NCBI GenBank assembly: GCA_040376005.1
Contig: JBEIRK010000001.1
Location: 12,150-76,149 of the forward strand
DNA length: 64,000 nt
Source: Flavobacteriales bacterium
GTDB lineage: Bacteria; Bacteroidota; Bacteroidia; NS11-12g; UBA955
Direction of reading: 5' to 3'
Part shown: positions 1 to 64,000 of the stretch, piece by piece
How positions within the stretch are numbered: the stretch's first letter is position 1
How the letters are laid out: every line of letters begins with the position of its first letter
The notes under the pieces: generated by a model
Databases searched by the model: none
What the model was told of the DNA's origin: nothing
What the model saw: only the letters and a program-made list of their open reading frames with translations
Made by a program: the position numbers and the translations under genes

Positions 1-912
1 AGCATCATAAAATGACTGCACAACACCTTGAACAACGCCTACATTAGGATCACGGCCTTTGTCAATTTGCTTTACACCGCCAACGCTGCTATCGCCCCCT
101 CTAAAACTTTGCAGATATGAAGGCCTAGTGGGAACCAATAGTTTGTTTACATCAGCATACAAACCAATTTTATTGTATTGGTCAATTTCATGCTTATACC
201 CTACACCCAATTTCAAATTGGTTGGAATAAAATCGCGATTGTCTTTGTCGGTATAGGTCATTTTGCTGCCAATGTTTTGGATATTCATACCCAAATTGAA
301 GTCATCGCCTTTAATTTGTGTTTTGTACAACAAACTCACATCACCCGCACCGGCAAATCCTGGCTTCATGGTAATACCATTGAGCACCCTGTTGCCTGCA
401 ATGTTTGAGTAGATGAATCTCAAATTCACACCCATAGAGAACTTGCTGTTGAAACGGGTGCTATACCCACCATCAATGGCAAATTCGTTTGGATTGAAGC
501 TGCCTGTTGGTTCACCAGTCCAATCTGTGAAATTGATTTGGCCTAAAGAAAAATAGCGGATAGAGCCACCGATGGCGCTATTACGGCCCATCTTTGAATA
601 TCCAGAAAGGTAACTAAACCCGACATCGTCTACCAATTTTCTCAACCAAGGTGCGTAAGAGAGAGAAAATCCCGTTTTCTTTTCTGCATTTACCAAGTTT
701 GCCATGTTCCAAGACACGCTATTGGCATCTGGTGAAAACATTGCAACACCTACATCTCCCATACCTGCTGAACGGCTGTCTGGCGTTATGGTAAGAAAAG
801 GTACCATAGTGGTAACTGTATTCAACTGACCCGCCAGGTCCTTAGAGGAAATTTGAGCATACGAAGACGCTGCTGTACCTGCAATCGCTGCTAAAACAAT
901 ATATCTCTTCAT
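1..912 (-). CDS. porV: T9SS outer-membrane protein PorV (LptO), N-terminal ~300 aa; the gene runs off the window start
   Basis: The minus-strand ORF starts with ATG at 912-910 and encodes MKRYIVLAAIAGTAASSYAQ, a signal peptide, followed by Gly/Ser/Asn-rich beta-barrel-like sequence. It lies directly downstream of the porU-like gene, as in Flavobacterium johnsoniae. It is not in the ORF track because it is truncated by the window edge. Confidence 0.55.
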   Translation of the reverse strand, partial: MKRYIVLAAIAGTAASSYAQISSKDLAGQLNTVTTMVPFLTITPDSRSAGMGDVGVAMFSPDANSVSWNMANLVNAEKKTGFSLSYAPWLRKLVDDVGFSYLSGYSKMGRNSAIGGSIRYFSLGQINFTDWTGEPTGSFNPNEFAIDGGYSTRFNSKFSMGVNLRFIYSNIAGNRVLNGITMKPGFAGAGDVSLLYKTQIKGDDFNLGMNIQNIGSKMTYTDKDNRDFIPTNLKLGVGYKHEIDQYNKIGLYADVNKLLVPTRPSYLQSFRGGDSSVGGVKQIDKGRDPNVGVVQGVVQSFYDA

Positions 913-1013
913 GTAAAGAATTGTGGCAAAAATAGGCTTTCCATTCGTATTCCGCACATTGCATTTAAATTTTGAATTTTCCCTGCTCATGTTTATTGGT
1001 TTTGGTTTCTTTC

Positions 1014-4000
1014 TTATTGTTTAATGATTTTACCGCTAAAACTCGCCTTGCGGCCGTCTGCAGTAGTTAGTTCCACTTGGAATAAGTACATTCCATTTTC
1101 TACTGTGTACCCGTTTTCAATGGTACCATCCCATTGCAATCTGCTTTCAGTAGAGGTAATTTCCGTCAATTGTTGATCGCGTTCCACCAGGCGTCTGCCT
1201 TGAGCATCAAAAATGCGAATGGCCGCTATTACATCATTGCCTGCGAGATTGTGCGTAAAGGATAAGGTAACACCGTCTTGGAAAGGATTGGGATAGGCTT
1301 TGCTTTCAGAAATTCGGAAGGCGTCGGGATCCAGCACAACACAGGTAATCTCTCTCTCAGTAGAATTGTTATGGATGTCCCAAATTTTAAAACGGATTAC
1401 ATGTTTTCCAAAAGTCAATCCTTCTAATGGGAATTGCACTAAGCCGCCGCGGTAAGAATTTAAGTCATAGCTGAAATAGTCATTCACAATAAATGAAGTC
1501 TCTGCCTCTGTGCCCGGATCAAGTGTCACAGTCATATCGCGACCAATTCCTGCGCCTGTAGCATTAATGCCGCTTGGATCATATACTTTAGCTAGAAATA
1601 TGGCATTCGATTCTATATCTCCGCCATTTCTAAACAATGTGTCGTTCATAAATAAACGAACCACTGGGCCCGCTTCATCTGGAGAAATAGAAGACTCACT
1701 TCCACCAACAAGAAAGTGACCTGAACCACTTGCATCTGTAACATTATTGTGGGCATAGAGGTATAGTTTGCCACGTGCTACGTTGTACGCAATATCTTTG
1801 GGTACACTAAACACAATTTGAAAATCGCCGCCAATTACTGACACTTCACCTTTAAATATGTAACTCGTTTGATCCTTGAACGGGATTTTGATATTGTTTT
1901 GGTCATTATCCAAGGTATATCGGGTTTGGGGTTTGTCAAAAAACTTCACCCAAAGGTTGCCGTTAAAGTCCGTCATTTTACCGCCCGTTCTAGCCTCAAT
2001 ATGACCTTTCAAGCGCACCACAGAAAAGGCTTTCATGGTGTCTGAAAAGGCCTGCGCATCTTTCCCATTGATAGAATCCAAGACCACAGCATGCTCTGGA
2101 AATTGTAAGCGCATAGAAGGATCACCAAGTAAGGCAAATTTATTGTCCTCAGAGGTAGTAGAAGGTCTATTCTTCATCCGTTGGTAGATTTCACCAACGG
2201 TGGGCACAGGGTCTCCAGCATCTGGAAATCCATATTGTGTCCAAAAGTCATTGTTAATCTGTGAATTCCCACTTACATAAACCAAACGGGTTGTAGTTAG
2301 CAAGGCTATGGCACCTCCATTTGCATTTAACAGTGCCAATTCTCCCCCACTTTGTAAGTGTGGATTGTCGAATCGAGAAAACTCACAAGTTGCCGTGAAA
2401 AGCACAGGCATGCGGTATGGATTTTCCCAATTGTTGATCATGGGAACAGTAAGAACACCTTCCTGAGCCCATCCTTTTTCACCACCATGTCCTTGGTAAT
2501 TCAAGAGCAGCACACCATTATTCATGTATCGGTTAATGGCATTGCTTACATCAGGGTACTTTTCCGTATTTCCAGTGCTTTGCTGTTTATAGGCATCAGC
2601 ATACACTTTGTTAATCAACAAATCCGAGTGTTCCTGGTCAATTTCAATGGAATACTTCTCACTTTCATCTACAAATTCTCTCTCCCATTTGTCATCCACA
2701 TCATCACAAACGAAGGCCAATTCCGTTCTCCATGGTCCCAAAGACAAAGGCGATGCGTATCTCTTTAATTTCTGAACAACACCATTGGCTTCACTTTGCG
2801 TGCGGCAAGGAATTCTACCTATGGCCACCTTCATAATGCTCTTCCCATCTGCCGGATTTCCATGAATGGTATCCAAAAAGGCAAAAAAGTCATCCAAACA
2901 GAAGGTTTGAGACTTGTAATACGAATTCAAGTGGTACGAGGGGATGAAATTTGTATTTCCTTGCACGCGATTCTTCATATCATAGGAAGTAGTTCCCATG
3001 AGAAGTACATACTTTAATTTCCCTCCTAAACTGGCTGCTTTTTGGTATTCATCTCTGAGGTAATCTCTGATGGCTACAACATCTTGCATACCGCAGCTGT
3101 ATTCTTTGTAGATAGACGCTGGACTTACAACTTTCACTTTTAGGCCATTGTTGGTTCTTCTAAATTCCGCCAATTCAGAAGCAGCATTTTTAAAGTCGGG
3201 GTGTGAAATAATGATAAAATCCGCTGGGTCACCTGCAAGGATGTCCGCATTTTCAAGTGCACCAACAATTCCGGGTTTGAGGCAATTGGCTACAGAAAAT
3301 GCAACAAATGCCTTACCTTTATTGCTGCCAAAAGTTCGGAAGTAGGTGTAAGAACCTGCGTTTTTTGCGGGGATTGCGGCGGGTATCCGTTCATTTGATA
3401 TTTCCCAAACGAAAGGATTAGAACCTGCAATGCGTGTTTCGACCAAAGCGGTAGTTACAAAATAACTGGGATGTCGAAGTACGACAGGTCCATTATTGGT
3501 TTGAGCCGGGCGCAGTTGATTAACTTCAATAAAGTCCATCCATGCCAAACTTTGGATATTGGGTCTCACCAATTCCATTTTTACAGAAACTTTATCTGCA
3601 GGAGCTGCATGCATTCCTGAAAAAGTTGCCATTCTAAAGTCTTCAAAATCCTTATTTAGTGGAGAGAAACCTTGGGAATTCTTTTTCCCATTTACGGTTA
3701 TAGAAATCGAACCGGCCTCATTTACCATAGCCCCGGCATATGACACCTTTACATAGGCAGAATCTGCGCCATCTGAGGGCAAGGCCAACTCAAAGTTTCT
3801 TTCTAGGCCTTCATTTCCCAAGCGTTCTCCCAGCCATGTTCTGCCCATTTCAGCGGGATTAAAAATATCGGAATCGTGAAACTTCAGTGCGTAGTAGTCA
3901 TTGTGTGTAAATGTAGGCGCACTTGTAACTTCGGGTAAGGTCTGAATTCTTAGCCCTGGATCAGATCCAACACCGAGATAGAGGTAGCCTTCATCAGAGT

Positions 4001-4400
4001 AGAAATTCTTGGTATGTTCAAAATAGCCTGTATTGCGATTCAAGCTCCATTTAGTGTTACTCCCTGCATAAAACAGGAGAAAATCACCCAGATTGAATTT
4101 CCCATCGCCACCATCTTCCACCCAAATTGGGATTTGGGGCAAGCCACCTTCATGCAAGCCGTTGGTTTCTGGAAGCATTCCACATTGGTGACCACGCAAT
4201 TGAATAGACGCTGTATTGAGGGCATTGAGATCGAATCCGGCGGCCTGTAGATCCGCATACTCCAGCTTATATACACCTTCTGTGGGTATTCGCAGTTTTA
4301 CCCAGATACCAGTAGAAATAGGTCCGGGCGCGGCATCAGCGCTGCTAAACAGCAGGCTAAAGGCACAAGCAAAGACGTTTATAAAACGTTTTTTCAGCAT
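1014..4400 (-). CDS. porU: T9SS C-terminal signal peptidase PorU (peptidase C25 / gingipain family), 1128 aa
   Basis: Large secreted protein (signal peptide MLKKRFINVFACAFSLLFSSADA) in the PorU size range (~1100-1200 aa). It sits immediately upstream of the porV-like gene and beside gldJ. The catalytic residues were not verified. Confidence 0.65.
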   Translation of the reverse strand: MLKKRFINVFACAFSLLFSSADAAPGPISTGIWVKLRIPTEGVYKLEYADLQAAGFDLNALNTASIQLRGHQCGMLPETNGLHEGGLPQIPIWVEDGGDGKFNLGDFLLFYAGSNTKWSLNRNTGYFEHTKNFYSDEGYLYLGVGSDPGLRIQTLPEVTSAPTFTHNDYYALKFHDSDIFNPAEMGRTWLGERLGNEGLERNFELALPSDGADSAYVKVSYAGAMVNEAGSISITVNGKKNSQGFSPLNKDFEDFRMATFSGMHAAPADKVSVKMELVRPNIQSLAWMDFIEVNQLRPAQTNNGPVVLRHPSYFVTTALVETRIAGSNPFVWEISNERIPAAIPAKNAGSYTYFRTFGSNKGKAFVAFSVANCLKPGIVGALENADILAGDPADFIIISHPDFKNAASELAEFRRTNNGLKVKVVSPASIYKEYSCGMQDVVAIRDYLRDEYQKAASLGGKLKYVLLMGTTSYDMKNRVQGNTNFIPSYHLNSYYKSQTFCLDDFFAFLDTIHGNPADGKSIMKVAIGRIPCRTQSEANGVVQKLKRYASPLSLGPWRTELAFVCDDVDDKWEREFVDESEKYSIEIDQEHSDLLINKVYADAYKQQSTGNTEKYPDVSNAINRYMNNGVLLLNYQGHGGEKGWAQEGVLTVPMINNWENPYRMPVLFTATCEFSRFDNPHLQSGGELALLNANGGAIALLTTTRLVYVSGNSQINNDFWTQYGFPDAGDPVPTVGEIYQRMKNRPSTTSEDNKFALLGDPSMRLQFPEHAVVLDSINGKDAQAFSDTMKAFSVVRLKGHIEARTGGKMTDFNGNLWVKFFDKPQTRYTLDNDQNNIKIPFKDQTSYIFKGEVSVIGGDFQIVFSVPKDIAYNVARGKLYLYAHNNVTDASGSGHFLVGGSESSISPDEAGPVVRLFMNDTLFRNGGDIESNAIFLAKVYDPSGINATGAGIGRDMTVTLDPGTEAETSFIVNDYFSYDLNSYRGGLVQFPLEGLTFGKHVIRFKIWDIHNNSTEREITCVVLDPDAFRISESKAYPNPFQDGVTLSFTHNLAGNDVIAAIRIFDAQGRRLVERDQQLTEITSTESRLQWDGTIENGYTVENGMYLFQVELTTADGRKASFSGKIIKQ

Positions 4401-4506
4401 ACGAATGTGTAATTAACTGCAAATCTCCGGTAATATTGTGTCAGGTTTTTAAGACATTTGTCAAATTTCATGGAAAGAAAAAAATTTTTTTGCCAAATGA
4501 AACGTT

Positions 4507-4522
4507 TAACTTTGTAACTTTG
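4507..4522 (+). promoter_or_regulatory. Tandem Bacteroidetes -7-like promoter motifs TAnnTTTG (taactttg taactttg) about 17 nt upstream of the PorP/SprF-like start codon
   Basis: Matches the Bacteroidetes sigma-A -7 consensus TAnnTTTG. It lies in a divergent intergenic region between porU and the PorP/SprF-like gene. Confidence 0.3.
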
Positions 4523-4538
4523 TCTAACACCTAACTCT

Positions 4539-5543
4539 ATGCGCACAAGAATACTTTATCTGGGCAGTTTAGCAATTGCCGGACTTTTTACTCAAACAGC
4601 GAATGCACAGGATCCTGAGTTATCTCAGTACTACGCAGCACCTGTTTACACAAACCCTGCAATGGCAGGCACAGCGGTTTGTAATTATGGAGCAGCCGGC
4701 AGGGTAGCATTAAACTATCGAAATCAGTGGCCTGGTTTGCCTGGCACATTCCGATCTTTTGCTGCAAGCTGGGACCAACACATACCATCCATTGGTGGAG
4801 GACTTGGTGCCATGGTATTCACAGATATTGCAGGTTCAGGATTACTTACCACAACAACGGTAAGCGGTGTATATAGCTACCTGCTTCCTTTGAACCGCGG
4901 CAGATTGTTTATGCGTTTTGGCTTGCAAGGGTCTGTTACAAGCAAGAGCATCGATTTCAACAAGTTGAAATTTGGTGATCAAATTGTTCCAACCCAAGGG
5001 TTTGTGAATCCAACTGCTGAACAACAGCCAAGCCAGAGCATTACCTATCCTAATTTTAATGCAGGATGGATTATGTATACGAGCAAGTTTTACATTGGCG
5101 TTGCATCGCACAACATTATTGAGCCAAACTGGAGCTTTTACCAGAACCCTGATGAGGTATTGCCTCGCAGATACACCATCCACACAGGAGCTGTAATTCC
5201 ACTTACCAAGAGCAAGTTTGACGATGCGGCGATTTCACCAAATGCGTTGTTCATGAAACAGAGAAACTTCACACAGTTGAATTTGGGCTTTTATGCAAAC
5301 AAAGGTGCCTTAGTTAGCGGTTTGTGGTTCCGTCAAACATTCGGACAATACAGAAACTCGGATGCAATCATTATGTTGATTGGATTCCGCAAAAACCGTT
5401 TCAAATTTGGTTATAGCTATGACTTCACCGTATCTGATGGAAGAAGCGCAATCCCTGCCAGTCATGAAATTAGTGCAACGATTGACTGGTGTGTACCTCC
5501 TGGCAACAAGCCATTCAAACCTTTAAAATGTCCTGAATTCTAA
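4539..5543 (+). CDS. PorP/SprF-family T9SS-associated outer-membrane protein, 334 aa
   Basis: Signal peptide followed by QDPELSQYYAAPVYTNPAMAG, which matches the conserved N-terminal PorP/SprF signature (Q-x-P-x-F-S-Q-Y...NPA..G). The size and beta-rich composition fit the family. Confidence 0.6.
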   Translation: MRTRILYLGSLAIAGLFTQTANAQDPELSQYYAAPVYTNPAMAGTAVCNYGAAGRVALNYRNQWPGLPGTFRSFAASWDQHIPSIGGGLGAMVFTDIAGSGLLTTTTVSGVYSYLLPLNRGRLFMRFGLQGSVTSKSIDFNKLKFGDQIVPTQGFVNPTAEQQPSQSITYPNFNAGWIMYTSKFYIGVASHNIIEPNWSFYQNPDEVLPRRYTIHTGAVIPLTKSKFDDAAISPNALFMKQRNFTQLNLGFYANKGALVSGLWFRQTFGQYRNSDAIIMLIGFRKNRFKFGYSYDFTVSDGRSAIPASHEISATIDWCVPPGNKPFKPLKCPEF

Positions 5544-5566
5544 GCGATTAGAAAATAAAATCTTAG

Positions 5567-5598
5567 AAAAAGGTTTGGTTTAGGCCAAACCTTTTTAC
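5567..5598 (+). terminator. Rho-independent terminator (aaaggtttgg-ttta-ggccaaaccttttt) after the PorP/SprF-like gene
   Basis: Perfect inverted repeat followed by a T-run. Confidence 0.5.
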
Positions 5599-5616
5599 GT
5601 TTAGAGAAAAAAATCA

Positions 5617-5624
5617 ATATATTT
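5617..5624 (+). promoter_or_regulatory. Candidate -7 promoter motif (tatatttg) upstream of gldJ
   Basis: Matches TAnnTTTG about 40 nt upstream of the ATG at 5663. Confidence 0.25.
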
Positions 5625-5662
5625 GCGAAATAAAATAAGTCAAACTACGTTATATAAAACGA

Positions 5663-7210
5663 ATGACAACTAAAAGCTTTGTTAACTACGGCCGTATTTC
5701 AGCAATAGCGATAGCGATCGCTGTTTCCGCATGTGGCAAGAAAGAGGCAAGCCGCACAACGGGTCAGACCTACAATGATCCTAAATGGGGTGGATTTGCC
5801 AACCAAAAGTACAAAGGTCAAGAAACAGGTCCAGGCTTGGTTCTGATTGAAGGTGGATCTTTTGTAATGGGTTCTACAGAAAAAGAATTGATGTTCAACA
5901 ACGACAACGTTGAACGCAAAGTGACTGTAAACTCCTTTTATATGGATGAAACTGAGGTGAGCAACCTCCAATACCGGGAATATGAGTATTGGTTGCAACG
6001 CACCTTTATCGATTATCCAGAAGTATATCAGACCCACTTGCCAGATACTCTCTGCTGGAGAAGTAAATTGGCTTACAACGAGCCATTTGTAGAATACTAC
6101 TACCGCCACCCTGCTTATAAGGACTATCCTGTTGTAGGAGTGAATTGGCAGCAAGCTGCTGACTTCTCTGCGTGGAGAACGGATCGCGTAAATGAGCAGA
6201 TTTTGGATCGTGAAAAGATTGTGAAGTTCAACGTGGCATCTGATGCGATGAACGAAACCAACTTTAACACCAGAGCTTACTTGGCAGGCCAGTATGAATT
6301 TTCTAAGAAGGGCAAGAAGCCTGTAAAAGACTATTCAAAAGCAAAGAACAAAGACCAAAAGCGTTACAAAGTAAAAATGGAAGATGGTGTTCTTCTTCCT
6401 GATTATCGCCTCCCAACAGAAGCTGAATGGGAATATGCTGCACAAGCAAACATGGGTGAGACCCAATTTGACAACGTAGAGCAAAAGAAAATTTACGCTT
6501 GGAACGATTATACCATTCGTATTAAAGATGGTCATGAGAAAGACCGTGGTAAAATCCAAATGAACGTGTTGCGTTCAAAAGGTGATATGGGTGGTATTGC
6601 TGGTGGCAACTTGAATGATGCTGGTTTTATTACTACACCTGTTTACAGCTACTGGCCAAACAGCTATGGCTTGTACAACATGTCGGGCAACGTAAGTGAG
6701 TGGACCATGGACATCTACCGCCCCCTTTCTTTGGAAGATATGGACCAGTTCATGCCATACCGTGGTAACGTGTATCGCACTGTATTGTTGGATCAGTATG
6801 GCGCATTTGCAGATAAAGACAGTTTGGGCCGTTTGCAATACCGTGAGGTAACTGCAGAAGAAAATGCGAAGCGTCGCAACTACAAAAAAGCGGATAACAT
6901 TGGTTTCAAAGATGAAGAGAACTATAACGACGGTGAAATGACCTACGAGTATGGTGTTACTTCACTGATTAATAACAAGGCACGCGTAATCAAAGGCGGA
7001 AGCTGGAATGACCGTGTGTATTGGGCATCTCCTGGCACACGCCGTTACTTGGACGAAGAGCAATCTTTATCAACCCTTGGTTTCCGTTGTGCAATGATTC
7101 GTATTGGTGCTCCAGTGGGTAACAGCAAGAAAAAATACAACAGATTGCCGAGCTCTGGTATCGATAAGAAGACCATTCGTAAGAGCAAAAAGAATAGCAC
7201 AAGAAGCTAA
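5663..7210 (+). CDS. gldJ: Gliding motility lipoprotein GldJ (FGE-sulfatase/SUMF1-like fold; GldK/PorK paralog family), 515 aa
   Basis: Lipobox (AVSAC) followed by GSFVMGS...VVGVNW...GNVSEWT, typical of the GldJ/GldK family. There is no gldLMN downstream, so GldJ is more likely than GldK. gldJ is adjacent to porU and porV in F. johnsoniae. The C-terminus has a Lys-rich tail. Confidence 0.6.
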   Translation: MTTKSFVNYGRISAIAIAIAVSACGKKEASRTTGQTYNDPKWGGFANQKYKGQETGPGLVLIEGGSFVMGSTEKELMFNNDNVERKVTVNSFYMDETEVSNLQYREYEYWLQRTFIDYPEVYQTHLPDTLCWRSKLAYNEPFVEYYYRHPAYKDYPVVGVNWQQAADFSAWRTDRVNEQILDREKIVKFNVASDAMNETNFNTRAYLAGQYEFSKKGKKPVKDYSKAKNKDQKRYKVKMEDGVLLPDYRLPTEAEWEYAAQANMGETQFDNVEQKKIYAWNDYTIRIKDGHEKDRGKIQMNVLRSKGDMGGIAGGNLNDAGFITTPVYSYWPNSYGLYNMSGNVSEWTMDIYRPLSLEDMDQFMPYRGNVYRTVLLDQYGAFADKDSLGRLQYREVTAEENAKRRNYKKADNIGFKDEENYNDGEMTYEYGVTSLINNKARVIKGGSWNDRVYWASPGTRRYLDEEQSLSTLGFRCAMIRIGAPVGNSKKKYNRLPSSGIDKKTIRKSKKNSTRS

Positions 7211-7291
7211 TCACAATCAAGAAATTTTGAAAAAGCCACCACATTGGTGGCTTTTTTTATGGAATGCACTTCAGAAGGCAGTAACTTTGCA

Positions 7292-7710
7292 GCAGCAGTC
7301 TGATCTGTCGCTGTGGTAACCAACCCACGGAGGAAAGTCCGGGCAACGCAGAGCACCGTGCTACCTAACAGGTAGGCGCCCTATTCGCAAGGGTAGGGTG
7401 ACAGAAAGTGTCACAGAAACTATACCGTCATGAATGCAAATTCGTGATAAGGGTGAAAAAGCGGGGTAAGAGCCCACTCGTTTCGGCAAGAGTCGGAATT
7501 GGGATAAACCTCACGGGTTGAAAGGCCAAATATACCCGGTTTGGGTTGCTCGCCCGAATGTTGCGCAAGCTACATACCGGTTGGGTAGGCTGATTGATCT
7601 TGGTTGTGAAACCAAGACCAGATAAATGACAGATATTGGAATTGAGATAGCGTTTAAGTTTACTTAAATGATTCCCGAAACCATTACAGAACCCGGCTTA
7701 CAGGACTGCT
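7292..7710 (+). ncRNA. rnpB: RNase P RNA (bacterial type A)
   Basis: The 5' half of P4, GGAGGAAAGTCCGGGC, is at 7329-7344. The 3' half of P4, ACAGAACCCGGCTTA, is at 7686-7700. AGGGTGAAA...GCGGGGTAAGAGCCCAC is at ~7451-7476. P1 pairs gcagtctg with caggactgc, followed by a T-run at 7710-7716. Confidence 0.75.
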
Positions 7711-7820
7711 TTTTTATTAAAATACTCTTTGCTGAAAAAAATATAATTTTCGGCTTGCCTTTGACGCAAAAAGAGAGTATTTTTGCACCACTTTTGAGGG
7801 ATTTCCCAATAAAAGTAAAG

Positions 7821-7896
7821 GCAGAAGTAGCTCAGTTGGTAGAGCATCACCTTGCCAAGGTGAGGGTCGCGAGTTCGAGTCTCGTCTTCTGCTCCA
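7821..7896 (+). tRNA. tRNA-Gly (anticodon GCC), with encoded CCA
   Basis: Cloverleaf with a perfect 7-bp acceptor stem gcagaag/cttctgc, a D-arm (gctcagttggtagagc), an anticodon stem tcacc/ggtga with loop ttGCCaa, and a T-arm (gcgagttcgagtctcgt). Confidence 0.9.
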
Positions 7897-7898
7897 AG

Positions 7899-7926
7899 AG
7901 CCCCGGAAACGGGGCTTTTCTTTTTT
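7899..7926 (+). terminator. Rho-independent terminator (agccccggaaacggggct + T-run) after tRNA-Gly
   Basis: GC-rich hairpin followed by tttcttttttt. Confidence 0.55.
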
Positions 7927-8040
7927 ACAGCACGACTCTATTCTCTTTTGGTTTTGCAAGTGAAATAACCTTTACTTTTTGTGGGTATTTGTATGGATAC
8001 CATACTTGAATTGAATTAGTTTTGCAGAGAATCGTAATCT

Positions 8041-9483
8041 ATGGAATTTGAAGCAGTCATAGGACTTGAAATCCACGTGCAACTTCTTACTAAAAGCAAG
8101 GCTTTTAGCTCAGACAGCGCGGATTTTGGAGCCATGCCAAACACCAATGTGAGTGTTATAAGCCTCGGACACCCGGGCACCCTACCCAAGCACAATAAGA
8201 AGGCTATAGAACAAGCTGTTAAAATGGGTTTGGCCCTAGGATGCGATATTCGGAAAGTGAATCACTATTCAAGAAAGAACTATTTCTATGCCGATTTGCC
8301 GAAGGGATACCAAATCACACAATTCGATACCCCTATTTGCAATGGTGGAGTGGTAACCGTGAAGCCAAGCAATGGTGAAAAGAAAGAGATTCGCCTTACC
8401 CGAATCCACATGGAGGAGGATACCGGCAAGAGTATGCACGATCAAGATATGTATGACTCTCTTATTGATTACAATCGTGCAGGAACCCCACTCATAGAAG
8501 TGGTTACTGAGCCCGATATCCGCACCGGCGAAGAAGCCTATGCCTTCGTAAGTGAAATCCGCCGTCTGGTTCGCTATTTGGATATCTGCGATGGAAATAT
8601 GGAAGAAGGCAGCTTGCGCTGCGATGCCAACGTGAGTATACGCCCTAAGGGCAGCCCTACTTTCGGCACCAAGGTGGAAGTTAAAAATATGAACTCCATA
8701 AGCAATGTGAAACGCGCAATTGACCATGAGATACAAAGACAAACTGAATTGGTGCTGAAAGGTGAAAACGTAGAAGGCGAAACCCGCGGTTTTAATGCGG
8801 TTCAAGGTACAACCTTCAGTATGCGTAAGAAAGAAATGGTCAATGATTACCGCTATTTCCCTGAACCCGACTTACCACCCATGATTGTGACCGAGGAATA
8901 TCTGAAAGCCGTGCAATTGAATATGCCAGAACTCCCAGAAACCTTGTACAATCGCTTTACAGCAGACTATCAGCTGTCGGCCTACGATGCAGGTGTATTG
9001 ACTGACGATAGAGATACTGCCTTGTATTTTGAGAAACTCGCAGGCATCTCTAAAAACTATAAGGCAGCCGCCAATTGGGTAAATGTACATATCAAAGGCT
9101 ATCTCAATGAAAATGGATTGGATATACAGCAATTCCCATTGGGCCCCGAAGCCATTCATGAATTGATACAAGTGATTGAGGCAGGTGTGCTCAGCTCAAG
9201 TGCTGCTGCGCAAAAGCTGTTTCCAGCCATGATTGAGAATCCGCAAGTTGCAGTAAACACACTCATTGATAAATTAAATCTGGCCCAAAACAATGACGAT
9301 GGATTTATTGAAGCCTTGGCCGATGAAATTATAGCCAAGTTCCCCGATAAAGTGGCAGAGTTTAGAAACGGGAAAACAGGCCTCCTTGGCATGTTTGTGG
9401 GTGAAGTTATGAAAGCAAGTAAGGGCAAAGCGGAACCCAAAAAGACCAACGAAATCATTTTGAAAAAACTCAACGGGAACTAA
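8041..9483 (+). CDS. gatB: Asp-tRNA(Asn)/Glu-tRNA(Gln) amidotransferase subunit B, 480 aa
   Basis: MEFEAVIGLEIHVQL...NVSVISLGHPGTLP...RKNYFYADLPKGYQITQ is a canonical GatB N-terminus, and a GatB/YqeY domain sits at the C-terminus. Confidence 0.9.
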   Translation: MEFEAVIGLEIHVQLLTKSKAFSSDSADFGAMPNTNVSVISLGHPGTLPKHNKKAIEQAVKMGLALGCDIRKVNHYSRKNYFYADLPKGYQITQFDTPICNGGVVTVKPSNGEKKEIRLTRIHMEEDTGKSMHDQDMYDSLIDYNRAGTPLIEVVTEPDIRTGEEAYAFVSEIRRLVRYLDICDGNMEEGSLRCDANVSIRPKGSPTFGTKVEVKNMNSISNVKRAIDHEIQRQTELVLKGENVEGETRGFNAVQGTTFSMRKKEMVNDYRYFPEPDLPPMIVTEEYLKAVQLNMPELPETLYNRFTADYQLSAYDAGVLTDDRDTALYFEKLAGISKNYKAAANWVNVHIKGYLNENGLDIQQFPLGPEAIHELIQVIEAGVLSSSAAAQKLFPAMIENPQVAVNTLIDKLNLAQNNDDGFIEALADEIIAKFPDKVAEFRNGKTGLLGMFVGEVMKASKGKAEPKKTNEIILKKLNGN

Positions 9484-9486
9484 AGA

Positions 9487-11196
9487 ATGCCAGCAATTTC
9501 TTTCAGAACTACTTTCTTCCACTTTCTGAGTATTTTTGCTGTTGTTGTTCTTGCTCCTACTGCTTTATTTGGTCAGAACAATCCCAATTGGCCTGACCTG
9601 AGCTATACCCCACAATCTTTTTTACACCCCGAATTAAACAACTTTCAGTTTTATCAGCGGGATGCATTATCCAGTTTGTTTCAAAAGCTTGCCAATTCTG
9701 AAAATAAAAAAGTAACGCTATTGCACCTTGGTGACGCTGCCGCTATGGCGGACCTATCTACACGAGAGGTTCGCGATTTTTTGCAGGGCACCTTTGGAAA
9801 TGGGGGACGGGGAATGGTTTTTCCATACGCTGTGGCTCGATGTCTTGGCCCTAGCGACTATTCAAGCAGCGCAACCGGCAAATGGATGTATGCAAAAAAC
9901 ATTGAACCCGCGCCCGAGTTTGGTGTTGGTGTTCATGCCGTAAGTATCAAAACACTTGACAGCATTGCATCCATAACCATGACCTTCCAGCAAACAGCAG
10001 GGAATCGCTTGCGCATTTTCTTGAAAAAAGCTTCAGAGAGCTTTGACTTTACCGTGACTGCAGGCGCAGAAGTGCAGCTGGTAACCGTGACCAAACAAGT
10101 TTCTGATAATGGATATGTCGATCTTACCTTTAAAAATAGCATAACCAAGTTCCATATTCAAGTAAAAAAGACCCAGGCCACGCAGAAGCATTTGCTGTTT
10201 TATGGCTTTTCATTAGAAAATACAGCAAATCAGGGCGTTGTATATCATTGTTCTGGAATGAATGGCACGAGCTTCATGAATTATGTGAACTCCAGCGAAT
10301 TTGCCGCGCAGGTAAAGGCAATACAACCCGATGCCGTAATTCTAGACCTAGGCTTTCATGAATTCTGGAAAACAGGATTAAGGCAGCAAGAATATTATGA
10401 GCACATGAAAAAGATGGCTGAGGTATTGCGCGCGAATTGTCCGGGTGTAAGCATCATCTTTAGCAATGCACAAGATATTATTCGGGGAGGCTATCCCCTT
10501 CCTGATGGGAGCACCGCTTCTGACCTAACCGCCCAATTCTGCAAAACCAACTTAGCCTCATTTTACGATTGGTATTGGATTGCAGGTGGTAAGAACAGCA
10601 TGAGGCAATGGAACAGCAGTAATTTGGCTGCATCAGACCTCATGCACCTCAATGCGCAAGGATATTTGCTCAAAGGGCAGCTTATGGCTGAGGCTTGGTT
10701 TAAAACATACGACTGGTTTATTATGAATGACACCCAGGTAAAGTGGGTTCACAATATTGACACCTTGCTCATTGAAGCCGCGGCGGCAGATACGGCGAAG
10801 AAGGATACGTCAACCGGCAATGGATGGATTTACCATACCGTAAAATCGGGTCAATCCTTGTGGTCCATTGCAAGCACATATCAAGTAACAGGGGCTCAAA
10901 TTCGCGAGTGGAATAAAATGAAAGGGAATTATATTTTCACCGGTCAGGTGTTAAAAATATACACACGATTGAATATTCCTGCTGTGGCAACTGCCACAAC
11001 TCCGACTGACAATAGTCCAAAACCCATCAAACCTGTAAAACCGAAAGGCCCAGCGCCTTTGTATCACAAAGTGAAATCAGGTGAAACCCTTTATGGCATT
11101 GCACAGAAGCACAAAACTACTGTAGCCAATATTAAAAGGCTCAACAACATGCGCGGCACGACCATTAAAAAAGGCCAAGTGCTGCGGGTGAAGTAA
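9487..11196 (+). CDS. Secreted protein with a tentative SGNH/GDSL-like hydrolase domain and two C-terminal LysM peptidoglycan-binding domains, 569 aa
   Basis: Signal peptide and two LysM repeats (YHTVKSGQSLWSIAS...GQVLKIY and YHKVKSGETLYGIAQ...GQVLRV). The N-terminal domain (LGDAAAM...GMNGTSF) is only loosely SGNH-like. Confidence 0.55.
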   Translation: MPAISFRTTFFHFLSIFAVVVLAPTALFGQNNPNWPDLSYTPQSFLHPELNNFQFYQRDALSSLFQKLANSENKKVTLLHLGDAAAMADLSTREVRDFLQGTFGNGGRGMVFPYAVARCLGPSDYSSSATGKWMYAKNIEPAPEFGVGVHAVSIKTLDSIASITMTFQQTAGNRLRIFLKKASESFDFTVTAGAEVQLVTVTKQVSDNGYVDLTFKNSITKFHIQVKKTQATQKHLLFYGFSLENTANQGVVYHCSGMNGTSFMNYVNSSEFAAQVKAIQPDAVILDLGFHEFWKTGLRQQEYYEHMKKMAEVLRANCPGVSIIFSNAQDIIRGGYPLPDGSTASDLTAQFCKTNLASFYDWYWIAGGKNSMRQWNSSNLAASDLMHLNAQGYLLKGQLMAEAWFKTYDWFIMNDTQVKWVHNIDTLLIEAAAADTAKKDTSTGNGWIYHTVKSGQSLWSIASTYQVTGAQIREWNKMKGNYIFTGQVLKIYTRLNIPAVATATTPTDNSPKPIKPVKPKGPAPLYHKVKSGETLYGIAQKHKTTVANIKRLNNMRGTTIKKGQVLRVK

Positions 11197-11231
11197 AAGG
11201 GTTATTGGGAGCAAGTCTGCCTTCGCAGCAT

Positions 11232-11996
11232 CTAATTGCTTTTGCCTGAAAGTTTATAAGCCGCTACTCCCACCCATTCTTTGGCCAGGGCATCAAATTT
11301 CCGCAGTGCTTCTGAAGACGGTATAAACCAATCTGAGAGAATATAATGCCGGGCGGGATTGGAGAAAAATTGCACCGGTTTAGGAACCACAGCTATCCCA
11401 GCTTTGGAGAAGGTAGCTTTCGCCCTTGGCATATGGCTGGCAGTAGTAATCAGATACACAGGACCCATAGAATGTGCCGATTTAAGGATTTTAGCCGTTT
11501 CTACGGCATTTTCATAGGTGTTTATTGAAATGGTATCAATTAATATTTTCGAGCTGTCTATACCCATTCCAATGAGATATCTTCGGGCATAAATACTTTC
11601 AGGACGTATTTTACCCGTTATCGAGGCGGCACCACCACTTACAATTATGGTATCAATCGTGTGGTTTTTGAACAATTCAATGGCCTTGTACAATCGGGCA
11701 GCTGCTTCTGTGAGTACCACTTCATGGCGGTATTCATCATAATCTGAGAACCCCCCTAGGACGACTGCGACGCGCGGGTTTGCTGCGGTTTTACCCAAAT
11801 GGCTGGGCTCCCATAGTATGGCCAATTCATTTACAAGCACCTTATTCGAGCTCAGAAACACCAGGGCTAAAGCGATGGCTACGAGCAAGGTTTTTCTTTT
11901 GGGCTTTTTGGCAACAAACGACCAAAGTAAGAGCACAAGCATCCAAAACAAGGGTCGCAGCAGGGTGGTAAGTATTTTGGAAATAATGAAAAACAC
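11232..11996 (-). CDS. YdcF/ElyC-like DUF218 membrane-anchored protein, 254 aa
   Basis: N-terminal TM segment followed by VAVVLGGFSDYDEYRHEVVLTEAAARLYKA...IIVSGG, a DUF218-type core. Confidence 0.55.
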   Translation of the reverse strand: MFFIISKILTTLLRPLFWMLVLLLWSFVAKKPKRKTLLVAIALALVFLSSNKVLVNELAILWEPSHLGKTAANPRVAVVLGGFSDYDEYRHEVVLTEAAARLYKAIELFKNHTIDTIIVSGGAASITGKIRPESIYARRYLIGMGIDSSKILIDTISINTYENAVETAKILKSAHSMGPVYLITTASHMPRAKATFSKAGIAVVPKPVQFFSNPARHYILSDWFIPSSEALRKFDALAKEWVGVAAYKLSGKSN

Positions 11997-12075
11997 GAAG
12001 CAAAGGTAAAAACAAATCTGAATGACTGTGTTGGGTTGGCAATGGTGGCATTAGCCGCTGATAGAAAAAGGCCAC

Positions 12076-12109
12076 AAAAAAAGCGGCAGAAGCCGCTTGA
12101 TTGTTTTTT
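12076..12109. terminator. Bidirectional hairpin (aagcggcagaagccgctt flanked by A-run and T-run); terminates tRNA-Lys on the minus strand
   Basis: Stem-loop flanked by aaaaaaa on one side and ttttttt on the other. Confidence 0.5.
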
Positions 12110-12110
12110 G

Positions 12111-12183
12111 TGATCCCGCTGGGACTCGAACCCAGGACCCATACATTAAAAGTGTATTGCTCTACCAACTGAGCTACAGAATC
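12111..12183 (-). tRNA. tRNA-Lys (anticodon TTT)
   Basis: The reverse complement gives gattctg-ta-gctcagttggtagagc-a-ataca-cTTTTaa-tgtat-gggtc-ctgggttcgagtcccag-cgggatc-a. Anticodon loop is cTTTTaa. The acceptor stem has two G-U pairs. CCA is not encoded. Confidence 0.85.
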
Positions 12184-12241
12184 GTTCCTTTTTAAAGGAC
12201 TGCAAAGGTAAGATTATTAATTCCCTTTGTCAACCCTTTGA

Positions 12242-13345
12242 CTAAAAATATTTTCGAAATGTGTAATGTATTTTGGTTGTATGGGCACCCAATGAGACCA
12301 ACATGCTCAGCATTTTAGGATTGAAATCCCCTATCCAGGCTAATTCTGCGACTTTAATCTGCGGTGTATTTTTGTAGCCTTCATAACATTTCATTATCAA
12401 CCCTGTTTCAATACCTAAGTTTTGAAAGTTGGGTACAACCCCAAAAATAATGCCCCGAACTTTATCAATATTGCCTCGGCGCAGTATGAATTGCAACTTA
12501 TTCCACCAGCTCATTTTGCCCTTAAAACTTCTGAACAACTGATTGACCTCAAGCATGCTGATGTAGAAACCGATAGGTCTTTCACCGGCATAGGCGAAAA
12601 CGGCAAACTGCTTCATCAAAACTGGTTTTAGCTGTTTTAACCGCGTCATAACCATATCTTGGCTCAAGGGTTTAAAATCTTCATGATGGGCCCATGCTTC
12701 GTTATAAATAGTAGCAAAATCGCGGGCAAACTTTTCTTTTTGAGCCCAATCAATAGTTACAAATGTATACTTACCGCTTTGCATCACACGGTCAGATAGC
12801 TTCGTGAAGCGTTCAAAATTGAACTGATCTTCGGTGATTTCAGAAGTAGATTGTTCAATTTCTTTTTCAAAGCCATAGGCTTCAAAGAAGGCCCTGTAAT
12901 AGCTGGGATTGTAATTTTCTCTATAGGATGGATAGGTATGATTCTCTACCAACAGTCCCCAGAAAGTATCTCTATCTCCAAAATTAACAGGCCCATCCAT
13001 ATAGGTACATTCTTGCCCAATCAGCCATGTTTTACAGGCATCAAAAAGGGCAAAGGCAGCTTCTTTGTCATCGATACACTCAAAATACCCCATACCGCCC
13101 ATCTTACCTTCCTTTTTAATGCGGTAAAATGCAGCTACCCGTCCGATAGCAATGCCATCTTTTTTCAAAAGAAAACGCACTGCATCGCCATCTTTAAATG
13201 CAGGATTGGCAGTCCTATCAAATACATGCTCCACATCTGATAGCATCGGTTTTACATAAAGCGGGTCCTTGAGATACATGATATCCTGAACCGCATGAAA
13301 TTCAGCAATTTCCTGAGCACTGGATACTTGGACAAGTTGAAACAT
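12242..13345 (-). CDS. Hypothetical protein, possibly a GNAT/FemAB-like acyltransferase fold, 367 aa
   Basis: Size and composition only; no catalytic motif confirmed. Confidence 0.3.
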   Translation of the reverse strand: MFQLVQVSSAQEIAEFHAVQDIMYLKDPLYVKPMLSDVEHVFDRTANPAFKDGDAVRFLLKKDGIAIGRVAAFYRIKKEGKMGGMGYFECIDDKEAAFALFDACKTWLIGQECTYMDGPVNFGDRDTFWGLLVENHTYPSYRENYNPSYYRAFFEAYGFEKEIEQSTSEITEDQFNFERFTKLSDRVMQSGKYTFVTIDWAQKEKFARDFATIYNEAWAHHEDFKPLSQDMVMTRLKQLKPVLMKQFAVFAYAGERPIGFYISMLEVNQLFRSFKGKMSWWNKLQFILRRGNIDKVRGIIFGVVPNFQNLGIETGLIMKCYEGYKNTPQIKVAELAWIGDFNPKMLSMLVSLGAHTTKIHYTFRKYF

Positions 13346-13374
13346 GGGGCAAAAATAAGCAAAGCAATCAGAAT

Positions 13375-14511
13375 CTATGGGTTAGGATTCAGGGATATCT
13401 TTTCATCCCCTTCTTTCCAAGCCGTATAGGTTATGATGAATTGGAACATTTCGTCGGTAGCCCGCATGCTGGCTCCTCCGAATTCCAGTCTCTCTCCCAC
13501 CCACTGCGGCGGATCGAATGGGTTGTTGGGATTCGCGCGGGTGTTGTCAAAAGTTGCGATAGCCACAATTTCACTGCCCCTGGGCACAGGCACCATATGG
13601 GTAAAGGTGTAAAAGTATTGCCAGCGAAAATCCCACTTGGGAATGCTGATCAGCGGAATTGTATCTCCATTGGGTTTAATGGCGTAGGCCAAGAAACGGG
13701 TACCTAACATGTGCAAATGCGGGTTTATGGTGAGAATGGAGATATTCTCACCGACCATGAAGCGCGTGCTATGCTCTGTTTTCTTTCCCGGAGGAATAGA
13801 AAGTGGCGGAACAATGGGACTCACCCCATTGGTACCTAGCATAATTTCGCTGGTGGGGCGCTGCGGTGCTTTGTCCGTGAAAAAGAGATTAATCACACTC
13901 TTATCCATCACTTTTCTATCAGAAGGACCATAATGCATGTCGTTGCCGATGAATGCAAACTTGCGGCTCAAACGCACCGTGCCGATACCCGCAGGATATG
14001 CAGTGCCTAACACTCCGGGCAAATAGTTTACAGCACTGTGGATACGAAATGGCTTGGAGCCATCGTCATTTAAGAGATTCAATTTCAAGAAATCCTGGTC
14101 ATACTCCCCTTGTGTTATTTCTACTTTCAAAGGACTTTCCATCAAATTGGATTTCAAGTCGAAGGGATAGAGTAGCAAATGGCCATTAAAATGGTGCACC
14201 AAATCGGGGACCCCGGCCACAAACTCTGCGGCTTGCAGGAAGGTGTCGTGCGGCAACAGGCCTGGAATTTTAAAAATAAAAAAGCGGTCTTTCCCATTGG
14301 GCATGAGCAGCACAGAGTCTAAATGCAGCACCATATCTGGTTTGCCAATATTGCTTCTCCACTGCGGCAACTCCAACTTGGGGAGCTTGTCTATAGGTCC
14401 TTCAGGGGCGCCTTGTTTTTGCCAGTCGGCAATCATTTGAATCTCAGCATCACTCAGGTATTTTTCACCTATAAAATGTGAATAGTTTGGGTCGGCAGGC
14501 CAGGGAGGCAT
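13375..14511 (-). CDS. PHM/DBH-like copper type II monooxygenase-like domain protein, 378 aa as called; probably the C-terminal part of a cytochrome c fusion
   Basis: Putative Cu-ligand signatures: VHHFNGH (HH at residues 106-107), NPHLHMLG (HxHxLG) and DEMFQFIITY (EMxxxxIxY). The ORF has no signal peptide of its own and begins 8 nt after the cytochrome c ORF stop, in the +1 frame. Confidence 0.45.
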   Translation of the reverse strand: MPPWPADPNYSHFIGEKYLSDAEIQMIADWQKQGAPEGPIDKLPKLELPQWRSNIGKPDMVLHLDSVLLMPNGKDRFFIFKIPGLLPHDTFLQAAEFVAGVPDLVHHFNGHLLLYPFDLKSNLMESPLKVEITQGEYDQDFLKLNLLNDDGSKPFRIHSAVNYLPGVLGTAYPAGIGTVRLSRKFAFIGNDMHYGPSDRKVMDKSVINLFFTDKAPQRPTSEIMLGTNGVSPIVPPLSIPPGKKTEHSTRFMVGENISILTINPHLHMLGTRFLAYAIKPNGDTIPLISIPKWDFRWQYFYTFTHMVPVPRGSEIVAIATFDNTRANPNNPFDPPQWVGERLEFGGASMRATDEMFQFIITYTAWKEGDEKISLNPNP

Positions 14512-14518
14512 ACTTCTG

Positions 14519-14752
14519 TTACCCGTAACCCGAACAATGGTTTTGAGCTTTTTTTTTAACCTCTAAATAGCTCGTAAGCGGAAATGGGGCTGCGCCACTT
14601 TCTCTATGGCAAGGGGAACAATTCTTAAACACCAATGGTGCTATATTTTCTGTGAAGGTATATTGTTTCCCAAAGAAACTGCAGGATACTGCCAGAGACA
14701 ACGCCGCGATAAGAAAGAAAATCGTCCTTAATTTCATGGTTCTATAAAGCAA
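14519..14752 (-). CDS. Signal peptide plus c-type cytochrome domain (CSPCH heme-binding site; PSCyt-like IAPLVFKNCSPCH), 77 aa as called; likely the N-terminus of a frameshifted fusion
   Basis: MKLRTIFFLIAALSLAVSC signal peptide, then the CXXCH motif. The ORF ends just after an A9 homopolymer (coding strand) at + coordinates 14549-14557. Confidence 0.5.
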   Translation of the reverse strand: MLYRTMKLRTIFFLIAALSLAVSCSFFGKQYTFTENIAPLVFKNCSPCHRESGAAPFPLTSYLEVKKKAQNHCSGYG

Positions 14753-15285
14753 CCGTATGCTTCTGTTTTGCGCGTATAATCTACTTTGTTCTGGAAGATC
14801 GCATCCAAGGCATTCTGCAGATAGAAGATGCTGGGCTTATTGCGGTGTTTGCCCGTTTCAAAGGCATAATTATCCCAAGCGCCTTCGTACAATTTCTCAG
14901 AATTGGCATTCACTACACAAACATAAGGGGTTACAGTCACATCAAAAAGCCGTGCCATGCTGCCATCATCAAAGTATTCCTTGCTGCTAAACGGATTGCG
15001 CGAATTCCCAGGCTTTGCTTGAATCACACTTACCAATTTCCAATTCGGTTTTTCTTGCAGTAAAGCATCTATACGGGCAATTTCAGGTCTGTAGTATTTA
15101 CACAAGGGACAATCATCGGAGAGAAACACAAAAACTGCAACTTTTGTACTTGTTTCCAAGCCCAATTTTGGATGGTAAATAAGACTCGGCTTGGTATTGC
15201 TACACGCGCTGAGTGTCGCCAATAGCAGCAATGTCGCAATTGCGAAAAAGAGAGCCGTTTTAATGCGATTACTGAACACTTTCAA
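14734..15285 (-). CDS. Thioredoxin-fold lipoprotein (CPLC active-site-like motif), 183 aa
   Basis: Lipobox LSAC, then VAVFVFLSDDCPLCKYY, which is TlpA/ResA/thioredoxin-like. Its ends overlap both neighbouring genes in the operon. Confidence 0.5.
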   Translation of the reverse strand: MKVFSNRIKTALFFAIATLLLLATLSACSNTKPSLIYHPKLGLETSTKVAVFVFLSDDCPLCKYYRPEIARIDALLQEKPNWKLVSVIQAKPGNSRNPFSSKEYFDDGSMARLFDVTVTPYVCVVNANSEKLYEGAWDNYAFETGKHRNKPSIFYLQNALDAIFQNKVDYTRKTEAYGCFIEP

Positions 15286-17404
15286 ATGCTTTTACAAAGC
15301 GCACACCCAAGTTTTGGTAAGGCGGAATGTAATCATACCACTTGTCATTATTCTTCAACTTCTTATCTAAGGCTGCCCAAAGGGTAACCCAGTTTACCTC
15401 ACCTGTTCCGTCGCGCATCATCTCACACATATCTTTCAAGAGCACATCATTTACCGTCCAAGTACCTACCTGTTTGCTACTCACGATTTGCGCATCAGAA
15501 GCATTGTCCAGCACGCGTGCAATATTCAAGTAGCCCCCACAGCTGCCTAAAATGGCGATTTTCACATTATTGGTAAGCAAATCCACCGTTCCTGTAAGGT
15601 GGTAACTATGCCCACGATGCACCACAATATCCGGATAGCGTTTTTCGATTTCAAACAGTTTGCGCAGTACCTCGAGACCCATTTCTGATTGGGGCTTGTT
15701 GCAATACAATACAATTTTCTTGCCTTTGGTAGACTCGATGCGCGTGTAATGCGCCAATTCAGTCACTTTCCATCCTACAGCAGTTTTGAACTGTTGTACA
15801 AACCTCACATAGGCTGCTTCTCCATCTTCGTCATCATAGAACACATGCTGTTGCACGTTTTTATTATCGGGAAACAATAACCCTGCTTCTACTTTATCCA
15901 ACAGAGGAATATCAAAATTGATGCTTTTACCGGTAATGATTTCAGGCATACCTCCTGCCAATTTGAAGAGCAATCCATACAACCTCGCGCCGTATGTATT
16001 TCCGTTGGCATAACAGCGGTACAATTCAAACTTCAGCCGATCACTCATTTTTTCGCGCAGGGTACTGTCCGTAATTGAACCGAAAATATCTGCTACTTCC
16101 ACAGCGGGTTCAAGGTTGCCACCCGTGGTTTCGAGGCCTTTTACAATCTCATCAATAAGCAAATCCTTCTCCCCTGCTGTCATGGTGTTCAACACCTTTT
16201 GCATGGTATTGTATCCTGCGCACATTTGAACAAATGTTCTAAATTTATTCCAGCCTTGTTTTTGAAAAAACACGTACATAGAACTATCTGTTCTGCGTTG
16301 CATAAAGCGATTAAACAAGCCTAAGAAAGAGGAAGTAAAAATCTCATCGCGGCTATAGACCATAATATTGTAGAGTTCTACGTCGGATAGTTTTGAAGCA
16401 ATTGCAAAACGCACTTCGTCTTTTTCATCGTGCAACAAATTGATTTTTCGAATCACCTCCAAGCTGTGTTGGGTTAACTCTTGATCAACCGAATAAACGC
16501 CCAATATTTCTTTACTGGCTCGCAGCGCGCATAACTTTTTGAACCATGCATTTTTATTCTGCTGCAGAATTTCACTGCTGTCTATAGACATTCCGCGGTT
16601 GTACACCAGTTCTATATTGGTATAGCCAGAGCTCGCCCGACCATATTCTTGGAATATCTCATAGAGTTTTAAAACAACAGGATCCTTGCTCATTTGCAAG
16701 GTATTGTTTACAGGGTGTGAGGTACCAAAAAACTGTTTTACCGCGTTGGGGTCAAAGTGGGCAACAGTTTCAAGGACCGATAAAAACCAGGTTTCCCTAT
16801 TGTAGTCGAGGTATTTGGTAAGCACATCATAGGGTTTTTTACCCGCTGCGAAGGTGAGAACATCGCGGGCATAGCTTCTTTTAACAAAATACGGAATACA
16901 ATCCAGAGCTGTGAGTACATGATTCTTGAGCAGTTCCATGTCTTTTTGTGCGCCTAGGTTCAGGCTGAGCTTCTCGACCATGGAAAGATACTGTTCGAAA
17001 TAGGCCAAGTATCTCACATTGTTCTTATTGATATTTTGCAGGACAATACTGAGTGCTGCGTAAAAAGGTTGTTTTTCTTTTTCGGGAAAGGACGTTGCGG
17101 CTAAATTTTGTTGAATCCTATCTACGGTTTCAAAGAATATTTTCTTGCCGCGTACATTTTGTGCCATGGTATTAAAGAGCACCATGCTGTCCTTTTTGCC
17201 GTCGATAAGGTCAATCCGTTCTTGTTGCGTGTTGCATATCTCCACCATGGTTTCCACGGATTGAGCACGCAGAACTCCCGTGTTTCCTAGGAAAACTGAT
17301 CCAATCGCGATTGCGCATACTGCCACAATACGATGCCGCAAGCCACGGATATGTTGAGTGAGTGTTTGGTTCCAGCCTGAGGTATTTCTATGCATACATC
17401 GCAA
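15269..17404 (-). CDS. Large exported hypothetical protein (up to 711 aa) with a C-terminal caspase-like His...Cys signature
   Basis: The called start is a TTG. A later TTG or GTG gives M-RHRIVAVCAIAIGSVFLGNTGVLRAQS, a typical signal peptide. The C-terminal DIVVHRGHSYH...(24 aa)...KIAILGSCGGY resembles the hydrophobic-strand+H-G and hydrophobic-strand+x-C arrangement of clan CD peptidases (C25/CHAT/caspase-like). Confidence 0.35.
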   Translation of the reverse strand: MRCMHRNTSGWNQTLTQHIRGLRHRIVAVCAIAIGSVFLGNTGVLRAQSVETMVEICNTQQERIDLIDGKKDSMVLFNTMAQNVRGKKIFFETVDRIQQNLAATSFPEKEKQPFYAALSIVLQNINKNNVRYLAYFEQYLSMVEKLSLNLGAQKDMELLKNHVLTALDCIPYFVKRSYARDVLTFAAGKKPYDVLTKYLDYNRETWFLSVLETVAHFDPNAVKQFFGTSHPVNNTLQMSKDPVVLKLYEIFQEYGRASSGYTNIELVYNRGMSIDSSEILQQNKNAWFKKLCALRASKEILGVYSVDQELTQHSLEVIRKINLLHDEKDEVRFAIASKLSDVELYNIMVYSRDEIFTSSFLGLFNRFMQRRTDSSMYVFFQKQGWNKFRTFVQMCAGYNTMQKVLNTMTAGEKDLLIDEIVKGLETTGGNLEPAVEVADIFGSITDSTLREKMSDRLKFELYRCYANGNTYGARLYGLLFKLAGGMPEIITGKSINFDIPLLDKVEAGLLFPDNKNVQQHVFYDDEDGEAAYVRFVQQFKTAVGWKVTELAHYTRIESTKGKKIVLYCNKPQSEMGLEVLRKLFEIEKRYPDIVVHRGHSYHLTGTVDLLTNNVKIAILGSCGGYLNIARVLDNASDAQIVSSKQVGTWTVNDVLLKDMCEMMRDGTGEVNWVTLWAALDKKLKNNDKWYDYIPPYQNLGVRFVKAFESVQ

Positions 17405-17841
17405 ATTTCAAGTACTTCTTCTGATACACCATCAATTTCATTGCCAAACACGAAAGCAAGTTTTCCACCCGGCCAATTTATGTCCTGCAAAGACTGCGAT
17501 TCTCTGGTTTGTTCCACTGCAAAAATCATATACCCTTGGGCTTTCAAAAGTTGCAACACATTTACTGTTTTCGGGGAATAGGTCCATGCAACTGCCTTCT
17601 CGGCACCTATGGCCGTTTTGGTAATATCTCTATGGGGAGGACAGGCGGTAATGCCACATAAATAAATGTGCTGACTGCGAAATGCATCAGAAGTGCGAAA
17701 AACAGAGCCCACATTATGCATACTGCGAACATTATCTAGAACCACAACATAGGGCAACTTCTCTGCCTCATGAAATGCCTCAGTTGACAAGCGGTTGAGT
17801 TCAGACAATTTTAATTTCTTCACGCAGCAAAATAAAACCAT
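17287..17841 (-). CDS. TrmH/SpoU-family RNA 2'-O-methyltransferase, ~184 aa
   Basis: VVLDNVRSMHNVGSVFRTSDAF...VFGNEIDGVSEEVL...IPQAGTKHSLNISVACGIVLW are SpoU methylase motifs. The start was chosen at the ATG (17841) that gives MVLFCCVKKLKLSELNRL. The longer track ORF would run into the + gene at 17911. Confidence 0.7.
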   Translation of the reverse strand: MVLFCCVKKLKLSELNRLSTEAFHEAEKLPYVVVLDNVRSMHNVGSVFRTSDAFRSQHIYLCGITACPPHRDITKTAIGAEKAVAWTYSPKTVNVLQLLKAQGYMIFAVEQTRESQSLQDINWPGGKLAFVFGNEIDGVSEEVLEICDVCIEIPQAGTKHSLNISVACGIVLWQYAQSRLDQFS

Positions 17842-17910
17842 GTTATCGAGAATAAATATAAATATGAAATAAGTCATTGGATAGGAGCAGTTTGTAAATA
17901 ATTTTGAATT

Positions 17911-19506
17911 ATGAAAAAGCAAATCTTCCTTATTGCTCTTGTTTTCATTTTTATAGGCTGTTTAAAAGAGCCGAGAAGTAAAATTGAAAAATTGCGGGGA
18001 TTAAAATGGTCAGGCACCTACGCAGCTGCTGTTGTTGATGCCGACTTGAATTTGAACGACGCAGTTGAGCTCGTCACAGGCCTAGTGCAAGGTGGCACAT
18101 ACGGCGATGGAACCTTATACCTAGCATATGAGGAAATGGAATTTAGCAAATATGGATACGAACTGGTAAGGGTTCCCAACCAAAGCGAGAACAGCACTTA
18201 TGAGCTGAGCAGCGGAGAGGAAGGGCAGCTGGCTTCTGGGAGTTTTACAAAGTCGCTGAATTTCAACTGGAATTTCTCAGTAAACGGAATGGCACAAACC
18301 GATAGTATTTGGATGGACAGAGGCCAAATAGCTCCTGTTATATCAAACAGATACAACCATCCCTGCAGTGGGGTTGCTATTTTCCCTGACTTGTTGGTTC
18401 AAGGCCAACCTTTAACCGTCAATTTTACAATTCCAGCCAACGGAACCTACTCAACCGCTGCCTCCATATTGGGAAGCCATATAGACTTTAGCAAAACCAA
18501 CCCATTTCACAATCAATTTCGCATGCAAGCGAGTATTACTTGGACAAACTCAGGGTTTGGATTTTCGCCAAGCGACGGCATTGATTTAGGGTTTGCAGCG
18601 AGCAACATGGTATTCAACAGGGTGTTTGGCACCATGGGCACCGTATCGCTGCTTAACGCCAGCGATAGCATAGAAATATCCTTGTTTCAGAACAACTTGC
18701 CTGGCAATGTAAACTTCGAAGACCCCAAGTTAAAAATCAGCATATCCAACAATACAGGATTGCCACTCAGTTTGGAACCTTCCAACTTACAAGCCCATTA
18801 TGAGTCTTTGGCCAGTCAAACCATCACAGGGGCGCCTGCTGCCTTAAACATAAGCGGAGTATCGCATAACAATGCGGGAAGCACATTAAAGGACTCCATC
18901 GTGCTAGACAAGAACAATAGCAATATCAAAGGATTGGTGAACAACCAACCACAGTATATTTCCTATTCCGTGCAGGTTACGGGGAATAAGTTTTCAAACC
19001 CCAAGGTTTTTGTAAGTTCGGATTCAAGGGTGGCTGTAAAAGTCGCATTGGAATTGCCCTTCCATGGCTCTTCCAATGGGCTCACATTGGAAGACACCGT
19101 AGATTTCGACGCGGGCAGTGTAGATGGTATAGAAATCATCGATTGGCTCAATATGCGCTTACAAGTAAAAAATGAAATCCCACTTTCATTGGGTGTTCAG
19201 GCGTATTTCTTAGATGCGCAGAATAAGATACTGGACAGCTTATTTCAACCGTATCGTCAACTTATCGAGGCTGCCAAAGTGGATGCTTCTGGGAATGTCA
19301 CCGCAGCTTATGAGGATTTGTATGATATCGAATTTAACAAGCCTAAAATCAATGCGATACTTCAGGCCAAGAAATTGAAGTTTAAAGTTATTGCGCCCAC
19401 AGCCTTATACAATGGTTCATCCGTACCCATCAAAATAAGCAACCTACAGCATCTTAAAATCAAAGTTGGTCTTCATACTAAATTATCTGTTAATGAAACG
19501 TTATAA
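17911..19506 (+). CDS. Hypothetical lipoprotein, 531 aa
   Basis: Lipobox FIFIGC, then Ser/Asn/Gly-rich beta-type sequence. No recognised domain. Confidence 0.4.
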   Translation: MKKQIFLIALVFIFIGCLKEPRSKIEKLRGLKWSGTYAAAVVDADLNLNDAVELVTGLVQGGTYGDGTLYLAYEEMEFSKYGYELVRVPNQSENSTYELSSGEEGQLASGSFTKSLNFNWNFSVNGMAQTDSIWMDRGQIAPVISNRYNHPCSGVAIFPDLLVQGQPLTVNFTIPANGTYSTAASILGSHIDFSKTNPFHNQFRMQASITWTNSGFGFSPSDGIDLGFAASNMVFNRVFGTMGTVSLLNASDSIEISLFQNNLPGNVNFEDPKLKISISNNTGLPLSLEPSNLQAHYESLASQTITGAPAALNISGVSHNNAGSTLKDSIVLDKNNSNIKGLVNNQPQYISYSVQVTGNKFSNPKVFVSSDSRVAVKVALELPFHGSSNGLTLEDTVDFDAGSVDGIEIIDWLNMRLQVKNEIPLSLGVQAYFLDAQNKILDSLFQPYRQLIEAAKVDASGNVTAAYEDLYDIEFNKPKINAILQAKKLKFKVIAPTALYNGSSVPIKISNLQHLKIKVGLHTKLSVNETL

Positions 19507-20914
19507 TCTTCTCGCAGGATTGATGTTCTTTGTTTTGGCTGTGCAAGCCCAACAAAACTTCACCTTATACCCTATGCGTAGCATTCCGCAGTCGCATTTG
19601 TTAAATCCAGCAAACACACCTGATTCTAAGTGGCATATTGGAATACCCGCATTAAACAGCACCTATTTACAATACAGCAATGGAGGATTCAATCTCAACA
19701 AGTTTTTCAGCGCAGTGGAGCCCGCAGGGACGGATACAACCGTTTTAAATTTGAATACACTCTTGGATATCATGTCTAAGAAAAACTATATCGCATTTAA
19801 AGTGGAGCAGAGCTGGTTACAGGGTGGTTTTAAGTTTCAAAACCATTATTTCCATGGTTCTATCATAGAAAAAGCGAATGTCCGCATTTCTTTACCTAAA
19901 GACCTATTCCGTTTCGTAATTGATGGAAATGGAGGTGCGAATTTGGGACAAACATTTAGTTTGGCCCCCAAAGCGGAGGCGATACATTACAGAGAGTTTG
20001 CGATTGGTTATACCTATGCTTTGCCTGGCTCTATTCAAATCGGAGGAAGAGTTAAATACTTGAAAGGCTTTAATGTATTGCAGACGAAGAGTCTTGTTGC
20101 TGATATCACTACAGATCCGATAGACTATGCTTACAATATCAAAGCCAATATAGAAATCAATTCTGCAAGTTCATTTGCGCAACTATTGCCAACCAATGGC
20201 AGCGATACCGTAGACTTCGGGGTTCCTAACTTGTTTAAAAGCAACAATAGCGGCTTGGGATTCGATCTAGGTGCAAGTTGGCAGATCAAAGACAAACTCA
20301 CATTAAATGCTTCCATCTTAGACATGGGCTTTATCAATTGGAATCAGAATACAGTGAGCTATGTGAGCAGAAATCCAAATGCTGTATTTCGGTATGATGG
20401 CATAAAAATCTCTTCTAGCGACACACAGGCATTTGAATCCTATTTCCAGAAATTGGGAGACACCTTGCTTCAAGTGTTTGCAGTTGACACTGTAAGAAGG
20501 ACTTTTAGGACAGCCTTAAGCACTGAGTTTTTTATAGGCGGTCAATATCAAATCAATAAAAGAAGTAGCGCAGGTGCCTTGTTTTACGGCGATTTTTACA
20601 ACAAGAGATTTTACCCAGGATTGAGCCTAAACTACCAATACAAGGTAGGCAAAGCCTTATCCTTTAACGTTACGAATACCATGTACAACAGAAGCTTACT
20701 CAATGTAGGCTTGGGTGTTTCTGTAAATGCGGGACCATGGCAAGTTTATTCTGTAATGGACAATGTGCTATTCCCATTTGCAATCAGCAGTTTAAAAACC
20801 TTCTCATGGAGATTTGGGAGCAACTTAACCTTTGGAAGGGAACGGTTGAAACCAAAGAAATCAAAGCCGGATGGGGCTGAGAAACCCGCCGACATTGATC
20901 CGAATAGCATATAA
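19493..20914 (+). CDS. Putative outer-membrane beta-barrel protein, ~473 aa; its N-terminus is weakly PorP/SprF-like
   Basis: Signal peptide MKRYNLLAGLMFFVLAVQAQ, then QNFTLYPMRSIPQSHLLNPANTP, which contains an NPA motif as in PorP/SprF N-termini. Alternating hydrophobic residues throughout. It overlaps the upstream lipoprotein gene by 14 nt. Confidence 0.4.
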   Translation: MKRYNLLAGLMFFVLAVQAQQNFTLYPMRSIPQSHLLNPANTPDSKWHIGIPALNSTYLQYSNGGFNLNKFFSAVEPAGTDTTVLNLNTLLDIMSKKNYIAFKVEQSWLQGGFKFQNHYFHGSIIEKANVRISLPKDLFRFVIDGNGGANLGQTFSLAPKAEAIHYREFAIGYTYALPGSIQIGGRVKYLKGFNVLQTKSLVADITTDPIDYAYNIKANIEINSASSFAQLLPTNGSDTVDFGVPNLFKSNNSGLGFDLGASWQIKDKLTLNASILDMGFINWNQNTVSYVSRNPNAVFRYDGIKISSSDTQAFESYFQKLGDTLLQVFAVDTVRRTFRTALSTEFFIGGQYQINKRSSAGALFYGDFYNKRFYPGLSLNYQYKVGKALSFNVTNTMYNRSLLNVGLGVSVNAGPWQVYSVMDNVLFPFAISSLKTFSWRFGSNLTFGRERLKPKKSKPDGAEKPADIDPNSI

Positions 20915-21311
20915 AAAAGGGCCTTGCGGTGGAACTTGCTATGGAGACGATATCTGATGCATTGGACGCTGCCATTCCACAAAACGCAAGCTTAAAACCA
21001 CTTGTTGGTTGGGAGGTACTTCATGGAATTGGTTTTTACAAAATACTGGGTTAGCATGGTCCAGGCTGATCTATTTTTTTAGTCACTCCTTATGATCGTA
21101 ATGTCGGAGTTGTGTTTTTCGCAGTTTCACCTTGGGGAGCATTACATTTTCGAGAGTGTAATGGTTGTGGGCGCCTTGCATGGACTTGAAAAAAGCAGCG
21201 AAATGAAGGGCGTTTACAATTTGTTGAATGATGCCTGTAAAAGAGGCATAAATTGCGGGTTCTTCCAAAGAGATGTGTGCTAAGGTAAAAGACAAGTCGG
21301 AAACTCCGCTG

Positions 21312-23870
21312 ATGAAGCAATATTACAGCATCAAGGCCCAATATCCAGGCGCCCTGTTGCTGTTTCGTGTAGGCGATTTTTATGAAACCTTCGATGAAGA
21401 TGCACGGACTACGAGCAAAGTACTGGGAATCGTTTTAACCAAACGATCTAATGGTGCTGCTTCAGAAATGGATTTGGCAGGCTTTCCACACCATTCTCTA
21501 GACAGTTATTTGCCCCGCCTGGTGCGCGCGGGCTACAGGGTTGCGATATGCGATCAACTGGAAGACCCAAAACTAACCAAAACCATTGTAAAACGCGGCG
21601 TAACAGAGCTCGTAACGCCAGGAGTGAGTTATAATGACAAAGTCTTGGAAAGCCGAAAAAGCAATTACCTGTGCTCCATTTACGCCCAAGGCGAAGAGAT
21701 TGGTATCGCATTCTTGGATATTAGTACAGGAGAGTTTTTTGCTACCCAAGGCGCGGAAAGCCAAATTCAGCGTTTGGTGCAAAACTTCAAACCAGCAGAA
21801 ACCTTGGCTCCTAAGGATCAAATGGCTTTTGCTATGCGCATGGCGATAGACAGTGCTTCTGGCCAGTCACCAGAAACATGGACCTACCAACTCCCCTATT
21901 GCACTGAAAAATTATGCCGTCAATTTGGAACTACAACCCTTAAAGGATTTGGAATTGCCGAACTGGATCTTGCAGTAATTGCTGCAGGTGCAGCGCTTCA
22001 ATACTTAGAGAACACCCACCACAATCAAATTTCGCATATATCCGGAATTAGCAGGATAGATGAAGCGAGTTTCATGTGGCTCGATGGGTTTACGGTGCGC
22101 AACTTGGAATTGCTTCAACCTATATTTCCGGGAGGCAAACCCCTGTTGGAAATTTTAGATAAAACGCTTACTCCCATGGGCGCGCGATTGCTTCGCAATT
22201 GGATAGTGATGCCGCTGGCAAACTTAAACGCAATAGAAGCGCGACATCAAGTAGTTGAGGATTTATATAAAAACAGAAAGTTGCTGGAAAAGGTTCGAGA
22301 GAAACTCGAAACCATCGGCGATTTAAACCGTATTGCTGCTAAAATTTCACTAAACCGTGTAAATCCGCGTGAGATATTACAATTGTCTCGCAGCCTCAAA
22401 TCCGTTACTGATTTGCATGAACTGCTAAAAGAGAAAGGTTTAAACACCCTGGACGGATTGGAATCTTGTGCAGCGCTTGTAGCACTTATTGATCAAGAAA
22501 TCCATCCAGAAGCGCCTATGCTCATTGCCAAAGGCAATGTTATCGCAGATGGTGTAGACCCAGAGCTAGACCACCTGAGAAAACTGGCGTATTCGGGAAA
22601 GGACTACTTATTAGAAATTCAGAAAAGGGAAATTCAAAACACAGGAATCCCCTCGTTAAAGATTGGATTTAACAATGTATTTGGCTACTACCTGGAAGTT
22701 ACTCATGTGCACAAGGATAAAGTCCCAGCAGATTGGATTCGGAAGCAAACCTTAACTGGCGCGGAGAGATACATCACTCCAGAGCTAAAGGAATATGAAG
22801 AAAAAATCCTCAATGCGGAGGATAGTATCAGCAGTGTAGAACAGCGTCTTTGGGAAGGATTTGTTATTCGGGCCTCAAGCTGGGTGCCTGCTTTGCAAAG
22901 CAACTCACATAAAATTGCTACCTTCGATTGCCTTGCAGGATTTGCTTGGCAAGCGTTACAAGCGGGTTACAATAGACCTGTAATGGATGAAAGCAGAAAT
23001 CTTGAATTGAAGGATTGCCGCCACCCCGTTATTGAAAGTCAGTTGCCCCCTGATGAAAGCTATATTCCCAATACCATTCGGTTGAATGATGACGAACAAC
23101 GCATCATCATACTCACGGGTCCTAACATGAGTGGTAAGAGTGCTATTTTGCGACAAACTGCGCTATCTGTGATTATGGCGCAAGCAGGTAGTTTTGTGCC
23201 TTGCAGTTCAGCGCAGATTGGCCTTACCGATAAGATTTACACGCGCGTGGGCGCCAGCGATAACATTAGTCTGGGGGAAAGTACCTTTATGGTTGAAATG
23301 ACCGAAACAGCAAGTATTCTAAACAACCTAAGCCATCGCAGCTTGTTGTTATTGGATGAAATAGGTCGCGGAACCAGTACCTATGATGGCGTTTCTTTGG
23401 CATGGAGTATAGCTGAGTTTCTTCAAAGTCACCCGACCAAACCCAAAACCCTGTTTGCCACCCATTATCATGAATTGAATGAATTGGAGTCTAAGTTGGA
23501 TGGCATTAAAAACTATCATATAGCCATTCGGGAACAGTCCAATAAGATTGTGTTTTTGCGCAAACTCACCCCAGGAGGAAGCGAACATTCCTTCGGTATT
23601 CATGTGGCTCAAATGGCTGGAATTCCAAATACAGTGCTATTGCGTGCTTCAGAAATCTTAGGTAATCTAGAGGCAGACAGGGCGAGTATTAGCGGAAGAG
23701 AGAGTATGAAAAACATGAAAAACACAGAGGTTTTTCAGTTAAATATGTTTCAAACAGAAGACCCGAGAGTAAAGCAAATACGCGAAATTCTGGAAAAAAC
23801 AGATATCAATGCCATCTCTCCTATTGACGCCTTGCTCAAGTTGCAAGAGCTTAAAAATAGGTTGAATTAA
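21312..23870 (+). CDS. mutS: DNA mismatch repair protein MutS (MutS1-type), ~852 aa
   Basis: MKQYYSIKAQYPGALLLFRVGDFYETFDEDA is a canonical MutS N-terminus. Walker A GPNMSGKS and the ...LLDEIGRGTSTYDG ABC signature region are present. Confidence 0.9.
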   Translation: MKQYYSIKAQYPGALLLFRVGDFYETFDEDARTTSKVLGIVLTKRSNGAASEMDLAGFPHHSLDSYLPRLVRAGYRVAICDQLEDPKLTKTIVKRGVTELVTPGVSYNDKVLESRKSNYLCSIYAQGEEIGIAFLDISTGEFFATQGAESQIQRLVQNFKPAETLAPKDQMAFAMRMAIDSASGQSPETWTYQLPYCTEKLCRQFGTTTLKGFGIAELDLAVIAAGAALQYLENTHHNQISHISGISRIDEASFMWLDGFTVRNLELLQPIFPGGKPLLEILDKTLTPMGARLLRNWIVMPLANLNAIEARHQVVEDLYKNRKLLEKVREKLETIGDLNRIAAKISLNRVNPREILQLSRSLKSVTDLHELLKEKGLNTLDGLESCAALVALIDQEIHPEAPMLIAKGNVIADGVDPELDHLRKLAYSGKDYLLEIQKREIQNTGIPSLKIGFNNVFGYYLEVTHVHKDKVPADWIRKQTLTGAERYITPELKEYEEKILNAEDSISSVEQRLWEGFVIRASSWVPALQSNSHKIATFDCLAGFAWQALQAGYNRPVMDESRNLELKDCRHPVIESQLPPDESYIPNTIRLNDDEQRIIILTGPNMSGKSAILRQTALSVIMAQAGSFVPCSSAQIGLTDKIYTRVGASDNISLGESTFMVEMTETASILNNLSHRSLLLLDEIGRGTSTYDGVSLAWSIAEFLQSHPTKPKTLFATHYHELNELESKLDGIKNYHIAIREQSNKIVFLRKLTPGGSEHSFGIHVAQMAGIPNTVLLRASEILGNLEADRASISGRESMKNMKNTEVFQLNMFQTEDPRVKQIREILEKTDINAISPIDALLKLQELKNRLN

Positions 23871-26170
23871 AACGAATACAAGAAGCCAACGGCGGGCAGC
23901 AATGGAAGCTGGTCTACCCTCTCTAGTTTCACGCGGTCAAAGTAGAAAATATTTCTACGGTTATATACGTTGGTTAGAGAGAAAGTACCTGCAAATTCAT
24001 TGCCTGATCTCAATTTCCAAGTGCGTTTGATAGAAAAATCAAGGCGATGGTACCATGGCAAACGGCCTCCATTGATTTGGGCATATAGAATTCCTAAGCT
24101 CCCGTTTGTTGTGGTGTAATCCGTAGAAATTCCACCGTCAAAATCATACTTTTGATAATACCCCTGCGTTTGGGTAAAAGGGAAACCAGAGCCTAAATTC
24201 CAACGGAAGGAAATTTCTGTAGGATTGGCTGTGTCAAACGAATAACTAATCAGAATATTGGCATTATGCCTTCTGTCAAAAATAGGTTGATAGGATTGCA
24301 CCCCATCAAAACGATTCACCCAAGTTAGCGAGTACACAGCCCATACATACCAAGGTTTCGCATCGTATTTATAACTAAAATCGCCCCCATAGGCATCACC
24401 CTCTTCTATGATAAAGTCTTGGCGCAGACGTTCAGGCTTGTCCTGATTAAATTGGTCATCATTGAAGAGTTTGTCACGGTTAATATTTGTAATTTGATCA
24501 AAACGCTTGTAAAACGACTCTACATTAAAGTAATGCCTTTTGTAGGTAAAGTCCATGCCAGCAACCAAGTGGCGTGCCTTTTGAAGTCTGTGTGTGAGTT
24601 TTTCGCCGTTAAATGTTTTTGGTAAATTATCCGGACCTGACAAAAAACCATAAAACAGATTCACCACGTCTCTATCACTGATGGCTGACAACAAATTCTG
24701 AGAATAAACACCCGCAGAAGCCTTAATCCCCATAAAAGACCATGGGGAATAGCGCAATTGCAAACGCGGTTCTAGCGTTTTATTGCCTAGAGAAGCATAG
24801 TATTGGCTGCGCAGCCCCATGTTTGCTTTAAACTTCTTACGATTGAATTTATAGTTTGCAAAGCCATTGATTTCAGTGGTACTTTCTTTTTGTTGGATGA
24901 GTCTATCATTCGAATTGTACAACACAAAATCCGTTTCAAAACCATTGAGTTCAATACCCCATTTAAATTCATCTTTACGGAAATTGTAATTGAAATTCAT
25001 TCCCATATTGAATCCCCCGATACCACTTTTTCGCGGTAAGGCATCTGCTTCTGTTTGGGTGATGTTGTATTTAGAATATAAAAAATATCCATCCACACGG
25101 GTTTTGGCTTGGTCTGGCACCACCAAAAACTTACCACCAAAACCATTAGAAACCCAATTATAGCGTGTAGATCCAGGGAAATTCACATCGTCAGAGAATC
25201 GAAATCCGTAGAGCTTACCATAGCCCCCATTGGCGCTATTTACAGAGAATTTAGCAAATACATCCCCAAAATTATAGGGCAATCGATTGGGATTCGCGTA
25301 AGGATAGAAAATTTGTGATGACTGCTTCAAATAGGAATTGCGATAAGAAAGGGCAAAAGAACTATTGCTTTCTCCCCTGCTAAAACGTTTGATCGGCCCT
25401 TCCAACAATACTTTACTCGTAAAAGTACTCGCGCCTGCCTTGGCTTTAAACTGGGTTTTATTTCCATCACGTGTTTTGATATCTACTACGGCAGAAATAC
25501 GTCCGCCATATTCGCTACCAAAGCCCGCAGAATAGACATCAGCGGTATTCACCAATTCGGTTTCGAATACAGAATACAAGCCAATAGAGTGGAATGGGTT
25601 ATAGATGGTCATACCATCCAGCATGACGCGGTTCATTACAGGAGAACCGCCGCGAATGTAAAGTTGACCGCCCTGATCCCCACTGAATACCACACCGGGC
25701 AGTACCTGCAGGTATTGCATAATATCCGGCTCAGCTCCTACTGCGGGTAGACGTTGAATTTCTTTTTGATCAATTTCTATATGCCCTGGATCATCAGGGG
25801 CTTTGCGCTGCGCTTTCACTACAGCGCCGGACATACGAATGGTGCGGTTTAAGAACACATCCAAACGCACATTGGTACTTTCAACTACAGTTACTTCATA
25901 CGTTGCGGTATCGTAGTTCCCGGTCCAAATGCTAATGATTACTTTGCCTGGAGTTAATTTTACAACGGAAAAATATCCGTCATCATCGGATTGAAGCACC
26001 CGATTGTCTTGTGAATTTGTAACAAATGCGGCACTGATGCGGTCACCCGATTTGGCATCATATATAAACCCTCTTACATCGCCAGTTTGGGCAAAGGCTA
26101 TTGAGGAGCACACAGCGAGAACCGCAAAAAATAGAATTTTCAAGCCTACAAAAATAGAGATGACAGGCAC
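23867..26170 (-). CDS. TonB-dependent outer-membrane receptor with an N-terminal carboxypeptidase-regulatory-like domain, 767 aa
   Basis: Signal peptide, then GDVRGFIYDAKSGDRISAAFV (CarbopepD_reg-like), a plug region (PGV..SGDQGG..IRGG) and a C-terminal ...FLYSF ending in an aromatic residue. Confidence 0.8.
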   Translation of the reverse strand: MPVISIFVGLKILFFAVLAVCSSIAFAQTGDVRGFIYDAKSGDRISAAFVTNSQDNRVLQSDDDGYFSVVKLTPGKVIISIWTGNYDTATYEVTVVESTNVRLDVFLNRTIRMSGAVVKAQRKAPDDPGHIEIDQKEIQRLPAVGAEPDIMQYLQVLPGVVFSGDQGGQLYIRGGSPVMNRVMLDGMTIYNPFHSIGLYSVFETELVNTADVYSAGFGSEYGGRISAVVDIKTRDGNKTQFKAKAGASTFTSKVLLEGPIKRFSRGESNSSFALSYRNSYLKQSSQIFYPYANPNRLPYNFGDVFAKFSVNSANGGYGKLYGFRFSDDVNFPGSTRYNWVSNGFGGKFLVVPDQAKTRVDGYFLYSKYNITQTEADALPRKSGIGGFNMGMNFNYNFRKDEFKWGIELNGFETDFVLYNSNDRLIQQKESTTEINGFANYKFNRKKFKANMGLRSQYYASLGNKTLEPRLQLRYSPWSFMGIKASAGVYSQNLLSAISDRDVVNLFYGFLSGPDNLPKTFNGEKLTHRLQKARHLVAGMDFTYKRHYFNVESFYKRFDQITNINRDKLFNDDQFNQDKPERLRQDFIIEEGDAYGGDFSYKYDAKPWYVWAVYSLTWVNRFDGVQSYQPIFDRRHNANILISYSFDTANPTEISFRWNLGSGFPFTQTQGYYQKYDFDGGISTDYTTTNGSLGILYAQINGGRLPWYHRLDFSIKRTWKLRSGNEFAGTFSLTNVYNRRNIFYFDRVKLERVDQLPLLPAVGFLYSF

Positions 26171-26311
26171 ATCAATTTGTCATAAGTTTTAAAAACCTGA
26201 GCAAATCAGTGAAATGGGAGTAAAAATTCAGGAAATTCCGTATGAAAAACATACATAGCCCTTACAGAATGAAACAAGAATCATCAAAATTATTCTAACT
26301 TTGCAGCGTTC

Positions 26312-26956
26312 ATGATTTACCGATTTAAGGTTTGGTTTGAAGATGTAGAAGACGTTACACGTTGGATTGATGTAAAGCCTTCGCATACTTTCTTGGATTT
26401 CCACAATATCATTCAGGAGTCCATTGGTTTTGATAAAAAAGAGTTTGCCTCTTTTTACATCTCAGATGACAAATGGCGCAAATTGATGGAAATCAGTTTG
26501 GAGGACATGCAGATGGGTGATGACGATCAAAATGCTGATCCAGTAATGCTGATGAAAGACAGTAGGATGCGGGATTTTATAAATGATCCGCACCAACGAT
26601 TTGTTTACATCACAGACTTTGTTGCCAATTGGACTTTGTTCTGCGAGCTGCATGCTATTGCAGATGAGCAACCTAAGAAAGAATATCCTTTGATTTTCAA
26701 AAGTGAAGGAAAAGCACCCAGACAGCGCGAGGATAGCAAGTTTAAACTATTAGATGACAATGAGTTTGACGCGTTAGCAGCAAAAATTCTTGCGGCCAAG
26801 GGCGCAACCAATATCATGGAAGGTGCAGAAGAAGAATTGTTGGCGGCAGAAGATGGCGACGATGAAGAAAAAGATGAATTTGGGTTTGATGAACTCGAGG
26901 GAGGCACCGATGATGACTTCAATCTCGACAACGGTTTTTCTGAATTAAGCAGCTAA
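26312..26956 (+). CDS. Hypothetical protein, possibly pRiA4b ORF-3-like (PF07929-like) N-terminal domain with a strongly acidic C-terminal tail, 214 aa
   Basis: YRFKVWFEDVEDVTRWIDVKPSHTFLDFHNIIQ resembles the Y.FKV.L....iWRri.vp...tl.dLH..IQ pattern. The D/E-rich tail is (EEELLAAEDGDDEEKDEFGFDELEGGTDDDF). Its stop overlaps the miaA start (TAATG). Confidence 0.3.
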   Translation: MIYRFKVWFEDVEDVTRWIDVKPSHTFLDFHNIIQESIGFDKKEFASFYISDDKWRKLMEISLEDMQMGDDDQNADPVMLMKDSRMRDFINDPHQRFVYITDFVANWTLFCELHAIADEQPKKEYPLIFKSEGKAPRQREDSKFKLLDDNEFDALAAKILAAKGATNIMEGAEEELLAAEDGDDEEKDEFGFDELEGGTDDDFNLDNGFSELSS

Positions 26957-27897
26957 TGAAGCAGGCCAAACCTGTGGTAATCGTCATAGGTGGCCCTACC
27001 GCTTCCGGCAAAACGGCATTGGGTATTCAGGTGGCATTATCTTGCCACACTGAGATAATTTCAGCAGATTCTAGACAATTATTTTCAGAGTTAAAGATTG
27101 GAGTCGCGCGGCCAACAGATGAAGAGCTCGGGATAGTGCACCATCACCTCATTGCCTCACATAGCATTACACAACCCATGTCAGCAGGAGAATATGCGCA
27201 GGAAGCAACGTCGATATTAAGAAATTTGCTCAACACCCGCGGTATTGCGGTTGTGGTGGGCGGCACTGGTTTTTATATAGATGCACTTTTTGGTGCTATT
27301 GACACCTATACCCCAGTTGGCAATGCACTGCGCCATGAAATAAATGAATTGCATGAAAAGGAAGGATTGACGGGCTTACAAGAAGCATTATTAAAGGAAG
27401 ATCCTGAAGCCTATAGTAGGATTGCGATGGACAATCCGGCTAGGGTAAAAAGGGCCTTAGAATTGGTATTAACTTCTGGAAAAAGCTTACAACATATTTT
27501 TGATGGGGCGAAAACCACACGTAAATCTGAATTTGAAGACTGTATCGTATTAAAATTCTGGTTGAATCCTGAAAGAGAAGAGCTCTATGAGAGAATAAAC
27601 AAGCGCTGCGATGCAATGATAGAGGAAGGCTTCATCGAAGAGGCCAAAAACTGCCTGCCTTATAGAGAAAGCAATGCGTTAAAAACCGTTGGGTATACTG
27701 AAGCATTTCAATATCTAGACGGCACATACAGTTATGATGCCTTTGTTGATGTATTTAAACAGCGCAGCAGGAACTACGCAAAGCGACAAGTAACTTGGTT
27801 TAGAAATTCAAAAGATTTTATTTCACTTGATCCTCATGATGCGGAAGGTCGTATTTTTGAAACCTTAAAATTACATGGATATACAATTCACCAATGA
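26956..27897 (+). CDS. miaA: tRNA dimethylallyltransferase MiaA, 313 aa
   Basis: P-loop VVIVIGGPTASGKTALGIQVA..EIISADSRQLF and the rest of the sequence fit MiaA. Confidence 0.9.
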   Translation: MKQAKPVVIVIGGPTASGKTALGIQVALSCHTEIISADSRQLFSELKIGVARPTDEELGIVHHHLIASHSITQPMSAGEYAQEATSILRNLLNTRGIAVVVGGTGFYIDALFGAIDTYTPVGNALRHEINELHEKEGLTGLQEALLKEDPEAYSRIAMDNPARVKRALELVLTSGKSLQHIFDGAKTTRKSEFEDCIVLKFWLNPEREELYERINKRCDAMIEEGFIEEAKNCLPYRESNALKTVGYTEAFQYLDGTYSYDAFVDVFKQRSRNYAKRQVTWFRNSKDFISLDPHDAEGRIFETLKLHGYTIHQ

Positions 27898-28597
27898 GGC
27901 ATTAATAAGCCTAGGCGTCCTTACCCTTCTTGAAGTAGTCTTGGGTATAGACAATATCATTTTCGTGTCAATACTGGCCGCGAAAATGCCTAAAGACAGG
28001 CAACGTCAAGGCAGAAGGGTGGGTTTAATGATAGGGATGCTTGTGCGCATTATCATGCTATTGGGAATAGACTGGGTGCGTCGTCAGGAAGCGACCCTAT
28101 TTACGATAATAGGAAATGAAATTTCAGGCAAGGATTTGATGCTTATCATTGGGGGCTTGTTTTTGTTATACCAAAGTGTACATGAAATTCATTTAAAGCT
28201 AAAAGGATATACAGAAGAAGTAAAAGAGAGAACCGATGCGCGTGGGGTATCCGCTATATTTTTACAAATGGCACTCTTAAACATTGTGTTTTCATTAGAC
28301 TCAGTAATCACCGCTATTGGCATGGCAGATCATCTGTGGGTAATGATTACAGCGGTTGTATTATCTATGGTAGTTATGCTAGGCGCAAGTGGTCCCATTG
28401 CGAAATTTGTAAACAAGCATCCCTCTATAAAGATACTCGCCCTTTCTTTCTTGGTAATGATTGGCGTTTCCTTGCTAGCCGAAGGATTTGATCAGCACTT
28501 CAACAAGGGGTATATCTATTTTGGTATGGCATTTTCATTTGCCATAGAGCTTATCAATATGAGGGTTGACCGGATGAGTAAAAATCCGTTAAAATAA
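27875..28597 (+). CDS. TerC/Alx-family integral membrane protein, 240 aa
   Basis: LGIDNIIFVSILAAKMP...LSLDSVITAIGMA carries TerC family motifs, and there are multiple TM helices. Confidence 0.8.
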   Translation: MDIQFTNEALISLGVLTLLEVVLGIDNIIFVSILAAKMPKDRQRQGRRVGLMIGMLVRIIMLLGIDWVRRQEATLFTIIGNEISGKDLMLIIGGLFLLYQSVHEIHLKLKGYTEEVKERTDARGVSAIFLQMALLNIVFSLDSVITAIGMADHLWVMITAVVLSMVVMLGASGPIAKFVNKHPSIKILALSFLVMIGVSLLAEGFDQHFNKGYIYFGMAFSFAIELINMRVDRMSKNPLK

Positions 28598-28605
28598 CTA
28601 GCTAC

Positions 28606-29241
28606 TTAAAGATCTGAATAGCGGTAAATATCTTCTATTTCCGCGTTGTGATCCATTTTAAAAATCTCTTTTAGAATGCCATCTTCTAGACCGTAAACCC
28701 AGCCATGGATTACAGGTCTTTGCTCATACTTCCATGCACGTTGGATAATACTTGTTTTCGAAAGGTTCATGACCTGTTCTTGAACATTTAATTCAACCAA
28801 CCTTCTCAATTGAGCATCTTCATCACCTACAAGGATAATTTCATCATGGTGGAGTCGATATACATCTTTTATGTTTCGAAGCCATTTATTCAATATTCCC
28901 AAATGGTGTTGGGATAGAGCTGCTTTTACGCCACCGCATCCGTAGTGTCCGCATACAATCACGTGTTTTACTTTTAACTCTTCCACAGCATACTGCAGCA
29001 CACTGAGCATATTCACATCTGTATGCACTACCATATTGGCAATATTTCGGTGCACAAATAACTCACCCGGCGCAGCACCGATTACTTCATTCGCAGGAAC
29101 ACGACTATCTGCGCAACCAATCCACAAATATTCAGGCCTTTGCTCTTTAGCAAGATCCATGAAATACTCAGCATCTTCCTCAAGCTTTTCTTGCGCCCAA
29201 ATCCTGTTGTTCAACAATAGTTTTTTGTATGTTTCCATCAT
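28606..29241 (-). CDS. Beta-class carbonic anhydrase, 211 aa
   Basis: [13 protein letters not shown]...VCGHYGCGG contains the beta-CA zinc ligands (C, D, R...H, C). Confidence 0.85.
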
Positions 29242-30835
29242 TAATGAGTTTATATTTTTTGAGCTGTCTGTTGTTTTTAAACTTATACTCTACCCGAATG
29301 TTTGCGGTGCTGGCGTGGATATTGAAGTCATGCAGCATTTCAAGAATGTCGTAATCTACAAAAGAACTCCCATGAAGATCAATTACCACGAAATCATTTT
29401 CTACAAAAGAATCTAACCTTTGTTTAAGTATTATTTTATTCAGAAAAGTTACTTGATGGCCAAAACGGATTACATGCAAGCCTTCGCTACTTGCAAAGCG
29501 GAGAGATGCTTTGAAGTTTGTAAGCATGATAAAGAAGACGCCAACAACAATACCTATTAAGATACCAATAAGCAAGTCCGTTAATAAGATAGAAATGATC
29601 GTTACAACGAATGGAACAAAAACGGCTTTACCATGCGCATATTGCTCTTTAAACACGGTGGGTTTGGCCAATTTAAATCCTGTATAGATTAAGATAGCGG
29701 CCAGAGCACTCAGGGGAATAAGATTCAGCAGTGTGGGAAATACAAGTAGCCCAGTAGCGATGAGCACACCATGCATAATAGTACTTAATTTGGTTCTTGC
29801 ACCTGCATTGGCATTGGCACTACTGCGCACGATAACGGAAGTAACAGGAATACCGCCAAGCATTCCAGAGACAATATTCCCAGCGCCTTGGGCAATGAGT
29901 TCTCGGTTGGTATTGGTAGTTCTTTTTTGTTCATCCAACTTATCTATGGCTTCAACGCTTAGGAGAGACTCAATACTCGCAATGACACCAATTTTAGCAG
30001 CTGCAAGCCACAAAATACTCAATCCTATAAATGAAAACTCAGGAAGGTGGATTAAACTACCAATATCTCCGTAATTATTTAGCACAGGTAGATTCACCAT
30101 ATGTTCTGCCCGAATGGCCTCGGTGGGATAAAAAACACCTGCAAGGGTATTCAATAAAATACCCAATAGCACAACCATGAGTGGCGCGGGTATAATAAAT
30201 TTATACTTTTTAAAAGGGAAATATTTACTATCCCAAAAGTACTGAATGCATAGACCAATTGCACCAATAATGAACGCTATTGGCGACACCTTATTCAGTG
30301 CCAATACGATCTCTGAAAAGGTATTGTGACCGTCCGGTTGAATAAAGGATTCATCCCCCTCAAAATCTGCATCATAGCCTACGAGATGGGGCAACTGTTT
30401 TAAAATTAGCAAAACACCAATAGCGGTGAGCATGCCCTTTAGCACCGAAACAGGTACAAAATTCACAATTTTACCTGCTTTGGTTATACCCAGGAGCATT
30501 TGAAGCATTCCTGCTAATACAACAGAAAGAAAGAGAAGACCTAGGGCGCTTGAAGAAGCCTCAAGCTCAGAAAGTCCATGGGTTAAGAAATACTTCTTAG
30601 CATCAAGCACAATGACAGCTACAGTAGCGATAAGACCAGCAGCGGGACCAGAAACACTCAAGTGCGAATTGCTGATAAGCCCCACTACGATGCCACCCGC
30701 TAGACCGGCTATTAGGCCACTAATTGGGGGAACACCGGAACCCAAAGCGATTCCAAGACACAATGGAACGGCTACGAGAAAAACCACCAATGCGGCTGGT
30801 AAATCTGATTTTAACGAATTGAAATACTTAGACAT
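29180..30835 (-). CDS. SulP/SLC26-family anion (sulfate/bicarbonate) transporter with a C-terminal STAS domain, 551 aa
   Basis: [29 protein letters not shown] plus multiple TM helices and a C-terminal STAS-like domain. Its 3' end overlaps the carbonic anhydrase start by 62 nt. Confidence 0.85.
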
Positions 30836-30862
30836 TAGGCACTTACGAACTGCAAAGAAACA

Positions 30863-30893
30863 AAAAACCCCCTGAAGGATTCAGGGGGTTTTC
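30863..30893 (-). terminator. Rho-independent terminator (aaccccctgaaggattcagggggtt) downstream of the OmpA-family gene
   Basis: Perfect hairpin. On the minus strand it is followed by a T-rich run. Confidence 0.55.
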
Positions 30894-30912
30894 TTAATGT
30901 TATTAACTCATC

Positions 30913-32505
30913 TTAGCGGCTGCTACGAGGACCTGGTGCTACTGTAGCACTGGCACTTGTTTTACCACCTGTGAATTTGAAATCGATTTTGTTAGGATCA
31001 GAGCTCTTGCAAGTATTATCAACTACGATGCGATCGCGGCTCATTCCATATTGGCTAACCAAGATGTTAATGACATTTTCAGTGCGGCAAGCACCAGTAA
31101 CATCACCTTTTTTGCCAGAGTACATTTTCTCTTTTCCACCAGTAGAGCCGCAGATGGTCAATTTCTTGTCTGGGCACTGCTTCATTTTATCAGAGATAAG
31201 TGTAAGAACAACATGGTATTCAGGTTTAATATTGCACTTGTTCGCATCAAAGTACATTGATGGGAAAGTCATATCATCACAGTTACAGCAGTTGTTTTGC
31301 ACGATAACACCGTCAACAGTAACGTGAGCACCCACAGGGCTGTTAGGCTCTTTATCGCGACCATCAGGAACACCATCACCATCTGAATCAATCATTACAC
31401 CGTCAGCATCCACTTCGAAGCCTTTGGTTGAAGCGATTTCTTTGTCTTTGCAATCCGCTACGCCGTCACCGTCGGAATCAACCGCTTGACCATTACCGTA
31501 TACCATGCAATCTTTGTCAGTGCTATCGTCAACATCAAAGAAGTCAGAAACACCGTCACCATCAGAATCCGTAGAAAGACTGTCAACACGCTTGTCCAAG
31601 GTTTGAACAGCTTCGTATACAGACTCAATTGGACTCATCCAGTCATAGTGTTGAGGATTTTTGTTACCCAATTTCCAAGCACCGTAAACGTTCATAAGAC
31701 CGTATTGATCCATCCAACGGTTTGCAGTGATAGGAGTATTGTAAACATCGATGTTATCGGTACGCAAATAATTTTGACGCCATTCCATTCCGATATCGAA
31801 GTAACGACCTAGGTTGTGTTTTACACCGAAACCAAAAGGAATAATCAAGTGACGACCATCGTAGGTTTCTTCCACATCTTTACCCAAATTTGGGTTAGGA
31901 GTGCCCACACCAAGGTAGTGTGTAAGGTAGTAATCACCACCGATATATAGACGTTGGTCATTAAAGGTAGAAGTGCTGCGGAAAGAACCCCAGCCCATAC
32001 CTAAGAAGAAATTCATTTGTGTTTTGCGCAATGGACGAATAAAACTGATGTTACCGAGGGTAAATACCATCTGTAAGTTAAAGTCTTGGAAACGGCTCTT
32101 AAACTTGTAAAAATCTTTGTACAAGGTTGGGAACTGGAAATCGCGAGCTCCACGAAGTTTACCAATGTTCCATTCACCTTTCAAACCGAAAGTTTGAGAA
32201 ACAGAGTACTTAGCGAAAGCACGGGCATGCCATCCTGGTTGAATTTTGTCAGCATCTCCGAAGAAGAAGGAAGGTCCTGCACCAACGCCCAAAGACCACT
32301 TTTTGGCACGACGGTCAACAAAGAATGAAGTTACAGCGTGTTGACCACTATCACTGACGTGTTGCTTTTCAGAGGCACCATCGGGCCATTTACCTTCTGC
32401 ATTGGGGTGGTAGTTGGCCCCAGGAGCTTGCTTGTAAGTCTGAGCAAAAGCAGTTACAGAGAACAGTGAAAACGCAGCTACAGCTACAGATTTAAACAGT
32501 TTCAT
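30913..32505 (-). CDS. OmpA-family outer-membrane protein with thrombospondin type-3 (DxDxDGxxD) repeats, ~530 aa
   Basis: Signal peptide MKLFKSVAVAAFSLFSVTAFAQ and a beta-barrel-like N-terminal domain. Repeated DSDGDGVSD, DSDGDGVAD, DSDGDGVPD motifs are followed by an OmpA-like C-terminal domain. Confidence 0.7.
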   Translation of the reverse strand: MKLFKSVAVAAFSLFSVTAFAQTYKQAPGANYHPNAEGKWPDGASEKQHVSDSGQHAVTSFFVDRRAKKWSLGVGAGPSFFFGDADKIQPGWHARAFAKYSVSQTFGLKGEWNIGKLRGARDFQFPTLYKDFYKFKSRFQDFNLQMVFTLGNISFIRPLRKTQMNFFLGMGWGSFRSTSTFNDQRLYIGGDYYLTHYLGVGTPNPNLGKDVEETYDGRHLIIPFGFGVKHNLGRYFDIGMEWRQNYLRTDNIDVYNTPITANRWMDQYGLMNVYGAWKLGNKNPQHYDWMSPIESVYEAVQTLDKRVDSLSTDSDGDGVSDFFDVDDSTDKDCMVYGNGQAVDSDGDGVADCKDKEIASTKGFEVDADGVMIDSDGDGVPDGRDKEPNSPVGAHVTVDGVIVQNNCCNCDDMTFPSMYFDANKCNIKPEYHVVLTLISDKMKQCPDKKLTICGSTGGKEKMYSGKKGDVTGACRTENVINILVSQYGMSRDRIVVDNTCKSSDPNKIDFKFTGGKTSASATVAPGPRSSR

Positions 32506-32601
32506 TGCGAAATTTTGCATTATTAAGTTGCAATAATAGTTATCATCCCTTAGAATTCAAAAAAAAATCGAATTATTTTTTGATTACCACGGGTTTATAT
32601 T

Positions 32602-34197
32602 TCAGTCACACACCACCCAAATGGGTGATTTTGAAAGTTCGGGAAGTGGAAACAAATTGAGTGGAAATTCTGAATGAAGCATTTTCATTTCTAGGAAGTG
32701 GATTACACGTTCTTGTGCTTTATCAGCGGAAAAATATCTCATTTTTATTTTCGAATATTTGTTCCAATCCTGAGCCGTGGTTCCCGTTGTTTTCATCGTC
32801 TCAAGAAAGGCCTCTTTGGCTTTTCGAAGCATTTTCAAATATTCCTCCCCCATCTTCTTCACTTCTTTCAAATGGATTGACTTTTCTGAATATAATTCTT
32901 TATTGATTTTTTCAGCAAGTATTTCTACATGCGCAGCACCTGTTATAATGGGAGATGCTGCGATTCTTTCTTCAAAATATCGCTGTTGAAAGTCAATGTC
33001 AGATTGAAAATAAATATCCAATTCCAAAAATCCTGAATTAACAACTTCCATCGATTTCTTATCTGGCCAAATGAAGGAATGGCGTTGGATTAAAGCGGGG
33101 GTTGGAATCCCTGCTGCTGCGAATAAGGGTTGAATCTGATACCAATATACCAACTCACCTGGACCTCCGATATAGGCAATATTAGGAAGCACCATTTCTT
33201 GAAACAAAGGCCTAAGTGCAACATTGGGACTAAACCTATCCGTTTCATTTTCAAGGGTTTCAAGTATTTCCTTCTCGGAGAAAACGACATTGGTATCTGC
33301 AAGTGCGAAATCAGAATTTATCTTTTCAATTCTGCGACGCTTGCCATTATCTATAAGAAAAAGATTCACTGGTCTTGCTCCAATTTGAACTTCCAATCCA
33401 TGCTGTTTTAACTCGGAAGTACGTTGCTTCAATGCGTCATAAAAGCGGTTTGTGCGTAAATCCTCCTGAAACAATGGAATGGCAATCTTCTTGAGTTCAG
33501 GGCTATCTGGATCGAGCACAAGTAAGCCTTTTTCATGAAATATCTCATGTAATAATGAACGGGTGGCATTTGCAAGATTCTGCTGTTCTGAGTACACTTT
33601 TTTAAAGTGTTGCACCCACTGTTGCAATTCACTATCATTAGGGAAATCAGCGCTTATTTCATCCCATAGCTTCGCAATATTACACGTATCCAAGCGACCT
33701 ACAGGCCCTCCGGATTCCGCTTCCCACGTATAGGTTTTATTGAAAATGCGAATATGGCGTATCTCTTCAAAATCATGGTCTTCAGTGGCCATCCAAAAAA
33801 CGGGCACTACAGAAATTCCGGGTGAACTGCGTTCAATATCTTCGGCCAACTGAATTGCAGTGAGTGCTTTGTATAAAACATACAAAGGCCCTAGGCCTAA
33901 GTGAATTTGTTGGCCTGTAGTAACTGTAAATGTTTCTTTTTCTTGAAGCTTCCGAATGTTCTCAAGTACTTTTCCTTGAGCCAATGACCCATATTGCGCT
34001 AGCAATACTTGAACCAGGCTATCTCGGTTGGCTTGGGGGAAGTCCTGTTTGGCATGGATGAGTGAAGCGAAGTCGGCAGCTGGTCCGGCATTTGGGTAAA
34101 ACCTCAACACATCCTTGTATTGACTATAGATACCACTTGAGATTTTAGAAAACCAAGTGGCAGGCAGTAAATCGGGATGTTTGAAATTTAGACTCAT
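32602..34197 (-). CDS. bshC: Bacillithiol biosynthesis cysteine-adding enzyme BshC, 531 aa
   Basis: TGQQIHLGLGPLYVLYKALTAIQLAEDI...VPVFWMATEDHDFEEI is a characteristic BshC (YllA) signature. Size matches. Confidence 0.75.
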   Translation of the reverse strand: MSLNFKHPDLLPATWFSKISSGIYSQYKDVLRFYPNAGPAADFASLIHAKQDFPQANRDSLVQVLLAQYGSLAQGKVLENIRKLQEKETFTVTTGQQIHLGLGPLYVLYKALTAIQLAEDIERSSPGISVVPVFWMATEDHDFEEIRHIRIFNKTYTWEAESGGPVGRLDTCNIAKLWDEISADFPNDSELQQWVQHFKKVYSEQQNLANATRSLLHEIFHEKGLLVLDPDSPELKKIAIPLFQEDLRTNRFYDALKQRTSELKQHGLEVQIGARPVNLFLIDNGKRRRIEKINSDFALADTNVVFSEKEILETLENETDRFSPNVALRPLFQEMVLPNIAYIGGPGELVYWYQIQPLFAAAGIPTPALIQRHSFIWPDKKSMEVVNSGFLELDIYFQSDIDFQQRYFEERIAASPIITGAAHVEILAEKINKELYSEKSIHLKEVKKMGEEYLKMLRKAKEAFLETMKTTGTTAQDWNKYSKIKMRYFSADKAQERVIHFLEMKMLHSEFPLNLFPLPELSKSPIWVVCD

Positions 34198-35501
34198 AGC
34201 AAAGAGCCATAAAGATCATAGGGTGTATGGCTTTCGATCTTCACCATGGCAAAATCACCAAGGCGTGCAAATTGATTCTCAGAGGACACCCAAACTTCAT
34301 TATCTACTTCTGGGCTATCAAACTCCGTTCTTCCTACAAAATGCCCATCTTCATGTCGGTCAAAAATCACTTTTTGTGTTGTACCTACAAGTTGACTATT
34401 TAAAGAATCGCTGATATGCATCTGCGCTTCCATAATGCGTTCGGCGCGTTTCTGTTTTACCTCCTCAGGCACATCATCTGCCAAAGAGTGTGCATGGGTG
34501 TTTTCTTCATGGGAATAAGTAAATACCCCCAATCTATTGAACTTTTGCTCTTGAATAAAGGCCAAGAGCTCTTCAAAGTCTTCTTCAGTTTCACCGGGAT
34601 GCCCAACCAACAGCGTAGTTCTCAAGGCAATGCCTGGGACACTTTCTCTAATGGTATCCAATAATTCCCGCATGCGTCTATTTGTAGAACCTCTGCGCAT
34701 AATTTTGAGCATTCTATCCGTGGTGTGTTGCAGGGGAATATCCAAGTAATTGCAAATATTGCTGCGTTCGGCCATTACCTTAAGCACATCCATAGGAAAC
34801 TGATGGGGAAAAGCGTAATGCAATCGTATCCAATCTAAGCCTGGGATATCGCTTACCCTTTGGAGCAATTCAGCCAAATTTCTTTTACCGTAAAGATCTA
34901 GACCATAATAGGTAGAATCTTGGGCAATGAGCATCACCTCTTTGGTGCCATTTTTTACCCTGCCGGCAATTTCTGATTCAATAGCCTCGATACTCTTGCT
35001 CACATGCCCGCCTCTCATGAGGGGAATCGCGCAAAATGAGCAGGGACGGTCACAACCTTCCGAAATTTTTACATATGCGTAATGTTTTGGTGTGGTTTGT
35101 AATCGTTCTCCGAGTAACTCATGACGATAATCGGCCCCCACACTGCGCAGCAATGCAGGCAGTTCAAGAGTACCGAACCATTTATCGACTTCTGGTATTT
35201 CGGACTTTAGTTCATCCTTATATCTATGGGATAAGCATCCCGTAACGATGAGTTGTTCTAATTTGCCTTCCTTCTTTTTCTCGGCATATTCAAGAATCGT
35301 ATTGATACTTTCCTGTTTTGCGTTGTCAATAAAGCCACAGGTATTGATGATCACGATATCTGTATCTTTTTCAGTTTCATTGTTTACGGCAAAATCATTG
35401 TTTTCTAGCTGGCCCATCAGGACTTCACTATCCACTAGATTTTTACTACAACCGAGTGTAATGACATTAACAGAGGGATTTTTGTGGCTGCGGGTCTTCA
35501 T
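34194..35501 (-). CDS. rimO: Ribosomal protein S12 methylthiotransferase RimO (radical SAM, MiaB family), 435 aa
   Basis: VNVITLGCSKNLVDSEVLMGQL (MTTase N-terminal domain), a radical SAM CxxxCxxC (CDRPCSFCAIP) and a TRAM-like C-terminus. The size is typical of RimO rather than MiaB. Confidence 0.7.
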   Translation of the reverse strand: MKTRSHKNPSVNVITLGCSKNLVDSEVLMGQLENNDFAVNNETEKDTDIVIINTCGFIDNAKQESINTILEYAEKKKEGKLEQLIVTGCLSHRYKDELKSEIPEVDKWFGTLELPALLRSVGADYRHELLGERLQTTPKHYAYVKISEGCDRPCSFCAIPLMRGGHVSKSIEAIESEIAGRVKNGTKEVMLIAQDSTYYGLDLYGKRNLAELLQRVSDIPGLDWIRLHYAFPHQFPMDVLKVMAERSNICNYLDIPLQHTTDRMLKIMRRGSTNRRMRELLDTIRESVPGIALRTTLLVGHPGETEEDFEELLAFIQEQKFNRLGVFTYSHEENTHAHSLADDVPEEVKQKRAERIMEAQMHISDSLNSQLVGTTQKVIFDRHEDGHFVGRTEFDSPEVDNEVWVSSENQFARLGDFAMVKIESHTPYDLYGSLL

Positions 35502-36472
35502 TCACTAAATATGGAGTTAACGAACTCTTTCGTGTCGAATAGTTTTAGATTTTCGGCTTGTTCCCCAAGTCCGATATATTTAACAGGTATGGAGAACTCA
35601 TGGCTAACGCCAATAACGACACCCCCTTTAGCGGTGCCATCGAGCTTTGTTACCGCAAGGGCATTCACAGTGGTAGCTGAGGTGAATTGCCTTGCTTGTT
35701 CGTATGCATTTTGGCCTGTTGTGGCATCGATCACCAGCAGTACTTCATGCGGGGCAGAATCGCGGAATTTTTGCACTACCCTTTTCATTTTGGCCAACTC
35801 ATTCATCAGGCCAACTTTATTATGCAATCTGCCTGCGGTATCAATAATCACCACATCGGCATTCATTTCTACCCCTTTCTTCACAGAATCAAAGGCTACA
35901 GCAGCGGGGTCTGCATTCATACCATGACTTACGATTTCCACACCGGTTCTATCTTTCCAAATCCCCAATTGATCTACTGCAGCTGCGCGGAAGGTATCTG
36001 CGGCGCCGAGCACTACTTTTTTACCTGCTTTCGCAAAATGGTACGCAAGTTTCCCGATAGTCGTAGTTTTTCCAACGCCGTTCACGCCAACAACAAGGAT
36101 AACATAGGGGAGGTCGGTGATTCCAGATAGGCTAAAATCTTGACAAAGGGGCGTTTGAACTTTGGGGAGCATGGCTACCACTTCCTCTTCGAGCATGGCA
36201 TAAAGCTCTACTTTTTGTAGGTATTTGTCTTTAGAAGCACGATTTTCGAGCCTTTTGATAATTTCAACAGTGGTATCAACTCCTACATCTGAAGTAATGA
36301 GAATTTCCTCCAGTTCATCGAGAAAATCTGCATCTACTTGAGAACGCCCAGCCAAGGCTTTACCGATTCTGCTGAGGAGGGTACTGCGGGTAGACTCTAG
36401 GCCTTCGCGGGTAGAAGTGTTCTCCGCTGGGGCAGCTGGGTCCTTTTTTTGGAAGATGTTAAATATAGCCAT
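35498..36472 (-). CDS. ftsY: Signal recognition particle receptor FtsY, 324 aa
   Basis: ILVVGVNGVGKTTTIGKLA...DTAGR is the SRP GTPase NG domain. The short N-terminus is typical of Bacteroidetes FtsY. Confidence 0.9.
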   Translation of the reverse strand: MAIFNIFQKKDPAAPAENTSTREGLESTRSTLLSRIGKALAGRSQVDADFLDELEEILITSDVGVDTTVEIIKRLENRASKDKYLQKVELYAMLEEEVVAMLPKVQTPLCQDFSLSGITDLPYVILVVGVNGVGKTTTIGKLAYHFAKAGKKVVLGAADTFRAAAVDQLGIWKDRTGVEIVSHGMNADPAAVAFDSVKKGVEMNADVVIIDTAGRLHNKVGLMNELAKMKRVVQKFRDSAPHEVLLVIDATTGQNAYEQARQFTSATTVNALAVTKLDGTAKGGVVIGVSHEFSIPVKYIGLGEQAENLKLFDTKEFVNSIFSE

Positions 36473-36501
36473 GAAAAAGCCCGGATGTCAGGATCCGGGC
36501 T
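36473..36501 (-). terminator. Rho-independent terminator (agcccggatcctgacatccgggct + TTTTT); its T-tract abuts the ftsY ATG
   Basis: Minus-strand reading: hairpin, then tttttc, then ATG of ftsY. Presumably terminates the rpmB-rpmG-DUF4295 transcript. Confidence 0.5.
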
Positions 36502-36523
36502 ACAAAATTAATGTGGAATTTCT

Positions 36524-36678
36524 TACTTTTTGTTAAAGAACTCTCTTGCCTCTGGTTCGGGCAAAATTTCTTCGCGGAAAGAGTAAGCTCCAGTTTTTGG
36601 AGATTTAACAGCTTTAATCGCTTTAATGTAGGCGATACCGCCCTCTTTCTTCAGTGTTGCTACAACCTTCTTAGCCAT
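36524..36678 (-). CDS. DUF4295 small protein (50 aa), the Bacteroidetes-specific partner of rpmG
   Basis: Translation is [51 protein letters not shown]. It is not in the ORF track because it is shorter than 60 aa. Its start overlaps the rpmG stop as TAATG. Confidence 0.7.
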
Positions 36679-36860
36679 TATTTGATTTCTTTATGTAAGG
36701 TTACCTTACGCATGTAAGGGTTATACTTCTTTAATTCAATTCTCTCAGCCGTGTTTTTCTTGTTCTTGGTAGTGATATAACGGCTCATACCTGGTACACC
36801 TGAACCTTTTTGCTCAGTGCACTCAAGAATCACTTGAACTCTATTGCCCTTCTTTGCCAT
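36678..36860 (-). CDS. rpmG: 50S ribosomal protein L33
   Basis: [60 protein letters not shown]. Confidence 0.9.
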
Positions 36861-36865
36861 GAATA

Positions 36866-37099
36866 TTAGATCTTACCTTTTTTAAACAAATTGTTAATGC
36901 AGGCAGCAACGCCTTTTTTGTCTATGGTCTTCATGGTAGAAGCCGCAACCTTAAGGGTTATCCACTCACCAGTTTCTGGAATGAAAAACTTTTTGGTCTG
37001 AAGGTTGGGATAAAAACGACGCTTCGTTTTCTTGTTAGAATGCGAAACATTGTTTCCTTTCAACGCTTTTTTTCCTGTCAAATCACAAACGCGGGACAT
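36866..37099 (-). CDS. rpmB: 50S ribosomal protein L28
   Basis: [34 protein letters not shown]... Confidence 0.9.
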
Positions 37100-37164
37100 A
37101 TTTTTTAGGGGTGCAAAGATATGAATAAACTTCGAAAAGTAAAATACTCCTTCAAAAAAAAGGA

Positions 37165-38397
37165 TTATTTATTAGAATTATTTGGAAAAAGAAAACCAGA
37201 AAGGGCCAAAACAACTACCCAAGTACCCGCTTGGCGTTCGAGTAGACTCTCAAAGCACATGGCGATAGCCAAAGCAAATACGATAAATACCATGTGTTTG
37301 GTAGCTAGTTTCTTCAGAGAAAAGACGACTATTCCAATGAGAGCAACTAAAAGTAAGAAAACAGCAGTATATCCACTTTGTACAGCTACTTCGAGGAATT
37401 GATTGTGCGGATTAATACGATTGAGTTGGTCAAGATGACTTTGGCCGCTTTGATATGAAACCGTCATAGCCTCATGTACCTTATCCATGCCATAACCAAG
37501 CCAGGGCTTGCTATTTGCAGCCCGAATAGCCGCATTCCAGGCTTCCCATCGCTGCCCAAAACTTTGATGATTGAGATCGCCACCTTTAAGCACTGCAGTT
37601 AAATCATTCGTTGTATTGACGATCCTATTCCGCAGTGTAGGAATAACTAAAGTAGCGAGAAAAGCAATACCAATGGCAAGAATCACCTTCCATTTGCGAA
37701 CAGTAGAAAGTTGGAATCGAATACCCAAAAGGCCAACAGCGCCTGACCAAAACATGAGAATGCCCGTTCGGGCAGAAAGAATGTGCAGCGCGATGAAAAG
37801 TATAATAAAGCAGCTCAACAACAATCCAAACAACATACCATCCATCGGTTTCTGCTTTTGGCCTAAGATTAGGTGTAATAATGAAAGGGCGACAATGGAC
37901 TGATATACAGAAAACTCAATATGATAAATGATGGAATAGACTGGAATAGGCTTGCTTTCCAGCACCATTTGATTGTAGAAATCCGCATGGAGGGCATAAT
38001 TGAGCATGCTTGCCAAATCAATCCAAACCAAGGGAAGCGCAAGGCAAAGAATTAAGCGCAGGGTGATATTATACGAAGTTCGCCAATAGACAGTTAAAGG
38101 AAGGAGAATTAGGGGCATGCGCATGAGCCATTTGTTCCATGAAACGGGTGTTGATGTAATACCATCAGCTATACACTGCCAAGCAACGAAAACAGTGATA
38201 AGGAGCAAAGATGATATAGGAAATGCATTCTTACTTGAGGAGAAAAAAGAAACAGCAGCGCAGCAAAAGGCCAATACCCCGAGAATACTGCCTAAAGCTG
38301 GAGAAAAATGCAAGCTTATTGCTGCAAATACAGCAAAAAAAGCCCCGGCGGTATGCCAGGGCTTCTCAATTCGAATATTGTGAATCGCAAAAGGCAA
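37165..38397 (-). CDS. O-antigen ligase (Wzy_C/WaaL-like) family polytopic membrane protein, 410 aa
   Basis: About 10 TM helices and a periplasmic loop with NPHNQFLEVAVQSGY, a Wzy_C-like H-x-N-x-(F/Y)-L-(E/Q) motif. Confidence 0.55.
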   Translation of the reverse strand: MPFAIHNIRIEKPWHTAGAFFAVFAAISLHFSPALGSILGVLAFCCAAVSFFSSSKNAFPISSLLLITVFVAWQCIADGITSTPVSWNKWLMRMPLILLPLTVYWRTSYNITLRLILCLALPLVWIDLASMLNYALHADFYNQMVLESKPIPVYSIIYHIEFSVYQSIVALSLLHLILGQKQKPMDGMLFGLLLSCFIILFIALHILSARTGILMFWSGAVGLLGIRFQLSTVRKWKVILAIGIAFLATLVIPTLRNRIVNTTNDLTAVLKGGDLNHQSFGQRWEAWNAAIRAANSKPWLGYGMDKVHEAMTVSYQSGQSHLDQLNRINPHNQFLEVAVQSGYTAVFLLLVALIGIVVFSLKKLATKHMVFIVFALAIAMCFESLLERQAGTWVVVLALSGFLFPNNSNK

Positions 38398-38406
38398 TGC
38401 GCAAAT

Positions 38407-39318
38407 TTAAGGAGCTGCGTATTTAATTGTAACGCTTCCTTGATTTGATTTCATGCCAATTTTATCTGCAACGGTTTTTGTAATGGCCAAAGAAGCGCCA
38501 TTCAGCTCTGAAGGCTTGATATTGTCAACCACACGGCAATAGGCCATTTTACCGGTATTTTCGTTCACGACAACAATGATGCTACCTTTAGGTAAGGTTG
38601 GGTGCATTACAAAGGTTCTGTCTTGCTCCATGCGGTCTGAAAATACAGAGGCTGTAGCCAGTTCTTCTTTTTCGGTTGCAGTTTGTGCAAGTACTTCGGC
38701 CGAAGCAGGCATTCCCCCATCGGATTTGCCATTTTGTTTTCCAGAGTCGGCTGTGGCAGGCTTTTCATTCCTTGGATTTGCAGGTTGCTTGGTATCTGCA
38801 GGCTTATTCACAGCTACTTTAGGCTCTGCAGGCTTTTTTTCTGGTGCTTCCTCGGCTGGCTTGCTTTCCACAGGAGTGGATGCTACGGAAGAGCCAGCAG
38901 GAACTTTAATCACTTGACCAATTTTCAAACCCGTGCTTGTGAGTTTGTTAATACGCTTCAGTTCATCTACTGTAGTTCCATAATCTCTTGCAATGGCAGA
39001 AAGCGTTTGGCCAGAGGCTACTTTATGTTCTTTGTAAACGGGGCTAGGCTCCACCTCTTTTAATTCTTGAGAAGCCGAGGGAATAAGAAGTTCATCACCG
39101 GGCTTGATGATTTCCCCCATGGTATTTGATTCTTGAATTTGCTTCACAGTCACATTGTATTTTTTGGAAATCTTGTATAAGGTTTCACCGCTTTTTACGA
39201 TATGCACCGTGTAGTTTTTTCCGTCTACAACCCGCATAGTTCCAGTTTGGGAAAATAGTTTGCTCGAAAGCAAAAGAAACGCCAACATCAAGCAGAACTT
39301 CATGAGATTTTTCATCAT
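38407..39318 (-). CDS. Secreted protein with two LysM domains and a C-terminal RlpA/3D-like double-psi beta-barrel domain, 303 aa
   Basis: Signal peptide and two LysM repeats (YTVHIVKSGETLYKIS..., HKVASGQTLSAIARDY...GQVIKV). A Pro/Glu/Lys-rich linker leads to a C-terminal ...MHPTLPKGSIIVVVNENTGKMAYCRVVD... domain (DPBB-like). Confidence 0.6.
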   Translation of the reverse strand: MMKNLMKFCLMLAFLLLSSKLFSQTGTMRVVDGKNYTVHIVKSGETLYKISKKYNVTVKQIQESNTMGEIIKPGDELLIPSASQELKEVEPSPVYKEHKVASGQTLSAIARDYGTTVDELKRINKLTSTGLKIGQVIKVPAGSSVASTPVESKPAEEAPEKKPAEPKVAVNKPADTKQPANPRNEKPATADSGKQNGKSDGGMPASAEVLAQTATEKEELATASVFSDRMEQDRTFVMHPTLPKGSIIVVVNENTGKMAYCRVVDNIKPSELNGASLAITKTVADKIGMKSNQGSVTIKYAAP

Positions 39319-39538
39319 AATATTATTGAAACAAAATTAATGCCTAATACCATGGATACCTCTTGATTACAATAGCAGATATGAACAATAGCGCCACTTG
39401 TAGTCTTATTTAGACAAAGCACACCCACGCCATAACACCTAGAACTTAGGCTTTAAATTAGAAATGTATATAAAATGTGTGCTGTATGCCAAATAAAAGT
39501 AAGAGACTTGCAGGGTAATTAGCGGTACTATCCGCGAT

Positions 39539-41221
39539 TTGCACTCTATGTCCCTCCCACAGAGCAGCAAACAAGAAGGAACCAACCTCAAAGCAATTCG
39601 TGAGCAGTTTGATGCTGTTTACCCCATGGCACAGCGCTATGTGGAATACTTTGCACCGGATTATGCACATAAAAAAGATCTAAAAAAAGACATTACCCAT
39701 GTTTTAATAACCAGTCCATCAAACGGAAGCGCAGCAGAAGCAAATGCTATTCGACATATTCTAAGAGTTCGCGGAAGAGCTTCTTATGTGCGTCCAATCG
39801 CTGAAAAGAAAAATTATTTGGCGAAACAGTTGAACCTTTCAGATGCCGAGTTGCAGGATTTGCCGGAAATGGAAAGGATGGCAATGGTGATGAGAGATCG
39901 ATTGCAATTGGATGCAACGGAGATATCCAATTTGCTCCAAATCAATCAGAATCAATTGCTATGGCTGTACTTTAATGCCGATTGTATATTGGGGTCAAAT
40001 CGGGTTACAGGCCCTGCTATTGAAACTGCGAGAATCCCGACAAGTGAATTAAACACCGCTTGGATATATTATGCAGCGGCATTTCATGCGCAACCGTTGC
40101 AAAAATCGCCTGGGGTCTTGGGTAAGTTCGCTTTAACCTATGTGAGTATCACGCTTGTGGCATTGATCGGCTTGTTGGGGCTGGGGCAGCTTTACTTGAA
40201 TCTGCAATCACGTCAAACCCAACAACCCAAGGTATTTGTTTCAAAAAAACAGCAGAAGACTATAGCGAATACTGCAAAAACCACTTCAGGCGAACAAAAG
40301 CCATCAATTCAAAATGCAGTGCCACGTGCCACGAATCGTTCAATTGTTTCACTTTCATTACCTAAGAATACAACAAGGAGCAATCCAAAAACCTTTATAA
40401 GAAGAAGTTCCGCGGCCCCTGCTATTCCGGTGGAAGTGCCAACCAACGTCTCAGAAATGGATGAAGTAACGACGGTAGAAACTCCAACAACAGCGCTTCC
40501 CAATGCTATAGGCATACATTCACAGCAAAGAATTTCAAGCCTTCCAAGTCCCAGATCTGAATCTAGAAGGCTGAAAGGAAGCAAACCCCTTCAAAGGAAT
40601 AAATACGGATTATTTGCTAGAATTGGCATGAATAGCATGCGGCTTTACCCGACAGATGTTCAGACCTCAGGAAGCATTGCCTTAGGCATGAAGATTAATA
40701 TCCAATCAAGGATTGCTTTGCGTGTATCATTGGGTATTTCGCATCTGGCGCACAAAACATTCACAACGGTTCAGCGGCAATACCAACTTCCTGCATTAAC
40801 AAGCCCTGCCGTTGTAGATTCCATCATTTACAGTGGACTGCGTATTGGTCAGCTTCATGTTAGCCAAGAAATGCAAGTCACCAAAAACATCATTGTGCAT
40901 GCAGGTGGCATTGTCGCATACCGCATGGCGAATATGGGGAAATCGTATACTTCTAATTCAATAAGCTCGGAATCAACCGCGGTTCAAACCTCAGGGGTTA
41001 TTGATGCACAGCAAACCTATGAATTTGCCAGTTTCAATAGAGAGGTATTGTATTCACGAATATTGGGTGGAGTATGTGCAGGTATTTCATGGAGACCTCC
41101 ACTCCTATCTCATAAGATGCTATTGCGAGCAGAGTTTAATTATCTGCCACTCTATCGCAGGGTAAACGGTCCCGTTCCGATTGCGCGTTCTGCCGAAATG
41201 CAGTTGATTTTGGAAATTTAA
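39539..41221 (+). CDS. Hypothetical membrane protein with a sigma-70 region-4-like N-terminal HTH, one TM helix, a Ser/Thr/Pro-rich linker and a beta-rich C-terminal domain, 560 aa
   Basis: LSDAELQDLPEMERMAMVMRDRLQLDATEISNLLQINQNQL fits the sigma region-4.2 pattern (LP..eR.v..L.........EIa..l......V). The TM helix is FALTYVSITLVALIGLLGLG. Linker is (TTSGEQKPS...PTTALP). The C-terminal ~200 aa has alternating hydrophobic residues. Confidence 0.35.
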   Translation: MHSMSLPQSSKQEGTNLKAIREQFDAVYPMAQRYVEYFAPDYAHKKDLKKDITHVLITSPSNGSAAEANAIRHILRVRGRASYVRPIAEKKNYLAKQLNLSDAELQDLPEMERMAMVMRDRLQLDATEISNLLQINQNQLLWLYFNADCILGSNRVTGPAIETARIPTSELNTAWIYYAAAFHAQPLQKSPGVLGKFALTYVSITLVALIGLLGLGQLYLNLQSRQTQQPKVFVSKKQQKTIANTAKTTSGEQKPSIQNAVPRATNRSIVSLSLPKNTTRSNPKTFIRRSSAAPAIPVEVPTNVSEMDEVTTVETPTTALPNAIGIHSQQRISSLPSPRSESRRLKGSKPLQRNKYGLFARIGMNSMRLYPTDVQTSGSIALGMKINIQSRIALRVSLGISHLAHKTFTTVQRQYQLPALTSPAVVDSIIYSGLRIGQLHVSQEMQVTKNIIVHAGGIVAYRMANMGKSYTSNSISSESTAVQTSGVIDAQQTYEFASFNREVLYSRILGGVCAGISWRPPLLSHKMLLRAEFNYLPLYRRVNGPVPIARSAEMQLILEI

Positions 41222-42669
41222 AGTTGCGCTATCGATAAGGCTTGATTGGAGAACTCCTTGGCGATTACTGGGTCATGGGTGATAAATATGTAACTCACCT
41301 TCTGTTTCCAACGAATTTCATCCAACAATTCAAGCACTTGTTTGCGCACCAAGGGATCTAAGGCAGAGACTGCCTCATCCAAGATAAGCAGCTGTGGCTC
41401 TGAAGCCAATGCCCTGGCTATGCACAGGCGCTGTCGTTGTCCACCTGAAAGCTGATGCGGATATTTTACAGCAAAAGATTGATCAAGACCAACAGATTGC
41501 AGTAAATCATAGGCTTTACCTTCTGCAACCTTCGTTTCGTGCCCCTTGAAGCGCAGCACCTCAGCGATAATTTCTAGGTTCTTAATCTCATGATTGAGGC
41601 TGCTGTATGGATCTTGGAAAACCATTTGTATACCGGAGTTTTTGCTGTTGAGAATGCTATTTCCATGTAACAATACTTCCCCTGAATCTGGATTTTCTAG
41701 GCGGGTAAGAATTTTACATAAGGTACTCTTTCCGGAACCTGATTTCCCAGTAATGGCGAGTGTTTCACCCTGAGACACCGTAAAGCTCAGTTTCTCAAAT
41801 ACCCGTTTACTACCTTGGGCACTTGGATAGGATTTAGACAGATTGGTTACTTCCAATACAACTTCGGGATTGCTGAGATTTCGATGCTGTGGAATTTCAG
41901 CAGCATGCAGCAAAGCTGAAACGTAGGGATGGGTTTGCGCCGAAAACAACGCTGCGACGCTTCCTTGGGCCAAGCATTTCCCTTTTTGCAATACGGTCAA
42001 TTGGGAAGCGTATTTCGCCACCATGGGTAGGTCGTGACTTACCAAGAGCAAGGCTGAATTGAGGCTCCTACACCTTTCTACTAATGTTTCAAGAACTTGT
42101 ATTCCCGTTTCAGGGTCGAGTGCCGTGGTAGGTTCATCTGCAAGAACTAAGGTTGGATTGTTTATGGTAGCCATGGCAATCATCACACGTTGCCGCTGAC
42201 CACCACTAATTTGGTGCGGGAATGCATTAAAAATGCGTTTTGGTTCATTTAAACCCACCGCTTCAAATGCATCGAAAACAATCTTCTTAGCCTCAGAATG
42301 GGTAGTCTTTCTATGAATCCCTAGGGATTCTAGAATCTGCGCACCACAGGTCATTCTTGGATTTAAGGCAGATAACGGTTCTTGGAAGACCATGCCTACA
42401 TGCTTGCCCCTGAGTTGGCGCATTCTGCTCACAGATTCAGCACCGGGATGGTAATTCTCATTTCCTATTCTAAGTTCAATCTGCCCTTTGTGGAAAAGCG
42501 GTTCAGACAAGAGTTGCATAATAGAAAGCAGTGTCAAAGATTTACCCGAACCACTTTCTCCGATGAGTCCATGCACTTCTCCTGGTTGAAGTTCCAACTT
42601 AGGAAGATGAAGGAGTTGTTGACTTCTTGCGAAAATCTCTAAATCCTTGATTTGCAGTAGGGCACTCAC
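41218..42669 (-). CDS. ABC transporter ATP-binding protein with two fused nucleotide-binding domains (Dpp/Opp D-F-like), 483 aa
   Basis: Two Walker A motifs (GESGSGKS, GKSGSGKS), two LSGGQRQR signature motifs and Walker B LLILDE/VLADEPTTALD. Confidence 0.8.
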   Translation of the reverse strand: MSALLQIKDLEIFARSQQLLHLPKLELQPGEVHGLIGESGSGKSLTLLSIMQLLSEPLFHKGQIELRIGNENYHPGAESVSRMRQLRGKHVGMVFQEPLSALNPRMTCGAQILESLGIHRKTTHSEAKKIVFDAFEAVGLNEPKRIFNAFPHQISGGQRQRVMIAMATINNPTLVLADEPTTALDPETGIQVLETLVERCRSLNSALLLVSHDLPMVAKYASQLTVLQKGKCLAQGSVAALFSAQTHPYVSALLHAAEIPQHRNLSNPEVVLEVTNLSKSYPSAQGSKRVFEKLSFTVSQGETLAITGKSGSGKSTLCKILTRLENPDSGEVLLHGNSILNSKNSGIQMVFQDPYSSLNHEIKNLEIIAEVLRFKGHETKVAEGKAYDLLQSVGLDQSFAVKYPHQLSGGQRQRLCIARALASEPQLLILDEAVSALDPLVRKQVLELLDEIRWKQKVSYIFITHDPVIAKEFSNQALSIAQL

Positions 42670-42731
42670 ACCGCAATATTACGGAAAAGCGCGTGGAATT
42701 GAAGGCTCACAATTTTAATTCACCAGGGGAA

Positions 42732-43523
42732 TTAAAATTCCAATTCTACCCGAATTGAGTGCCAAGAATTTACAAATTTTCCTTGTTTCATAGCGGGTGA
42801 CCAGCGCGGTGATGCTTGAAACACCCTTTCTATTTCCTGTAAAAAAGCATTGCAATCGACATTGCTTTCCACAATGGATACTTTACTTACTTTTCCGAGG
42901 CGATCTACCATAAAGCGCACTTCTGCATATCCGCCAAGGCTCTCATCATTACAACTTTGATTTCTATCAAATTGGTCAGCCACGTATGTGTTGTATGCCC
43001 CGCCATAAGGCAAAAATTGGCAGGTCTTATCGGGTTTATTGTAAACCGTTGTATCTGGTCTTGTTGCAAATTGTGGTTTGTCATTATCCTCTCCGCCACC
43101 CCCAAACGGCAAGGTGCCGCCCTCGCCTGCAAATGCTTCTAGAGAACCCAATCCTTCAAAAAGTCCCTCAGGTGCGAGAGGATTCACCAAAGGGATGTCG
43201 CTTTCAATTGTATTAGAGCTTGTTTCTATGTCTTCAGGGCTGGTATTCACAGGCTCAATATCTTCCTCTATCCAGCAGGTGTCAACTACAGGTGGGTGCA
43301 GCTTAGGGTTGGGTTTGGCGATATGAGACTGTGCGCTGGGCATAAAAGCTAACAAACTCAGCAAGGCCAGCAGCACCGGTGCACTGAGCATTCCGATGAT
43401 TTTACTTCTGAGATAGTTCTTTCGCAGTTGGTAGGCGCCGTATGCCTTATTCCTATTTTCAAATACAAGATTCAGGCGGTCTGAGGATTGAGGTTGTTCC
43501 CAATTATTTCCAATGGTATTCAT
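42732..43523 (-). CDS. Bacteroidetes-type energy transducer TonB (C-terminal TonB domain), 263 aa
   Basis: The N-terminal ...NKAYGAYQLRKNYLRSKIIGML membrane anchor is characteristic of Bacteroidetes TonB. It is followed by a Pro/Gly-rich linker and a C-terminal TonB-like domain. Confidence 0.7.
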   Translation of the reverse strand: MNTIGNNWEQPQSSDRLNLVFENRNKAYGAYQLRKNYLRSKIIGMLSAPVLLALLSLLAFMPSAQSHIAKPNPKLHPPVVDTCWIEEDIEPVNTSPEDIETSSNTIESDIPLVNPLAPEGLFEGLGSLEAFAGEGGTLPFGGGGEDNDKPQFATRPDTTVYNKPDKTCQFLPYGGAYNTYVADQFDRNQSCNDESLGGYAEVRFMVDRLGKVSKVSIVESNVDCNAFLQEIERVFQASPRWSPAMKQGKFVNSWHSIRVELEF

Positions 43524-43591
43524 AGTAATGATGATGAGGTTATATACTCAAAACGCAATACTGGTGGGATTTAATATCAGAAAAATGCCAT

Positions 43592-43621
43592 AAAAAAAGG
43601 CCGCATATGCGGCCTTTTTTT
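43592..43621. terminator. Bidirectional rho-independent terminator (aaaaaaa-ggccgcatatgcggcc-ttttttt) between the two tonB paralogs
   Basis: Perfect palindrome flanked by an A-run and a T-run. Confidence 0.55.
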
Positions 43622-43637
43622 AAATTGTTACGGTTGA

Positions 43638-44459
43638 TTATTCGAATGCCAATTGGATTGGAATTGTTCTCCAAGCTTTTACGAATTTACCATTGTTATT
43701 GGCTGGAATCCAACGTGGTGATTTTTTCAAAACACGGATGGCTTCATCTGTAAATTCAGGACAGCTTTTCGAAGGAACAATACAAGAGATACGGCTCACC
43801 CTTCCATCCACATCCACTACGAACTTCATCAAGATATCAGCAGAGATGCCTTCTTCTTGACAGCGCGGTGGGTATTGGAAATTGTCTTGTACAAAGATGA
43901 TAAACGCTGCGTCTCCCCCTGGGAATTGCGCATCATTTTCAACCTTAGTAAGGGGATCGCCCGAGCCAGAACCTGTATTGATAGGATTATCTCCACCTGA
44001 TCCAACATCACCAGCCCATGGGTCATCAGAACCTTGTTGGTCTTTAGAACCGGGACTCTTGATTTGTGAAATTGGAGGAGGATTGTACTCTTCCGTTGCA
44101 TTCTGGTTAATGGCTGGAGGAACATAGGCCTGAGTAGCCACGGGTTCCGGCTTATCCGGTGGTGGTGGTTCTAGGGGCTTATCTTCTTCTTTCTCATCTA
44201 CATCATCCAAGGTTTTGGCTTCTACCTTTTGTTTTTTGGTAGGTGCTTTTGCCTTTTTCGACATATTGGCAATAATCACAGGTGCACCGGCTGCGAGCAG
44301 CGCGATAACACAGGCGATAAGGGTAGCCATAATTTTATTTTTGCGATAGGATTTACGGATTTGGTACGCGCCATACTTTTTAAAGCGGTCAGCAAATACC
44401 AAGTCAAGCCTGTCGGCGGATTCTGGTTGGTCCCAGGTATTAAAAATATCGTTTGACAT
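43638..44459 (-). CDS. Second Bacteroidetes-type TonB paralog, 273 aa
   Basis: MSNDIFNTWDQPESADRLDLVFADRFKKYGAYQIRKSY... shares the N-terminal pattern with the downstream paralog. It has a Pro-rich linker and a C-terminal TonB domain. Confidence 0.7.
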   Translation of the reverse strand: MSNDIFNTWDQPESADRLDLVFADRFKKYGAYQIRKSYRKNKIMATLIACVIALLAAGAPVIIANMSKKAKAPTKKQKVEAKTLDDVDEKEEDKPLEPPPPDKPEPVATQAYVPPAINQNATEEYNPPPISQIKSPGSKDQQGSDDPWAGDVGSGGDNPINTGSGSGDPLTKVENDAQFPGGDAAFIIFVQDNFQYPPRCQEEGISADILMKFVVDVDGRVSRISCIVPSKSCPEFTDEAIRVLKKSPRWIPANNNGKFVKAWRTIPIQLAFE

Positions 44460-44469
44460 AGGCTTTGCT

Positions 44470-45099
44470 TTATTTTACACGTACTTTATCCAACATTTGT
44501 TTTTCCTTGGGATCTAGGGCGTCATCCACTACGAAGTATTTACCCACTTGACAGATGAGGAATTCATCCACAACATCAATCATGTTTTTATAGGTTGCAT
44601 TTTCAGAGTGTTTTACCAGCACTACGAATTTGCTTTCCATTTGGGCGAATTCTAATTTCTCGCGGATTTTCCTTTCGAACGCAGTATCATTTTTCGGACC
44701 ATTATCGGACTCACGCTGTATTTTCTCAACGTCTGCAAGAAGCTTTTTATTGCGTTCTTTGAGAATTTTGCGCAAACCATCTTTAGACATATCGGTCACT
44801 TCGAGTGCGGTCATGTCTTTGATGCTGGTTGAATAATGATATACCTTATCGGAACCATCAAGAATGATGGTAAGACCGTCCTTCACTTCCTTATCCTTTT
44901 CATTTGGATTTTCCTTTTTCTCTGGGAAAATCATACGAAGGGTTTTGGGTTTAGAGAAGGTAGAGGTAAGTACGAAAAAGGTAAGCAGAAGGAACGCAAG
45001 GTCCACCATTGGCGTCATATCGATGCGCGTGCTGAGTTTCTTCGCCCGCTTTTTATCATGTTTACCATGACCACCGCCGCCTGATTCAATTTGTGCCAT
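44470..45099 (-). CDS. exbD: Biopolymer transport protein ExbD/TolR, 209 aa
   Basis: IDMTPMVDLAFLLLTFFVLTSTF is the ExbD TM signature. Confidence 0.8.
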   Translation of the reverse strand: MAQIESGGGGHGKHDKKRAKKLSTRIDMTPMVDLAFLLLTFFVLTSTFSKPKTLRMIFPEKKENPNEKDKEVKDGLTIILDGSDKVYHYSTSIKDMTALEVTDMSKDGLRKILKERNKKLLADVEKIQRESDNGPKNDTAFERKIREKLEFAQMESKFVVLVKHSENATYKNMIDVVDEFLICQVGKYFVVDDALDPKEKQMLDKVRVK

Positions 45100-45123
45100 T
45101 TCTTTAAATTCTCCTTTCTCGTG

Positions 45124-45792
45124 TTATTTAGGACTGTCTTCGAGTCCTGTAATCATTTCAAAATTCTTGATTTTCACATCACGGAAGATTTGCACTACGT
45201 TTTTAACCACATCATACTTGGTTTTGCTGTCTGCTTTCACGGCAAACTTAATCATCGTAGTAGGGTCAAATTCCATTTTGCGCTTATCCGCTTCCGCTTT
45301 GCGGTCCTCATAATCATTCTTTGCTGCCAAACGGGCGTAATACGCCCACCAGTACAGCTGTGAATTCTTACTTCCTGTAGTGTCGTATGGGATACCAGAC
45401 ATTTCCACCGATGCGCGTTCAGCAGGTTCTTTGTCCAAATAATCCAATATCTCACTCATTTTGAGTCCGATACTGGAAGATCCCACAAACTTAATGGAAT
45501 CTTCTTTGGAAAGAGAAATATTAAACTTTGAACACATATCCTTAAACACTTTTCCTTTTACAGCTTGGTTTGTGATATCGATAAAGGTTCTTCCTTTGTC
45601 ATCGATGGTTATCATAAACACCTGTTTGGGAATTTGGTCTGGGGTAGTGGATGTTGGTGGATCTACAGTTACAGGTTCCGGCTGGCGGAAACTGGAAGTA
45701 AGAATAAAGAATGTTACAAGCAAAAATGCCAGGTCCACCAATGGAGTCATATCCAAAGACGGAGCCGAACGGGGCATTGATACTTTTGGCAT
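45124..45792 (-). CDS. exbD: Biopolymer transport protein ExbD/TolR (second copy), 222 aa
   Basis: LDMTPLVDLAFLLVTFFILTSSF. Confidence 0.8.
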   Translation of the reverse strand: MPKVSMPRSAPSLDMTPLVDLAFLLVTFFILTSSFRQPEPVTVDPPTSTTPDQIPKQVFMITIDDKGRTFIDITNQAVKGKVFKDMCSKFNISLSKEDSIKFVGSSSIGLKMSEILDYLDKEPAERASVEMSGIPYDTTGSKNSQLYWWAYYARLAAKNDYEDRKAEADKRKMEFDPTTMIKFAVKADSKTKYDVVKNVVQIFRDVKIKNFEMITGLEDSPK

Positions 45793-45844
45793 TTCTTATT
45801 TCTTTTTAAGGTTTATACTGTTGTATATAGAAAGGTAAATGCGC

Positions 45845-46660
45845 TTAGTTCTGGTGGTGAGCCTGGAAGTCAGAAACGATGCTATAACCTGCTTCATCCA
45901 TGCTGTATGTCATGGTATCAATTCTGTTTGAGAAGTAGTTATAGAAAATCACTGACAAGGTAGACGCCACGATACCAAATGCGGTATTTACAAGCGCTTC
46001 AGAGATACCTGTTGCCAACGCAGCAGTATCAGGAGCACCGGTATTTGCCAATGCGGCAAATGCTTTAATCATACCGAATACAGTACCAATCAGACCTACC
46101 AATACACCGATAGATGCGCAGGTAGAGATAATTACCAAGTTTTTGCTCAACATAGGCAATTCAAGGCTGGTTGCTTCTTCCAATTCTTTTTGGATGGCTG
46201 CAACTTTTTCGTCCTTCGTTAACTTGGCGTCGTTTCCTGCCAATTTATAACGGGTAAGGCCTGAACGCACCACATTTGCAAGTGAACCACGTTGTTTATC
46301 GCAAGCAGCAATAGCTTCATCCACCTTGTGGTTGGCGAGCAAATCGCGCACTTTGCGGATAAATCCAGCGGCATTGCCTTTACCATTGGCTTGAGCCAGG
46401 GTAACCAATCTTTCGATAAAGAAAATGAAAACGATAATGTTAATGGCAACAAGCATTGGAACGATGAAACCACCGCGGTGGATAATACCCAGGATATTTT
46501 TGGGATGTCCTTTGACAATGTCGGCATTTTCAAAGTTTGCTGCATTTCCCATGATCAGGGAATAAATAAGTACACCACAGATACCGGCGAAAATAATCGC
46601 CCCGGCGGCGAAAAGGCCTGCCATGTTTGAGTCACCTGTTTTTTTCTTTGGATTGTTCAT
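45845..46660 (-). CDS. exbB: MotA/TolQ/ExbB proton-channel family protein, 271 aa
   Basis: Three TM helices, with ...ISTCASIGVLVGLIGTVFGMIKAF... as the ExbB core. Confidence 0.85.
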   Translation of the reverse strand: MNNPKKKTGDSNMAGLFAAGAIIFAGICGVLIYSLIMGNAANFENADIVKGHPKNILGIIHRGGFIVPMLVAINIIVFIFFIERLVTLAQANGKGNAAGFIRKVRDLLANHKVDEAIAACDKQRGSLANVVRSGLTRYKLAGNDAKLTKDEKVAAIQKELEEATSLELPMLSKNLVIISTCASIGVLVGLIGTVFGMIKAFAALANTGAPDTAALATGISEALVNTAFGIVASTLSVIFYNYFSNRIDTMTYSMDEAGYSIVSDFQAHHQN

Positions 46661-46891
46661 ATGATAGAAATTTCTGTTTTTTCAGGAAGGTGCAATATTA
46701 CTGTGACAAACTGTTAAAAGCAAATAACCAAATTGTTAAGGCGGTCTAATTTACCCTTTAAAAGGTAAAGTGACAAGGCGAAGACAAATTGAAATTTAAT
46801 GTTCATCATGTAGAAGGTGGAGTTTGTCAACAAAAACTCATCATCTGATGAAAAATATGTCTATCCGCTGTAAAATTGAAGCAGAAATCAC

Positions 46892-48907
46892 ATGAAAAAA
46901 GGAATTTGGATATTTGTACTCTTAGTGTTGCTTGTTGGTGGCGGTTATTTTGCTTGGAAATGGTATTTCCAAAAGGGCGAATCTATCGATGCCTTCAAAC
47001 TGGTGCCTGCTGATGCGGTGTTTGTAGTTCAGACAGACGAACCTGTTGAGGGATGGAAAGAATTTAGCAAGAGTGCCATGTGGAACCATGTAAAGCAATT
47101 CAAACCCCTGGGTGAGATTGGCAAAATGGCGGATGCACTTTCTGAAACCATAGAAGACAATGATCTTATATTCAGTGCATTTGGGAGCAGAAATGTGCTC
47201 ATTAGCTTGCATGTAACTGCCAAAGATGATTATGACTTCTTGTATGTATGTGATATGAAAGAAGGCGCAAAATTTAGCACTGTAAAGGACGGCATTATTA
47301 AACTCTTATCAGCAGCTGGATTTGAGCATAAGGCAGGCGAAATTTCTGGACAAGAAACACATGCCTTTTACGATCCAAAAGACAAGAGCAGTCTGCATCT
47401 AGCATTTGTAGCAAATCAGCTCGTGTGTTCTTACAACACATCCATCTTTGAGGCTTCTATCAAACAAAAAGATAGCGGTTATTTCAATAAAGACGAACTG
47501 TTCTCCGAAATCGCATCATCTACACCTCAAGATGGCATGTGTTGCATCTACCTGAACCATGCAGCAGTGCCAAACTACCTCGGTGTATATATGGACGACA
47601 TCAGCAGCATGAAAGGATTGTTCTCTTCCATGTTCTATACTGGATTGAGTGTTGGATTCGAAGAGGATGATTTGGCTTTCAAAGGATATACCAGTATAAA
47701 CGACAGCATGAGCAGTCAAATCCGCGCACTGCATAGATCGGGAAAAAGCAATACCCATGCACAAACTGTTTTTTCAGAAAACACTGCCTTTATGCTCAGT
47801 ATGGGTTTTCAGAGTTTTGGCAAATTCTATGAAAACCTAAAAGATGTAATGAAAGAAGATGCCGCATCTTGGGAACAGTTCAACAAAAAGAAAAAGACCA
47901 TTGAAACCCTGCTTCGTTTTAAACTCGAGGAAGACCTCCTAGGCTGGATAGACGACGAGGTTTCCATAGCTCAATACGAACAAGAACGTATTATTGGAAG
48001 CAAAATCCACACGGTTGCTGCTATTAAACATTTGAGTGAGGAAAAAGCAAAAGAGAAACTCGGCAAATTGGAGAAAAGGCTCAAATTATTGGGCAAATTT
48101 CAAACAGCCAATTATAAGGATTACGAAATCCATTACATGGAAATACGAGGCTTGTTCCGCCTTCTATTTGGCAAACTTTTTGAGAAAATAGAAAAGCCGT
48201 ATTACACCTTTATTGATGGGTATGTCGTGTTCTGTGATGACCCTACTACCCTATTGAAAACCATTGATGACCATATTGCAGGGAAAACCTTAGCCAATTT
48301 AGAGGAATATAAGGATTTTGCAGGAGAATTCAAAGAAGAAAACACGCTTTCGGCTTGGCTTAACATGAAAAAATACTTTTTAAATCTGAAAGGTATTTTG
48401 GATGCCCCGAGCTATTCGGAATCATATACAAACCGTGAGTACATTATTTGCTTTCAGCAAATGGGCTTTCAGTTTATCCAAGAGGACAACCGCTTTGACA
48501 CGCGCATGCGCATTCGCTTCAAAGAGCCCAATGAGTATGACCTAGAAATCACTGAGGGCAAGGCTATAGAGCTAGAGGAGCTAGAAGAACTCGATTCTAT
48601 GAGTGATGCAGATGCCTTCATTCTCGAGCATATCACAGGGTCCGTGAAGAAGGAAATGTATGACAACGGTACTGTGAAATTCATTGCAGAAATGGAGAAT
48701 GAAGTGCTGGACGGTCGTTATTTAGAATACTGGGAAAACGGCACATTAAAAATAAAGGGCAAGTACCGAAACGGTGAAAAATCCGGGAAGTGGTATTACT
48801 ACAAAGAGGATGGAGAATTGGAGAGAAAAGAGAAATTCAAGCGCGGTGCAGAGCCAGAAAGCGACATTTTAGAAGAACTCGAGTTGGAACCTGTTCCTAT
48901 GGAATAA
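46892..48907 (+). CDS. Hypothetical membrane-anchored protein with C-terminal MORN-like repeats, 671 aa
   Basis: N-terminal TM/signal anchor (IWIFVLLVLLVGGGYFAW). The C-terminus has GxxKxxxxYxNGxL-type repeats (MYDNGTVKFIAEMENEVLDGRYLEYWENGTLKIKGKYRNGEKSGKWYYYKEDG). Confidence 0.35.
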   Translation: MKKGIWIFVLLVLLVGGGYFAWKWYFQKGESIDAFKLVPADAVFVVQTDEPVEGWKEFSKSAMWNHVKQFKPLGEIGKMADALSETIEDNDLIFSAFGSRNVLISLHVTAKDDYDFLYVCDMKEGAKFSTVKDGIIKLLSAAGFEHKAGEISGQETHAFYDPKDKSSLHLAFVANQLVCSYNTSIFEASIKQKDSGYFNKDELFSEIASSTPQDGMCCIYLNHAAVPNYLGVYMDDISSMKGLFSSMFYTGLSVGFEEDDLAFKGYTSINDSMSSQIRALHRSGKSNTHAQTVFSENTAFMLSMGFQSFGKFYENLKDVMKEDAASWEQFNKKKKTIETLLRFKLEEDLLGWIDDEVSIAQYEQERIIGSKIHTVAAIKHLSEEKAKEKLGKLEKRLKLLGKFQTANYKDYEIHYMEIRGLFRLLFGKLFEKIEKPYYTFIDGYVVFCDDPTTLLKTIDDHIAGKTLANLEEYKDFAGEFKEENTLSAWLNMKKYFLNLKGILDAPSYSESYTNREYIICFQQMGFQFIQEDNRFDTRMRIRFKEPNEYDLEITEGKAIELEELEELDSMSDADAFILEHITGSVKKEMYDNGTVKFIAEMENEVLDGRYLEYWENGTLKIKGKYRNGEKSGKWYYYKEDGELERKEKFKRGAEPESDILEELELEPVPME

Positions 48908-48930
48908 AATTCCATTCCTGGCTCTAAGTA

Positions 48931-49506
48931 CTAGGGTTCAATTTCGTCATCTGGTGGTGGCGGTCCGTGATGTGGTGGCGGACCTCCTGGTCCTCCAGGT
49001 TTGCCTTTTTTACCGGGTTTCTTGCCGCCGGGGCCTCTCCCATCCGGGCCTTTGCCACCCGCTTTTTTGATGAGTTCATGCTGTACTTCTTTTTCTACTC
49101 GTGGAAGAATGACGATTTTTTTAACCGGAATGGCTGTTTTTAACTTCTCTGAATAGGTGCTAAAAAGATCTACCTCTGTTTTTCTCAGCGCAATAGCATC
49201 CGCCAAAAACAGATTGGCTTCATCCTCGGTGAGGTCTTCAGGTTTTTTATCTTTCCATTTCTTTTTGAACGCCTTGCGGGCTTCTTTAAGCTTCAATTGA
49301 TATTCATCATAGATAGGAAAGAACTTTTCTGTTTCGGTCTCAGTCAGTTCCAATTTTTGAATAAAAAGGTCGCGGCGCAACTTCTTCAATTCTTCTATTT
49401 TCGCCTTTTTGGCGCTATCTTCAGTATTGGTTTTGGTTTGTGCCATGGCCTGCTGATTGACAGCGACACTTAGGCAGAGGAGCAGCATGCAGATTGTATT
49501 TTTCAT
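48931..49506 (-). CDS. Periplasmic protein with LTxxE/Q (CpxP/Spy-like) motifs and a Gly/Pro-rich C-terminal tail, ~191 aa
   Basis: Signal peptide MKNTICMLLLCLSVAVNQQAMAQ, an LTETE...LTEDE helical region, and ...GGKGPDGRGPGGKKPGKKGKPGGPGGPPPHHGPPPP at the C-terminus. It sits immediately downstream of the anti-sigma gene. Confidence 0.4.
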   Translation of the reverse strand: MKNTICMLLLCLSVAVNQQAMAQTKTNTEDSAKKAKIEELKKLRRDLFIQKLELTETETEKFFPIYDEYQLKLKEARKAFKKKWKDKKPEDLTEDEANLFLADAIALRKTEVDLFSTYSEKLKTAIPVKKIVILPRVEKEVQHELIKKAGGKGPDGRGPGGKKPGKKGKPGGPGGPPPHHGPPPPDDEIEP

Positions 49507-49507
49507 A

Positions 49508-50026
49508 TCAAATCTCAAAAGGGTCAAACATACCATCATTGGTTTCGAGCACGATGAGTCCTGCATCTTCCAATTCTATGGCGATTTTGGTTTCTTTGGG
49601 TGTTAGGGAAGCGGTTTGGGGTGTTGAGGAAGTTTCTGTAGCGGTAATAGTTGCTTCGGCAATATCCTCATATATAGCAGCTACCAGGAGCTCTTCTACT
49701 TGATGATGGGGCAAGGGTGCCGCTTCTTCAACCGGTGTTGGCGCTGCAGGCTGAAGCACAGGGGCTTTGGCTACAGTGGGTGTTTGGGATTGGTTTTTTG
49801 TCAAAACAAACCAAGAACTCACTGCAATAGCAGCGATAGTGGCAGCAACTGCGACATAGTCCCACACTGGGAATGTATTTCGCACCACCTTTAGTTTAGG
49901 CATTTCTTGAGGCTGCGATTTAGATCCAGCACCTTGCATGCGCTGCATCAATTGGCTTTCGAAGTTTTCGAAATACCCTTCTGGCGCTTGAAATGGGGAA
50001 TCAATTTTTTTATTATGATCTTCCAT
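49508..50026 (-). CDS. Putative anti-sigma factor (single-pass membrane protein), 172 aa
   Basis: Cytoplasmic N-terminus, one TM helix (VAVAATIAAIAVSSWFVL) and a Pro/Ala-rich periplasmic tail. It lies directly downstream of the ECF sigma gene. Confidence 0.5.
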   Translation of the reverse strand: MEDHNKKIDSPFQAPEGYFENFESQLMQRMQGAGSKSQPQEMPKLKVVRNTFPVWDYVAVAATIAAIAVSSWFVLTKNQSQTPTVAKAPVLQPAAPTPVEEAAPLPHHQVEELLVAAIYEDIAEATITATETSSTPQTASLTPKETKIAIELEDAGLIVLETNDGMFDPFEI

Positions 50027-50067
50027 AGGGTTGCTTCATATATTGGATGATAGAAAGAGTCATTGGT

Positions 50068-50622
50068 TTAAATGGCACGTTGAATTTGTTCCTCGATTTT
50101 TTTTACTGCGTGAAAATAGCTGGCTTTCAAAGCACCAACCGAGGTACCTGTAACTTCAGACATTTGCTCATAGGTTAGGTCTGCAAAGTATTTAAGATGA
50201 AAAACCAAGCGTTGTTTTTCAGGAAGATGGAGTAAGGCTTTTTGCAGTTTTCGTTGGATTTCATCTGCGGAAATATATGCACCAGAATCGATAATTTGGC
50301 CCAATTCTAGGGATGCATTTTCCAAACTCAAATGCCCTCTTTTTTTGCGTAAGAGCATGAGGGCCTCATTGGTGGCGATGCGATAAATCCAAGTGTACAA
50401 AGCACAATCACCTCTAAAGGTAGCTAAATTTTCCCAAACGCGTATAAACGTAGTTTGTGCTGCGTCATCAGCATCATCATGCTCGATAACAATTCTGCGG
50501 ACATGGTGATACACTTTAACCTTAAATCGGCGCACAATTTCCATAAACACAGCCTGCCTATCGGAATAGGTTTGAATAGCTGCGGCTAGTTCGGAATCAT
50601 GCAACTGAGGTAAATCCAACAT
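50068..50622 (-). CDS. RNA polymerase ECF-type sigma-70 factor, 184 aa
   Basis: Region 2 ...FIRVWENLATFRGDCALYTWIYRIATNEALMLLRKKR and region 4 ...LPEKQRLVFHLKYFADLTYEQMSEVTGTSVGALKASYFHAVKKI. Confidence 0.85.
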   Translation of the reverse strand: MLDLPQLHDSELAAAIQTYSDRQAVFMEIVRRFKVKVYHHVRRIVIEHDDADDAAQTTFIRVWENLATFRGDCALYTWIYRIATNEALMLLRKKRGHLSLENASLELGQIIDSGAYISADEIQRKLQKALLHLPEKQRLVFHLKYFADLTYEQMSEVTGTSVGALKASYFHAVKKIEEQIQRAI

Positions 50623-50673
50623 GTACTTGCGAAGTTGGATTCAAAAAAACAGCTAAAGTTTAATTCGCTGTGG

Positions 50674-51744
50674 TCATTTTTTAAGACTGTCCAGTCTTGG
50701 GTGCATCAATGAGAACCACCAGCGTGGAATAAGGGCAGGCAGAATTAGGCTTGCATAGCCACCGGGAAGCCGGGGTGAGTGTGGGAAACTCTGAAGTTGA
50801 TAATAGGGCCTAGAAGCGACGTGGTGGTGATCTGCATGTCTACTTAAATCAATTAAGAGATAGCGTGAAATCCAGGTGTCGCAATTCCAAGAATGGCCAT
50901 GATTTACACGTTCTTTAGGATCACGTGTAAGTCCATAATGTTCAATATAATTGATATACTCCAACAAGAAATTAGAAAACACACAAGCGGCAAACCAGCA
51001 CAAGGCAGCCGTTAGGCTTAGCGTAAAAACAAGTACCAAAAATATGAGCAACACAGTTAGGGTATCGCGGAGCAATAGATTCGACAAAGTCCATGCACTT
51101 TTATTCAGCTTTGTCAAACGCTGCGATTCCGATTGGAAGGATTCAGAAATTTGGCCTTTTACAGTTCGCAAAACAAAGACATACAAGGATTCCCCGCGTT
51201 TTGCAGTGGCAGCATCCTCTTCTGTTGCTACAAATCGATGATGCACACGCAGGTGATGAATAAAGAAATAGAAATTGCCACAGCTTAATAGCAGCAACCT
51301 TCCGAAGAACTGCTTCACAGGAGATGCTTTATGAATAAGATCATGGGCCACAATAATAGCCCCTGAACCCGCCTCAACAGCAGTGCTCAACACAGCACCT
51401 ACCAAAGCAGCGCCGGAGAGCAGGCCCGAATTGATTCCAGAGAAGAACGTATATAACACACAGCCGTGGGCCAATACATGTATATAAAGAATGGCTTCTG
51501 GCAAAATGGCGTTCGTTGGACTGTGCTCGTTTCTTATATCCTTGCCTAGTAGCAATTCTGCGATAGCGAGCACGATCAAACTCAGCACAAAATTGAACCA
51601 AGCGTACATGCCACCCATTGTATTCCCATAGAGGGTAGCGATGGCTGGCAGCAGGCTAAAAAGATATTTTATGTCCCTTTTTAAAAGCATGCACAATAAT
51701 AAGAAAGTCGCATCAGGACTGCAACTGCGCAAAAGAGAAAACAA
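50674..51744 (-). CDS. AlkB-like integral-membrane di-iron hydroxylase / fatty-acid desaturase superfamily, up to 356 aa
   Basis: His boxes HDLIH, HHLRVHH and RHADHHH, plus NYIEHYGL, the HYG motif typical of alkane 1-monooxygenases. The true start may be an internal Met near 51690. Confidence 0.55.
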
Positions 51745-51828
51745 AAAATAGTAGCTTTTTTAGGATATTTTAAAGAAATAATTGATTCATTCGTGATTTT
51801 TTGTATTTTTGCAGCCCATTTCAAAGTC

Positions 51829-52176
51829 ATGAACCCGATTGTCAAAGCCATCACCCAAGAGTTTTTAAAAGCCGACACTCCCGAATTCAAAGCCGGAGAC
51901 AGGGTTACTGTTTTCTACAAAATTAAGGAAGGCAATAAAGAACGTATTCAGCAATTTCAGGGCGATGTTATCCAACGCCGCAATGCTGGAATTGAAGAAA
52001 CATTCACTGTTCGCAAAATTTCAAACGGTGTAGGTGTGGAGAGAATTTTCCCATTGCACAGTCCATTTATCGATAAGATTGAAGTGAATCGCAAAGGTAA
52101 AGTGCGTCGTGCACGTATCTTCTACCTACGCAAAACCATTGGTAAGAAGTCACGTATCAAAGAAAGAAGGTCTTAA
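51829..52176 (+). CDS. rplS: 50S ribosomal protein L19
   Basis: [48 protein letters not shown]... Confidence 0.9.
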
Positions 52177-52196
52177 TTCTTTCGAAACAATATTCA

Positions 52197-52221
52197 AAGC
52201 CTTCCTCGGAAGGCTTTTTTT
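52197..52221. terminator. Bidirectional rho-independent terminator (aaagccttcctcggaaggcttttttt) between convergent rplS and the GT39-like gene
   Basis: Perfect hairpin with a T-run. It abuts the stop codon of the minus-strand gene. Confidence 0.55.
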
Positions 52222-53680
52222 ATGGCTTATACTTGGCTCGAATCCAATAAAATCCGTGGAAGGAGTCTTGCACTTGAAGTTGGATAGAGTCACTAACCAT
52301 GCCATTAAGAAGGTCGGGATGATTGGTAATAAAACCTTGTGCCCCTTGTCGTATCCAACGGTTCCATTCTTCGGCATTGTCCGTTTCTTTATACCATGGA
52401 TACCCTTTTGCATGCAAATAATAAAAGTACACGCAGCCGGAAGGGTCAGGACCCACGATATAACTGGCATTGGCAGCATTTTTTAAAGCTCTGTCTCTAA
52501 ATTCCTGTTTATAAAATGCCGCTGGAATGCGTCCATCCGCACCGCGCGACCAATTGTGAGATACGCGTGCAATGGCCCAAACAGGCGCCAAAAGCACCAA
52601 TACCGCGAATATATTTTGCAACTTGTAATTGGCGTATTGAAGACCAACTGCGATACATATGGCCACAAAAGGCAAAAACACAATGGTGTAATAGCCATGA
52701 TGAACGAACTGTTGCTGGAGCATTACATAATACGCCAATGCGCCAAACATACTAAAGGCCGTCACGACAGGCTTGCGTCGCAAGATTTGGTACACACCCC
52801 AAAAAGCAGGCAACAGCAGCGTGTACCCTACCCACGTTTCAGGCACATCCGATAGAAGATTTGAGGCGAACACCTTAAAGAAAGTGGCCCATGACTGAGG
52901 TGGACGCACTTCAGATAAGAACTCCCAAAGCCCATACATGGCGGTGAGTTGCTTCGCATACCACTGCCATACAAGCCCAGGAATGCAGGCAAGCAAACTC
53001 AAAAGAACGAAAGACGTATTGCTTCTATTTAGGCGGAAACCATTTCGCTGAAATTGGCTTGCCGCTAGAGGGAATAAACACAGCAGAAACTGCAATTTCA
53101 TCGCCCCGGCAAACCCAAGAAAGAGTGTTGTTACCAAAAAATACAGAAATTTTGGTGCCGCCTGATATTTGAGGCCAAAGCGCCAACCCCAAAGCATGGC
53201 AGTCAATGCTCCCAAATCGGGCACTGCATTTATACTGTGATAATAAAATTCCGGAATTCCCATGAAGGCGGCGGTGCCAAGCACTGCAAATGCGGTATCC
53301 AAACCATAGTGTAGGAGGATATAAAACAAGGCTACCAGAGCAAGCAATGAAAGTCCTAAACTCAAGTATCTATGGGCCTGCTCTGAATATCCTACCCCTT
53401 TGTAAATGCATGCAAGCGTGTATTCATACGCAGGAAAAGCAGGTCCTGTAATTCCGGGTGTATTGTATCGTTTGTCAATTCGGGGAAGAAAGAGATTCAT
53501 ACTTTCTTCCGCATAATTGCGGGCAAGGGCAAGGCTATTGCATTGGCGCCACACATGATGGCCGCTGGCAGGTTGATTTAAAAATGGTGCATGAATCAAT
53601 ACCTGCACAAGGCATAAGATCAAGAGGATTCTTGAACGCTGTAATGAACCTATACTACGAATAAGATCCAGTTTCACCAA
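52220..53680 (-). CDS. Polytopic membrane glycosyltransferase, GT39/ArnT-PMT-like (tentative), 486 aa
   Basis: About 11-12 TM helices with an N-terminal loop carrying basic/aromatic residues. Resembles dolichyl-phosphate-mannose/undecaprenyl-phosphate sugar transferases of the GT-C fold. No catalytic motif verified. Confidence 0.4.
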   Translation of the reverse strand: MVKLDLIRSIGSLQRSRILLILCLVQVLIHAPFLNQPASGHHVWRQCNSLALARNYAEESMNLFLPRIDKRYNTPGITGPAFPAYEYTLACIYKGVGYSEQAHRYLSLGLSLLALVALFYILLHYGLDTAFAVLGTAAFMGIPEFYYHSINAVPDLGALTAMLWGWRFGLKYQAAPKFLYFLVTTLFLGFAGAMKLQFLLCLFPLAASQFQRNGFRLNRSNTSFVLLSLLACIPGLVWQWYAKQLTAMYGLWEFLSEVRPPQSWATFFKVFASNLLSDVPETWVGYTLLLPAFWGVYQILRRKPVVTAFSMFGALAYYVMLQQQFVHHGYYTIVFLPFVAICIAVGLQYANYKLQNIFAVLVLLAPVWAIARVSHNWSRGADGRIPAAFYKQEFRDRALKNAANASYIVGPDPSGCVYFYYLHAKGYPWYKETDNAEEWNRWIRQGAQGFITNHPDLLNGMVSDSIQLQVQDSFHGFYWIRAKYKP

Positions 53681-54135
53681 GTATGATCAATAATGATTTT
53701 GTGCCCCTGGGCTGTTTTACGCGTAATAAGGCTAAAATAGCCCGAAGGAGTATCAGACACCCTTATGAGCTTCCAAGTGCCTGTAATATGTCCAAAATCA
53801 TGCGCTGAATCCATAAAATAGAGAGCATCTGTATTGAAAATCAAGGTTCCCATTGCTGTTTTGCCAGGATAATTCTTTTTGTAAGAATCCAAGGTAGCGC
53901 GCCAACCCTTCCTCACCCCTTTTTTACTAATAAACTGCATACTGCTGTCATTGTGATAGCCCTCCATAAATCCATCAATATCCCCTTTATTCCAAGCAGC
54001 AACCTGCTGTTCTAGCAGTTGTTTAAGTTCTGAAACTTGGGGTTTGATTTGACATTGGGTAAAGAGCAACAAAAAAGAGAAAGCCAAGAAAAAACGCATT
54101 CTTTGTAAGGACATGAAGTTAGAAAATATCTGCAT
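53674..54135 (-). CDS. SnoaL-like / DUF4440-like small secreted or lipo-protein, up to 153 aa
   Basis: Signal peptide ending LLFTQC, then VAAWNKGDIDGFMEGYHNDSSMQFIS, a SnoaL/NTF2-like core. Confidence 0.45.
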   Translation of the reverse strand: MQIFSNFMSLQRMRFFLAFSFLLLFTQCQIKPQVSELKQLLEQQVAAWNKGDIDGFMEGYHNDSSMQFISKKGVRKGWRATLDSYKKNYPGKTAMGTLIFNTDALYFMDSAHDFGHITGTWKLIRVSDTPSGYFSLITRKTAQGHKIIIDHTW

Positions 54136-54144
54136 GGATAGGAT

Positions 54145-54798
54145 TTAATTGTTCTTATTGTTTCCAAGGTCAAAGCGAAAACCGCAGTAAATCACATTAT
54201 GATAGGCACCCGTGCTGTAGAAAATAGAATTGGAGGCGCCTATGGACCGAATAGAGTTAATGCTGTACTGAGATTCTATAAAAAAGCGTCCTAGATTTCC
54301 GGTTTTATATTCTGCAAAAGCAGCGCCCAATACGTTCACTTTTCTTAAATCTGTATCTAGATTTAGAATGACACCTTCTTTCTCAGTTGCCTGCAACAAA
54401 TATGAGGTTCTAAATCCCAGTCCAAAAGAAAATTTATGATAGTACCTCACAATATAAATTGGGATATCAATGGATTGCATAATCATGTGAAAGGCACCAT
54501 TTCCTGGATTTTCAGGATCAAAGGGCCTTCTGCTGCCGCGAACAGAAAACTCAGCCCCACTGAGGTAGGACCAACCACCGCCCGAAGCAGCGCCAAGGCC
54601 TTGGCCCACAAGATATCCTACACCCATACCAAACTTATTGTACCCCGATGCATTGTCGCCGTCTATTTGACAAAAATTAGCACCAAGTCTTAGACCGCCA
54701 TAGAATTGTCCTTTATCAAATTGCGCACTGAGTGTGGGGAAGGCTGAAAAAAAAAGTGCAAAACAGCAATAGTATTTCAAAATGCTCAGTTTTCTCAT
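54145..54798 (-). CDS. Small outer-membrane beta-barrel (OmpW/porin-like) protein, ~217 aa
   Basis: Signal peptide MRKLSILKYYCCFALFFSAFPTLSAQ, alternating aromatic/Gly-rich strands and a C-terminal ...CGFRFDLGNN. Confidence 0.5.
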   Translation of the reverse strand: MRKLSILKYYCCFALFFSAFPTLSAQFDKGQFYGGLRLGANFCQIDGDNASGYNKFGMGVGYLVGQGLGAASGGGWSYLSGAEFSVRGSRRPFDPENPGNGAFHMIMQSIDIPIYIVRYYHKFSFGLGFRTSYLLQATEKEGVILNLDTDLRKVNVLGAAFAEYKTGNLGRFFIESQYSINSIRSIGASNSIFYSTGAYHNVIYCGFRFDLGNNKNN

Positions 54799-55880
54799 CG
54801 AAATTTGCGGCAAATTACAACAAACATCTGAAAGTTGATTGTCTGATATCGGGAGGAGGAATTGCGGGAATCACCCTCGCGCTTGAGTGCATTCAGATGG
54901 GGAAAACAGTGTGTTTAATTGACAGTAATGTATTTAATGGGGCAAGTAAAACCGCAGCAGGACTAATCAATCCCATTGTACCCAAACGCGTTATTCCAGG
55001 GTGGCTTGCGGAGGATATATATCCAGCTATTTTGCCCTATTATCGCAAACTTGAAACCCTATTGGACGCAGAATTTTACCATGCTTACCCCTTGGTGCAA
55101 ATACACAAAACAGCAGAAGAACAGCGTATATGGCAAGGACAAAGCCTAAAACCTGAGCTGCAAATGTTCTTGCAAGTTGGAAAAGATGCACTGCCCATCC
55201 AGATTCAAGTGCCTTATGGCTACAGCCAAATATTGCATACAGGTCGGTTGGATACCCTGAAGTACCTAGAAGCGGGAAGGCACTACATTCAAGGCCATGG
55301 CGCTTTTTTGCAAGAGGAATTTGAATACGGTCAGTTATCCCATAGCCAAGGGCAATGGCATTATAAGGAAATAGAAAGTGAAGTCGTTGTATTTTGTGAA
55401 GGCACCGGCATACAACAGAACCCCTATTTCTCTTGGATTCCGGTGAAAGGAACTGCGGGTGATATCGTGTCTGTTCGTGTTGCTGGTCTGCCAGACAATA
55501 TGATATACAAGCAAAAACACTGGTTGGTACCTGACTGTAAAGGCAGCTTTTACGCAGGCAGTAATTTCATACATGATCCTGCGTTAAGCCAAGTTACAGA
55601 TGATGTTCAAGAAATTCTAGACCATTTAAAGACTTGGGCAGGCGAGGTGCATTTACAAGACTCAAAACGGGCACAAAGGCCAGTGATATCAGACAGAAGG
55701 CCTATACTTGGTGAACATCCCACGCATAAAGGGCTCTTTGTGTTTAATGGTTTGGGAACAAAAGGATGCAGTTTGGTAACACGCTTCGCACCTGAAATGG
55801 CGATGCACATATGGCATAAGGCCCCCGTGCACAAAGAAGTTAATTCAGACCGGTTTTTAGCTTTTTACGCGCCTCAATAA
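54732..55880 (+). CDS. FAD-dependent oxidoreductase (DAO/glycine-oxidase-like); start codon uncertain
   Basis: Rossmann dinucleotide motif VDCLISGGGIAGITLALEC...VCLIDS. There is no in-frame ATG/GTG/TTG between 54735 and the GxGxxG motif, so either the long ORF overlaps the convergent OMP gene by 67 nt or a non-canonical (CTG/ATT) start is used. Confidence 0.55.
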   Translation: MWGRLKKKVQNSNSISKCSVFSSKFAANYNKHLKVDCLISGGGIAGITLALECIQMGKTVCLIDSNVFNGASKTAAGLINPIVPKRVIPGWLAEDIYPAILPYYRKLETLLDAEFYHAYPLVQIHKTAEEQRIWQGQSLKPELQMFLQVGKDALPIQIQVPYGYSQILHTGRLDTLKYLEAGRHYIQGHGAFLQEEFEYGQLSHSQGQWHYKEIESEVVVFCEGTGIQQNPYFSWIPVKGTAGDIVSVRVAGLPDNMIYKQKHWLVPDCKGSFYAGSNFIHDPALSQVTDDVQEILDHLKTWAGEVHLQDSKRAQRPVISDRRPILGEHPTHKGLFVFNGLGTKGCSLVTRFAPEMAMHIWHKAPVHKEVNSDRFLAFYAPQ

Positions 55881-56802
55881 GATCTGCGAAACCTTGCATG
55901 CTGCGGAAGATTCGGCAATTGCCAGGTAATTTAGAGTCATCCAACCCCATGGCTTGGCCTCCAGTAACCCAGAATTGAGCATCAGGAAACAATTTAGCCA
56001 CTGTTTTTACGTAATTTTCAGTGGTGCTATATTTCATAGAATTCGTAATCGAGCAAATCATAATCTCACTGCGATGCACTTTATAAATTTGTGAAATATC
56101 ATCTATAGGCGTGCTCTTTCCTAAGAAAACCACATGTTGTCCATGAGCTCTCAGTAAATAAGAAGCAATAAGTAAGCCTAAATCATGGTTATCCCCATCT
56201 GGAACAAAAAGCAAAAATTTATCAGCGCTTGGTTGAATCATTACACCCAATTGATCGATCGCTACATATAATTTTTGGCGCAGCAAATTGGATACAAAAT
56301 GCTCATGAGCCACATTGATAGAACCGGAAGTCCAAAGGACACCAATGTGATTCAAAAAAGGAAAAACAACATCCTGTATTGTAGCTTCCATACCTGCATT
56401 AAGAATTTGGATGCTTAAAACACGATTAAACTCCTTTTCATCAAAGGAAGTCATGGCCCGACTTAAGGATTGAATGGCATGGTGAAACTCATTACACTTG
56501 TCTTGGTGCTCTTGTGTAAGTTTTTGAATATCCTCTCGGCACATTCCGGCCAGTCTGCTTATTTTAAAACCATGAGAGTTTAACACTGCAATATTCATAA
56601 TATATTTCAGGTCATCCTCTTCATAATATCGAATGTTGGTATCCGTGCGTTTGGGTTCTAGAATGCCGTATCGCTGTTCCCAGATTCTCAGTGTATTGAC
56701 TTTAATGCCGGTGAGGGTTTCAATATCCTTAATAAAATACTTATCCTTGAAATCTTTTTTCGATTTCTTATGTTCCTCATTTATCAGGTTATTCAAACGC
56801 AT
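55840..56802 (-). CDS. MerR-family HTH plus cobalamin-binding domain regulator (CarH/LitR-like light-responsive repressor), 320 aa
   Basis: N-terminal MerR HTH (YFIKDIETLTGIKVNTLRIWEQRYGIL) and a C-terminal B12-binding domain with the DxHxxG motif (GDNHDLGLLI). It is divergent from the epimerase-photolyase pair. Confidence 0.65.
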   Translation of the reverse strand: MRLNNLINEEHKKSKKDFKDKYFIKDIETLTGIKVNTLRIWEQRYGILEPKRTDTNIRYYEEDDLKYIMNIAVLNSHGFKISRLAGMCREDIQKLTQEHQDKCNEFHHAIQSLSRAMTSFDEKEFNRVLSIQILNAGMEATIQDVVFPFLNHIGVLWTSGSINVAHEHFVSNLLRQKLYVAIDQLGVMIQPSADKFLLFVPDGDNHDLGLLIASYLLRAHGQHVVFLGKSTPIDDISQIYKVHRSEIMICSITNSMKYSTTENYVKTVAKLFPDAQFWVTGGQAMGLDDSKLPGNCRIFRSMQGFADLIEARKKLKTGLN

Positions 56803-56807
56803 TACTT

Positions 56808-57719
56808 ATGGCGACAATATTAATTACAGGAGGCAGCGGACTTATCGGCAAGGCCTTACAGGAAGAACTTTCAAGCAGAGGCCACAGCATAAAGTTGCTA
56901 ACTACTAGCTTAACTAACAAATCAAAAAGCAAAATGGCGTTTGATTGGGACATAAAAAATTTCAACATTGATTTAAATGCCTTCGAGAACGTCGATGTAA
57001 TTATACATCTGGCAGGTGCAAATATTGCGGGAAAACGTTGGACAGCCGCGTACAAAGAAGAAATAAAGCAGTCTCGTGTGCGGGGCTTGGACCTACTAAA
57101 AAATGCCCTAGAAAGTTGTGAAAAAAAGCCGACACATTTTATTTCTATGTCGGCAAGTGGGTTTTATGCCGACCCAACCTTGGGTATGGCTAAAGAAACA
57201 GATCCTAAAGGAAATGGATTTCTACCAGATGTTTGCGAAGCGTGGGAAAAGGGAGCCCACAATATACACGCTATGGGCATACCCACTACCCTGTTTCGAT
57301 GTGGCGTTGTGCTGGCATCAAAAGGTGGATTTGCAGAAGCTTTTTTAAAAACCAAGTTTTTGCGGGTAATTCCTACAACAGGTAGTCCCGAAAATCGCAT
57401 TCCATGGGTACACATCGAAGATGTTGTGGGGGCTTTGGCTGAGGCGGCAGAAGGCAAGATTGCAGAAGGAACATACAATCTTAGTGCGCCTGAGGAAGCC
57501 ACACAACAAGATTTTGTACTTGCATTGGATATGGCGTTCCAGCATAAAAGCTTGCACCCTAATGTTCCAGGATTTGTATTAAAAATCATGTTAGGTGAAC
57601 TGTCTGTTTTGGCCTTGTCTGACCAAAGCATGAGTGCGCAAAAACTTCAACAAGCTGGCTATATATTTAAATATCCAACACTTTCGGCAGCGGTAAATAA
57701 TTTATTCAAGAAAAGCTAA
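56808..57719 (+). CDS. TIGR01777/YfcH-family NAD-dependent epimerase-like protein (DUF1731 C-terminus), 303 aa
   Basis: MATILITGGSGLIGKALQEEL is a Rossmann GxxGxxG. Size and C-terminal region fit the SDR-family 'cell division inhibitor SulA-like' TIGR01777 group. Confidence 0.65.
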   Translation: MATILITGGSGLIGKALQEELSSRGHSIKLLTTSLTNKSKSKMAFDWDIKNFNIDLNAFENVDVIIHLAGANIAGKRWTAAYKEEIKQSRVRGLDLLKNALESCEKKPTHFISMSASGFYADPTLGMAKETDPKGNGFLPDVCEAWEKGAHNIHAMGIPTTLFRCGVVLASKGGFAEAFLKTKFLRVIPTTGSPENRIPWVHIEDVVGALAEAAEGKIAEGTYNLSAPEEATQQDFVLALDMAFQHKSLHPNVPGFVLKIMLGELSVLALSDQSMSAQKLQQAGYIFKYPTLSAAVNNLFKKS

Positions 57720-59012
57720 ATGAATCAGGTATATTTTTGGTTTCGGCGCGATTTGCGTTTGGAAGACAACCATGGTTTGTTTCAGGCATTAAGCTCAGGT
57801 AAGCCCTGCATACCTGTTTTTGTATTTGATACCAGTATTTTATCAGAATTGCCCAAAGATGATGCACGTGTAAATTTTATACATCGGCAGATAGCTGCCA
57901 TAAAAAAAAGGCTACAGGAAATGGGCACAGACCTGATTGTAGCTTACAACACACCTGCAGATGCATGGAAAGAAATACTTCAAAAACATGGTATTGGTGA
58001 TGTGTTTTGTAATGAAGATTATGAGCCCTATGCTGCCGAAAGGGATACGAGTATAAACAAGCTTCTTGCCCAGCATGGCGCCCAATTTCATGCGTTTAAA
58101 GACCAAGTAGTGAAGCGTTTTGATGAGAATTTAAAATCCGATGGAAGTCCATATACGGTATTCACACCCTATCATAAAAATTGGTTACATCATTTTCAAT
58201 TATTAGATATCAATCCCTACCCTTCTGAAAATTTGATGGGCAATTTCAAGCCCATGGAAAGTGAGCCCATGATACGCTTAAGCGAAATGGGATTCACACA
58301 ATCAACCTTAAGTATTCCAGAAGCAGATTTAAGTGCGGCAAAGCTCAATAATTATGGAAACACGCGAGACATCCCTTCCATTTCAGGGACAAGCCGCGCG
58401 AGCATTCACTTGCGATTTGGGACAATTTCCATACGACATGCCTACAAAGTGGCCTTAGAACACAGCGAAAAATGGCTGGCGGAGTTGAATTGGCGGGAGT
58501 TTTACATGCAGATTTTGGCCCACTTTCCCAGAATTGTTCACGAGAGCTTTAGACCAATATATGACCGCATCGAGTGGCGCAATAATGCACAAGAGATAGA
58601 GGCTTGGAAGCAGGGCAAAACAGGCTATCCAATGGTGGATGCAGGCATGCGAGAACTAAATGCTACTGGATTTATGCATAACCGGGTGCGCATGGTAGTT
58701 GCCAGCTTTCTCACCAAGCATTTATTGGTAGATTGGCGCATTGGCGAAGCTTATTTTGCGGAGAAATTGCTCGACTTCGAATTGGCAAGCAACAATGGCG
58801 GGTGGCAGTGGGCTGCAGGGAGTGGTGTAGATGCAGCTCCGTATTTCAGGGTATTCAATCCTACATTGCAAGCGCAAAAGTTTGATCCAAAGGCTTTATA
58901 TATTAAAAAATGGGTGCCTGAATTTGGGACATTTTCTTACCAGCAGCCCATTGTTAACCATGAGTTTGCACGGAAAAGGTGCCTAGAAGTTTATACGAAA
59001 GCGTTAAAGTAA
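57720..59012 (+). CDS. Deoxyribodipyrimidine photolyase / cryptochrome-family FAD protein, 430 aa
   Basis: The N-terminal YFWFRRDLRLEDNHGL is the photolyase alpha/beta domain. The FAD-binding domain has ...WREFY...GYPMVDAGMREL..TGFMHNRVRMVVASFL...GGWQW. Confidence 0.85.
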   Translation: MNQVYFWFRRDLRLEDNHGLFQALSSGKPCIPVFVFDTSILSELPKDDARVNFIHRQIAAIKKRLQEMGTDLIVAYNTPADAWKEILQKHGIGDVFCNEDYEPYAAERDTSINKLLAQHGAQFHAFKDQVVKRFDENLKSDGSPYTVFTPYHKNWLHHFQLLDINPYPSENLMGNFKPMESEPMIRLSEMGFTQSTLSIPEADLSAAKLNNYGNTRDIPSISGTSRASIHLRFGTISIRHAYKVALEHSEKWLAELNWREFYMQILAHFPRIVHESFRPIYDRIEWRNNAQEIEAWKQGKTGYPMVDAGMRELNATGFMHNRVRMVVASFLTKHLLVDWRIGEAYFAEKLLDFELASNNGGWQWAAGSGVDAAPYFRVFNPTLQAQKFDPKALYIKKWVPEFGTFSYQQPIVNHEFARKRCLEVYTKALK

Positions 59013-59074
59013 AAAAGACGATCATGTTTTTATGCCTATGACCCGCTTTCAAAATCAAAAACACGGATTCCTGA

Positions 59075-59356
59075 AAGTGTCATATTACTCCCCATCAAAC
59101 CAAATCATTAACCCATGCTGATGGTGTTATTCGATATGCCAAGTGCTCAAAAACCAAGTTCTATCCGAATAAGGAGGTTGAAATCCACGGTATCGTATTG
59201 GCTTTATTAAATGGCCGACCCTATGCATTGCTTATGGATAGCAAGGTTGATTTAGCCAAAGCGCCTATCACGCTTTTGCACAACCCAATCATGAATACTG
59301 AGATTCCGGATCTCCCGCCAATAGGCAATAGTATCTACGATGAAGAAAATGAATAG
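59075..59356 (+). pseudogene. Open reading frame of 93 codons with no canonical start until codon 54; possible gene remnant or non-canonical start
   Basis: Frame opens after TGA at 59072-59074 and encodes ...HADGVIRYAKCSKTKFYPNKEVEIHGIVLALLNGRPYALLMDSKVDLAKAPITLLHNPIMNTEIPDLPPIGNSIYDEENE. The first in-frame ATG is at 59234. It sits in an otherwise empty 430-bp gap. Confidence 0.2.
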
Positions 59357-59447
59357 CGTTTTGATGAATCCTTAGGCTAGAAGCCCGCATTTATGCGCAG
59401 TTAGGATTGTTATTATTGCCTTATATAGCCGCGCAGAAGAAATCCTT

Positions 59448-60485
59448 TTACTCCTCGGATTCGAAGAATATCTTATAATATTTACGCCCATCCTCATCGA
59501 TTCCTTTCTCAATGAGATTGCGGTTTCCATGGATATAAATGTGGAAGTTTTTATCCAATTTCAGGACAGATTTAAATATTTTGGCCTGTTTTTTCACCGC
59601 TTTATTGTCAATTTCAAACTCCTGAGATTGAGGCACATCATTGTGCTGACAGAAGTCTTCATCATATTTAATAAAAGAATCAATGATGCGTTCATCTTCA
59701 AAAATGGTTTCTGCAAATTCTTCCTTTACAAAGGTTTCATTTTCCTTGAAATAATCCAGTGAACGGTTGAGTAAATCTGCAGACTCTGCCTTGCTCAGCG
59801 GGAATTCTTCTGGCATTTCTTTGGTAATAAATTCCCGTGTCATTTTTAACACATTTTGTGTAAAATGAAAGGCATTTGCAACGGGGCGTATCCCCAAAAA
59901 CTGATTGCGCCAATAATGGCTATCTAGGGATTTGCCAGAATCGGTTACCAATATTCTATATCCATCTTCACCTTCCATATTGATAATCACACAGGATTTA
60001 TCTGCACTACTTGCGTTGAGACCGGTGGCTTTCGCCAAATCAATCACATTTTCTGCAGACTGGGGCATAAAGACATCCACTGTATTTTCAAATTTGAAAA
60101 TGGCGAGGGCATCGACTTCTTTGTTTTCAAACATGCATCCTGTGAAATACACCAAGCTGAGGTAGCCGCCTTTTAATGAGGGGTTATCCGTTTGGTCTAG
60201 CAAGTGGCGTGCGATATACTCCGACTGCTCATCCAGTTTCTCTGAAGATTCAAAAACGGGTGCAACCCAACGCAACATTGGGTTGTCTTCAATTCCAACT
60301 TGTGAAAAATGATAAATTTCGTCGCTTTTGGTCGCATTGCGAATCAAGAGAGACATGGTTTCCTGCACAGCGGCAGAAGAAAGGTCCATGGGTCCTTTAG
60401 AAAGCAATACGCTTTCTTCAAATGCTTTATTTCCTACAAAATGACAAAATGCCTCTTGGGCGCGGGCAACCGTAAAATCTTTCAT
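59448..60485 (-). CDS. Hypothetical cytoplasmic protein, possibly NA37/NdpA-like nucleoid-associated family, 345 aa
   Basis: Size (~340 aa), no signal peptide and acidic composition. A GGYLSLVYFTGCMFENKEVDALAIFKFE segment is reminiscent of NA37 proteins. Assignment is weak. Confidence 0.25.
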   Translation of the reverse strand: MKDFTVARAQEAFCHFVGNKAFEESVLLSKGPMDLSSAAVQETMSLLIRNATKSDEIYHFSQVGIEDNPMLRWVAPVFESSEKLDEQSEYIARHLLDQTDNPSLKGGYLSLVYFTGCMFENKEVDALAIFKFENTVDVFMPQSAENVIDLAKATGLNASSADKSCVIINMEGEDGYRILVTDSGKSLDSHYWRNQFLGIRPVANAFHFTQNVLKMTREFITKEMPEEFPLSKAESADLLNRSLDYFKENETFVKEEFAETIFEDERIIDSFIKYDEDFCQHNDVPQSQEFEIDNKAVKKQAKIFKSVLKLDKNFHIYIHGNRNLIEKGIDEDGRKYYKIFFESEE

Positions 60486-60541
60486 TTAACACTGCAAGTT
60501 TAGGTATAAAAACAAGGACAGGAAAACCCGAAGAAGGCGAA

Positions 60542-63304
60542 TTATGGATTCACCCACAATTTACCCGAATAGGTATATTGGTCTCCCAACACTTGAATAT
60601 GGTACATACCGGGAGCCCAAGAGCCCAGCTCTAGCGCACCCTTAAGCTGTCCTTTTTCGGTATAGACGCACTTTCCAGTAGCAGTGTACACATGCAATTC
60701 CATAGCGGTATTGGGGTTGCTTGGAAAGGCATAATACACCACATTATTTGCAGGATTTGGATATAAAGCCAAAGGCTTGTGAGCATCCGTCTGTACTGTT
60801 GAATTTGTGAAAACGGGGTTCGACATTCTCACATTGGAATACAAGCGGTACTCCCCTGCCGCCAGTGTAGCAGCAATGGATTTGCTAATCAAACGCATAG
60901 AATCTCCAGTAAATACTTCATACCATAAACCTGTATCTTGGAAGCTTAGGTTGGTATTTACCGACTTCACATCCGTATTGGCGACCGTGACCACGTAATG
61001 CCCTTTATAACTGAGACTGGTTTTTTTAACCGTTCCAGAAAGGTCAAGTACGGCGGTATCAGTATGAAACACGTGGTAGTTATTTCTCAATGCAAACATG
61101 GTCGAATACACACGTTTTAATCGCACGCGTTCAGGAATGGTATTGTAATTCCAACGAATGGGCTTTTCACCCGTGCGGCCATTAAAATCAATATTTACAT
61201 CATACCCGAGTTCCCCAAATTGCCAAATCATTTTTGGGCCTGGAATACTTAAAAAAGTGACTGCTGCCATTTCGCAGCGCTTTAAACCCGTTGCCAGCAC
61301 TTTAGTAGAATAGCTGCCATTTGTATTGCCAAAGGTGAGGTTTTTATACATCATTCTTTCCTCATCGTGGCTTTCCATATAACTCACCAAATTGGGCTTC
61401 GACCAATTGCGTTTTTTGTAGCTAGACCATGAAACATCGGATGCATAGCCCATCGATGCCTGGGCATAATCATAGCTGCTGTTTCCCCAGATATAAAAAC
61501 CCTCAGCTACCAATTCCGTCTCTTCCGCATTGTCTGCAAAATGCTCTAGAATGAGCATTGCATCAGCATCATAGCTTCGGATTGCGTTACGTATACGCTT
61601 CCAGATTGCGATTCGAGAGGCATCGTATTGCGCCATAGCACCTGAATTCCCCAATGTGTTCTTTTGTGTGAAACCTTTAGATAAATCAAAGCGAAATCCA
61701 TCGAAATGAAACTCGGTCAACCAGTGTTTTAGTACCCTGTCTGTATAAGCCCGGGTAGCATCACTTTCATGGTTAAAATCATAACCTACATTAAAGTCGT
61801 GTTTCGCCACAGGGTTCAACCATGGATTGTTATCTTCAGGCCTATTTTGGGTAATATTCCAATAGAGTTGACACAAACTACTCTGACCAAAGGTATGATT
61901 TAACACTACATCATGGAGAACTGCAATGCCACGTGCATGACAGGCATCAATAAATGCTTTGAGTTGATTTTCATTCCCATAATATTTATCCAAGGCCATA
62001 TGATAGGAAATATTATAGCCCCAGCTTGAGTTGCCTTCAAATTCGCTAACGGGCATAAGCTCAATAGCGGTAACTCCCAAATTTTGAAGGTAATCTAGGG
62101 TATCAAGTAAGGTTTCAAACCTATGGTCAGCTATAAAATCGCGCACATGCAGTTCATATATATTGAGCTTATTGGCATCTGTTATTTTAAAATTATCATG
62201 TTTCCATGCAAAAGCAGTCTTGCCAGGATGGATGACAGAAACAATCCCCGTAGTCTTTCCTGCGGGATAGGCGGGTAAATTCGGAAAATCTGATTTCTTC
62301 ACATATTGGTCATTCCAAGGATCTAGGACCAATTCGGAAAGTGGATCTGCGATTTTCAGCAACCCATCTACCGCAAATTGATAGGCATATTGTTTTGCAG
62401 GGGTAAGTTCTGAAACCACCACCCACCAGCGGTTGCCGTCGGGTGTGCGCTTCATAAAATACTTTGGCAACAGTTGCCAATTGCTAAAATCGCCAAAGGC
62501 ATATACAAAGTTTTTGCCAGGGGCATAGAGAGAGAGCAGCACAGAGGTGTCGGAAAGATAATTCACCCCTTCTTGCATTCCCGCAGGCATGGCTTCAGTT
62601 ACTACGTCTGAATTCACTACCAATGTCAAGGTATCCGACGCAGTTTCATTTCCTTGAGTTGCTGTTACCACATATTGGTAAGAACCCGGAGACTTGCCAT
62701 AATAATTGAATTCCCAAGATTGCCCTTTCGTCGAATCCACAAAACTCCCATTTTCAAATAACGACAAATGGGTAGACTCAGAACTTAACATTTGCAATGT
62801 TATCGTGTCCGTCTTATTAAAAACACCGGGAATCGCGGCTGGTGCTGTAAAAGTCACTTTCAAGCCCGGTGGATATAGGTCTATAAAAATATCAGAACCA
62901 TCGGCACTGCGTCCCACTTTATCCCCGGCGCGGTTGCGAAAAACGCAGGCAATTTTGGTGGCCTTTTCAGGCGCACTAATGGAATAGAATGTAGGAATAT
63001 AAATTTTAATGGAATATTTATTGCTTCCCAAATAGGTCATTTTACGCGGCGAATCGTCTGTGCCCCACACGCCCTGCACGTGCTGCCAATTCGTTCCAGA
63101 AGTGCTTAAATTGGTAATTAATCCGGTGTGAATATACACCTCTGGTGGACCTAAATTCACCAAAGCAGCATTGCCTTTTGTGGCGTCAAAAACAAGAGTA
63201 ACCGTGTCATTTTGCGTTGCAAAAACAGGGCTAAGCGTCACTTGTGCGGCAAGTTTAACTGTAAAAATCACCGACAAAATACTAATAAAATATTTCACGC
63301 GCAT
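60542..63304 (-). CDS. Secreted GH13 alpha-amylase-family glycoside hydrolase with a C-terminal T9SS sorting domain, ~920 aa
   Basis: GH13 conserved regions VLHDVVLNHTFGQS, GFRFDLSKGF and LEHFADNAEE. Signal peptide is MRVKYFISILSVIFTVKLAAQ. The C-terminal ~80 aa (...LYPNPANNVVYYAF...GMYHIQVLGDQYTYSGKLWVNP) is a Por_Secre_tail-type CTD. Confidence 0.8.
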   Translation of the reverse strand: MRVKYFISILSVIFTVKLAAQVTLSPVFATQNDTVTLVFDATKGNAALVNLGPPEVYIHTGLITNLSTSGTNWQHVQGVWGTDDSPRKMTYLGSNKYSIKIYIPTFYSISAPEKATKIACVFRNRAGDKVGRSADGSDIFIDLYPPGLKVTFTAPAAIPGVFNKTDTITLQMLSSESTHLSLFENGSFVDSTKGQSWEFNYYGKSPGSYQYVVTATQGNETASDTLTLVVNSDVVTEAMPAGMQEGVNYLSDTSVLLSLYAPGKNFVYAFGDFSNWQLLPKYFMKRTPDGNRWWVVVSELTPAKQYAYQFAVDGLLKIADPLSELVLDPWNDQYVKKSDFPNLPAYPAGKTTGIVSVIHPGKTAFAWKHDNFKITDANKLNIYELHVRDFIADHRFETLLDTLDYLQNLGVTAIELMPVSEFEGNSSWGYNISYHMALDKYYGNENQLKAFIDACHARGIAVLHDVVLNHTFGQSSLCQLYWNITQNRPEDNNPWLNPVAKHDFNVGYDFNHESDATRAYTDRVLKHWLTEFHFDGFRFDLSKGFTQKNTLGNSGAMAQYDASRIAIWKRIRNAIRSYDADAMLILEHFADNAEETELVAEGFYIWGNSSYDYAQASMGYASDVSWSSYKKRNWSKPNLVSYMESHDEERMMYKNLTFGNTNGSYSTKVLATGLKRCEMAAVTFLSIPGPKMIWQFGELGYDVNIDFNGRTGEKPIRWNYNTIPERVRLKRVYSTMFALRNNYHVFHTDTAVLDLSGTVKKTSLSYKGHYVVTVANTDVKSVNTNLSFQDTGLWYEVFTGDSMRLISKSIAATLAAGEYRLYSNVRMSNPVFTNSTVQTDAHKPLALYPNPANNVVYYAFPSNPNTAMELHVYTATGKCVYTEKGQLKGALELGSWAPGMYHIQVLGDQYTYSGKLWVNP

Positions 63305-63375
63305 TGTATACAAATATATAAAAAAAAAGGCAGCTTTCATTCGAAAGCCGCCTCTATATTTGAATCGAAAAAGTG

Positions 63376-64000
63376 TTATTCGAAAATGATTCGAGACACT
63401 GCAGACTGGCCGCCAGCAGTAGAAACACGAACCAAATAGGTACCGCTTGCAGGCTTGCTAATTACACCTGAAGAAATACCTTTAGCGAAGTTGTATTCTG
63501 CTACCATTTTACCGGCAACATCCATAACAACTACGTTATGTGATTGACCCACTTCAGAGAACATGATTGTTGCTTGAGTAGAAGCAGGGTTAGGATAGAT
63601 ACCTTTAACCACTGCATTCGCTTTCTTCACTGAGTTAGAAGGCGTGAATACAGAACAGCTATCATATTTGTAAATTACCAATACGGTGTCTTTGGTAACA
63701 CCAGTAAGGTTCAAGTTACGGTTAAAGCCACCCAAACCATTGTCGCTACCGCAACCAGTGGTTTTGAAATCGCCTTTTTCGCCGTCAGGATCACCACCAC
63801 GGCCGTTGAAGTATTTGTAAGAGAAAGAACCTGGAGAAACGCTGATTTTTAGATCATATACTTCATCAGAGTTTGCATCAGTAAGACGCAAGGTGTCTTT
63901 GCTCCAATTACACAATGATTTGCCGTTCACGCGATCTTGGAAATCACCCGCAACGTACAAACCAGCAGCATTTACAATTGCATCACCCATGTAAATACGG
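63376..64000 (-). CDS. C-terminal part of a T9SS cargo protein (Por secretion-tail CTD); the 5' end lies beyond the window
   Basis: ...GIYPNPASTQATIMFSEVGQSHNVVVMDVAGKMVAEYNFAKGISSGVISKPASGTYLVRVSTAGGQSAVSRIIFE is a typical T9SS C-terminal sorting domain. The ORF is open to the window end. Confidence 0.5.
   Translation of the reverse strand, partial: RIYMGDAIVNAAGLYVAGDFQDRVNGKSLCNWSKDTLRLTDANSDEVYDLKISVSPGSFSYKYFNGRGGDPDGEKGDFKTTGCGSDNGLGGFNRNLNLTGVTKDTVLVIYKYDSCSVFTPSNSVKKANAVVKGIYPNPASTQATIMFSEVGQSHNVVVMDVAGKMVAEYNFAKGISSGVISKPASGTYLVRVSTAGGQSAVSRIIFE

Follow-up and report, generated by a model that had tools for sequence, protein, structure and literature searches.

The window, a 64,000-nucleotide stretch of a Flavobacteriales contig, carries on its minus strand two adjacent open reading frames (ORFs) as deposited: one of 77 aa (14519–14752), which encodes a signal peptide and a CSPCH motif, and one of 378 aa (13375–14511). 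The first-pass annotation had placed them 8 nt apart; the gap is in fact 7 nt, and the two ORFs lie in different frames. They are the halves of a single gene, split by a 1-nt insertion within a run of nine A (A9; T9 on the plus strand) at 14549–14557 on the minus strand, where the assemblies of relatives read AAGAAAAAG. Deleting one A from this run restores an open frame of 453 aa, which spans 13375–14737 (minus strand; start and stop codons verified) and encodes a lipoprotein with a c-type cytochrome domain followed by a core that resembles peptidylglycine alpha-hydroxylating monooxygenase (PHM) and dopamine beta-hydroxylase (DBH). The true start is the ATG at 14737, and it overlaps the stop codon of the gene upstream by 4 nt, as ATGA. 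That gene (14734–15285, minus strand) encodes a thioredoxin-like lipoprotein with a CPLC motif and a C-terminal GCFIE, and through the ATGA overlap it is apparently translationally coupled to the enzyme gene.

The case for one gene, not two, is made by three observations taken together: the 453-aa frame that opens on removal of one A, the existence of an intact metagenomic protein of the same length (P0001, 453 aa) that is 99% identical to the repaired protein and shares its gene context, and the presence of the CXXCH and MPPW motifs in a single frame in 80 of 80 other related loci. The apparent start of the 378-aa ORF is explained by the ORF finder, which takes the codon for Met76 (14509–14511, minus strand) as an initiation site. 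Rather than initiating translation, the ATG at 14511 encodes the Met of the invariant MPPW motif, present in all 143 relatives that cover the site and presumed to be the distal haem ligand. For annotation purposes, the split ORFs are to be merged and flagged as frameshifted. A look-up returned no gene position on record for the window's own 378-aa product. The second 378-aa member of its cluster (P0414) was considered as an independent frameshift and rejected, its contig being truncated and its DNA in frame. Similarly, 12 loci that seemed to lack CXXCH proved to be artefacts of non-ATG starts and contig ends in ORF calling.

The repaired protein begins with a lipoprotein signal peptide, MKLRTIFFLIAALSLAVSC (14681–14737, minus strand), as read from the sequence. 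Its lipobox residue Cys19 is almost invariant in alignment A1, and the predicted model has an N-terminal helix at residues 2–20. A monohaem c-type cytochrome domain follows at residues ~27–112 (14401–14659, minus strand), and it is inside this domain that the frameshift falls. The haem-attachment motif C40-S-P-C43-H44 (14606–14620, minus strand; codons verified) is invariant in alignments A1 and A3, and all 140 distant relatives covering the site have it; MPP is likewise invariant among relatives. Judged by its motifs, the domain has what is expected of a c-type cytochrome, namely CXXCH, a candidate distal Met and predicted periplasmic export. Its fold resembles that of PccH from Geobacter sulfurreducens (PDB 4RLR), and it matches the Pfam families Cytochrome_CBB3 and Haem_bd. 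Unlike these, the domain is an N-terminal module within a larger enzyme, and its Pfam scores all fall below the curated cut-offs. The label 'PSCyt-like' given at first reading was not borne out, as PSCyt1 was matched in Pfam neither by this protein, even at E ≤ 10, nor among the 22 families matched by 43 homologues.

A linker of ~20 residues joins the cytochrome domain to a core of two beta-sandwich domains, as in the copper type II ascorbate-dependent monooxygenases (PHM/DBH/TBM). The first domain (CuH domain; residues ~133–290; 13867–14340, minus strand) is like the N-terminal domain of PHM according to hhalign and fold matches. The second (CuM domain; residues ~291–440; 13417–13866, minus strand) is like the PHM C-terminal domain according to hhalign and to Pfam PF03712, which covers residues 327–400. 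The motifs first remarked upon in the 378-aa ORF lie at the positions claimed for them: VHHFNGH from residue 105 (H106/H107), PHLHMLG from 264 (H265/H267) and DEMFQFIITY from 353 (M355). A third CuH ligand, H193 in NDMHYGP, had not been named. In the numbering of the repaired protein, the CuH ligands are H181/H182 (codons 14191–14196) and H268 (13933–13935), corresponding to H106, H107 and H193 of the 378-aa ORF, and the CuM ligands are H340 and H342 (codons 13711–13719) and M430 (13447–13449), corresponding to H265, H267 and M355. Alignment by hhalign pairs H181/H182 with PHM H107/H108, H268 with H172, H340/H342 with H242/H244, and M430 with M314, so that the predicted His and Met ligands fall column for column on the CuH and CuM sets of PHM. 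Beyond the ligands, Q373 (13618–13620) aligns with PHM Q272, and PHM E313 is likewise matched. The CuH ligands are present in 143–146 of 150 distant relatives, while H340 and H342 are found in 148 of 148 and M430 in 116 of 117; all six occur together in 111 of the 112 distant cluster representatives.

The assignment of a PHM/DBH-like domain stands, with PF03712 above its cut-off, the best fold matches and the ligand alignment all in agreement. Of the two Pfam families that had been proposed for checking, Cu2_monoox_C (PF03712) was matched, if marginally (23.3–23.8 bits against a cut-off of 23), and PF01082 was matched neither by the window protein nor by 43 close homologues. All 43 of those homologues match Cu2_monoox_C at E ≤ 1 (best 1.2e-8), some of them below the cut-off, and distant relatives give sub-threshold PF01082 scores (19.5–23.4 bits against a cut-off of 30). 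Profile–profile alignment does span the N-terminal (PF01082) domain, and hhalign of the bacterial against the eukaryotic PHM profiles gives a probability of 99.0% and an E-value of 6e-18. In fold comparison, an AF2 model of the protein (pLDDT 88.6) matched PHM and DBH far better than anything else. At the level of sequence profiles, the similarity to PHM far exceeds what chance would produce. A search of PDB sequences with the family profile gave no match even at E ≤ 10, and the kinship with PHM is visible only at the profile–profile and fold level. NCBIfam holds no model for the enzyme, for its partner, or for either of the flanking uncharacterised genes.

It had been left open whether the cytochrome and the monooxygenase are fused or tightly coupled; they are fused, and relatives are single polypeptides of ~450–470 aa. 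The homologues number more than 2,700, of which the best 120 listed are mostly of 430–485 aa. The expectation that such an architecture would be unusual in bacteria did not hold, as a HMMER search (E ≤ 1e-3) recovered 10,831 clusters (50% identity), and relatives are encoded by at least 588 of the stretches matched in a collection with one genome per species. Of the 80 genome loci retrieved, nearly all are labelled uncultured Bacteroidota, and many come from lakes and rivers. Some relatives bear TPR, PKD, Kunitz, EF-hand or T9SS sorting domains. A full-text literature search on bacterial PHM/DBH homologues and their combinations with haem or thioredoxin found no paper on the haem c–PHM architecture, although subscription journals were thinly covered and this absence is no proof. 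This is a very large and by no means rare family, and we found no experimental study of it.

At least 62 of 77 loci have the thioredoxin-like partner gene directly upstream of the enzyme gene, and a domain of the same type is fused to the enzyme, at either its N- or C-terminus, in 20 of 150 distant relatives. The window's partner protein scores 24.6 bits on Thioredoxin_2 (cut-off 27) and is also sub-threshold for Redoxin, whereas the fused homologous domains reach the Pfam cut-offs for both AhpC-TSA and Redoxin (132 bits for P0147). The AF2 model of the partner is of low confidence (pLDDT 37.6), and a word-indexed search with the partner's sequence returned three homologues. The protein has in common with TlpA/ResA-type thioredoxins and AhpC-TSA/Redoxin proteins a thioredoxin-fold sequence signature with CPxC and predicted export as a lipoprotein. 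It differs from them in that the second Cys of CPxC is replaced by Ser or Ala in around one third of the neighbours, and in the conserved Cys of a C-terminal GC[FY]IE motif. We take it to be a dedicated partner, with a probable role in maturing the haem or copper sites through thiol-redox chemistry, or in dealing with peroxide. A partner of redoxin type would be equally compatible with maturation and with a reaction on peroxide or thiols.

The reading that we favour, with a probability of roughly 60%, is that the gene encodes an exported lipoprotein in which a monohaem cytochrome c and a PHM/DBH-like core form a haem-fed copper monooxygenase with a dedicated partner, and that the window copy has been broken by one extra A. 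In the known PHM/DBH mechanism, CuH is the electron-transfer site and CuM is the O2 site. Here, the haem would take up electrons one at a time from the pool of respiratory cytochromes in the periplasm and hand them to CuH, replacing supply by ascorbate or by the DOMON/cytochrome b561 system of animals; CuH would then reduce CuM, where O2 would be activated and a C–H bond of the substrate hydroxylated. That substrate is presumably not peptidylglycine. We infer the delivery of electrons from haem to copper and the direction of their flow, the activation of O2, the hydroxylation chemistry and the role of the partner from what is established for PHM and DBH and from the example set by cytochrome c-tethered copper nitrite reductases.

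The A9 interruption most likely reflects misassembly or else a private mutation that arose very recently. Were the frameshift real, the strain would carry a newly made pseudogene, such that the family is functional elsewhere and this locus makes no working enzyme. We consider this possible, if on balance unlikely. The deposited sequence does have a broken frame at the run, and the contig's 378-aa product is on record in public collections. The A9 indel is also the sole indel across an 8.6 kb alignment at 98.6% identity, and the other homopolymer runs of at least 8 nt in the window break no gene visibly, indicating that homopolymer errors are not widespread in the assembly. Furthermore, the run was lengthened by a G-to-A change, which would make true slippage likelier. 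However, the gene shows no second lesion, and dN/dS against the related locus L001 is 0.05 overall and 0.04 downstream of the shift. Three further assemblies from the same population read AAGAAAAAG at the run and are in frame, so the frameshift is private to the present assembly, and the gene is intact in 80 of 80 related loci. A single homopolymer miscall fits the data equally well. Metagenome scans gave no match to the DNA around the A run, in a collection that is incomplete, since the JGI contigs L082 and L083 hold a matching string, and from which the frequency of the A9 allele cannot be inferred. The window copy is probably misassembled or very recently broken.

A different and more doubtful proposal concerns the chemistry. 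The copper core may not be a haem-fed C–H hydroxylase at all, and may instead oxidise a thiol or other reductant, with the haem as the exit for electrons to the respiratory chain, or may be a peroxide-dependent enzyme that works with the peroxiredoxin/thioredoxin-like partner. The AhpC-TSA/Redoxin type of the partner domain would agree with this, as would its conservation of just the first Cys (CP motif) and the C-terminal Cys, which brings it nearer to a peroxiredoxin or one-cysteine redox protein than to a classical CXXC thioredoxin; the substrate-binding residues of PHM are also not kept. Against it stands the strongly conserved His3 plus His2Met set, which is characteristic of the noncoupled binuclear copper monooxygenases that activate O2, and we know of no member of the PHM/DBH fold that works as an oxidase or dehydrogenase.

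Two readings of the split itself fare much worse. Bacterial RNA polymerase is known to slip on runs of nine A, and the run here coincides exactly with the frame break, so a functional split could be imagined in which programmed ribosomal frameshifting or transcriptional slippage on A9 yields the full-length protein, or in which the run serves for phase variation. This is very improbable, as relatives do not keep the slippery run: in the related loci, all of them in frame, the longest stretch of A in the segment is usually 4–6 and at most 8, and the nearest relatives read AAGAAAAAG. Least likely, and already contradicted, is that the locus makes two translationally coupled products, one a small cytochrome c and the other a separate PHM-like enzyme that begins at ATG 14511, since the map of two ORFs 7 nt apart, the second with an ATG, is outweighed by the position of that ATG at the invariant MPPW Met within the cytochrome domain, by the lack of the distal ligand and last part of the fold from the 77-aa ORF and of a signal peptide from the 378-aa ORF, and by relatives that are all single polypeptides.

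Returning to the haem-fed monooxygenase, its wider implications can be stated more tentatively, at somewhat less than even odds. The family may represent a large bacterial group of ascorbate-independent, respiratory-chain-fed noncoupled binuclear copper monooxygenases with a built-in haem c donor, a dedicated thioredoxin/peroxiredoxin-like partner and periplasmic or cell-surface substrates, and animal PHM and DBH could have in it their bacterial counterpart and perhaps their evolutionary origin. The noncoupled binuclear copper monooxygenases of the textbooks, namely PHM, DBH and tyramine beta-monooxygenase, have to our knowledge been studied in eukaryotes only. How electrons enter CuH and cross ~11 Å of solvent to CuM is still debated. 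A bacterial homologue with all the ligands and a tethered haem would show this chemistry wired to the respiratory cytochrome pool and not to ascorbate. If the proposal is true, it would also offer a one-polypeptide system in which electron entry at CuH and CuH-to-CuM transfer could be triggered and timed through the haem, as the tether would permit optical or electrochemical triggering of electron injection. Given the abundance of the family and its occurrence in lake and river Bacteroidota, the substrate could reveal an oxidative step in the aquatic turnover of carbon or peptides that has so far gone unrecognised.

Compared with the PHM catalytic core (rat PAM residues 45–356; PDB 1PHM, 1SDW, 3MLL), the bacterial core shows just 14–18% identity. 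The PHM residues R240 and Y318, which bind the glycine carboxylate, correspond here to N338 and I434, and PHM N316 to Q432; position 338 is variable across the bacterial family. None of the disulfide cysteines that are invariant in the PHM alignment (C70, C87, C183, C249 and C271) is kept in the bacterial proteins, where the sole invariant cysteines are C40 and C43 of the haem motif. With R240 and Y318 replaced and these disulfide cysteines gone, the chemistry could differ from that of PHM. The bacterial family also has motifs of its own, WDFxWQxxY and DNTxxNPxNPxxPP, and combines a fused c-type cytochrome with a lipoprotein anchor, whereas PHM is an ascorbate-fed enzyme of secretory granules.

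In human DBH (PDB 4ZEL) and the DBH/TBH/MOXD branch, the extra domain is a DOMON domain, with a C-terminal dimerisation domain after it; here, the extra domain is a class-I-type monohaem cytochrome c, predicted to bind its haem covalently. A functional analogue is provided by the cytochrome c-tethered copper nitrite reductases, such as those of Ralstonia pickettii and Pseudoalteromonas haloplanktis, in which a haem c is fused to a two-copper enzyme and electrons pass from the haem to an electron-transfer copper and on to a catalytic copper within one polypeptide. The present enzyme would appear to share this design principle. It differs in that the nitrite reductases have an unrelated fold, a cupredoxin trimer with T1 and T2 copper, and in that their reaction is the reduction of nitrite, not the activation of O2.

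The enzyme gene is present in the window as two reading frames on the minus strand, a 77-aa ORF (14519-14752) encoding a signal peptide and a CSPCH motif, and a 378-aa ORF (13375-14511) that carries VHHFNGH, PHLHMLG and DEMFQFIITY. The two lie in different frames and are separated by 7 nt, not 8 nt as reported in the first-pass annotation. A run of nine A (14549-14557, minus strand) occurs shortly before the stop of the 77-aa ORF. Deletion of one A merges both ORFs into a 453-aa protein with its start ATG at 14737 and the junction ...SYLEVKKKLKTIVRVTGNRSMPPWPADPNY..., so that the ATG at which the 378-aa ORF seems to begin encodes Met76 of an MPPW motif within the cytochrome domain. Where the annotation had allowed for haem and copper domains that were either fused or tightly coupled, relatives encode a single fused polypeptide.

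Protein searches returned more than 2,700 homologues of the repaired protein, the best 120 of which are mostly 430-485 aa long with 83-100% query coverage. The best match, at 99% identity, is the intact 453-aa metagenomic protein P0001. The contig that encodes it, L001, shares its neighbouring genes with the window and has a DNA identity of 98.6% across 8.6 kb, and the sole indel in this alignment falls at the A-run position. L001 and two JGI contigs from the same population read in-frame GTT AAG AAA AAG CTC, whereas GTT-A9-GCTC is seen in the window alone. Exact-pattern scans of a metagenome contig collection gave no match, yet the JGI contigs L082 and L083 contain the matching string, so absence is not implied by that result. 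Against L001, the enzyme gene has a dN/dS of 0.05 overall and of 0.04 in the part downstream of the break, values close to those of neighbouring genes. A conserved programmed frameshift is rejected, as CXXCH and MPPW share a single frame in all 80 related loci drawn from one-genome-per-species contigs, where the longest A run in the corresponding segment is at most 8. The same shared frame, together with the length of the homologues, excludes a two-protein arrangement. From the P0001/L001 match, the in-frame relatives and the low dN/dS, we conclude that the split either arose in assembly or is a private mutation of very recent origin, and that the copy in the window is broken. Three further A9 runs in the window (32559-32567, 54747-54755 and 63320-63328) are intergenic or at gene starts and visibly break no reading frame; the enzyme gene is the only A-run frameshift seen there.

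At the level of profiles and predicted fold, the relationship to PHM is clear. The Pfam model Cu2_monoox_C (PF03712) scores 23.3-23.8 bits, narrowly above its curated cut-off of 23, and is matched by 43/43 aligned homologues at E≤1 (best E 1.2e-8). The expected N-terminal counterpart did not follow: PF01082 has no match in the window protein and only weak matches in distant relatives. A search of PDB sequences with the family profile also gave no match. Using hhalign, the 43 homologues aligned to the rat PHM sequence (verbatim from PDB entry 5WM0) with 89% probability (E 2e-6), and 51 diverse bacterial members aligned to 34 eukaryotic PHMs with 99.0% probability (E 6.2e-18), the 255 aligned columns extending across both PHM domains. 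An AlphaFold2 model of the enzyme protein (pLDDT 88.6, pTM 0.82) bore out the proposed PHM/DBH fold, with rat PHM and human DBH filling the first 30 Foldseek matches (best E 4.8e-13).

The histidine and methionine motifs were found at the 378-aa ORF residues originally assigned (H106/H107, H265/H267 and M355; add 75 for repaired numbering), and in the hhalign alignment they pair, as had been proposed, with PHM copper ligands. By this pairing, the predicted CuH ligands are H181, H182 and H268 (in NDMHYGP), equivalent to PHM H107, H108 and H172, while H340, H342 and M430 would serve CuM as H242, H244 and M314 do. E429 and Q373 are paired with PHM E313 and Q272; PHM Q170 corresponds to D in the window protein and to Q in most distant relatives. 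Among 150 such relatives (representatives of 50%-identity clusters, 30-58% identical to P0001), all six ligands are kept in 111 of the 112 that cover every position, and CXXCH and MPP are invariant wherever covered. The CuM domain also has conserved family-specific motifs, WDFxWQxxY and DNTxxNPxNPxxPP. In contrast, the PHM residues that hold the peptidylglycine carboxylate, R240 and Y318, are replaced by N338 and I434, PHM N316 is replaced by Q432, and the bacterial family conserves no disulfide cysteine of PHM. While the fold and metal sites appear PHM-like, the loss of R240, Y318 and N316 makes a glycine-extended peptide an unlikely substrate.

The architecture had been thought unusual in bacteria, but it is abundant, with 10,831 clusters at E≤1e-3 (1,145 at E≤1e-30) and relatives encoded in at least 588 matched stretches of species-representative genomes. 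No account of a bacterial enzyme joining a cytochrome c to a PHM-like core turned up in the open-access literature searched. Members are labelled ‘hypothetical protein’, ‘mono/diheme cytochrome c family protein’, ‘c-type cytochrome’ or by Pfam domain name. Nearly all of the 80 loci are labelled uncultured Bacteroidota, a few falling under Rhizobium, Bifidobacterium or Sphingomonadales bin labels. Other relatives carry added TPR, PKD/Ig, Kunitz, EF-hand or T9SS sorting domains.

Directly upstream lies a thioredoxin-like lipoprotein gene (14734-15285, minus strand; CPLC, C-terminal GCFIE), the stop of which overlaps the enzyme start (ATGA). Of the 77 loci in which enough DNA is available on this side, at least 62 encode a homologue of this partner directly before the enzyme gene and in the same orientation; in several others it lies no more than a few kb away. 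In 20 of the 150 distant relatives, an HMM of these neighbouring proteins recognises an N- or C-terminal domain (E down to 1e-58) that Pfam assigns to AhpC-TSA/Redoxin. Such fusion in either order strongly supports a functional partnership. The partner family conserves the first Cys of CPxC (the CP motif) and the Cys of the C-terminal GC[FY]IE; about a third of neighbours (~20/62) have S or A in place of the second CPxC Cys, an unusual pattern for a thioredoxin-fold protein, seen in the upstream genes of L002-L081.

The wider window is an ordinary Bacteroidota chromosome (gatB, mutS, miaA, T9SS genes). Some distant enzyme relatives carry a T9SS sorting domain, and a T9SS/gliding cluster occupies 1014-7210 (PorU-like Peptidase_C25 with FlgD_ig, PorP/SprF and a GldK-like FGE-sulfatase-domain protein). 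A 367-aa gene directly downstream of the enzyme (12242-13345, minus strand) follows it in 36/81 loci; its product could be assigned to no family in Pfam, NCBIfam or PDB. This gene shows 0 differences from L001 in 1104 nt, against a dS of ~0.07-0.12 in genes on the other side, suggesting that a recombination tract or sweep of recent origin stops close to the 3′ end of the enzyme gene. Upstream of the partner-enzyme pair, a 711-aa ORF (15269-17404, minus strand; called as 638 aa in L001) matches no known family; of the closest loci, only 11 have it conserved at this place. In L033 (3875-5367) and ~10 other related loci, the pair is preceded by three small, divergently oriented genes, one for a putative ECF-type sigma factor (a provisional label); these may hint at envelope-stress regulation.

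Electrons enter PHM and DBH at CuH; O2 and substrate bind at CuM. In the present enzyme, a single lipoprotein, the c-type haem domain immediately precedes the CuH domain, and the most economical reading is that the respiratory cytochrome pool would reduce haem c, which would pass electrons to CuH and on to CuM, replacing supply from ascorbate or DOMON/cytochrome b561. Opposite electron flow, or a peroxide-dependent reaction, is a possible though less likely alternative. C-type haem requires periplasmic maturation, and the partner could keep CXXCH or copper-site residues reduced during this process, like TlpA and ResA; alternatively, it could deliver copper or handle peroxide. The catalytic core is of a known type; the novelty, as far as our searches reach, lies in the tethered haem and the obligate redoxin partner. 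For electron transfer from haem c to copper, the cytochrome c-tethered copper nitrite reductases offer a parallel design.

What the first reader, a model, noticed from the sequence alone, without database searches (positions are those of the whole stretch)
13375..17404. Overlapping four-gene operon of exported redox and protease-like proteins: candidate undescribed periplasmic oxidative modification system
Four minus-strand genes are packed with overlaps: 17 nt between the 711-aa protein and the thioredoxin-like gene, 19 nt between thioredoxin-like and cytochrome c, and the 8-nt frameshift junction. The products are a large signal-peptide protein with a C-terminal caspase-like H/C signature, a CPLC thioredoxin-fold lipoprotein, a CXXCH cytochrome and a PHM-like Cu monooxygenase. 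All are predicted extracytoplasmic. A haem plus copper monooxygenase plus thiol-disulfide oxidoreductase plus putative Cys-peptidase set suggests a maturation/oxidation pathway for a secreted peptide or protein, by analogy to peptide alpha-amidation. Other roles such as lipid or aromatic hydroxylation are equally possible. A GNAT/FemAB-like gene (12242-13345) follows 30 nt downstream. I do not recognise this gene combination as a described system.
Basis: inference. Interest (0 to 1): 0.7.

Follow-up and report, generated by a model that had tools for sequence, protein, structure and literature searches.

The report
Redoxin plus haem-copper monooxygenase gene pair
The supposed four-gene system is really a widely conserved two-gene pair (a thioredoxin-like lipoprotein and a cytochrome c fused to a PHM-type copper monooxygenase, split here by one extra base) that in this lineage sits beside an unrelated secreted protease-like protein; the pair is uncharacterised and moderately interesting.

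Summary
However, the "cytochrome c" and "PHM-like" ORFs are one 453-aa lipoprotein gene, broken by one extra A in an A9 run (14549-14557). Eight contigs 98.5-98.9% identical to the window read AAGAAAAA there and encode the intact protein.

All six PHM copper ligands, the CxxCH haem motif and a Met in an MPPW motif are invariant in the family. The residues PHM uses to hold a peptide's C-terminal glycine are not conserved.

The thioredoxin-like gene (redoxin subfamily; nearest solved structure 2YWI) lies next to this gene in 56 of 81 loci and within 4.5 kb in 67, across at least 12 flanking contexts. The family occurs in at least 568 species-level genomes.

Verdict: the quartet is a juxtaposition, not a system. 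The core is an uncharacterised, probably haem-driven, PHM-family monooxygenase with a dedicated redoxin partner. Its substrate is unknown.

The parts
13375..14737 (-). One gene for a lipoprotein with an N-terminal c-type cytochrome domain and a PHM/DBH-type two-copper monooxygenase domain. It is 453 aa when in frame and is frameshifted in this window.
   Evidence: Intact 453-aa orthologues occur in L001 and L088-L094.
14549..14557 (-). A9 homopolymer carrying the +1 frameshift. Relatives read AAGAAAAA here.
   Evidence: It is the only gap in 8-10 kb of alignment to eight contigs.
14606..14620 (-). CSPCH haem c attachment motif (C40, C43, H44 of the 453-aa protein).
   Evidence: Invariant in alignment A1; coordinates checked.
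14500..14511 (-). MPPW motif. Invariant M76 is the probable sixth haem ligand, and it lies downstream of the frameshift.
   Evidence: The ligand role is an inference from other c-type cytochromes.
14191..14196 (-). H181-H182, aligned to PHM CuH ligands H107 and H108.
   Evidence: hhalign; invariant; coordinates.
13933..13935 (-). H268, aligned to PHM CuH ligand H172 (HYG motif).
13711..13719 (-). H340-x-H342, aligned to PHM CuM ligands H242 and H244 (HxHxLG).
13447..13449 (-). M430, aligned to PHM CuM ligand M314 (DEM motif).
14734..15285 (-). Redoxin/thioredoxin-fold lipoprotein (lipobox LSAC). Start is TTG 15285 or GTG 15279. It has CPLC at 15100-15111 and a C-terminal GCFIE at 14740-14754. 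This is the conserved partner of the monooxygenase gene.
15269..17341 (-). Secreted protein of about 690 aa (the ORF is open to 17404). Residues 50-490 are helical and the C-terminal domain is alpha/beta, with HRGHSY at 15602-15619 and LGSCGG at 15533-15550. Putative clan-CD-like cysteine peptidase of an unannotated family. Not part of the conserved core.
   Evidence: neighbourhoods.
12242..13345 (-). 367-aa protein with no evident signal peptide, so presumably cytoplasmic. NCBI names a member of the same 90%-identity cluster 'GNAT family N-acetyltransferase'. It lies downstream of the pair in 27 of 81 loci.
   Evidence: No Pfam, NCBIfam or PDB sequence hit.
12081..12183 (-). tRNA-Lys(ttt) at 12110-12183 followed by a GC hairpin and T-run at 12098-12081. 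Probable end of minus-strand transcription.
17287..17877 (-). SpoU-family RNA 2'-O-methyltransferase. Its 3' end overlaps the start of the 690-aa gene by about 55 nt. It is the synteny anchor shared by loci with and without the large gene.

Best explanation
The region holds two independent things placed side by side in a conserved MutS/SpoU neighbourhood.

(A) A conserved two-gene module.
- The first gene encodes a redoxin-fold lipoprotein.
- The second encodes a lipoprotein in which a c-type cytochrome domain (CxxCH plus an MPPW methionine) is fused to a PHM/DBH-family two-copper monooxygenase domain.
- Proposed mechanism (inferred): the haem c domain takes single electrons from the periplasmic respiratory chain and passes them to the CuH site. 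It thereby replaces the ascorbate/cytochrome b561 supply used by the animal enzymes. Electrons then reach CuM, where O2 is activated and a C-H bond of an envelope or periplasmic substrate is hydroxylated.
- The substrate is probably not a glycine-extended peptide, because PHM's carboxylate-binding residues are not conserved.
- The redoxin is an accessory thiol-disulfide oxidoreductase. Its most likely job is to keep the partner's only conserved cysteines, the CxxCH haem-attachment pair, reduced for haem ligation, as ResA and CcmG do. Less likely, it removes peroxide produced by uncoupled turnover.

(B) A secreted protein of about 690 aa with a helical N-terminal region and a putative clan-CD (separase/CHAT-like) His-Cys peptidase domain. 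It belongs to a large unannotated family. It is next to the module only in this lineage and a few others, and is not a required component.

In this window the monooxygenase gene carries a +1 frameshift in an A9 run. This is either an assembly error or a very recent, strain-specific mutation.
For: Shown by tool results.
- One gene, frameshift.
- Repaired gene under purifying selection: 31-34 synonymous against 5-7 non-synonymous codon differences.
- AF2 model pLDDT 83. Foldseek top hits are PHM (E 8e-11) and DBH over both domains.
- hhalign to rat PHM gives probability 89% and E 2e-6, with H107/H108/H172/H242/H244/M314 aligned to H181/H182/H268/H340/H342/M430. All are invariant in 16 diverse members, as are C40, C43, H44 and M76.
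- At least 568 species-representative genomes carry relatives.
- The redoxin is adjacent upstream in 53 of 81 loci, adjacent downstream in 3 and within 4.5 kb in 11. Adjacency holds across at least 12 flanking contexts. The gap is a 4-nt ATGA overlap in 10 of the 48 adjacent pairs examined.
- Redoxin identity: 2YWI E 6e-18, then 2CVB and 3U5R, with the C-terminal GCxI motif aligned; ResA and StoA match more weakly. Homologues carry PF08534 and PF00578.

Inferred, not shown: the direction of electron flow, the redoxin's role and the class of substrate.
Against: - No biochemical data exist for any member.
- Sequence identity to PHM is only 13-16%. Pfam PF03712 is barely above threshold (23.8 against 23 bits), and the N-terminal PF01082 model does not hit.
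- The cytochrome domain is below Pfam thresholds.
- The second Cys of the redoxin's CPxC is not invariant, whereas C59 and C179 are. This fits a classic ResA-type CxxC reductase imperfectly.
- In about 9 loci two opposite-strand genes separate the redoxin gene from the monooxygenase gene, so co-transcription is not obligatory.
- In 11 loci no redoxin was found; some of these contigs are truncated.
- In about 10 lineages the large gene is tightly packed with the pair, so a lineage-specific functional link cannot be excluded.
Confidence: 0.62

Rival explanations
1. One reading: the protease-like protein, the redoxin, the cytochrome c and the PHM-like monooxygenase form one periplasmic pathway that cleaves and oxidatively modifies (for example alpha-amidates) a secreted peptide or protein.
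For: - All three products have export signals and the genes overlap or abut.
- The block large-gene/redoxin/monooxygenase recurs in L001-L006, L030, L031, L042 and L087, at 48-99% identity of the large protein.
- One tract of elevated divergence spans parts of all three genes.
Against: - More than 70 of 81 loci have the pair without the large gene.
- Homologues of the large gene at 30-42% identity lack the pair.
- SpoU flanks both arrangements, so shared synteny explains the adjacency.
- PHM residues R240, N316 and Y318, which bind the peptidyl-glycine, are N, Q and I here and invariant.
- No precursor-peptide gene is evident in the locus.
Confidence: 0.1
2. The pair is not a substrate-hydroxylating enzyme system. 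Instead it is an envelope redox-stress or metal-handling device, for example a peroxiredoxin-like thiol peroxidase working with a haem/copper protein that reduces O2 or peroxide, or that buffers copper.
For: - Redoxin homologues carry AhpC-TSA and Redoxin Pfam domains, and some sources call them peroxiredoxins.
- The invariant cysteines are C59 and C179 rather than a strict CxxC, reminiscent of a peroxidatic/resolving pair.
- No substrate or tailoring genes are conserved nearby.
Against: - Complete conservation of both non-coupled copper sites, including the CuM methionine typical of the C-H-hydroxylating PHM/DBH/TBM family.
- The nearest solved relatives of the redoxin (2YWI, 2CVB) are of unknown function and are not demonstrated peroxidases.
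- Many additional family-specific invariant loops (NYLPG, ELMLGTNG, WDFRWQYFYTF) suggest a defined binding pocket.
Confidence: 0.15
3. In this particular genome the monooxygenase gene is a genuine, recent pseudogene or a slippage-prone, phase-variable allele, so the module is inactive or only partly expressed here. The alternative is that the A9 is an assembly error.
For: - The window differs from eight relatives by about 1.3-1.5% substitutions but by only this one indel, so the sequence is not generally indel-ridden.
- A G-to-A change made an A8/A9 run out of AAGAAAAA. From established knowledge, such runs are mutational hot spots, and runs of 9 or more A also cause transcriptional slippage that can partly restore the frame.
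Against: - The 5:1 ratio of synonymous to non-synonymous differences shows no decay.
- Homopolymer length is the commonest consensus error.
- None of the eight other population contigs carries it.
- No read data are available.
Confidence: 0.4

Closest known systems
Peptidylglycine alpha-hydroxylating monooxygenase (PHM, catalytic core of PAM; PDB 1PHM, 3MLL), with dopamine beta-hydroxylase (4ZEL) and tyramine beta-monooxygenase
   Same: Two-domain beta-sandwich fold. All six ligands of the two non-coupled copper sites align: HH...H and HxH...M. Marginal Pfam PF03712 hit.
   Different: - 13-16% identity.
- Bacterial lipoprotein.
- N-terminal c-type cytochrome domain, instead of dependence on soluble ascorbate and cytochrome b561.
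- Apart from the haem CxxC and the lipobox Cys, no cysteine is invariant, so PHM's disulfide-forming cysteines are not conserved.
- PHM's substrate-anchoring R240, N316 and Y318 are replaced (N338, Q432, I434).
- No PAL/NHL lyase partner; a redoxin gene is the partner instead.
Haem-domain-coupled copper monooxygenases: cytochrome b561/DOMON with DBH-like proteins, and cellobiose dehydrogenase cytochrome domain with LPMO (functional analogy, from general knowledge)
   Same: A haem electron-transfer domain supplies single electrons to a mononuclear copper O2-activating site.
   Different: Here the haem is c-type and is covalently fused to a PHM-fold enzyme. No DOMON or b-type cytochrome is present. 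Electron transfer has not been tested.
Structural-genomics redoxins 2YWI (Geobacillus kaustophilus), 2CVB/2YWO (Thermus TTHA0593) and 3U5R
   Same: Full-length profile match (E 6e-18 to 2e-12). This includes the xCP active-site Cys and the C-terminal YL..AL...GCxI motif.
   Different: Those proteins read CxxCP, while this family reads CPxC/S. This family has a lipoprotein signal and a fixed genomic partner. None of them has a known function.
ResA/CcmG/StoA and TlpA periplasmic thiol-disulfide oxidoreductases. TlpA reduces ScoI and CoxB before metallation (Abicht et al. 2014, as cited in PMC6107167).
   Same: Membrane-tethered extracytoplasmic thioredoxin fold. Weaker profile matches (E 1e-10 to 1e-4). 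Plausible role in preparing a partner's cysteines for cofactor insertion.
   Different: The second active-site Cys is not invariant, and there is an extra invariant C-terminal Cys. No experimental link to cytochrome c maturation.
Clan CD cysteine peptidases with helical N-terminal regions: separase (C50), CHAT-domain proteases (SAVED-CHAT, Csx29, DdvA), gingipains (C25), clostripain-like (C11)
   Different: - No sequence-level match to PF12770 or any peptidase family.
- Foldseek is not significant.
- Very short fixed His-Cys spacing of 23 residues.
- Sec signal peptide.

Membership tests
PHM/DBH copper type II monooxygenase family | Two beta-sandwich domains of the PHM fold | tested here: met
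   AF2 model pLDDT 83. Foldseek to PHM gives E 8e-11 and probability 1.0 over about 340 columns; DBH 4ZEL gives E 3e-9.
PHM/DBH copper type II monooxygenase family | CuH site: His-His plus a distal His | tested here: met
   hhalign aligns H181, H182 and H268 with PHM H107, H108 and H172. Invariant in 16 sequences.
PHM/DBH copper type II monooxygenase family | CuM site: HxH plus Met | tested here: met
   H340, H342 and M430 align with H242, H244 and M314. Invariant.
PHM/DBH copper type II monooxygenase family | Pfam models PF01082 (N-terminal domain) and PF03712 (C-terminal domain) above the gathering score | tested here: inconclusive
   PF03712 scores 23.8 and 23.3 bits against a cut-off of 23. 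PF01082 is not detected.
PHM in the strict sense (peptidylglycine-specific) | R240, Y318 and N316, which anchor the peptidyl-glycine carboxylate and backbone | tested here: not met
   The aligned positions are N338, I434 and Q432, all invariant.
PHM/DBH copper type II monooxygenase family | Copper binding, O2- and reductant-dependent hydroxylation | not testable with these tools
   Needs purified protein.
c-type cytochrome domain | CxxCH haem attachment motif and a distal axial ligand | tested here: met
   C40, C43, H44 and M76 (MPPW) are invariant. Pfam cytochrome models are only sub-threshold: PF13442 at 19.1 against 27, PF14376 at 15.2. One homologue carries PF14376.
Thioredoxin-fold redoxin (TlpA/ResA-like; 2YWI subfamily) | Thioredoxin fold with an active-site Cys-Pro and a cis-Pro loop | tested here: met
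   Profile against PDB: 2YWI E 6e-18, 2CVB 1e-13. Homologues carry PF08534 and PF00578. C59, P60 and P120 are invariant. The window protein itself is below the Pfam cut-off (24.6 against 27).
Thioredoxin-fold redoxin (TlpA/ResA-like; 2YWI subfamily) | Conserved CxxC dithiol | tested here: inconclusive
   The window has CPLC. Across the family the second Cys is often Ser, whereas the C-terminal C179 is invariant.
Clan CD (caspase-fold) cysteine peptidase / CHAT-separase-like | Caspase-haemoglobinase fold | tested here: inconclusive
Clan CD (caspase-fold) cysteine peptidase / CHAT-separase-like | Catalytic His (followed or preceded by Gly) and Cys, each at the end of a hydrophobic beta-strand | tested here: met
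   IVVHRGHS follows strand 593-596 and AILGSCGG follows strand 616-620 on the model. The motif occurs in 221 of 234 members. Catalysis was not tested.
Clan CD (caspase-fold) cysteine peptidase / CHAT-separase-like | Sequence match to PF12770 CHAT or another peptidase family model | tested here: not met
   No Pfam or NCBIfam hit, even at E<=5. No significant PDB sequence hit.
   The large gene is present in 9 of 81 loci and its homologues occur without the pair. The cytochrome and PHM ORFs are one gene.
Two-gene redoxin + cytochrome c-PHM module | Adjacency maintained across different flanking contexts | tested here: met
   56 of 81 adjacent and 67 of 81 within 4.5 kb. At least 12 distinct flanking contexts.
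GNAT acetyltransferase (367-aa downstream gene) | GNAT fold and acetyl-CoA binding motif | not tested
   The only support is NCBI's name for a member of the same 90%-identity cluster. No Pfam, NCBIfam or PDB sequence hit.

The most novel reading that the evidence does not exclude
The redoxin + cytochrome c-PHM module is a bacterial, ascorbate-independent counterpart of the animal amidating and hydroxylating copper enzymes. It would act on an envelope molecule with an N-acyl-amino-acid or peptide terminus, for example the N-acyl-glycine/ornithine-type lipids of Bacteroidota. Genes resembling those for such lipids (GlsB/GlsA-like) sit between the two module genes in about 9 loci. In the window's clade the neighbouring separase/CHAT-like protease could supply or process the substrate. 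That would be a new periplasmic post-synthetic C-H hydroxylation or amidation pathway in bacteria.
Probability: 0.07. Interest if true: 0.8.

Novelty: new variant of a known kind. Interest (0 to 1): 0.42.

Why it matters
The characterised PHM/DBH-type non-coupled binuclear copper monooxygenases (PHM, DBH, TBM) are eukaryotic enzymes fed by ascorbate.

This locus belongs to a family found in at least 568 species-level Bacteroidota genomes. In it the same six-ligand copper machinery is fused to a c-type cytochrome and paired with a dedicated redoxin.

If the fusion is active, it would give a self-contained, genetically tractable model for long-range electron delivery to the CuH/CuM sites. It would also point to an unknown hydroxylation reaction in the bacterial envelope.

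Separately, the neighbouring 690-aa protein represents a large family (more than 1200 clusters at 50% identity) with no Pfam or NCBIfam match. Its near-invariant His/Cys signature makes it a candidate new secreted peptidase family.

For genome annotation, the practical lesson is that the "two genes" at 13375-14752 should be merged and flagged as frameshifted.

Tried and rejected
- Sequence-profile search of the cytochrome c-PHM family against PDB found nothing, even at E<=10. The ligand test therefore used hhalign against the rat PHM core. I recalled that sequence from memory and verified it against 4E4Z/1SDW.
- A suspected redoxin-PHM fusion in L069 (616-aa ORF) was only an over-extended ORF running through a repeat. 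No fusions appeared among the top 120 redoxin homologues.
- Programmed frameshifting at the A9 run was rejected, because none of eight close relatives has the run or the shift.
- Exact look-up of the 378-aa truncated product in public gene calls found nothing.
- Pfam scans of long members of the large family gave no informative extra domains.
- A profile of the C-terminal domain against PDB and Pfam gave nothing significant. The weak Amdase hit (E 0.03-0.15) was disregarded.
- Foldseek of the large protein against PDB was not significant. The afdb50 library was unavailable.
- Five literature searches found no paper on bacterial cytochrome c-PHM proteins. The NHLRC2 paper was relevant only for the TlpA reference.
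- The sigma-70 promoter scan was uninformative: fewer hits than in shuffled sequence. A Bacteroidota-type TAnnTTTG scan found motifs 12 nt upstream of the 367-aa gene, just upstream of the tRNA (12210, 27 nt before 12183) and inside the Trx-like gene (14925). None lay within 200 nt of the large or redoxin gene starts. This is weak evidence only.

Full report
OBSERVATION.

The minus strand between 12242 and 17922 carries, in order of transcription:
- a SpoU-family methyltransferase (17287-17922);
- a 711-aa ORF (15269-17404);
- a 183-aa thioredoxin-like ORF (14734-15285);
- a 77-aa ORF with CSPCH (14519-14752);
- a 378-aa ORF with a weak Cu2_monoox_C hit (13375-14511);
- a 367-aa ORF (12242-13345).

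With longest-ORF starts the overlaps are 17 nt and 19 nt, as stated.

ONE GENE, NOT TWO.

The junction between the 77-aa and 378-aa ORFs contains a run of nine A at 14549-14557. Deleting one A fuses them into a 453-aa protein that starts at ATG 14737. Its N-terminus, MKLRTIFFLIAALSLAVSC, looks like a lipoprotein signal.

A database protein, P0001, is 99% identical, covers 100% of the query and is 453 aa long. The contig that carries it (L001) is syntenic with the window. It differs at this site only by reading AAGAAAAA instead of A9, and that is the single indel in 6.9-10.6 kb of alignment. Seven further contigs from independent metagenomes, 98.5-98.7% identical to the window, all have AAGAAAAA and an intact 453-aa gene call.

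The repaired window gene differs from these relatives by 31-34 synonymous and only 5-7 non-synonymous codons. The frameshift is therefore either an assembly error or very recent. It is not a conserved, programmed feature.

Read as two genes, both products would be defective. The short one would lose the invariant MPPW methionine. The long one would lose its export signal.

With the ATG at 14737, the overlap with the upstream gene is the 4-nt ATGA.

WHAT THE FUSED PROTEIN IS.

The family is large: 2741 hits in the word-indexed search and relatives in at least 568 species-representative genomes. The 80 loci listed look like Bacteroidota MAG contigs, although a few record titles carry other taxon names.

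In an alignment of 16 members at 52-67% identity to P0001, the following are invariant:
- the haem motif C40-x-x-C43-H44;
- M76-P-P-W;
- H181, H182, H268, H340, H342 and M430.
The lipobox Cys19 is nearly invariant.

An AlphaFold2 model (pLDDT 83) matches PHM (E 8e-11) and dopamine beta-hydroxylase over both beta-sandwich domains.

HMMER could not link the family to PDB sequences. I therefore aligned the family profile to the rat PHM core, first verifying my recalled sequence against PDB entries. hhalign gave probability 89% and E 2e-6. It placed H181/H182 on H107/H108, H268 on H172, H340/H342 on H242/H244 and M430 on M314. Both copper sites of the PHM/DBH family are thus conserved.

The three PHM residues that hold the peptidyl-glycine (R240, N316, Y318) align with invariant N338, Q432 and I434. 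The enzyme is a PHM-family monooxygenase but probably not a peptidylglycine hydroxylase.

THE PARTNER REDOXIN.

The 183-aa protein has a lipobox (LSAC), a CPLC motif and a C-terminal GCFIE.

I extracted the upstream neighbours from the 80 related loci. They showed a family with invariant Cys59-Pro60, a cis-Pro, Y-x-G-x-x-D and the C-terminal G-C-x-I-E. The second Cys of CPxC is frequently Ser.

A profile search returned about 184-aa proteins carrying Pfam Redoxin and AhpC-TSA domains, named "redoxin domain-containing protein". None of the top 120 was fused to a PHM domain.

The nearest solved structures are the functionally uncharacterised 2YWI (E 6e-18), 2CVB and 3U5R. They align along the full length, including the GCxI motif. 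ResA and StoA match more weakly.

NEIGHBOURHOOD TEST.

I compared 81 loci: L001 plus the 80 loci from the genome scan, at 46-66% identity of the monooxygenase.
- The redoxin gene is immediately upstream on the same strand in 53, immediately downstream in 3, within 4.5 kb in 11 and undetected in 14. Three of those 14 have no upstream flank, and several sit on truncated contigs.
- The adjacent pair occurs in at least 12 different flanking contexts. In 10 of the 48 adjacent pairs examined the gap is the 4-nt overlap.
- The 367-aa gene follows in 27 loci.
- SpoU precedes in 31 loci.
- The 711-aa gene is present in only 9, always inserted between SpoU and the redoxin gene.

I then looked at homologues of the 711-aa protein directly.
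- At 50% identity (L087) the block SpoU/large gene/187 aa/452 aa is kept.
- At 33% identity (L083) the order is MutS/SpoU/large gene/RecQ, with no redoxin or monooxygenase gene.
- At 42% (L085) and 30% (L082, two tandem paralogues) it stands in unrelated contexts.

The simplest reading is this. The MutS/SpoU neighbourhood hosts either the large gene, the pair, or both. The quartet is a juxtaposition by descent rather than a functional unit.

THE LARGE PROTEIN.

It has no Pfam or NCBIfam hit. Homologue alignment indicates a Sec signal peptide and a likely start at TTG 17341, giving 690 aa.

The AF2 model (pLDDT 86) is all-helical from about residue 50 to 490. It ends in an alpha/beta domain in which HRGHSY follows strand 593-596 and LGSCGG follows strand 616-620.

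- CHAT-domain proteins: 8.4, 7.6 and 6.9;
- gingipains: 7.2 and 6.7;
- a C11 clostripain-like protease: 7.0.

An exhaustive HMMER search found 1212 representatives at 50% identity, 663 of them at E<=1e-30, with lengths of 448-2578 aa among the 150 listed. HRGH[S]-x23-GSCGG is present in 221 of 234 sequences examined.

This is an unannotated family in its own right.

MECHANISM (INFERRED).

The module is best explained as a membrane-tethered periplasmic monooxygenase.

Its haem c domain would replace ascorbate/cytochrome b561 as the one-electron donor to CuH. O2 activation and C-H hydroxylation would occur at CuM, on a substrate that is not a glycine-extended peptide.

The only conserved cysteines in the monooxygenase protein are the haem-attachment pair and the lipobox Cys. 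The redoxin's most economical role is therefore to keep CxxCH reduced for haem ligation, by analogy with ResA/CcmG. TlpA's reduction of ScoI and CoxB before metallation, as cited in PMC6107167, is a related precedent. A peroxiredoxin-like protective role is the main alternative.

None of this has been tested experimentally. Five full-text literature searches found no study of such bacterial proteins.

OTHER FEATURES.

The 367-aa product lacks an evident signal peptide and is presumably cytoplasmic. Its only annotation is NCBI's "GNAT family N-acetyltransferase" label on a member of the same 90%-identity cluster.

A tRNA-Lys and a hairpin with a T-run follow it.

A tract from about 13,500 to 16,500 is 5-10 times more diverged from the eight relatives than the flanks. 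This indicates a recombination import that spans parts of all three exported-protein genes and contains the frameshift.

VERDICT.

The domains are right and the pair is an undescribed conserved module. The four-component system and the amidation analogy are not supported.

I rate this a new variant of a known kind (PHM/DBH-family copper monooxygenases) and of moderate interest.

Noticed in passing
window 13500-16500 and 11500-12000: Divergence from eight near-identical contigs jumps from about 0.2-0.8% in the flanks to 2-5% in these tracts. They are probably homologous-recombination imports. The first spans most of the monooxygenase gene, all of the redoxin gene and the 3' two-thirds of the large gene, and it contains the A9 frameshift.
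   Followed up: partly
L014, L034, L038, L039, L043, L045, L055, L060, L073 (between the redoxin and monooxygenase genes): An opposite-strand gene pair separates the two module genes in one clade. It encodes PF13444 Acetyltransf_5 (about 310 aa) and PF19576 Acyltransf_2 (about 271 aa), which resemble GlsB/GlsA- or OlsB/OlsA-type lipoamino-acid lipid synthesis genes. This is intriguing because animal PHM also acts on N-acyl-glycines, but it may be coincidence.
   Followed up: partly
window 15269-17341; proteins P0329-P0474: The large protein belongs to a very large family without any Pfam or NCBIfam model: 1212 representatives at 50% identity, listed lengths 448-2578 aa. HRGHS-x23-GSCGG is almost invariant (221 of 234). 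L082 has two tandem paralogues.
   Followed up: partly
window 12081-12210: tRNA-Lys(ttt) lies at 12110-12183 (-). A Bacteroidota-type TAccTTTG motif sits at 12210, and a GC hairpin with a T-run follows at 12098-12081. A second TAttTTTG lies 12 nt upstream of the 367-aa gene's ATG (13357), so that gene may have its own promoter.
   Followed up: partly
L010, L017, L026: The SpoU methyltransferase and the redoxin lie in one uninterrupted ORF of 362-451 aa. This could be a read-through, a fusion or an artefact of my ORF picking.
   Followed up: no
L090 7896-9036: In one otherwise near-identical population contig, two opposite-strand genes (147 and 171 aa) are inserted between the monooxygenase gene and the 367-aa gene. 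That junction is therefore not fixed.
   Followed up: no
window 17287-17341: The 3' end of SpoU and the signal-peptide coding region of the large gene overlap by about 55 nt in different frames. The same arrangement occurs in L001. The overlap is 8 nt in L083 and 1 nt in L087.
   Followed up: partly
loci L004, L007, L010, L022, L025, L026 (record titles): Several species-representative MAG records that carry this locus are titled Rhizobium sp., Bifidobacterium sp. or Sphingomonadales bacterium. These look like taxonomic mislabels of the bins.
   Followed up: no
window 11232-11996 and L001 10591-11613: The DUF218/ElyC-like gene is called as 340 aa in L001 but the window ORF is 254 aa. Its 5' part lies in the second high-divergence tract, and alignment identity drops to about 95% there.
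   Followed up: no

Follow-up and report, generated by a model that had tools for sequence, protein, structure and literature searches.

Two open reading frames (ORFs) lie in tandem on the minus strand of the 64-kb stretch of DNA analysed here, which is called the window throughout, and an A9 homopolymer lies at their junction. The homopolymer appears as T9 at 14549-14557 of the plus strand, where positions 14545-14560 read GAGCTTTTTTTTTAAC, with C and A on either side of the run. On the coding strand the same site reads GTT AAA AAA AAA GCT; the nine adenines form lysine codons 61-63 and are the site of one extra base. The upstream ORF (14519-14737, minus strand, 72 aa) occupies frame 0 and runs from an ATG at 14737 to a TAA stop at 14521-14519. 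It encodes a signal peptide with Cys19 and a haem motif, its C-terminus reads ...SYLEVKKKAQNHCSGYG, and its out-of-frame tail of nine codons, AQNHCSGYG, is unconserved. The downstream ORF (13375-14511, minus strand, 378 aa) begins with MPPWPADPNY at an ATG at 14511, 7 nt after the upstream stop, and has no signal peptide.

The original prediction placed the homopolymer at the junction of the two ORFs and proposed that deletion of a single A would join them into a continuous fusion of about 455 aa. Read-out of the sequence confirmed this position, and in-silico removal of one A gave a continuous product of 453 aa reading ...LEVKKKLKTIVRVTGNRSMPPWPADPNY..., while the addition of two A gave a product of 454 aa. 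With the extra A present, frame 0 stops 10 codons on and the remainder of the gene lies in the +1 frame. Restoration of the frame needs a +1 (or −2) shift at translation, or the loss of one A or the gain of two in the mRNA. The whole interrupted gene covers 1,363 nt (13375-14737, minus strand) and with A8 encodes a 453-aa lipoprotein-type protein that combines a cytochrome c with a PHM/DBH-like copper monooxygenase. The repaired product matches the database protein P0001 (453 aa) along 100% of its length at 99% identity. The 378-aa product that results from A9 is recorded in exact form (P0121) on a single 77,867-bp NCBI/ENA contig only. Immediately upstream is a gene for a thioredoxin-like lipoprotein of 181 aa (14734-15279, minus strand), which has a GTG start and a stop that overlaps the cytochrome c ATG (ATGA). 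Its match to Thioredoxin_2 (E 3.3e-5) is below the Pfam cut-off. The order of the thioredoxin-like gene followed by the cytochrome c gene is kept in all close relatives.

The repaired protein has a lipoprotein-type signal peptide, the Cys19 of which is conserved in at least 90% of homologues. Its haem c attachment motif, C40-S-P-C-H44, is encoded at 14606-14620 (minus strand, tgt tcc cct tgc cat). Cys40, Cys43 and His44 of this CSPCH motif and Met76 of an MPPWPA motif are invariant in 50 homologues, and Met76 is the probable distal haem ligand of the cytochrome c domain. Profile matches were marginal: Cytochrome_CBB3 of Pfam scored 19.1 bits, below its cut-off of 27, Cu2_monoox_C scored 23.3 bits on the C-terminal part, barely above its cut-off of 23, and a search of NCBIfam with the repaired protein gave no match. 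An AlphaFold2 (AF2) model built from a 50-sequence alignment (pLDDT 88.9, pTM 0.83) has helices at residues 28-39, 57-62, 64-72 and 96-107; after them, residues 135-440 form an all-β region. As in a c-type cytochrome, CxxCH and Met76 fall in one domain of the model, amid helices 28-39, 57-72 and 96-107. Foldseek matched the β region to PHM (3mll, E 9.5e-13; also 1phm) and DBH (4zel, E 1e-11) over ~335-370 columns at 14-16% identity, and the two-domain β-sandwich core of the PHM/DBH fold is present in the predicted model. Searches of the PDB by sequence, both single-sequence and profile, gave no PHM match, and the profile matches were confined to the CxxCH motif.

Residues H181, H182, H186, H233, H268, H340, H342, M424 and M430 are invariant in the homologues and would suit a set of CuH (His, His, His) and CuM (His, His, Met) ligands. 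By comparison with the PHM pattern, His181-His182 (14191-14196, minus strand) form a candidate CuH site and His340-x-His342 (13711-13719, minus strand) a candidate CuM site, and Met424 (13465-13467, minus strand) would also fit as a copper ligand of the PHM type. The predicted two-β-sandwich core is common to this protein and PHM/DBH, and the invariant HH pair, HxH and Met are candidate counterparts of their copper ligands. Unlike PHM and DBH, the present protein is a bacterial lipoprotein that carries a c-type cytochrome domain at its N-terminus, and it is paired with a thioredoxin-like lipoprotein. The N-terminal cytochrome c may replace ascorbate as the electron donor of the monooxygenase, and a built-in haem donor of this kind raises an interesting question of enzymology. 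A literature search on the cytochrome c/copper-monooxygenase fusion family found nothing relevant. The family, which comprises widespread Bacteroidota lipoproteins that join a c-type cytochrome to a PHM/DBH-like core, seems to be uncharacterised and is arguably of greater interest than the frameshift.

The break falls between CxxCH (residues 40-44) and the invariant Met76, and Lys61-63 lie within the helix pair 57-72 of the AF2 model. The ATG of the downstream ORF is the codon of Met76 itself. The homopolymer had been described as the junction of a cytochrome c ORF and a monooxygenase ORF, which is right for the ORFs and misleading for the domains: judging from the model, the frameshift cuts the cytochrome c domain itself and not the boundary between two modules. 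Met76 and the final helix are missing from the 5' fragment and, as had been claimed, the 3' fragment carries no export signal. Because the break splits the haem-binding CxxCH from Met76 and leaves the 3' half without an export signal, neither fragment would be expected, from conservation and the model, to function alone.

Among 5.8 billion proteins searched there are 2,741 homologues of ~450-470 aa, most of them in Bacteroidota metagenome-assembled genomes. Nearly all of the best 120 of the 2,741 measure 444-485 aa, and their coverage of the repaired protein is 93-100%. At the tract position the DNA was read in about 160 loci of metagenomes and GTDB genomes, and all of them are in frame; among the best 80 GTDB-representative loci listed, the top identity was 66%. 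These homologues and unsplit loci bear out the view that the two ORFs are halves of one signal-peptide/cytochrome c/Cu-monooxygenase-like gene. Orthologues consistently encoded as two genes would have pointed the other way, and the opposite was seen, with none of the ~160 loci split.

The consensus peptide at the tract across these ~160 loci is V-K-K-K-A/L-K-T. The longest A run at this position varies from 1 to 9 nt, and therefore the tract is not a conserved element of the family. An in-frame A9 occurs at the same basic patch in four distant homologues, L032-L034 and L153 (AGA AAA AAA AAC; CGA AAA AAA AAG). The lysine/arginine-rich patch appears to drift repeatedly to slippery runs without breakage.

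JGI entries of 378 aa (P0124; contigs L002-L004) were considered as independent split genes and rejected, since the contigs begin mid-gene and their DNA is in frame. Gene callers had placed the start of P0124 at the internal Met76, and such entries mimic the split in protein tables. They are a caution against counting split homologues from protein tables alone.

The close contigs were drawn from independent ENA, JGI, NCBI and Logan assemblies; nucleotide identity to the window is 94-99% for L001-L003, L005, L165-L173 and L179-L180, and ~76% within the gene for L174-L178. All 20 read AAG AAA AAG CTC (or CTG) and have the 453-aa ORF intact, and the interrupting G is thus retained even in the ~76% lineage. 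The nearest relative, which was found through a thioredoxin-like protein specific to the window (P0135), is the Logan contig ERR9973199_64507 (L181/L182) from the run ERR9973199, on which a literature search found nothing relevant. Aligned with the window over 11,889 nt (99.83% identity), it shows 19 mismatches and a single gap, which falls at the tract. The tract of this contig reads GTT AAA AAA AAG CTC (A8), and the ORF remains open through 448 codons, where the contig ends. The comparison of tract length in related genomes that had been proposed as a check has thus been made: the tract is interrupted in 20 of the 22 close contigs, A8 and A9 occur once each, and every tract compared with that of the window is in frame. 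Among the assemblies compared, the A9 allele is found in that of the window only. Read against these relatives, the window's tract is A8 plus one A, private to this assembly.

The tract lies in a patch of ~2.9 kb (~13,800-16,700) that the window has in common with L181/L182 and that is ~3% divergent from the common lineage. The patch spans the 3' part of a 638-aa gene, the thioredoxin-like gene and most of the cytochrome c/PHM-like gene, and the counts of synonymous to non-synonymous codon differences from the common lineage in these three genes are 42:4, 8:3 and 30:6, respectively. On its flanks there are 0-5 SNPs per 500 nt relative to L165-L173, and the lineage is otherwise 99.5-100% identical. 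The patch looks like an import by homologous recombination or the haplotype of a second strain that co-exists with the first. No further stop or indel occurs over the 1,137 nt that follow the shift. Because the changes are mostly synonymous and the sequence beyond the shift is otherwise intact, purifying selection appears to have acted on the gene until very recently. To look for a relaxation of selection after the shift, changes were picked out in which the window differs from both L182 and the common haplotype; there are two non-synonymous and two synonymous ones, which are too few for the purpose.

From these results, we consider that the two ORFs are one gene carrying a non-programmed homopolymer indel, real or artefactual, with a probability of roughly 0.9. 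Of the origins first proposed, sequencing error and natural frameshift mutation are both viable, whereas programmed or phase-variable frameshifting as an evolved feature is not supported, given the interrupted tract in 20 relatives, the A8 of the nearest relative, the ~160 unsplit loci and the lack of RNA structure. The history of the tract comprises four steps. The common lineage has AAG AAA AAG. In the rare haplotype, seen in an independent assembly, a synonymous change of AAG to AAA left an uninterrupted A8 with the frame intact. In the window one more A breaks the frame, and this A may have been added by strand slippage on the A8 run.

The frameshift is of an ordinary kind, either a homopolymer slippage mutation or a sequencing error. 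Like other bacterial homopolymer frameshifts (slippage pseudogenes and sequencing or assembly indels), it alters an A/T run of 8 nt or more by ±1, is private to one genome, and goes together with an intact downstream frame and intact orthologues. What is particular here, in comparison with these ordinary cases, is that the run itself was recently created by a synonymous AAG to AAA change that is visible in relatives. In many bacteria, runs begin to be prone to slippage, and to be selected against, at nine A/T; runs of nine are slippery in transcription and hypermutable in replication, and disrupted ORFs with 9A/9T have been listed (PMC1088944). If the extra A is real, the locus would be a small textbook case in which a synonymous change produced a hypermutable run that went on to break a conserved gene.

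The chances are about even that A9 is a real recent mutation, made through slippage by the DNA polymerase of the cell and resulting in a loss-of-function or leaky allele. In the ~24 kb compared, the tract is the sole indel inside a gene and the five other gaps are intergenic; the gap at the tract is likewise the sole within-gene gap in the alignments to L001, L165-L173 and L182. At 16 other A/T runs, each 6 nt or longer, the length is unchanged. The lack of any other coding indel and the constancy of these 16 runs argue against a generally error-prone assembly. On the other hand, A9 is present in one assembly only, a dominant loss-of-function allele would be unexpected in a gene so conserved, and the intact downstream frame and low dN/dS are expected equally from an artefact.

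A sequencing or assembly artefact, with one base too many called in the consensus of an organism whose gene is intact at A8, is a serious contender to which we give somewhat less than even odds. The nearest haplotype, which was assembled independently, has A8, and apart from the run at the break no A/T run in the window that reaches 9 nt lies inside coding sequence. No flaw occurs in the remainder of the gene, which shows purifying selection, and the record of the A9-derived product from a single contig is also consistent with an error. Set against this are the constancy of the other runs and coding frames described above and the contig names of the relatives (not of the window), which suggest short-read assemblers, where majority-consensus errors from A8 to A9 are uncommon.

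If A9 is real, some full-length protein might still be made through RNA polymerase slippage (A9 to A8 or A11) or through sliding of the ribosome on poly-A, and by analogy a leaky phenotype would be plausible. Such rescue would need the loss of one A or the gain of two. It is unlikely that A9 is both real and dominant in the population and that the cell still makes some full-length lipoprotein in this way. If this were true, a free-living freshwater member of the Bacteroidota would, through one synonymous AAG to AAA change, have acquired a new and leaky switch for the expression of a periplasmic cytochrome c/copper monooxygenase. Frameshifted genes of Buchnera and Blochmannia are said to be rescued by RNA polymerase slippage on poly-A, as Tamas et al. 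reportedly described in 2008. An interrupted gene rescued by RNA polymerase slippage is also found in tssM1 of C. rodentium, at an A11 tract (PMC4256274). As in these genes, at least 9 A lie at the break and −1 or +2 A in the mRNA restores the protein. In contrast, in the slippage-rescued genes both tract and split are fixed or conserved within the species, and experiments have demonstrated the slippage, whereas the present split is seen in one assembly.

The non-programmed indel may also be weighed against explanations in which the frameshift has been selected. Selected phase variation and programmed recoding are improbable even when taken jointly. Phase-variable contingency loci are the simple-sequence switches of Neisseria, Haemophilus and Campylobacter. 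Their features found here are a homopolymer early in the gene of an exported protein and two lengths of it among close relatives: the tract is at codons 61-63, the product is a predicted exported lipoprotein, and A8 and A9 both occur within one very close haplotype. Nevertheless, it is very unlikely that the A tract is a selected on/off switch operated by slipped-strand mispairing. In 20 of the 22 close contigs the tract is the non-slippery AAG AAA AAG, even in the ~76% lineage, the run length varies across the family with no other frameshifted member, and a single off allele is known. An uninterrupted repeat maintained with length polymorphism is thus not what was found. Moreover, unlike in contingency loci, the tract is interrupted in nearly all relatives with no sign of recurrent switching among them, and the organism is a free-living freshwater member of the Bacteroidota rather than a host-adapted pathogen.

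An evolved programmed recoding, by transcriptional slippage or +1 ribosomal frameshifting, would yield a short cytochrome fragment and the full-length fusion at a set ratio. The sense strand does carry a run of the length at which bacterial RNA polymerase slips (A9, against a threshold of at least nine A/T; PMC1088944), and there are precedents in T. thermophilus dnaX, Shigella mxiE and C. rodentium tssM1 (PMC1088944, PMC4256274). Despite these points, we regard programmed recoding as highly improbable. The site is conserved in no relative, and the orthologues have no slippery run in common. The two products are not both meaningful or conserved, as the 0-frame product is a cytochrome c domain cut before Met76 with an unconserved tail of nine residues. 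The sequence AAA AAA AAA GCT contains no stop or rare codon of the kind that +1 sites use, and the 89 nt 3' of the tract fold no better than shuffles (z −0.14), which gives no stimulatory RNA structure. That the ORFs are truly two genes, one for a small cytochrome c and the other for a cytoplasmic monooxygenase, can practically be dismissed: both ORFs are open and ATG-initiated, but no homologue is organised in this way (all are single ORFs of ~450-470 aa), the break is within a predicted folded domain, the downstream ORF has no signal peptide though every homologue is exported, and the apparent 378-aa JGI entries (P0124) are contig-end gene-calling artefacts with in-frame DNA. For annotation, the ORF pair should accordingly be treated as one frameshifted gene carrying a homopolymer indel (or corrected to A8), and not as a small cytochrome c next to a cytoplasmic monooxygenase.

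The A9 tract by itself is within chance expectation, since there are four A9/T9 runs in the 64-kb window and 8.6 ± 3.8 are expected from dinucleotide shuffles. What goes beyond chance is the full-length match of the repaired product, at 99% identity, to a 453-aa protein. The tract is significant through its location alone. No ORF is broken by any of the other three A9/T9 runs in the window: those at 32559 and 63320 are intergenic, and that at 54747 touches two divergent ORFs only at their disputed 5' ends. The frame is kept at the runs at 50097 and 57902. A terminator-like site 3' of a 204-aa ORF consists of a GC-rich hairpin followed by the U-tract at 63320-63328. A run at 37154-37161 is noncoding and lies between an O-antigen-ligase-like ORF of 410 aa and an rpmB-like ORF of 77 aa.

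The alignments to the relatives also differ at two other places in the window. Near a tRNA gene (12111-12183, minus strand) the alignments break, at 12095-12126 of the window and 7634-7718 of L001, with ~20-30 nt of overlap. The DUF218 gene by this tRNA is called as 339-340 aa in L001 and L179 versus 254 aa, and a T6/T7 length difference at 12076 is intergenic. At ~7907-7925 the window is without a GIY-YIG gene that relatives carry in one or two tandem copies of 100 aa. This gene has gatB on one side and the FGE-sulfatase gene on the other, and an 87-aa ORF often accompanies it; it is found at 16933-17283 of L165 and in two copies in L166, L169 and L170. In the window, 19 nt align to both sides of the gap. 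The difference is a copy-number variation of a small, possibly mobile GIY-YIG cassette.
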